This document shows positions 1-64,000 of a stretch of DNA of 64,000 bases, piece after piece (position 1 is the first letter of the stretch; each line of letters opens with the position of its first letter). The DNA lies in NCBI GenBank assembly GCA_021773195.1, contig JAJFKN010000020.1, positions 7,570 to 71,569 on the forward strand, written 5' to 3'. Source of the stretch: Gammaproteobacteria bacterium (GTDB taxonomy: Bacteria > Pseudomonadota > Gammaproteobacteria > JAKBBU01). The notes below the pieces were generated by a model. The model was not told the DNA's origin. It was given only the letters and a program-made list of their open reading frames with translations, and did not search any database. A program made the translations under genes and the position numbers.

Positions 1-8849: not shown

Positions 8850-9395
8850 ATGTCTCGAGTAAATAAAAGCCAATATGCCATCCTAGGCTTGCTGAGCAAA
8901 CGCCCCATGTCGGGCTATGATATGAAACGCTTATTGGATCGTATGTCAGGATTTTATTGGTCTGAAAGTAATGCCCAGCTTTATCCTGTTTTAAAAAAAT
9001 TAGCCCAGGAAAACAAAGTGACTTCGGCATTAGACCCAGCCAGTGGTGCGCGTAATCGGATTATTTATACCATTACGAATGCGGGATTGGATTTTTTAAA
9101 AGAATGGTTATTACAACCCGTGGACAGAGCTTGTTACCGAGAAGAAATGATTTTAAAAGTGAGTTTAGGCCACAACATTAATAAGAAAGAATTAATGCGG
9201 CATTTAAAAGATTACAGTGATGATTTGCAAGCTCAAAAAAAGCAGCGGGATAAAGTTCAGCGACACATTGAAACGGACCATGTGGGCCGCGATGACCAAT
9301 TGTATTTGATGATGACCTATGATTTTTCGGAGAAAGTTATTGATGCCAAATTAGCTTGGTGCGAAGAAACATTGAAAAAGCTAGAAACCGCCTAA
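8850..9395 (+). CDS. PadR-family transcriptional regulator
   Basis: Winged-helix PadR signature YAILGLLSKRPMSGYDMKRLL...NAQLYPVLKKLAQEN. Start placed at the ATG at 8850 (RBS AAGGAAA). ORF track begins at 8769. Confidence 0.75.
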   Translation: MSRVNKSQYAILGLLSKRPMSGYDMKRLLDRMSGFYWSESNAQLYPVLKKLAQENKVTSALDPASGARNRIIYTITNAGLDFLKEWLLQPVDRACYREEMILKVSLGHNINKKELMRHLKDYSDDLQAQKKQRDKVQRHIETDHVGRDDQLYLMMTYDFSEKVIDAKLAWCEETLKKLETA

Positions 9396-9535
9396 CTCCA
9401 TAAAATCGTCGAATTTCAGGGAGTGCAACTCCACGAAATTAGCTGATTTTGGGGCATTAAGCATAACTTAACTGATTTTTAATTGAAGGATAATAACCTA
9501 TTGATGTAGGTTAGTGATATGACTAGTCAAAGAAA

Positions 9536-10555
9536 TTACATAGAAATAGTATCTTTCTTAAACTTAGCTATGCGCCATAAAAGCACAGGATGTGCTTGTA
9601 TCGAGCTGACAAGATGATCGTCATTCATAAATAATTCAGGCTCTATGCCTTTACCATTCTTTATTGATTGAATAAAAGCTCGTTCACTTGTTTCAAAAGG
9701 TAACAATGTATTAAAACCATGTCGAACATTAGTAATGACATTAGTTATCCAGTCTTCATTGGAAGCAAAGCCATCATAATAATTGTTTTTCATCACTGGA
9801 ATTAATTTATGTTTTAAATCAGTATGGTCCACTGTGATATCATTCAAAGTGATGTTTAACATATCTTTCTTAGAGCACATCGCAGCGTAGGGAACAAAAA
9901 TAGAGCGAAGTTTCTTCTTGCTGATTTTATTATATTGAAATAATTCATGGGCATCGAAAAAATCCCTTCCAGTTTGGCGTTCTAACAACGCTGTAAGCTT
10001 TCCGGCAGCTAATTCGTGAATATCAAGAACTGGAAGATTGTTTACTTGTTTGTTTGCGAAAGTAACACTGTTTCTGTGCTCAATTGGTAATAAAGGAATG
10101 CGATACATGAAGTTGAGATCTATTTCAAGGTTGCCTTGATTACCTAGCACGCTTGGGTAACGCCAAACCATTTTCCCTCCAGCATGCTCTTTAGGGTGCC
10201 GGATTAAGTTTAGTCCCATGCGCTCAAGTAGATTTTTTATCCTGTTTTCAACCTCAGGGCGCTCTTCTAACATAGTATTCCGATCAACTGCACCTATATA
10301 ATTGAAATCTGCATCAACAGACAACCTTGGCAAATTGAAATGAAATAAATTAAGCGCAGTCCCACCTTTTAGTGCTAACTTGCTAGATAAAAAACTATCT
10401 TCGGCGACTGCATTTAGTAATTCCATGAGCCAAGCAACTTTCTCAATAATTTCCTGGCGATAACCTGATGCCTGTTTTTCTCTTGTTAGACTTTCTCTAG
10501 ATAGGATCATTATATGGTTCCTCCCAAGATTTATTAAGAATAAATTCGGGGACAA
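9536..10555 (-). CDS. AbiEii/DUF1814 nucleotidyltransferase toxin (type IV TA)
   Basis: Motifs LKGGTALNLF and RLSVDADF are characteristic of AbiEii. It lies immediately downstream of, and overlapping, an AbiEi-like gene. Alternative start MILSRE at 10510. Confidence 0.65.
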   Translation of the reverse strand: MSPNLFLINLGRNHIMILSRESLTREKQASGYRQEIIEKVAWLMELLNAVAEDSFLSSKLALKGGTALNLFHFNLPRLSVDADFNYIGAVDRNTMLEERPEVENRIKNLLERMGLNLIRHPKEHAGGKMVWRYPSVLGNQGNLEIDLNFMYRIPLLPIEHRNSVTFANKQVNNLPVLDIHELAAGKLTALLERQTGRDFFDAHELFQYNKISKKKLRSIFVPYAAMCSKKDMLNITLNDITVDHTDLKHKLIPVMKNNYYDGFASNEDWITNVITNVRHGFNTLLPFETSERAFIQSIKNGKGIEPELFMNDDHLVSSIQAHPVLLWRIAKFKKDTISM

Positions 10556-11318
10556 TTAGGTTCCAGTGCTTTAGGTTTTTTACAGCGCCTTTGTAGTGTT
10601 TGTCCATGTAATGACACATTTTAGGGCGATGTTGCATTAATTTAGATAGATGACTTTTTTTCACATCAAACTGCTCTTTATGTTGCTCTAGAAAAAATCC
10701 TAGTTTCGCTATTGTAGTTGCATTACCTAGCCGTAAACAATAAGACATTAGCCGTTCAATATCTAAAAAATGTATGGACTCAAAGGAGCGCCATATTTCT
10801 TCCCAGCCATCACATAATTCTGGTCGATGCAGGGCATCTACCAAAGTGCGCTCAATGGTTGCTACTTGGATGCCCATGCCCATTCGATCATGAATTTTAG
10901 TTTCTATAAATATATCTTCTGGTTTTAATGCTGCAGGATGAGCTAACTGTTGGTACTGTCCATATTTACAGGTGAATTTGCCAATTCGAACATCAGAGTT
11001 AAAGTAAATGATTTGACTAACGGAATAAGCTAGCCCATGAAATTCCATGGCGGTGTGATGGCTAATAACAGCATCACACGTCATGTGCGCTGCGATCGAT
11101 AGGTGATCATTTTCTACGTGGCTGGAGGTGATATAATCGTTAGTTACCAGGTAGTACCCACGACGGATACGGGCCAGATGTTTTTTTGCTAAGTGGTATT
11201 GCAAGGCAGCTTTAAGGGTATTACGGTTAAAGTCACCGAAAGATCGCAAATAGGCGACCAGTTCTTCATGGTGGAACAGCGGATGTTTTTTAAAAAAAGC
11301 CTCAAAATTCATCGTCAT
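10497..11318 (-). CDS. AbiEi-family antitoxin / transcriptional regulator
   Basis: N-terminal wHTH (HEELVAYL...KAALQYHLAKKHLARIRRGYYLV) typical of AbiEi. Genetically coupled to the AbiEii gene. Confidence 0.6.
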   Translation of the reverse strand: MTMNFEAFFKKHPLFHHEELVAYLRSFGDFNRNTLKAALQYHLAKKHLARIRRGYYLVTNDYITSSHVENDHLSIAAHMTCDAVISHHTAMEFHGLAYSVSQIIYFNSDVRIGKFTCKYGQYQQLAHPAALKPEDIFIETKIHDRMGMGIQVATIERTLVDALHRPELCDGWEEIWRSFESIHFLDIERLMSYCLRLGNATTIAKLGFFLEQHKEQFDVKKSHLSKLMQHRPKMCHYMDKHYKGAVKNLKHWNLIVPEFILNKSWEEPYNDPI

Positions 11319-11325
11319 TTTATCT

Positions 11326-11366
11326 ATATGTGAGTAACTACTAATTATATTAGTAGTTACTCACAT
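11326..11366. promoter_or_regulatory. 41-bp perfect palindrome (CATGTGAGTAACTACTAAT-ata-ATTAGTAGTTACTCACATG) upstream of abiEi; candidate autoregulatory operator
   Basis: 19-bp perfect inverted arms read directly. Located 8-48 bp upstream of the AbiEi start codon. Confidence 0.5.
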
Positions 11367-11435
11367 GAAAATCAAACATATTTTGATGGTTATGTAAGCA
11401 GCTACTATTAAATTTAGTATTTACCGGCATTTTGA

Positions 11436-12797
11436 TCAAATAGCCTGAAGCGTTACTTTTAGTCCGAGAACTAAAGCAAAAAGAAAAGACAGCCCAGCTA
11501 AGACCAGCGTTACATGCATTCCTGCAACGAATTGGTGGGCTGTGCTAAGGATGGCGCCGAATAGGGCCACACCCAGTAAGCTGCCCATTTGGCGGCAGGT
11601 AGTGAAAATACCCGATGCCATTCCAGCACGGTTTTCTGGCAGTGAATGAATGGCTATCATGGTGGCTGCAGGCATGGTGAAAGCAATACCGAATCCCGCT
11701 GCCGCTAAAGGAATGACTAGCCAAAGGTAGTCAGGGCCTTGAGCGCCCACTATCAGCAAACTGAAAAAGCCCGCAGCGCCAATAATGAGTCCAATAAGTA
11801 ACGGCTTTTTGGGCCCCTTTTTACTCGCCACCCGTCCCGATAGAAAAGAAGATAGCGCAATCAATGCCACCATAGGGAATACGGCCATACCTGTTTGTAA
11901 CACACTGAAGCCACGAATCTGCTGGAAGTAAAGAGGTATCACAAATAATTCACCATACATACCGGCATTAATGCAAAGGCCGATGATGATCGCCACAACA
12001 AAATTTTTATTTTTAAAGAAAGACAGAGGAACCATAGGATGTGGAGCACGCTTCTCAACCAAGATAAAGACCATGAGACTCAAGATGAAAAGCGAAACAG
12101 CCAATAAAATAGGCCAGGAATACCAGGCATAATTAGCCAATTCAATGAGAGCAAAAGCCAGGCTCGCCATCATCAGTATCACGCAAGTTTGGCCACCCAA
12201 ATCAAAACCTGACGATGCTTGTTTTGCAGTGTTAGGAATTAATCGGTGAATCAGAAAAATTGTGATGATGGCCAGGGGAATATTCACAAAGAAGATCGCT
12301 GGCCAGCTGAACTTCGCCGTTAATACAGCACCTAAAACCGGGCCAGCACCGGCTGCAATACCACCTATGCCGCCCCAAATGCCAATGGCTTTAGCCCGTT
12401 TAATAGGGTCTTGATAGAGGGCATTGAGTAATGCCAAAGAAGCCGGAACGAGCAATGCTGCCGTTGCGCCCTGTAGCAAGCGAAAAGCAATCAAGAACTG
12501 CACCGTAGTAGATAAGCCACATAAGAGTGACGTAATAGCAAAACCCATTAAGCCACAAAGAAAGATTTTTTTAGCGCCCCATTGATCCGCTAAGTGACCA
12601 GAAAAGATAAGCAGTGCAGCAAAGGTCATGGTGTAGCCTGCTACCACCCATTGCAGGCCAGAAATGTTTGTATGTAAGGCTTTGGCCATGGTAGGCAATG
12701 CCACATTGATGATGGTGGCATCCATGATTACCATGAAAAAACCTAAACAAATGGCTAGCAGAGCAAGAGGTTGTTTTCTCGCCGTAGTTAGGTTCAT
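11436..12797 (-). CDS. MFS multidrug efflux transporter, DHA2 (EmrB/QacA, 14-TM) type
   Basis: 453 aa with 14 hydrophobic segments. Translationally abuts the higA stop at 12797. Confidence 0.7.
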   Translation of the reverse strand: MNLTTARKQPLALLAICLGFFMVIMDATIINVALPTMAKALHTNISGLQWVVAGYTMTFAALLIFSGHLADQWGAKKIFLCGLMGFAITSLLCGLSTTVQFLIAFRLLQGATAALLVPASLALLNALYQDPIKRAKAIGIWGGIGGIAAGAGPVLGAVLTAKFSWPAIFFVNIPLAIITIFLIHRLIPNTAKQASSGFDLGGQTCVILMMASLAFALIELANYAWYSWPILLAVSLFILSLMVFILVEKRAPHPMVPLSFFKNKNFVVAIIIGLCINAGMYGELFVIPLYFQQIRGFSVLQTGMAVFPMVALIALSSFLSGRVASKKGPKKPLLIGLIIGAAGFFSLLIVGAQGPDYLWLVIPLAAAGFGIAFTMPAATMIAIHSLPENRAGMASGIFTTCRQMGSLLGVALFGAILSTAHQFVAGMHVTLVLAGLSFLFALVLGLKVTLQAI

Positions 12798-13093
12798 TAA
12801 GCCACCTTAGGTAATTTGAGTGGTTTAAGCTTCAAGCGCTTTCTCAATTTTTCTGCTCGTGCTAGATCATACATGCATTGCATATTCATCCACATTTCAC
12901 TGCTGGTTTTCAGTACGATAGAAAGACGCACGGCCATTTCAGGACTTATACCACTTTTGCCATTAATCAGTTTAGACAATGTCACGCGCCCTACTCCTAG
13001 GCATTTGGCAGCTTCCGTTACCGTTAGGGAAGTGTTATCAATGAGGGAGCGTTTCACAAGTTCACCAGGATGAGGTGGGTTATGCATTGACAT
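12797..13093 (-). CDS. higA: HigA antitoxin (XRE-type HTH)
   Basis: HPGELVKRSLID...LTVTEAAKCLGVGRVTLSKLINGKSGISPEMAVRLSIVL is the HigA/VapI antidote pattern. Directly downstream of higB. Confidence 0.8.
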   Translation of the reverse strand: MSMHNPPHPGELVKRSLIDNTSLTVTEAAKCLGVGRVTLSKLINGKSGISPEMAVRLSIVLKTSSEMWMNMQCMYDLARAEKLRKRLKLKPLKLPKVA

Positions 13094-13104
13094 TATAATG
13101 GCTC

Positions 13105-13383
13105 CTAATGGTAGTCAAAGATATTGACATTCATTGCATCGTTACGTTCAAACTGGAAAACTAAACGCCAATTTTTATTTATGGTCACAGCAAAATAGCC
13201 CTTTAGATTTCCTTTCAGTGAATGGAAGTCATTGCCCGGCGTATTCATATCTTCAGGTCGGGTGGCATTCGCCAGTTGAAACAATAATAGGCGAATCGAG
13301 CTCGTATGTTTCGCTTGAATGCCTGCTGTACTTCCATAGTAGTAAAATTGTTTTAAGCCCTTATGTTTCCAGGTCTTAATCAT
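13105..13383 (-). CDS. higB: HigB toxin (RelE/ParE superfamily, plasmid-maintenance killer)
   Basis: MIKTWKHKGL... start and ...LKGNLKGYFAVTINKNWRLVF core typical of HigB. ORF track starts 30 nt upstream at 13413. Confidence 0.8.
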   Translation of the reverse strand: MIKTWKHKGLKQFYYYGSTAGIQAKHTSSIRLLLFQLANATRPEDMNTPGNDFHSLKGNLKGYFAVTINKNWRLVFQFERNDAMNVNIFDYH

Positions 13384-13745
13384 AATTGTATCCTGTATAC
13401 ATACGGTCGTCAATCCGTGGCTGCTTGAGTTTATAGAAACAGTTTAAGCTCATGATAACAGGAAACAATAAGGCACTTTGTAATCCAGGCGATTCATAAC
13501 GGTTTTAGTACAATCTAGGATAATGCGGAGGTTAAGTTTGCGAAATGTGTTCACAAAAATTTGTCCTGGCAACCTAATACGTAAATTTACCGACTATTTC
13601 CTGGGGAATCATCAGCGTAAAATAGGTAAAAGTTGCAGTGGCTATCAATTCTCAAAATAGTACTTTGAGAACCAGTGATAGCATTCTGATTTTGTAGTAA
13701 TATGCTTAACAACCGTCCAATCATAGCCATAGTTTAATATGATCA

Positions 13746-13759
13746 TATTCTGTTTGCAT
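13746..13759. promoter_or_regulatory. perfect 14-bp palindrome AATATGATCATATT about 28 bp upstream of a TATAAT box preceding the 518-aa membrane protein gene
   Basis: Read directly. TATAAT at 13787-13792, gene start at 13834. Confidence 0.35.
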
Positions 13760-13833
13760 TTGTGTCTTCCAGGCCTTATAATGCGCTCAAAGTCTGGCCA
13801 TTCGCATAAGAAAAACAAAGGAATCAACAGGTT

Positions 13834-15390
13834 ATGCATCAATCTAATAAACCGAATTTTCCGCTTTCGAAGTTGCCATCAGGTCGTACCATCAATAAAC
13901 TTGCTATTGGGGCAGCCTTTGGAACTGGGGTTTCCTCGGCCAGTAAGTTTTACAGTAATGCGGACTATGTGGCCGATAGTCTTTTTGAACTTAATGCCTT
14001 CGGTAATTTAATCTTAACATTTTCTGTTGTTTTCTTTTCAATCCTTATCCTCTATACCTATACAACGAAATACTTCCCTGCCTTAGAGAAATACGGCCAT
14101 GGATATAAAGAAGGTAAAGACATACAAAGAATGTCAGAACATCAACGAGAGGCCTTTCAGATAGGAAAAGTGAATACAGAAGGTCTGCGAATTGAGCAAT
14201 GTCCTGAAAATGATAATCCTAGTTGCTGTGTATGGCTAGGACATAAGTACGACAAAAGTTTCGAATTATTAACCTCTCTTGGTAAGGGATTAGTGGGGGC
14301 GGGTGTTTTAGGATTAAAATTTGGGGAGTTAACAGGAAGTAAGGTCGTTGGCGATTGGGTGGCAGGTTTTGGTTTGCCCATTACTGCGGTGAATGTGGCT
14401 GCTACATTGAATAAAATTGGTGATAATGGTGGCCAAATAACCCAACGTGATGATTCTAGCTATGGCCCTGTAACCTATGCGAGCATTGCACGTGTTGCTG
14501 CATTTAATGGTTTAACGGGTGGAGCCATTACGCTTTATATTTGTCTTTCGGCGGGGTCAAAAAATCTTACCAACATAGAAACTTTTTTAGAGTACTTTTT
14601 GCCATCTATCTATACCAATACTTACACTCGTTGGCCTACATTGATTGCAAGTTGGATAGCATCCTATTGGGTTTTTCAAAGAACCATATTCAGTCAGGGG
14701 CCTGCTATTGATGCTGTGCTTGATAAAATCGTCGCTAAATTTGCATGGATGTTGGCTGCTATTAAATTAATAGGGGCCTTTTCAATTAAATACTTATGTA
14801 CTTGTGGTAAGAATGGGTCTCTTGAACAAGTATGTAGTGACATTGATGATTTGAACGTGGTGCCAACCAGTGATGTTATTAAGGAAACCTCAATCTTTCG
14901 TGTGGTGAGACGTTATATCACAGGGAAAAATGGTGATTATAATGATGATAGTTGGATTGAAAATATTTATCATGGTTTAGCCACGCGTTGCCAATGTTTA
15001 GAAAGTTGGTGGCCTGACTTTAATGATAGTCTGACAACAGCCATACGTGCTATTGTCGGTACCGCCACGTCATTTTATTTGATGGTGAGTCTGACGGCTG
15101 GATTTAGGCCCGCTTGGAATTTGATTGAAGATCTATCTTTCTGGACAGCAGTGGCAATAGGTTCCCTTTTTATATTATTTTCATCAGCTTTTGGAAACTT
15201 TGTTTACCTAAGGCAAGGAAAAAATAAAAATAATAAGCTCATCGGTTTGGTTAAAAATGGTGAGAGTTTTCGTTTATTCAGTCCCAATGAAGGTGTGGCG
15301 CGTGATCTTCGAGTAAACGATGGCGAGGAGAGCAACAGTTTATTACCTGGTGCTGATACCCATACTGTCTATGGAGCTATGGTCCAATAG
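13834..15390 (+). CDS. hypothetical polytopic membrane protein (possible secreted effector/vacuolar membrane protein)
   Basis: 518 aa with multiple hydrophobic segments and no recognisable domain. AT-rich codons by eye. C-terminal Glu-rich stretch DGEESNSLLPG. Flanked by TA modules. Confidence 0.45.
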   Translation: MHQSNKPNFPLSKLPSGRTINKLAIGAAFGTGVSSASKFYSNADYVADSLFELNAFGNLILTFSVVFFSILILYTYTTKYFPALEKYGHGYKEGKDIQRMSEHQREAFQIGKVNTEGLRIEQCPENDNPSCCVWLGHKYDKSFELLTSLGKGLVGAGVLGLKFGELTGSKVVGDWVAGFGLPITAVNVAATLNKIGDNGGQITQRDDSSYGPVTYASIARVAAFNGLTGGAITLYICLSAGSKNLTNIETFLEYFLPSIYTNTYTRWPTLIASWIASYWVFQRTIFSQGPAIDAVLDKIVAKFAWMLAAIKLIGAFSIKYLCTCGKNGSLEQVCSDIDDLNVVPTSDVIKETSIFRVVRRYITGKNGDYNDDSWIENIYHGLATRCQCLESWWPDFNDSLTTAIRAIVGTATSFYLMVSLTAGFRPAWNLIEDLSFWTAVAIGSLFILFSSAFGNFVYLRQGKNKNNKLIGLVKNGESFRLFSPNEGVARDLRVNDGEESNSLLPGADTHTVYGAMVQ

Positions 15391-15613
15391 AGTGTTGTCC
15401 AAAAAAGACTTGAAAAAAGCTCACAACATGCCTCTTCCTTTTCCTGCATACTAACTCCTCCACCTAGGAGGTTGTTATGCCGTCATTATTCAGAAAAATT
15501 TTCTACTTATCCGATACCTTTATCATAAGCCCTATGGCTTACAAACTATTGATGTTTTGTGAGAAACGTCCATGTAAGCTAGGTATTCCCATCTTACACT
15601 TGCCTTGTAGTCA

Positions 15614-15931
15614 ATGTTAGACTACAATAAGGGTGTAGGTGGCATTGTGGAAATATATACCGTTAAGCTGTCTACAAAGGCGCAGTGGGGCTTGAGGCGT
15701 GTTCCTAAACACATTGTGGATAAGCTCATTGACTGGGTTGAAAGTGTAGCGGAGTATGGACTATCTGAAGTGCGTAAGGTGCCAGGCTATCACGATGAAC
15801 CCTTGCGCGGTAAACGTAAGGGGCAACGTTCCATTCGGCTCAGTAGGGCTTATCGAGCAATCTATATGACTGATGAGTCAGAGGATATTCAATTCCTGGA
15901 AGTGATCGAGGTAAACAAACATGAGTATTAA
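15614..15931 (+). CDS. HigB-like/RelE-ParE-family toxin (Gp49-like)
   Basis: GKRKGQRSIRLSRAYRAIY...EVIEVNKHEY motif block. Same block is in the higB at 49031. 11-bp overlap with downstream XRE gene. Confidence 0.6.
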   Translation: MLDYNKGVGGIVEIYTVKLSTKAQWGLRRVPKHIVDKLIDWVESVAEYGLSEVRKVPGYHDEPLRGKRKGQRSIRLSRAYRAIYMTDESEDIQFLEVIEVNKHEY

Positions 15932-16241
15932 CAAAACTACTCGCAAGACATTGGACTTTCTCGAAGATCTAGCTGGCGGGCCTTTGACCTTCGGGCGATT
16001 CCTATGGGCAATACGCGAGGGTGAAGCATTAACGCAAGTTGAGTTTGCCGGAATACTTGATATTTCACGCCAGAATCTTTGTCACATTGAACGGGGGCGT
16101 CGTGCTGTGAGTCCCAGAATGGCTGCTGATTTTGCTGAAAGACTGGGTTATAGCCAGCAACGCTTTGTGCAGTTAGCCATTCAAGATATCTTGGATCGTG
16201 ATGGTCTGCAGTATATTGTTAGACTCAAAGAAGCAGCTTAG
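15921..16241 (+). CDS. XRE-family HTH antitoxin (HigA-like)
   Basis: HTH LTQVEFAGILDISRQNLCHIERGRRAVS. Toxin-upstream arrangement typical of HigBA. Confidence 0.6.
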   Translation: MSINKTTRKTLDFLEDLAGGPLTFGRFLWAIREGEALTQVEFAGILDISRQNLCHIERGRRAVSPRMAADFAERLGYSQQRFVQLAIQDILDRDGLQYIVRLKEAA

Positions 16242-16258
16242 CGAATTGTCAGCAGACC

Positions 16259-18328
16259 CTAGTCTTGTAACAAAGAAATATCCGCAGCTTCTAAGAATAA
16301 CCCACGCAATTGTTTCAATAAGACTAATCGGTTATTACGCAGGGCTTCATCGTCTACCATGACCATGACATCATCGAAGAATTGATCCACGGGTTCACGT
16401 AGCTCGGCTAATTGAGTCAAGGCTTCATTGTATTTACCCGCTTGCAATAGCGGCATGACCTGTTGGCTTTGCTGTGCAATGGCCTTGGCTAAGTTAATTT
16501 CTGCAGTTTCTTGCAACAAATTATCTTGTAACTTATCAGGCAACTTAACCGTGCCCTGTTTCGATAAAATATTACTAACGCGTTTATTAGCCGCAGCGAG
16601 AGATTTCGCTGCAGGGATTTCGCGAAAGGCAATGACGGCTTCCATGCGTTGATGGAAGTCCAAAGGCCTTGCAGGTTGTTTGGCTACGACGGCGGCGAAG
16701 ACATCAGCTTTTACATTGCGTTCTAAATACCAAGCCTTTAAACGTTCAATAATGAAATCATAACAATCTTGCAAGACATTTTGATTTTCCAGCGTAATGT
16801 CATAGGCCTCTTTCGCCTGTTGCAATAAACGCTTTAAATCCAAATCCAATTGTTTTTCTAACATCATGCGTAAAATACCCAATGCGGCGCGGCGTAAGGC
16901 AAAGGGATCTTTATCGCCTGTGGGCGCTTGGTTGATGCCAAAGATACCCACAAGGGTATCCATGCGGTCAGCAATGGCTACGCTCAAGGCTTCTTTGGTT
17001 TCAGGTAATGCATCACCGGAAAAGCGTGGTTGGTAATGTTGGCCAATGGCATGGGCAATGGTTTCGTTTTCATTATCATTCAAAGCATAATAACGTCCCA
17101 TGATGCCCTGCAGTTCGGGGAACTCCCCTACCATATCGGTCATCAAATCGGTTTTAGCTAACAGCCCTGCTCGTTCTGCGCTTTGCGCATCGCCCTTGAT
17201 TTCTTGGGCGACGGTTTTAGCCAATGCCGAAATGCGTTGGGCTTTGTCATGCAGTGTGCCTAGTTTTGCCTGGAATATCACATGCTTTAAGCCATCTATG
17301 CGGCTTTCCAGAGAATGCTTCTGGTCTATATTATAGAAAAATTCGGCATCGCTAAAGCGTGCCGTCATGACTTTCTGGTTACCTTGGATAATAAGAGAAG
17401 GATCTTTGATTTCTAAATTAGACACCGTAATAAAGTAAGGTAATAATTCACCCTGCGTGTCTTCGATATAAAAACATTTTTGGTGATCACGCATCACAGC
17501 AATCAAGGCTTCTTTGGGCACTTGCAAAAAGCGCGCATCAAAGGGCACTAATAAAGGCGCGGGCCACTCTACAATACCTGTCACTTCTTCCAGCAATGCG
17601 GGCTCAATGATTATTTGGCCTTGGACTTTTTTTACCGCGCGCTGACTTAAAGTTTGAATGTGTTGTTTGCGCATGTCAAAGTCTGCAATGACATGGGCTT
17701 TAAATAATGTATCTTCATAATCATCGGCTTTTTTTAATTTAATGGCGTCAGGGGCGTGAAAGCGATGGCCGTAGGTAATATTGCTTGAACTTAAGCCCAG
17801 AATTTCCGTATCAATGACGGTTTTGCCATGCATCAATAAAATCCAATGCACAGGACGTACGAATTCAGCATTACCATTGCCCCAGCGCATGCGTTTGGCG
17901 ATGGGTAATTGTTTGATGGCTTGTTGTAGGATATCTGGCAACAATTCATTTAAGGTCTTACCCGCCTGTTCACTGCGATGCATGAGCCAAGTGCCTTTAT
18001 CGGTTTCTACTTTTTCTAGTTCTTTTACGCTGCAGCCGCAGGATTTGGCAAAGCCTTCACAGGCCTTAGTGGGATTACCATCATTATCAAAGGCAGCCTG
18101 CAATGCAGGGCCTTTACGTTCAATATTTTGTGTGGGTTGCTTGGCCTCTAAATCTTTTACCATGAGAGCAATGCGTCTAGGCGTGGCAAAAGCTTTGATG
18201 TCGGTGAAATTCAAGCCGGCTTTTTTTAGGCTATCTTCAACATTATTTTTTAAGGCGCTGGATAGGGGCAATAAAGACTTAGACGGTAATTCTTCTGTGC
18301 CTATTTCAAAAAGTAAAGTATCACTCAT
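16259..18328 (-). CDS. glyS: glycine--tRNA ligase beta subunit
   Basis: 689 aa, immediately downstream of and overlapping glyQ. Conserved GlyS blocks (e.g. [15 protein letters not shown], anticodon-binding C-terminal domain). Confidence 0.95.
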
Positions 18329-19224
18329 GCTTGTTCCTCCCGCAACATGGGGAAGCCCAAAGCTTCACGAGCCTCAAAATAGGCTTGGGCAATGCCCCGT
18401 GACAGCGTGCGCACGCGTAAAATATAGCGTTGTCGTTCCGTCACGGAAATAGCATGACGCGCATCTAACAAGTTAAACATGTGTGAGGCTTTTAATACCA
18501 TGTCATAGGCAGGCAACGCTAATTTAGCCGCTAATAAACGTTGGCATTCTTTTTCACAGGTATCGAATTGAGAAAATAACCAAGCCACATCGGCTTGTTC
18601 AAAATTATATGCTGACATTTCCACTTCATTTTGTTTAAACACATCACCATAGGTCATGGTGCCAAGAGGGCCTTGTGTCCACACTAAATCCATCATGTGA
18701 TCCACGCCTTGCAGATACATGGCAATGCGCTCGAGGCCATAAGTTAATTCGCCGGTGACGGGTTTGCAGCTCAAGCCACCCACCTGTTGAAAATAAGTAA
18801 ATTGCGTGATTTCCATGCCGTTTTGCCACACTTCCCAACCTAAACCCCAAGCGCCTAAGGTGGGAGATTCCCAATTGTCTTCCACAAAACGAATGTCTTC
18901 TTTTAAAGGATCAATGCCTAAGGCTTTGAGTGATCCCAAATACAAATCTTGCAAGTTTGCGGGTGAAGGTTTGATGGCCACTTGGAATTGATAATAATGT
19001 TGGGTGCGATTGGGGTTTTCACCGTAGCGGCCGTCCGTGGGACGACGGCAAGGTTGGACAAAGGCTGTAGCCCATGGCTCAGGGCCAATGGCGCGTAAAA
19101 AAGTGGCGGGATGGAAGGTCCCCGCGCCTACTTCCATATCCAAAGGTTGCAAGATGGCACAGCCTTGTTTCGCCCAGTATTGTTGCAAGGTTAAGATGAT
19201 GTCTTGAAAGGTTATTTTAGTCAT
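18325..19224 (-). CDS. glyQ: glycine--tRNA ligase alpha subunit
   Basis: 299 aa. [29 protein letters not shown] and [18 protein letters not shown] are highly conserved GlyQ blocks. Confidence 0.95.
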
Positions 19225-49030: not shown

Positions 49031-49327
49031 GTGTTATGCTTGGAAGCAATACGAGGTTTTAAATGTGCTGAAACAGGCTTGATTTGCGAAGGCACAGTTT
49101 CCCGTCACCTGCCGCGCGCGATACAGCAAGTGGCCCGGCGAAAACTGCGTATGCTGAATAATGCTAACTGTTTGCAAGATCTTAGAATTCCACCCAATAA
49201 TCGTTTCGAGGCTCTCAGAGGCAAGCGTAAGGGCCAATACAGCATTCGTATTAATAAACAATGGCGGCTATGCTTCATTTGGAATAATGGGCTGGCCTAT
49301 GAAGTGGAAATGGTTGGTTACCACTAA
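49031..49327 (+). CDS. higB: HigB toxin (RelE/ParE superfamily)
   Basis: LRGKRKGQYSIRINKQWRLCF block. GTG start. Followed by higA after 17 bp. Confidence 0.75.
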   Translation: MLCLEAIRGFKCAETGLICEGTVSRHLPRAIQQVARRKLRMLNNANCLQDLRIPPNNRFEALRGKRKGQYSIRINKQWRLCFIWNNGLAYEVEMVGYH

Positions 49328-49344
49328 TAATCTGCGAGGTAGCT

Positions 49345-49653
49345 GTGATGACAAAGTTAAAAAATGTTCATCCAGGTGAAATATTATTGGAAGAATTCCT
49401 TTTACCCATGGATATTAGCCAGAATAGGCTAGCTCGCGATATGTTTGTGCCGCCCCGTCGTATTAACGAAATTGTTCACGCCATGCGGGCGGTGACGGCA
49501 GATACGGACCTTAGATTGTCTCGGGCATTGGGCGCTTCCGAAGGGTTTTGGCTGGGATTGCAAAATGATTATGATTTGGAAAATAAAAAGCATGAAATTA
49601 GTAAGCAATTAAATTGCATCGGCAATTTGGCACTTAAAGATGACTTCGAATGA
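49345..49653 (+). CDS. higA: HigA antitoxin (XRE HTH)
   Basis: HPGEILLEEFL...ISQNRLARDMFVPPRRINEIVHAMRAVTADTDLRLSRAL is the HigA/VapI antidote pattern. Confidence 0.75.
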   Translation: MMTKLKNVHPGEILLEEFLLPMDISQNRLARDMFVPPRRINEIVHAMRAVTADTDLRLSRALGASEGFWLGLQNDYDLENKKHEISKQLNCIGNLALKDDFE

Positions 49654-49676
49654 TAAACTTCAAACTTATGGCTGCG

Positions 49677-49701
49677 GCCACTATTGCAACAAATAGTGGC
49701 A
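49677..49701. terminator. perfect 9-bp-stem hairpin GCCACTATTgcaacaaAATAGTGGC between convergent higA and DUF4282 genes
   Basis: Read directly. Lacks a clear U-tract on either strand. Confidence 0.35.
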
Positions 49702-49736
49702 ATGACATGAATCATGCGAATATAACTGGTTATTAA

Positions 49737-49976
49737 TTAACTTTTATTACTGATATCCGTTAGGGTTTCATTCATGCGGAAGAACAAAATAACCAATTCA
49801 CAGATAATTCTTATTAAAATAGGCCCTAAGATAATAGTTTGTAATCCTTTGAGGAGACCATGGCCTGATGCCATGTAAACAATGCCTGATAGGACGCAGA
49901 CCACAAGGCCTACCCAAAAAATGACTTGAATGAGCATGGGGGTGAGCATTCGGCGGAAAGTGAGGAAGTCACGCAT
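49737..49976 (-). CDS. DUF4282-family small membrane protein
   Basis: MRDFLTFRRMLTPMLIQVIFWVG... plus two TM helices matches DUF4282 architecture. Confidence 0.5.
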   Translation of the reverse strand: MRDFLTFRRMLTPMLIQVIFWVGLVVCVLSGIVYMASGHGLLKGLQTIILGPILIRIICELVILFFRMNETLTDISNKS

Positions 49977-50090
49977 AGCAAGGGTCTCCATGGGGTTAAG
50001 CAAATATTACACAGCCTTGAGGATGAAATTTTTCCATGGGCTGGCAATTGACGTATTATACTCATAAATGATTCCTGGGAGGGGCGTTCA

Positions 50091-51392
50091 ATGCAAAATT
50101 GGGAAAAAAGCGTGGTGCCACATTTGGCCACGGCCATGTCGGGCCCCTTGGCGGACTTGGAGCGGCATCTATTACTGCAGCAAGTATCTATCGAAGCATG
50201 GTTCCGTCAGCAATGGTTGTTAACACCGCCGGCATTTACTGCATCGGTGGATTTGCGCAATGCGGGTTTTAAATTAGCGCCCGTGGATACCAACTTATTC
50301 CCCGCAGGTTTTAATAATTTGCCGGAATCCTTTATGCCCCTGTGTGTGCATGCCACTCAATCGTATTTTTCTTTACATTATCCCAATGCACACAATATTA
50401 TTTTAGTGCCAGAGCGTCACACGAGAAATATTCATTATTTTGTGAGTTTAGCTAAGTTGCGTAATATTCTTCAAGCTTCGGGTCTTGAGGTGCGTATTGG
50501 TACGTTATTGGAAACCATCACAAAGCCCGAGAGTTTTGATTTGCCTTCAGGCGATAGTTTAACCTTGGAGCCCTTAACCCGACACGATAATAGATTAAGT
50601 TGCGGGGATTTTGTCGCTGATGTGGTGCTATTAAATAATGATCTCTCGGAAGGTAAGCCCGATATTTTATTGGATTTGCAACAAGACATCGTGCCACCTT
50701 TGGGTATGGGTTGGTATCAACGTTTAAAATCACAGCATTTCACTCATTACCAACAGATTTGTGATGAATTCTCGGAGATCTTAGGTTTGGATTCTTGGTG
50801 CTTACACCCTTTGTTTCGTAATTGCGGTGACGTAGATTTCATGAGTCGTGAAGGTGAAGATTGCCTGGAGTATAATGCAGATTTATTGTTGAAAACCATT
50901 CAACGCAAGTACGATGCCTTCGGCATTAAAGAAAAACCATTTGTGATAGTCAAAGCCGACGCGGGCACCTATGGCATGGGGGTGATGACCTTGCGTTCGC
51001 CTGAAGAAATTAAACAATTAAATCGTAAGCAACGTACGCGTATGATGAAAAGCAAAGGCGCGCAACCCATTACACAGATTCTTGTGCAAGAAGGGGTTTA
51101 CACGTTTGAGACCGTAGGCGATGAAAAATCCGTCGCAGAACCTGTGGTCTATATGCTAGGGCAACATGTGGTGGGTGGCTTTTATCGCGTGCACACCAAT
51201 CGAGGCATAGATGAAAATCTCAATGCCCCAGGTATGCATTTTGAACCTTTAGCTTTTGCCTCTGCCTGTGCTTATGCTAAACCTGACTGTGCACCTAAAG
51301 ATTGCACTAATCGTTTTTATGCCTATGGCGTGGTGGCTCGGCTGGCTTTGCTGGCCGCAGCTCGAGAGAAGTCCCAATTGTTGGAGTCTTAA
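50091..51392 (+). CDS. gshA: glutamate--cysteine ligase (short, Acidithiobacillus-ferrooxidans-type family)
   Basis: 433 aa immediately upstream of gshB with 1-bp spacing. Unrelated in sequence to E. coli GshA. Assignment rests on size, operon context and my recollection of the ~400-aa GshA family. Moderate confidence. Confidence 0.55.
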   Translation: MQNWEKSVVPHLATAMSGPLADLERHLLLQQVSIEAWFRQQWLLTPPAFTASVDLRNAGFKLAPVDTNLFPAGFNNLPESFMPLCVHATQSYFSLHYPNAHNIILVPERHTRNIHYFVSLAKLRNILQASGLEVRIGTLLETITKPESFDLPSGDSLTLEPLTRHDNRLSCGDFVADVVLLNNDLSEGKPDILLDLQQDIVPPLGMGWYQRLKSQHFTHYQQICDEFSEILGLDSWCLHPLFRNCGDVDFMSREGEDCLEYNADLLLKTIQRKYDAFGIKEKPFVIVKADAGTYGMGVMTLRSPEEIKQLNRKQRTRMMKSKGAQPITQILVQEGVYTFETVGDEKSVAEPVVYMLGQHVVGGFYRVHTNRGIDENLNAPGMHFEPLAFASACAYAKPDCAPKDCTNRFYAYGVVARLALLAAAREKSQLLES

Positions 51393-51393
51393 A

Positions 51394-52353
51394 ATGTCCT
51401 ATAAATTAGGGGTTATTATGGACCCCATTGAAACCATAAAGCCGCATAAAGACAGCACCTTTGCCATGCTGCTGGCAGCACAAAAGCAAAATATCGAATT
51501 ATTTTATATGACCCAAGCCGATGTGTTTTTACAAGAGGGCATGGTGTATGGTGATATGAAAAAAATAACAGTAACAGATCAAGACGCAGATTATTATAAA
51601 ATCGAAAGCTCTCTTACTCGGCCTTTGTCGGAGTTAAATATTATATTAATGCGTAAGGACCCTCCCTTTGATGTGGAATATATTTATACGACACACTTAT
51701 TGGATTTGGTTGCAAAGACAGATTGTCTAGTTCTCAATGACCCACAAGCATTGCGTGACGCCAATGAAAAGCTCTATACAGCATGGTTCCCTCAATGTTG
51801 CCCTGCCACATTGGTTACACGTAGCCACGTTCGACTCAATGAATTTATCGACAAACATAAAGATACAGTATTAAAACCCTTGGAAGGCATGGGCGGTTTT
51901 TCAGTTTTTCGGGTACAAAAAGAAGATGTCAATCGTTCTGTTATTCTAGAATTACTGACACAGCAAGAACAGCGTTACATTATGGCTCAAGTTTACATTC
52001 CCGAAATAAGCGAAGGGGATAAACGTATCTTATTAATTGATGGCGAACCCATTCCCTATGCCTTAGCTCGCATTCCAAAAGAAGGCGAATTACGCGGTAA
52101 TTTGGCCGCAGGCGGTAAAGGGGTTGGTATGCCTTTAACAGAAAGGGACCATTGGATTTGCCAACAGGTGGGCCCAACCCTAAAAAAGAAGGGTTTGATG
52201 TTCGTCGGCTTAGATATCATCGGAGATTACCTCACAGAAATCAATGTGACGAGCCCCACCTGCATTCGGGAATTAGATAATCTCTATAATTTAGACATTG
52301 CCGGGCAATTCATTGAGCGAATTCTTCAACGTTTGAGTCAGAAAACGCAGTAA
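51394..52353 (+). CDS. gshB: glutathione synthetase (prokaryotic ATP-grasp)
   Basis: MSYKLGVIMDPIETIKPHKDSTFAMLLAAQ N-terminus and ATP-grasp C-terminus. ORF track start at 51256 is an overlap artefact. ATG at 51394 follows the gshA stop. Confidence 0.9.
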   Translation: MSYKLGVIMDPIETIKPHKDSTFAMLLAAQKQNIELFYMTQADVFLQEGMVYGDMKKITVTDQDADYYKIESSLTRPLSELNIILMRKDPPFDVEYIYTTHLLDLVAKTDCLVLNDPQALRDANEKLYTAWFPQCCPATLVTRSHVRLNEFIDKHKDTVLKPLEGMGGFSVFRVQKEDVNRSVILELLTQQEQRYIMAQVYIPEISEGDKRILLIDGEPIPYALARIPKEGELRGNLAAGGKGVGMPLTERDHWICQQVGPTLKKKGLMFVGLDIIGDYLTEINVTSPTCIRELDNLYNLDIAGQFIERILQRLSQKTQ

Positions 52354-52687
52354 TACAAGTGTAATCTAGCAAAGCCACAAGCGCAAAAGCCCAGATCAGC
52401 GTGCGCGATATCGCAAAAGGCTGCCATTAAATTGACACAAATGTACGCAGTTCTTAGCGCGCTTTGTGAAGTTAATGATCTATAAGCCTGATAAATAGTT
52501 AAATTTTTTTTCTACCTAAGAAACTACTTTAACATCGTCAATTGTTTGGGATTTTTTGCCGCTTGTGTTGGGAAAATAAATCAGTAAGCTAATGCTCACG
52601 CTTAGGATGAGTGCAATGGATTAGACCTTAAGGATTGGGGTCGGCAAGGACGTCTAACATGGACGTGAACGGTAGCATGGAGGCTGG

Positions 52688-52713
52688 GCAAGCCCTGGAG
52701 GGTGGGATTTATT
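52688..52713 (+). terminator. strong hairpin GGAGGGTGGgatttattCCACCCTCC followed by TTTATAT in a 540-bp noncoding region
   Basis: 9-bp perfect stem read directly, with T-rich tail on the plus strand. Lies 335 bp downstream of gshB, so it may terminate an unannotated small transcript. Confidence 0.4.
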
Positions 52714-52896
52714 CCACCCTCCTTTATATGGGCGGCTTCCACTTTTGCTCTATAACTTCGTTACAATTCAGCTCACAATGCTCATGTATTTCATATACAT
52801 TGCGCTTGCTCGCTGAATTCTGTCTTGTTCTAGAGAAAAATTGAAAGCCGCTCTGGTTGATTGTCACTTTTTCTCTATAACTTCGTTATCATTCTT

Positions 52897-53430
52897 TTAA
52901 TTTTTATGCCAGCGTCCGCCGCGAATCATTTGGTAGATTGTCATTACTGCGAATAACGCAAAGAATAGCAATAACCAGCCTGCCATACTTAAACCCCATA
53001 ATGACCAGTGCACGATGTCGCATTCACCTGAACCGTGTAATACCAGTTTTAATGTTTCATTGAGGGGGAGGTTACTCAACATGTAATACAAACCTGCACC
53101 ACAGGAAGAAACCGTTTCATGGGGGAAGCTCTGCAGCCATACTTGGCGGGCTGATACGGAAGCACCTAATAGAATTGCCACTAGTATAATAATGCCATAA
53201 ACATAAACGCCACGTCCTTTGGGATTATGTATAGCCGCCATCAGCATTAACAAACCTACTACGATGACGGATAAGCGTTGTAAAATGCACAGAGGACAAG
53301 GTTGCATCTGCATGACGAATTCAAAATACAAGCTGACCAAAAATAATACTAGGCAAGTCAAAAAGCCTATTCCGTAGATAATCCTAGGGGATGAAAGACT
53401 TGTGTATTGGTGTTTCGAATGCTCATTCAT
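52897..53430 (-). CDS. dsbB: disulfide bond formation protein B
   Basis: 4 TM. Periplasmic Cys pairs (MQPCPLCILQR and CGAG...SGEC). Confidence 0.85.
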   Translation of the reverse strand: MNEHSKHQYTSLSSPRIIYGIGFLTCLVLFLVSLYFEFVMQMQPCPLCILQRLSVIVVGLLMLMAAIHNPKGRGVYVYGIIILVAILLGASVSARQVWLQSFPHETVSSCGAGLYYMLSNLPLNETLKLVLHGSGECDIVHWSLWGLSMAGWLLLFFALFAVMTIYQMIRGGRWHKN

Positions 53431-53504
53431 TTGTAGAAATCCCTTACCATTAATGCAATAATGCTTCCGCTCGTAATATTATAACTCATTCAAAGGAGAA
53501 AAGA

Positions 53505-54050
53505 ATGCTTAAAAAATTACACTTAAGTGCGGCTCTGGCTTTAGCAATAGGCTCTCTCGGTTTTGCTACGACTCTTGAAGCTGCAGCGCCTGCTCAGCTT
53601 AATCCCTACAAAGGTTTCTATGCCGGTGGTCAAATTGGCTTAGGCGATCGCGACAAAGGTTCCGGTGACTTCTTCCCTTTCACTTCTTCCTACAAAGAAG
53701 GCGGTGTTGCATTGAAAGGCTTGGCAGGCTATCAATTCAATCGTTACTTAGCGGTAGAGGGTGATTATATGTATATGTCTAAAGACTTTTTCAAGAATTA
53801 CCAAAACAATACGGACTTAGCTGTAAAAGGCATGTTGCCGTTATCGGCTAAAAGCGATGTTTTTGTGAAAGGCGGTATGGGTTGGATCAATCAAGGTGGT
53901 ACTAATGGTTTCCAACCGCTTTACGGATTGGGTTATGATCATTACCTCTCACCCAAAGTGTCTACTACCATAGAGTATGATCGTTTCATTGGTGGCGGTT
54001 CACGCACCGATAGTAACTTTTTAGGTTTCGGAATGGCTTATCATTTCTAA
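53505..54050 (+). CDS. small outer-membrane beta-barrel protein (OmpA-like TM domain / porin family)
   Basis: Signal peptide, alternating-hydrophobic beta strands, C-terminal ...GFGMAYHF ending in Phe. Confidence 0.65.
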   Translation: MLKKLHLSAALALAIGSLGFATTLEAAAPAQLNPYKGFYAGGQIGLGDRDKGSGDFFPFTSSYKEGGVALKGLAGYQFNRYLAVEGDYMYMSKDFFKNYQNNTDLAVKGMLPLSAKSDVFVKGGMGWINQGGTNGFQPLYGLGYDHYLSPKVSTTIEYDRFIGGGSRTDSNFLGFGMAYHF

Positions 54051-54070
54051 ATTTGAATAAATTCGTGTGG

Positions 54071-55024
54071 CTATCTGCCTAAACACATAGCCATGATAGC
54101 CATGCGAGTTGCTATGCCATAGTTCACTTGTTGCAAGATCACCGATTGAGGCCCATCGGCCACGTCACTAGCAATTTCCACGCCACGATTCATAGGGCCA
54201 GGATGCATAACCATGGCATCGGGTTTGGCTAAAGCCAAACGTGCTTGAGAAAGCCCAAAGCGATGATAAAATTCACTGTCGTTGGGAATCAATGCCTGTT
54301 GCATGCGTTCTTTTTGCAGGCGTAAAGTCATTATCACATCGACACCGCTAATGCCTTCTTCCATATTATCAAAGGGGGTAACGCCCAAACTATCGCAATC
54401 TTTGGGTAGCAACGTTGTGGGTGCAATGATGCGAATTTCTTTTGTGCCGAGGGTTCGTAGTGCATGAATGTCTGAACGGGCGACACGTGAATGTAAAAGA
54501 TCACCCACAATAGCTACACGGAGTTTACTAAAGTCCCCTTTGTTATGACGGATGGTTAACATATCCAACATGGCTTGAGTGGGATGTGCGCGACAACCAT
54601 CACCGGCATTTAATACATGCACATGACTTTCCACATTGCGGGCTATATGATCGACCGCACCTACTTCGCTGTGACGTACGACAAATAAATCACCACCCAT
54701 GGCTTGTAAATTGCGCACGGTATCCAGCATGGTTTCCCCTTTGCAAGAGGCCGATGTTTTAATATCGAGATTTAATGCATGGGCGCCTAAACGTTTTTCA
54801 GCTAATTCAAAACTGCAACGGGTGCGCGTGCTGGATTCATAGAAAAGATTAACAATAGTAAAGTCAGTTAACGGGTGCTTGGTTTGGTGGGGATTTAAAA
54901 ATCCATCAGCACGGTCCATGATGGCGACTAATTGGTCACGAGTTAAACCTTCAATACTCAAAAAATGGCGTAATGTGCCGTCTTCATTTAATTGCAGACT
55001 GTTGGGTCCCACTTGAAAATTCAT
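54071..55024 (-). CDS. pyrB: aspartate carbamoyltransferase catalytic subunit
   Basis: STRTR, HPTQ and HPGP carbamoyltransferase motifs ([30 protein letters not shown]). Confidence 0.9.
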
Positions 55025-55461
55025 TGATGCTCCTGAAACCAGCTTTCTAGTATGATTTTGGCGGATATGCCGTGAATTTTATCACGATTTTTATGTAGGT
55101 AGGAGCCTTTTTCTTTCATCTGCATTTTTGCTTCAAAGCTAGACAGCCGTTCATCCATTAAAAACACCAGGATGTGGTAGCGCTCTTGGCATTTTCTTGC
55201 GAAGGCTTTTACGTGGGGGGTTAGCTTGGAATCCGTATCATCCATGTTAAGGGGCAATCCTAGGACGATGGCATCGGGCTGCCATTCATGCATGACTTTG
55301 TCCAGCTCATCCCACAACTGGGGTGGCTGAGCATTAATGGTGGGCAAAGGATTTGCCGACAAGGTGATGGTTTGACCAATGGCTAAGCCTAAGTGGCGAG
55401 TGCCAAAGTCAATGCCCAATAAGCTGTTTAGTGTTTGTAAATGTTGTTCAGGCATGACCAA
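55021..55461 (-). CDS. ruvX: Holliday-junction resolvase-like RuvX/YqgF
   Basis: [17 protein letters not shown]-terminus. 146 aa. Overlaps pyrB start. Confidence 0.9.
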
Positions 55462-56011
55462 TATCTGTTGAAAGAGAATTTAAATCGAACCCCATGGCTT
55501 CAGCGGCCGCCTCATAACGATGGCTGAAATCCACATCAAATAAAACCTGTTGGGTCGCCGGACCATTAAGCCACATGTTGGCTGCTAATTCGCTTTCTAA
55601 TTGGCCGGCAGACCATCCTGAGTAACCTAAGGCAATTAAAGATTTATGAGGGCCTTCACCATCGGCTGTGGCTTCTAGAATATCTCGCGACGTGGTGATA
55701 GCTAAACCTTTTTCTGTACTCATGGTGGAATCCCAGCTTCCTTCTGGGGTATGTAAAATAAAAACTTGTTCTGGATTCACCGGGCCGCCCCATAGAATGG
55801 CTCGCGAATTGACCGTTGGATCGTCACATTCAATTTGGATGTGGCGCAAAATAGTGACAAAATGCAAATCCAAAGGGCGATTAATAATGACTCCCATGGC
55901 ACCCTGTTCATTATGTTCGCAGATATAAGTGACGGAGCGAGAAAAATTAGGATCGCTGATATTGGGCATAGCGAGTAAAAATTGATGCTTTAAGTATGTT
56001 TGGCTATTCAT
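55448..56011 (-). CDS. yqgE: YqgE/AlgH-family protein (UPF0301)
   Basis: LLAMPNISDPNFSRSVTYICEHNEQGAMGVIINRP block. Confidence 0.85.
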   Translation of the reverse strand: MNSQTYLKHQFLLAMPNISDPNFSRSVTYICEHNEQGAMGVIINRPLDLHFVTILRHIQIECDDPTVNSRAILWGGPVNPEQVFILHTPEGSWDSTMSTEKGLAITTSRDILEATADGEGPHKSLIALGYSGWSAGQLESELAANMWLNGPATQQVLFDVDFSHRYEAAAEAMGFDLNSLSTDIGHA

Positions 56012-56109
56012 ATAGTAAGTATGGTTTGTTAATATTCACGGGGCAAGGGGGGGACCCTTTGTCGAGGCTCCTTCCCAACGCCCCTATTGTACCATAACTG
56101 GCTGATTTT

Positions 56110-56979
56110 ATGAAAAATATTGATATCCTACAAACCTTTCTTTTCGAGAACACGCAAATTCGAGGCCAACTGGTTAAAATCAGTACCAGCTACCAGGAAG
56201 TATTGTCTCGCCATAGCTATCCTGAGCCTGTGGAATTGCTATTGGGTGAAACTCTTTGTGCCGCAACTTTGTTGAGCAATGCCATAAAGCAGGGTTCAGT
56301 TATTATGCAGGTGGAAGGTGATGGCCCTTTGAGCTTATTATTGGCCCATTGTGATCATGAACGAAAAATTCGTGGGCTGGCCAAATGGGACGATGAAATT
56401 CAGGGTTTGGATTTGCAGGCGAATATGGGCACCGCTCATTTGGGCATTACTGTTGACCCTGGCGTGGGCAAAGAACGTTATCAAGGTGTCGTGACCGTTA
56501 AACATGCTAAATTATCCCAAGCCATCGAAGAATATTTTACACAGTCTGAGCAGATAGCAACGAGAGCTTGGTTTACGGCCAACGGTACTCATGCTGCGGG
56601 TTTGTTATTACAACGTCTACCCAGCAGTGAATCCAAAGACGATCAGTATTGGCAGCATATCACGACTCTTGCTAGCACCATCACCAGTGAAGAGTTGTTA
56701 GGCTTAGATAATAAAACCCTATTGCATCGTTTATTCCACGAAGAAGATGTGAGATTATTTGAAGAGCAAGATGTTACATTCTATTGCAGTTGTTCTGCTG
56801 AACGTATGGAGCAAGCCTTAAAAATGTTAGACAAGGAAGAGTTGGTGGACCTTGCTAATCGCAAAGAAGTAGATGTGACCTGTGAGTTTTGCAATAAAAC
56901 CTATACCCTTGGGCAAACAGAATTGACCCGTATTGTCGCCGAAATCGATAGTTCTGCGGGGTCGTCTAGTATTCATTAA
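56110..56979 (+). CDS. hslO: redox-regulated chaperone Hsp33
   Basis: C-terminal zinc centre CSCS...CEFC (FYCSCSAERM...VTCEFCNKTY). 289 aa. Confidence 0.9.
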   Translation: MKNIDILQTFLFENTQIRGQLVKISTSYQEVLSRHSYPEPVELLLGETLCAATLLSNAIKQGSVIMQVEGDGPLSLLLAHCDHERKIRGLAKWDDEIQGLDLQANMGTAHLGITVDPGVGKERYQGVVTVKHAKLSQAIEEYFTQSEQIATRAWFTANGTHAAGLLLQRLPSSESKDDQYWQHITTLASTITSEELLGLDNKTLLHRLFHEEDVRLFEEQDVTFYCSCSAERMEQALKMLDKEELVDLANRKEVDVTCEFCNKTYTLGQTELTRIVAEIDSSAGSSSIH

Positions 56980-56989
56980 GGATGAAAAA

Positions 56990-58270
56990 ATGTTAGGACG
57001 ATTTTTCGCTAGAAATTTTATAAAAAAGAAACGCACATCACAAAAAAGCCAAGATGTACGTCGAGTTAATTTTTTATTATCCCATTATTCGCAAAAGATT
57101 GGTCGTAAGCGCAAACGCCCAATTTTTCGTGGCGAATCATTTCATACAAAAACTCGCTATAAACCCAAGGGCGTGAACGTTATCGGTAATGCTCTGCGTA
57201 TGTCGGGTTCATCCAAAGTGACGCGCGATGTGGCTATTGCTTTAGACAAATGTGATGTTAATACGGTTTTGTATAATTGGCGCGGAAAGAAGAAAGAAAA
57301 GCCCTCTGCCGATGTGGCGCATTTGCTCAGTGAAAAGGCACCTTACTGTGCGAATGTATTTGCTATCAATCATATTTTACAATTGGATACGTTGTATATT
57401 AACTCGGCTCCATTATTTCGTGGTCGTTACAATATTGGTTATGGCGCTTGGGAAGTTACCAAGTTTTACAAAAACCGTCTTTATTGCATGAATATTTACG
57501 ATGAACTGTGGGCCATTAGTCGCTATAACCAGCAGGTATTATCAGAGAGATCCATTTTGCCTGTAGTGCACATTCCAGAAGTGGTGGATTTTGAATTAGC
57601 ACGGACTTATAAGCGAGAAGATTTCGGGTTGCCCAAAGATGCCTTCATCTTTTGTTATATGTACGACCAGGGTAGTTACGATAGAAAAAACCCTTTGGCT
57701 TTAGTGCAAGCTTTTAAACGGGCATTTACGCCAGAAGATAATGCGTTTCTTTTATTAAAAACCTATGTGGCCGATGAGAGTGATCCGGGCATTAAAATTA
57801 TTCAGGAGGCCATAAAAGGTCGCAATGATATTCGTATTATGGGTTCAAAATTGCCTGAAGCAGATGTCTATGGTTTGTTGAGTGTTATTGATTGTTATGC
57901 TTCATTGCATCGCGCTGAGGGGTTTGGGCGACCTCCAGCGGAAGCCATGAAGCTCGGTAAACCCGTTGTTATAACAGGTTTTGGTGGCCCCTTAGATTAC
58001 GCCAATGAAAAAACAGCCTGTTTGGTGGACTTTAAAATGATTCCCGTAGAAAACCGCCTACAAACATTCATTGATTATGAAGAAGGTGCACAATATGCCG
58101 ATGCCGATGTTGACCATGCTGTAGAGTGTTTGCGCAAGGTGGCCAGTGATCATGATTATGCAAAAAGCATTGCAGCTCATGGCAAACAGTGGGTAGAGAC
58201 TCATCATAGTTACCAAGCGGCAGGTGATATTATGTGTGAGCGATTGCGTTTATTGGGGTTGTTAGATTAA
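56990..58270 (+). CDS. putative glycosyltransferase (GT-B, Glycos_transf_1-like C-terminal domain), paralogue 1
   Basis: C-terminal HRAEGFGRPPAEAMKLGKPVVITGFGG block typical of GT4/GT1 enzymes. Basic N-terminus. Start moved to the ATG at 56990 after the hslO stop. Confidence 0.55.
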   Translation: MLGRFFARNFIKKKRTSQKSQDVRRVNFLLSHYSQKIGRKRKRPIFRGESFHTKTRYKPKGVNVIGNALRMSGSSKVTRDVAIALDKCDVNTVLYNWRGKKKEKPSADVAHLLSEKAPYCANVFAINHILQLDTLYINSAPLFRGRYNIGYGAWEVTKFYKNRLYCMNIYDELWAISRYNQQVLSERSILPVVHIPEVVDFELARTYKREDFGLPKDAFIFCYMYDQGSYDRKNPLALVQAFKRAFTPEDNAFLLLKTYVADESDPGIKIIQEAIKGRNDIRIMGSKLPEADVYGLLSVIDCYASLHRAEGFGRPPAEAMKLGKPVVITGFGGPLDYANEKTACLVDFKMIPVENRLQTFIDYEEGAQYADADVDHAVECLRKVASDHDYAKSIAAHGKQWVETHHSYQAAGDIMCERLRLLGLLD

Positions 58271-58272
58271 TC

Positions 58273-59565
58273 ATGTTATTGCGTTTTTTTGCCAAAAATT
58301 ATCAGAAATTCATTCGAGGGAAAAAGGGACTTGGCGTCAGCCCTCTGCAACAACGGGCTAGCGACTATATTACCTATAGCAGCACACGAAATGCCGGTAA
58401 AAAACGCGGTTTCGTGCGTTTTGATGGTCAATCTTTTCAGACGGGGATTAAGGATTATAAGCCCGGCTGTAATATTATTGGTAGTGCATTAAGAGTCTCA
58501 GGTATATCTAAAGGGCTACGGGAAATGGCGGTGGCCATGGACAAAACCCAGATACCTTTTTCCACTTATAATTATCGACCTAAGAAAAATGATTTGCCTG
58601 CATCAGAATTGATTGGCCCAATGCAAAAAACATTGCCCTATAAAGCTAATATTCTCGTATTAAACGATAATATTCTCGTGCGTGAAGCGTTAGAACCCAA
58701 GGACAAATTTAAAAAACATTATAATATCGTTTACCCCGCTTGGGAGTATACGAAGCTTGCCTTTGACCGTATGTATTCTACAAATATCGCCCATGAATTT
58801 TGGACCATCAGCCGATTCAATCAAGAAGTTTATGCTCAGCAATCGGTGCAGCCAGTGATTCACATGCCTGAAGTGATAGAGCCCCGATTAACTCGAAGCT
58901 ATAGCCGCCGAGAATTTGGTCTGCCTGATTCAGCTTTTATTTTTTGTTTTATGTTCGATCACGAAGCTCATGATCGAAAGAACCCCATGGGTTTGATTCG
59001 AGCATTTCAAAAAGCCTTTACACCGACAGATAATGCTTATCTTGTATTAAAAACCCATAAAGGTAGCAAAGACGACCCTATTTTAAAACAATTACACGAA
59101 GCCATTAAACCTAACCAAAATATCCAGATTATATCTTGTATGTTACCCGATGAAGGGGTTTATGGCCTATTGAGCGTTATCGATTGCTATGTTTCATTGC
59201 ATCGCTCAGAAGGTTTTGGACGTACTTTGGTGGAAGCCATGAAGTTCGGAAAACCGCTTATAGCTACCAATTTTTCAGGTTCGACGGATTATGTCAATTC
59301 TAAGATCGCATGTCCGGTAGATTATAAGTTAATTGATTGTGATGACCCCGTCACCAATGCCATGCATGCTGTTGGCATGCAATATGCTGACCCCGATATA
59401 GATCATGCTATTCATTGCATGAAGAAAGTAGCTGCGGATAGCCATTATGCCAAAACCATTGCAGCAGCAGGCCAAGCCTTTGTGGACAAGCAATATAGCT
59501 ATGAGAATGTGGGGCGAATCATTCGTGAACGTTTAGAGTTGCTCGGTCTTATCCCTGAGCTTTAG
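58273..59565 (+). CDS. putative glycosyltransferase (GT-B), paralogue 2
   Basis: Collinear with paralogue 1 along its length (e.g. HRSEGFGRTLVEAMKFGKPLIATNFSG, LLSVIDCY, ADPDIDHA). 2-bp spacing after paralogue 1. Confidence 0.55.
   Translation: MLLRFFAKNYQKFIRGKKGLGVSPLQQRASDYITYSSTRNAGKKRGFVRFDGQSFQTGIKDYKPGCNIIGSALRVSGISKGLREMAVAMDKTQIPFSTYNYRPKKNDLPASELIGPMQKTLPYKANILVLNDNILVREALEPKDKFKKHYNIVYPAWEYTKLAFDRMYSTNIAHEFWTISRFNQEVYAQQSVQPVIHMPEVIEPRLTRSYSRREFGLPDSAFIFCFMFDHEAHDRKNPMGLIRAFQKAFTPTDNAYLVLKTHKGSKDDPILKQLHEAIKPNQNIQIISCMLPDEGVYGLLSVIDCYVSLHRSEGFGRTLVEAMKFGKPLIATNFSGSTDYVNSKIACPVDYKLIDCDDPVTNAMHAVGMQYADPDIDHAIHCMKKVAADSHYAKTIAAAGQAFVDKQYSYENVGRIIRERLELLGLIPEL

Positions 59566-64000: not shown

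What the first reader, a model, noticed from the sequence alone, without database searches (positions are those of the whole stretch)
9536..16241. Toxin-antitoxin-rich accessory pocket interleaved with efflux pumps
Between gmhB and glyS lie, in order:
- An MFS (Bcr/CflA-type) pump with a divergent PadR regulator.
- An AbiEi/AbiEii pair with a 41-bp perfect palindrome in its promoter.
- A DHA2 MFS pump whose start codon overlaps the stop of a HigB-HigA pair (ATGA junction at 12797), implying co-transcription of a TA module with a drug-efflux pump.
- A 518-aa unknown membrane protein.
- A second HigB-like/XRE pair.

Together with the AbiE cassette at 40 kb and higBA at 49 kb this makes five TA modules in 64 kb. 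This would be unusual for an obligate intracellular Coxiella-type genome. The higBA-MFS coupling is an uncommon arrangement.
Basis: partly seen in the sequence, partly recalled or inferred. Interest (0 to 1): 0.55.

Follow-up and report, generated by a model that had tools for sequence, protein, structure and literature searches.

The report
Toxin-antitoxin and pump islet splitting glyS-gmhB
An 8.9-kb patchwork of three toxin-antitoxin modules, two drug-efflux pumps and one orphan membrane protein has been inserted into a normally tight housekeeping gene cluster of an uncultured gammaproteobacterium. Every part belongs to a known family, so it is a tidy but largely ordinary accessory islet.

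Summary
- AbiEi/AbiEii (9536-11318)
- HigB/HigA (12797-13383)
- a RelE-family/XRE pair (15647-16241)
- a second AbiE pair at 40 kb and a second HigBA pair at 49 kb

Corrections:
- The palindrome is 39 bp (18+3+18), not 41 bp.
- The higA/MFS junction is TAATG with a 1-nt overlap, not ATGA.
- The true unit is 7344-16258, an insertion between glyS and gmhB. These two genes lie 8-36 bp apart in 36 of 80 other gammaproteobacterial loci.

The genome is not Coxiella burnetii. Every protein tested is a singleton at 90% identity, and the nearest GlyS is 56% identical (a Legionellales MAG). Lifestyle is unknown.

The higBA-MFS junction is lineage-specific. None of the 80 closest HigA loci carries an MFS gene, and the two closest MFS homologues have a divergent LysR regulator instead. 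Co-transcription is plausible but unproven.

One unexpected point: 4 of 7 sampled homologues of this DHA2 pump also sit next to unrelated TA modules (BrnA, AbiE, HipBA, HigBA). The 518-aa protein has no homologue among 1.84 billion representatives.

Verdict: new members of known kinds; modest interest.

The parts
7344..16258 (.). Whole accessory islet (8.9 kb) inserted between gmhB and glyS of the otherwise contiguous glyQ-glyS-gmhB-plsC cluster
   Evidence: in 36 of 80 gammaproteobacterial loci gmhB begins 8-36 bp after the end of the glyS match. GC is 41.3% against 43.4% for the window. Codon adaptation of the islet genes is lower: 0.54-0.68 against 0.65-0.77 for core genes.
6804..7343 (-). 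gmhB (left flank), followed by plsC at 6051-6791
   Evidence: NF006506, 235 bits against a cut-off of 178. plsC: TIGR00530, 1e-22, 80 bits, below that model's cut-off of 102.95.
7499..8716 (-). Bcr/CflA-family MFS efflux pump
   Evidence: TIGR00710, 264 bits against a cut-off of 200.9; PF07690, 3e-49.
8751..8826 (.). 19-nt inverted repeat (95% complementary, 38-nt spacer) in the pump/PadR intergenic region; candidate PadR operator
   Evidence: repeat I3. The operator role is an inference.
8835..9395 (+). PadR-family regulator, divergent from the Bcr/CflA pump
   Evidence: PF03551, 6e-13, and PF10400, 3e-9. ATG at 8835.
9536..10510 (-). AbiEii nucleotidyltransferase toxin (type IV TA / abortive infection)
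   Evidence: PF08843, 4e-33; PADLOC PDLC02305, 2e-96. GGTAL and DADF motifs are present.
10497..11318 (-). AbiEi antitoxin/autorepressor; overlaps abiEii by 14 nt
   Evidence: PADLOC PDLC02270, 4.9e-83, full length. Pfam AbiEi_1 hit is only sub-threshold.
11328..11366 (.). 18+3+18 perfect-arm palindrome with a TATAAT at its centre, 9 nt upstream of the abiEi ATG; candidate AbiEi operator
   Evidence: A promoter-like TTTTCA-16-TATAAT site overlaps it.
11436..12797 (-). DHA2 (Mmr-like) MFS efflux pump; its ATG shares one base with the higA stop codon
   Evidence: TIGR00711, 251.9 bits against 230.2. Junction is TAATG with AAGGTGG 4 nt upstream.
12797..13093 (-). HigA antitoxin (HTH)
   Evidence: TIGR02607, 93 bits against 47.7; PDB 2icp, 1.9e-17.
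13105..13383 (-). HigB ribosome-dependent mRNA endonuclease toxin
   Evidence: PF05015, 72 bits against 27. End-to-end alignment with the HigB chain of PDB 4mct, including the C-terminal DYH.
13834..15390 (+). 518-aa orphan protein with about three strongly hydrophobic segments
   Evidence: No homologue at E<=0.001 among 1.84 billion representatives. No Pfam, NCBIfam or PADLOC hit. Hydropathy. AF2 model has pLDDT 38.
15605..15627 (.). TTGTAGTC-N7-GACTACAA inverted repeat between a -35-like TTGCCT and a -10-like TACAAT; candidate operator of the RelE/XRE module
15647..15931 (+). RelE/StbE-family toxin (94 aa from the GTG start)
   Evidence: TIGR02385, 28.6 bits against 27.9. 1070 homologues, mostly 94 aa, several named RelE/StbE or HigB-1.
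15921..16241 (+). XRE-type HTH antitoxin; overlaps the toxin gene by 11 nt
   Evidence: HTH_31/HTH_19, 6e-9. The same 94-aa + 105/106-aa pair with an 11-nt overlap occurs in L166 and L167.
16259..18328 (-). glyS (right flank), preceded by glyQ at 18325-19224
40023..41677 (-). Second AbiEi/AbiEii pair, outside the islet
   Evidence: PF08843, 2e-39, and PF09407, 3e-30; PADLOC, 1e-103 and 5e-79. Only 20-26% identical to the first pair.
49031..49653 (+). Second HigB/HigA pair, outside the islet
   Evidence: PF05015, 2e-19; TIGR02607, 104 bits against 47.7. 38% (HigB) and 23% (HigA) identical to the first pair.

Best explanation
The region is a mosaic accessory islet (7344-16258). It was built by several independent acquisitions at one site: the junction between glyS and gmhB in the conserved glyQ-glyS-gmhB-plsC cluster. 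The host is an uncultured, deep-branching (possibly Legionellales-related) gammaproteobacterium.

Its modules work as their families do:
1. A PadR repressor controls a divergent Bcr/CflA efflux pump.
2. An AbiE type IV toxin-antitoxin / abortive-infection pair. AbiEi most likely represses its own promoter by binding the 18-3-18 palindrome that covers the -10 element.
3. A HigBA type II module: a ribosome-dependent mRNA endonuclease plus an HTH antitoxin.
4. An orphan membrane protein.
5. A RelE-family/XRE type II module with its own operator-bearing promoter.

The DHA2 pump has lost the divergent LysR regulator seen beside its two closest homologues. It now starts one base inside the higA stop codon. 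It is therefore most likely transcribed from the higBA promoter and translationally coupled to higA. Its expression would then follow HigA autorepression and rise when HigA is degraded under stress.

This coupling looks like an accident of insertion and deletion rather than a conserved functional design.

Shown: gene identities, the insertion site, the junction and palindrome anatomy, and the lack of conservation. Inferred: operator function, co-transcription, stress induction, and toxicity of each toxin.
For: - Family assignments.
- Insertion into a conserved cluster: (glyS to gmhB gap of 8-36 bp in 36 of 80 loci, against 8.9 kb here).
- Foreign character: lower GC, GC3 and codon adaptation of most islet genes.
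- Independent acquisition: paralogous TA pairs share only 20-38% identity.
- Junction: 1-nt overlap with a Shine-Dalgarno-like AAGGTGG; no promoter-like or terminator-like site inside higA.
- The junction is reproduced at 100% identity in a separate Logan assembly of run SRR15505513.
- Not conserved: none of the 80 closest HigA loci (54-64% identical, about 70 with HigB directly upstream) has an MFS gene. The closest pump homologues (58-59%) have a divergent LysR.
- AbiEi autoregulation through promoter inverted repeats is established for the family (PMC3985639, PMC7319586).
- A foreign higBA placed upstream of a resident membrane-protein gene, bringing it under the higBA promoter, is documented in Caulobacter (PMC13384398).
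Against: - No convincing higBA promoter or HigA operator was found upstream of higB. The best promoter-like match ends 1 nt before the ATG, so it cannot serve that start codon.
- Promoter-like matches in the whole region are at chance level: 25 found against 22 +/- 5 in shuffles. Neither the presence nor the absence of an internal pump promoter can therefore be read from the sequence.
- 4 of 7 sampled homologues of this pump lie next to other TA modules. This argues against pure accident, at least for the pump/TA neighbourhood in general.
- No mobile-element hallmarks flank the islet: no integrase, no tRNA or other Rfam family, and no flanking direct repeats. The mechanism of insertion is unknown.
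Confidence: 0.7

Rival explanations
1. TA modules and this DHA2 pump clade form a recurrent, selected partnership. Either the TA promoter supplies stress-inducible expression of the pump, or the TA module protects the dispensable pump gene from deletion (addiction-type stabilisation of an accessory cassette).
For: Five of eight pump genes of this clade, including the window, have a TA module directly adjacent. The TA families all differ:
- HigBA upstream (window)
- BrnA upstream (L169)
- AbiEi/AbiEii upstream (L170)
- HipBA upstream (L172)
- HigBA downstream (L168)

Excluding the window, 4 of 7 is unlikely by my binomial estimate: P about 0.03 even at this window's own high TA density, and about 2e-4 at 5%. 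TA systems are known to stabilise resistance-carrying elements (PMC11062541).
Against: - The sample is only seven.
- The TA families, spacing (1 nt to 344 bp) and side differ, which fits co-residence in variable regions better than a fixed unit.
- L169 and L171 share downstream synteny but differ upstream. This points to a variable spot next to the pump rather than a linked cassette.
- The two closest homologues have LysR and no TA module.
- The TA density of those genomes is unknown.
Confidence: 0.15
2. The islet is primarily an anti-phage defence island (AbiE plus type II TA modules acting by abortive infection). The pumps and the orphan protein are bystanders.
For: Both AbiE pairs match PADLOC defence models full length. 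AbiE is an experimentally shown abortive-infection system (PMC3985639). Clustering of such modules in islands is typical (established knowledge).
Against: HigBA, the RelE/XRE toxin and the 518-aa protein hit no PADLOC model; the XRE protein gives only weak generic HTH hits. No restriction-modification, CRISPR or other dedicated defence genes were seen in the islet. Nothing shows that the host is exposed to phage.
Confidence: 0.1
3. The DHA2 pump is expressed from its own promoter inside higA or higB, so the overlap has no regulatory consequence. The TA modules are selfish or decaying passengers.
For: Internal promoters inside toxin genes are known for toxin-first TA modules (PMC10098735, discussion). 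No higBA promoter could be identified here. A neighbouring example (L170) carries a truncated AbiEii.
Against: All five modules in the window have full-length genes with intact family motifs. No promoter-like site was found on the minus strand within 12797-13383, other than the match that abuts the higB ATG. Stop/start overlap plus a Shine-Dalgarno sequence is the usual signature of an operon.
Confidence: 0.05

Closest known systems
HigBA type II toxin-antitoxin system (Proteus vulgaris Rts1 HigBA; E. coli CFT073 HigA)
   Same: Toxin-first gene order and an 11-nt gap. HigB aligns end to end with the HigB chain of PDB 4mct, including the His in the HxLKG stretch and the C-terminal DYH. HigA matches TIGR02607 and PDB 2icp.
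   Different: A 453-aa MFS pump gene starts inside the higA stop codon. None of the 80 closest HigA loci has this. No operator palindrome was recognised upstream of higB.
Caulobacter crescentus higBA-higX locus (PMC13384398)
   Same: A higBA module of probable foreign origin sits directly upstream of a resident membrane-protein gene, so that the higBA promoter can drive the downstream gene.
   Different: There the third gene is a membrane-bound transcription factor 42 bp downstream, and the promoter is LexA-controlled. Here it is an efflux pump with a 1-nt overlap, and no regulation data exist.
AbiE type IV TA / abortive infection system (Streptococcus agalactiae, Lactococcus; PMC3985639, PMC7319586)
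   Same: Bicistronic abiEi-abiEii with overlapping genes, a DUF1814 nucleotidyltransferase toxin, and an inverted repeat in the promoter.
   Different: There is a single long 18-3-18 palindrome centred on the -10 element, rather than the paired shorter inverted repeats described for S. agalactiae (the latter from PMC7319586's abstract and my own recollection). The Pfam AbiEi_4 N-terminal domain was not detected.
Tripartite toxin-antitoxin-chaperone (TAC) HigBA modules (PMC5105189)
   Same: A third gene is co-oriented directly after a HigBA-type pair.
   Different: The third gene there is a SecB-like chaperone needed by the antitoxin. Here it is a 453-aa DHA2 transporter with no chaperone similarity.
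DHA2 MFS pumps of the methylenomycin-resistance (Mmr)-like group with a divergent LysR regulator
   Same: TIGR00711 membership. The closest homologues (47-59% identical) are named this way by JGI.
   Different: The divergent LysR found beside the two closest homologues is absent, and no remnant is detectable.

Membership tests
HigBA type II TA | HigB-like RelE-fold toxin passing the family profile | tested here: met
   PF05015, 72 bits against a cut-off of 27. PDB 4mct_B, 3e-17, aligned 1-92 to 2-93.
HigBA type II TA | HigA HTH antitoxin passing the family profile | tested here: met
   TIGR02607, 93.1 bits against 47.7. PDB 2icp, 1.9e-17.
HigBA type II TA | Toxin gene upstream of the antitoxin gene, closely spaced | tested here: met
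   higB 13383-13105 then higA 13093-12797, with an 11-nt gap. The same layout occurs in about 70 of the 80 closest loci.
HigBA type II TA | Growth inhibition by the toxin, rescue by the antitoxin, and autorepression of the promoter | not testable with these tools
   No operator-like palindrome with arms of 6 nt or more was found upstream of higB.
AbiE type IV TA / Abi | DUF1814 nucleotidyltransferase toxin (AbiEii) | tested here: met
   PF08843, 115.7 bits against 22.5. PADLOC, 2e-96.
AbiE type IV TA / Abi | AbiEi antitoxin encoded directly upstream in one operon | tested here: met
   PADLOC AbiEi PDLC02270, 4.9e-83 over 3-267 of 273 residues, with a 14-nt gene overlap. Pfam PF13338 was not hit and PF09407 is below its cut-off.
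AbiE type IV TA / Abi | Inverted repeat(s) in the promoter for AbiEi autoregulation | tested here: met
   18+3+18 palindrome at 11328-11366, overlapping the TTTTCA-16-TATAAT site. Binding itself was not tested.
AbiE type IV TA / Abi | Protection against phage by abortive infection | not testable with these tools
   None.
RelE/StbE type II toxin with XRE antitoxin | Toxin passes the family profile | tested here: met
   TIGR02385, 28.6 bits against a cut-off of 27.9, which is marginal. The Pfam HigB/ParE hits are below their cut-offs. PDB matches are weak only (E about 0.2).
RelE/StbE type II toxin with XRE antitoxin | Conserved pairing with an adjacent HTH gene | tested here: met
   The 94-aa + 105/106-aa HTH pair with an 11-nt overlap occurs in L166 and L167, in unrelated contexts.
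DHA2 MFS efflux | Passes the TIGR00711 subfamily profile | tested here: met
   251.9 bits against 230.2.
DHA2 MFS efflux | 14 transmembrane segments | tested here: inconclusive
   A crude hydropathy scan gives overlapping segments that cannot be counted reliably. The protein, at 453 aa, is shorter than the 485-position profile.
Bcr/CflA MFS efflux | Passes the TIGR00710 subfamily profile | tested here: met
   264.2 bits against 200.9.
Tripartite TAC (HigBA + SecB-like chaperone) | The third gene encodes a SecB-like chaperone | tested here: not met
   The third gene is an MFS transporter.
   GlyQ and nine other proteins are singleton clusters at 90% identity. The nearest GlyS is 56% identical, from a Legionellales MAG. 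Coxiella is not among the 80 best GlyQ loci.

The most novel reading that the evidence does not exclude
This clade of Mmr-like DHA2 pumps is preferentially partnered with toxin-antitoxin modules of any family. In 4 of 8 cases the TA module lies immediately upstream on the same strand. The antitoxin-repressed TA promoter would then act as a stress-released switch for efflux, or the TA module would guard the pump gene against deletion in genomes with a deletional bias. The window's 1-nt higA/pump overlap would be the most tightly fused example.
Probability: 0.15. Interest if true: 0.55.

Novelty: new member of a known kind. Interest (0 to 1): 0.3.

Why it matters
If the reading is right, the locus is a clear example of how accessory modules pile up at one junction inside a housekeeping cluster. 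It shows three consequences:
- The insertions cut gmhB-plsC off from glyQS.
- They left a drug pump behind a toxin-antitoxin promoter.
- The lineage has no close sequenced relative.

It gives a ready test case (a single RT-PCR) for transcriptional capture of a resident gene by an incoming higBA module, as recently described in Caulobacter. The recurrent pump/TA neighbourhood seen in a small sample would be worth a proper census. It could bear on how efflux genes are regulated or retained in host-associated gammaproteobacteria. None of the individual parts is new.

Tried and rejected
- **Homologues of the 518-aa protein.** The exhaustive phmmer search found none. Pfam, NCBIfam and PADLOC gave nothing, and there is no paralogue in the window.
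- **Structure of the 518-aa protein.** The single-sequence AlphaFold model was unusable (mean pLDDT 38), so I ran no fold search.
- **A Dot/Icm-effector reading.** I considered it from the acidic, serine-rich C-terminal tail but did not pursue it. No secretion-system genes were seen and no test was available.
- **Remnant of the LysR regulator.** None was found beside the pump or anywhere in the window (tblastn, best E 0.68).
- **Naming the organism.** Exact-protein look-ups of the 518-aa protein and the pump returned nothing. The HigA look-up gave only a 2.1-kb Logan contig.
- **More pump contexts.**
  - The viral-contig scan with a clade alignment gave no relatives.
  - Plasmid matches were 46% identical or less, so they are not the same clade.
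- **Rfam.** No family was found in the whole window.
- **Promoter scan.** Hits are at chance level, so I did not use individual sites as evidence, except where they coincide with an inverted repeat.
- **Recent duplication of the TA pairs.** Rejected: identities are 20-38%.
- **Assembly chimera at the higA/pump junction.** Judged unlikely, because a separate Logan assembly reproduces it. That assembly may derive from the same reads.


Full report
**Anatomy**

From low to high coordinates:

| Feature | Coordinates (strand) | Key evidence |
|---|---|---|
| plsC | 6051-6791 (-) | TIGR00530, 1e-22, below its cut-off |
| gmhB | 6804-7343 (-) | NF006506, 235 bits vs 178 |
| Bcr/CflA MFS pump | 7499-8716 (-) | TIGR00710, 264 bits vs 200.9 |
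| PadR regulator (divergent) | 8835-9395 (+) | PF03551, 6e-13 |
| AbiEii | 9536-10510 (-) | PF08843, 4e-33; PADLOC, 2e-96 |
| AbiEi | 10497-11318 (-) | PADLOC, 4.9e-83; Pfam sub-threshold only |
| DHA2 MFS pump | 11436-12797 (-) | TIGR00711, 252 bits vs 230 |
| HigA | 12797-13093 (-) | TIGR02607, 93 bits vs 47.7; PDB 2icp, 2e-17 |
| HigB | 13105-13383 (-) | PF05015, 72 bits vs 27 |
| 518-aa ORF | 13834-15390 (+) | no family hit |
| RelE/StbE-family toxin | 15647-15931 (+) | TIGR02385, 28.6 bits vs 27.9 |
| XRE HTH protein | 15921-16241 (+) | HTH_31/HTH_19, 6e-9 |
| glyS | 16259-18328 (-) | convergent with the XRE gene |
| glyQ | 18325-19224 (-) | |

- HigB aligns end to end with the HigB chain of PDB 4mct, including the C-terminal DYH.
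- The paralogous pairs share only 20-38% identity, so they are separate acquisitions and not duplications.

**Corrections of detail**

- The 'perfect 41-bp palindrome' is two perfect 18-nt arms around a 3-nt centre: 39 bp at 11328-11366.
  - In the sense of abiEi it reads ATGTGAGTAACTACTAAT-ATA-ATTAGTAGTTACTCACAT.
  - A TATAAT sits at its centre, a TTTTCA lies 16 nt upstream, and the abiEi ATG lies 9 nt downstream.
- The higA/pump junction is GCT-TAA-TG. The higA stop is TAA, and its last A is the first base of the pump's ATG. That is a 1-nt overlap, with AAGGTGG 4 nt upstream.
- RelE2 most likely starts at GTG 15647.
  - Its homologues are mostly 94 aa.
  - An AGGTGG precedes that codon.
  - A -35-like TTGCCT and a -10-like TACAAT bracket an 8-N7-8 inverted repeat just upstream, at 15605-15627.

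**What the region is**

In 36 of 80 glyQ loci from other gammaproteobacteria (Legionella, Methylophaga, many MAGs), gmhB begins 8-36 bp after the end of the glyS match. It is often followed by plsC. In the window these two genes are 8.9 kb apart.

- The islet has lower GC than the window (41.3% vs 43.4%).
- AbiE and the 518-aa gene have low GC3 (0.32-0.37).
- Codon adaptation to the window's core genes is generally lower (0.54-0.68 vs 0.65-0.77).
- No integrase, tRNA or flanking direct repeat marks its ends.

One consequence is that gmhB-plsC are now cut off from glyQS and lie downstream of the PadR-controlled pump.

**The organism**

- All ten proteins looked up, including GlyQ, are singleton clusters at 90% identity, from one 91,189-bp NCBI contig.
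- GlyQ is at best 75-80% identical to Legionella, Methylophaga and MAG sequences.
- GlyS is at best 56% identical, to a 'Legionellales bacterium' MAG, and then 51-55% to assorted Gammaproteobacteria.

This is not Coxiella burnetii. It has no close sequenced relative, and its lifestyle cannot be read from the window. The window does contain several features that may hint at a host-associated organism but prove nothing:
- a thaumatin-family protein
- a Fic protein
- several orphans

For comparison, C. burnetii is reported to have 11 TA systems in its whole genome (PMC10098735).

As a rough control, homologues of the window's TA families occur in only 3 of the 80 glyQ neighbourhoods (1.44 Mb). 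The window has five modules in 64 kb.

**The higBA-pump coupling**

- From the HigBA side it is unique. Among the 80 metagenomic loci with the closest HigA relatives (54-64% identical):
  - about 70 have HigB directly upstream
  - none has an MFS gene in the up to 3 kb of downstream sequence fetched (many contigs are shorter)
  - 9 have any ORF of 60 aa or more starting within 40 bp after higA
- The conserved part of HigA ends near residue 92, so the last residues of the 98-aa protein may be a by-product of the fusion.
- From the pump side, the two closest homologues (58-59%) have a divergent LysR regulator. No remnant of one survives here.
- The junction is reproduced at 100% identity in a separate Logan assembly of run SRR15505513.
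- The sequence is therefore consistent with one higB-higA-pump transcript and translational coupling.
  - I could not identify the higBA promoter or a HigA operator.
  - Promoter-like hits in the region are at chance frequency.
- The closest published parallel is Caulobacter, where a foreign higBA sits just upstream of the ancestral membrane regulator higX and its promoter can drive that gene (PMC13384398).

**An unexpected pattern**

| Locus | Neighbour of the pump gene |
|---|---|
| L169 | BrnA antitoxin, 264 bp upstream, same strand |
| L170 (Legionellales MAG) | AbiEi plus a truncated AbiEii, 123 bp upstream |
| L172 | HipB-HipA, 148 bp upstream |
| L168 | HigBA pair related to the window's 49-kb pair, 344 bp downstream |
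| L171 | two divergent HTH-S24 repressor-like genes |

- With the two LysR cases, 4 of 7 relatives (5 of 8 with the window) have a TA module next to the pump, each of a different family.
- L169 and L171 share the genes downstream of the pump but differ upstream.
- The simplest reading is that the pump lies beside a variable spot where mobile modules land. TA modules are what tends to persist there.
- A selected TA-pump partnership is not excluded, but it rests on a very small sample.

**The orphan**

- The 518-aa ORF is far too long to be open by chance. My estimate for 518 stop-free codons at this composition is about 1e-14.
- It has three strongly hydrophobic segments.
- It has no detectable homologue among 1.84 billion cluster representatives.
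- Its single-sequence structure model is uninformative.
- Its function is unknown. A lineage-specific membrane or secreted protein is the default guess.

**Verdict**

The parts are ordinary members of known families, assembled into an islet at a well-defined insertion site. The higBA-pump fusion is a plausible but unproven case of transcriptional capture with no sign of conservation. The recurring TA neighbourhood of this pump clade is the only lead that might repay further work.

Noticed in passing
window 4379-5722 (-): A 447-aa protein with an N-terminal hydrophobic segment matches the thaumatin family (PF00314, 2.4e-19, two stretches). To my knowledge this is a mainly eukaryotic family, which would suggest a horizontally acquired, eukaryote-like protein.
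   Followed up: no
window 6051-7343 (-) and 7344-7498: The islet separates gmhB-plsC from glyQS. They now lie 155 bp downstream of the PadR-controlled Bcr/CflA pump on the same strand. Their transcription must come from that pump's promoter or from a new one in the 155-bp gap.
   Followed up: partly
L058 10839-14494 (Thiotrichales MAG): Another genome shows independent insertions in the same cluster: a 310-aa ORF between glyQ and glyS, and a HigB/HigA pair starting 55 bp after glyS.
   Followed up: partly
L168, L169, L170, L172 (loci of pump homologues): Homologues of the DHA2 pump lie next to HigBA, BrnA, AbiE (with a truncated AbiEii of 139 aa) and HipBA modules respectively.
   Followed up: partly
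window 41878-45021 (-): Two large orphans (375 aa, proline-rich; 645 aa) with no Pfam hit and low GC3 (0.33) sit directly beside the second AbiE pair. Together these look like a second accessory patch.
   Followed up: no
window 49031-49327 (+): The second HigB ends in GYH, whereas HigB1 and the HigB chain of PDB 4mct end in DYH. From memory, that Asp is part of the HigB active site, so this toxin may be attenuated.
   Followed up: no
window 23522-24856 (+), 35773-36684 (+), 45347-46657 (-): A Fic-domain protein (PF02661, 5e-7), an Rpn/YhgA-like nuclease or putative transposase (PF04754, 3e-29), and an AAA_14 + DUF4143 ATPase (5e-36 / 9e-23). These are further accessory-type genes scattered through the window.
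   Followed up: no
window 56933-59565 (+): Two tandem group-1 glycosyltransferases of about 440 aa, each with a long N-terminal region that matches no family.
   Followed up: no
window 1-64000: No Rfam family, and hence no tRNA or riboswitch, reaches its gathering score anywhere in the 64 kb.
   Followed up: no
window 11426-11445: A short palindrome (GGCATTTTGATCAAATAGCC region) spans the stop codon of the DHA2 pump. There is no T-tract terminator between the pump and the abiE promoter, so read-through into abiE is possible.
   Followed up: no
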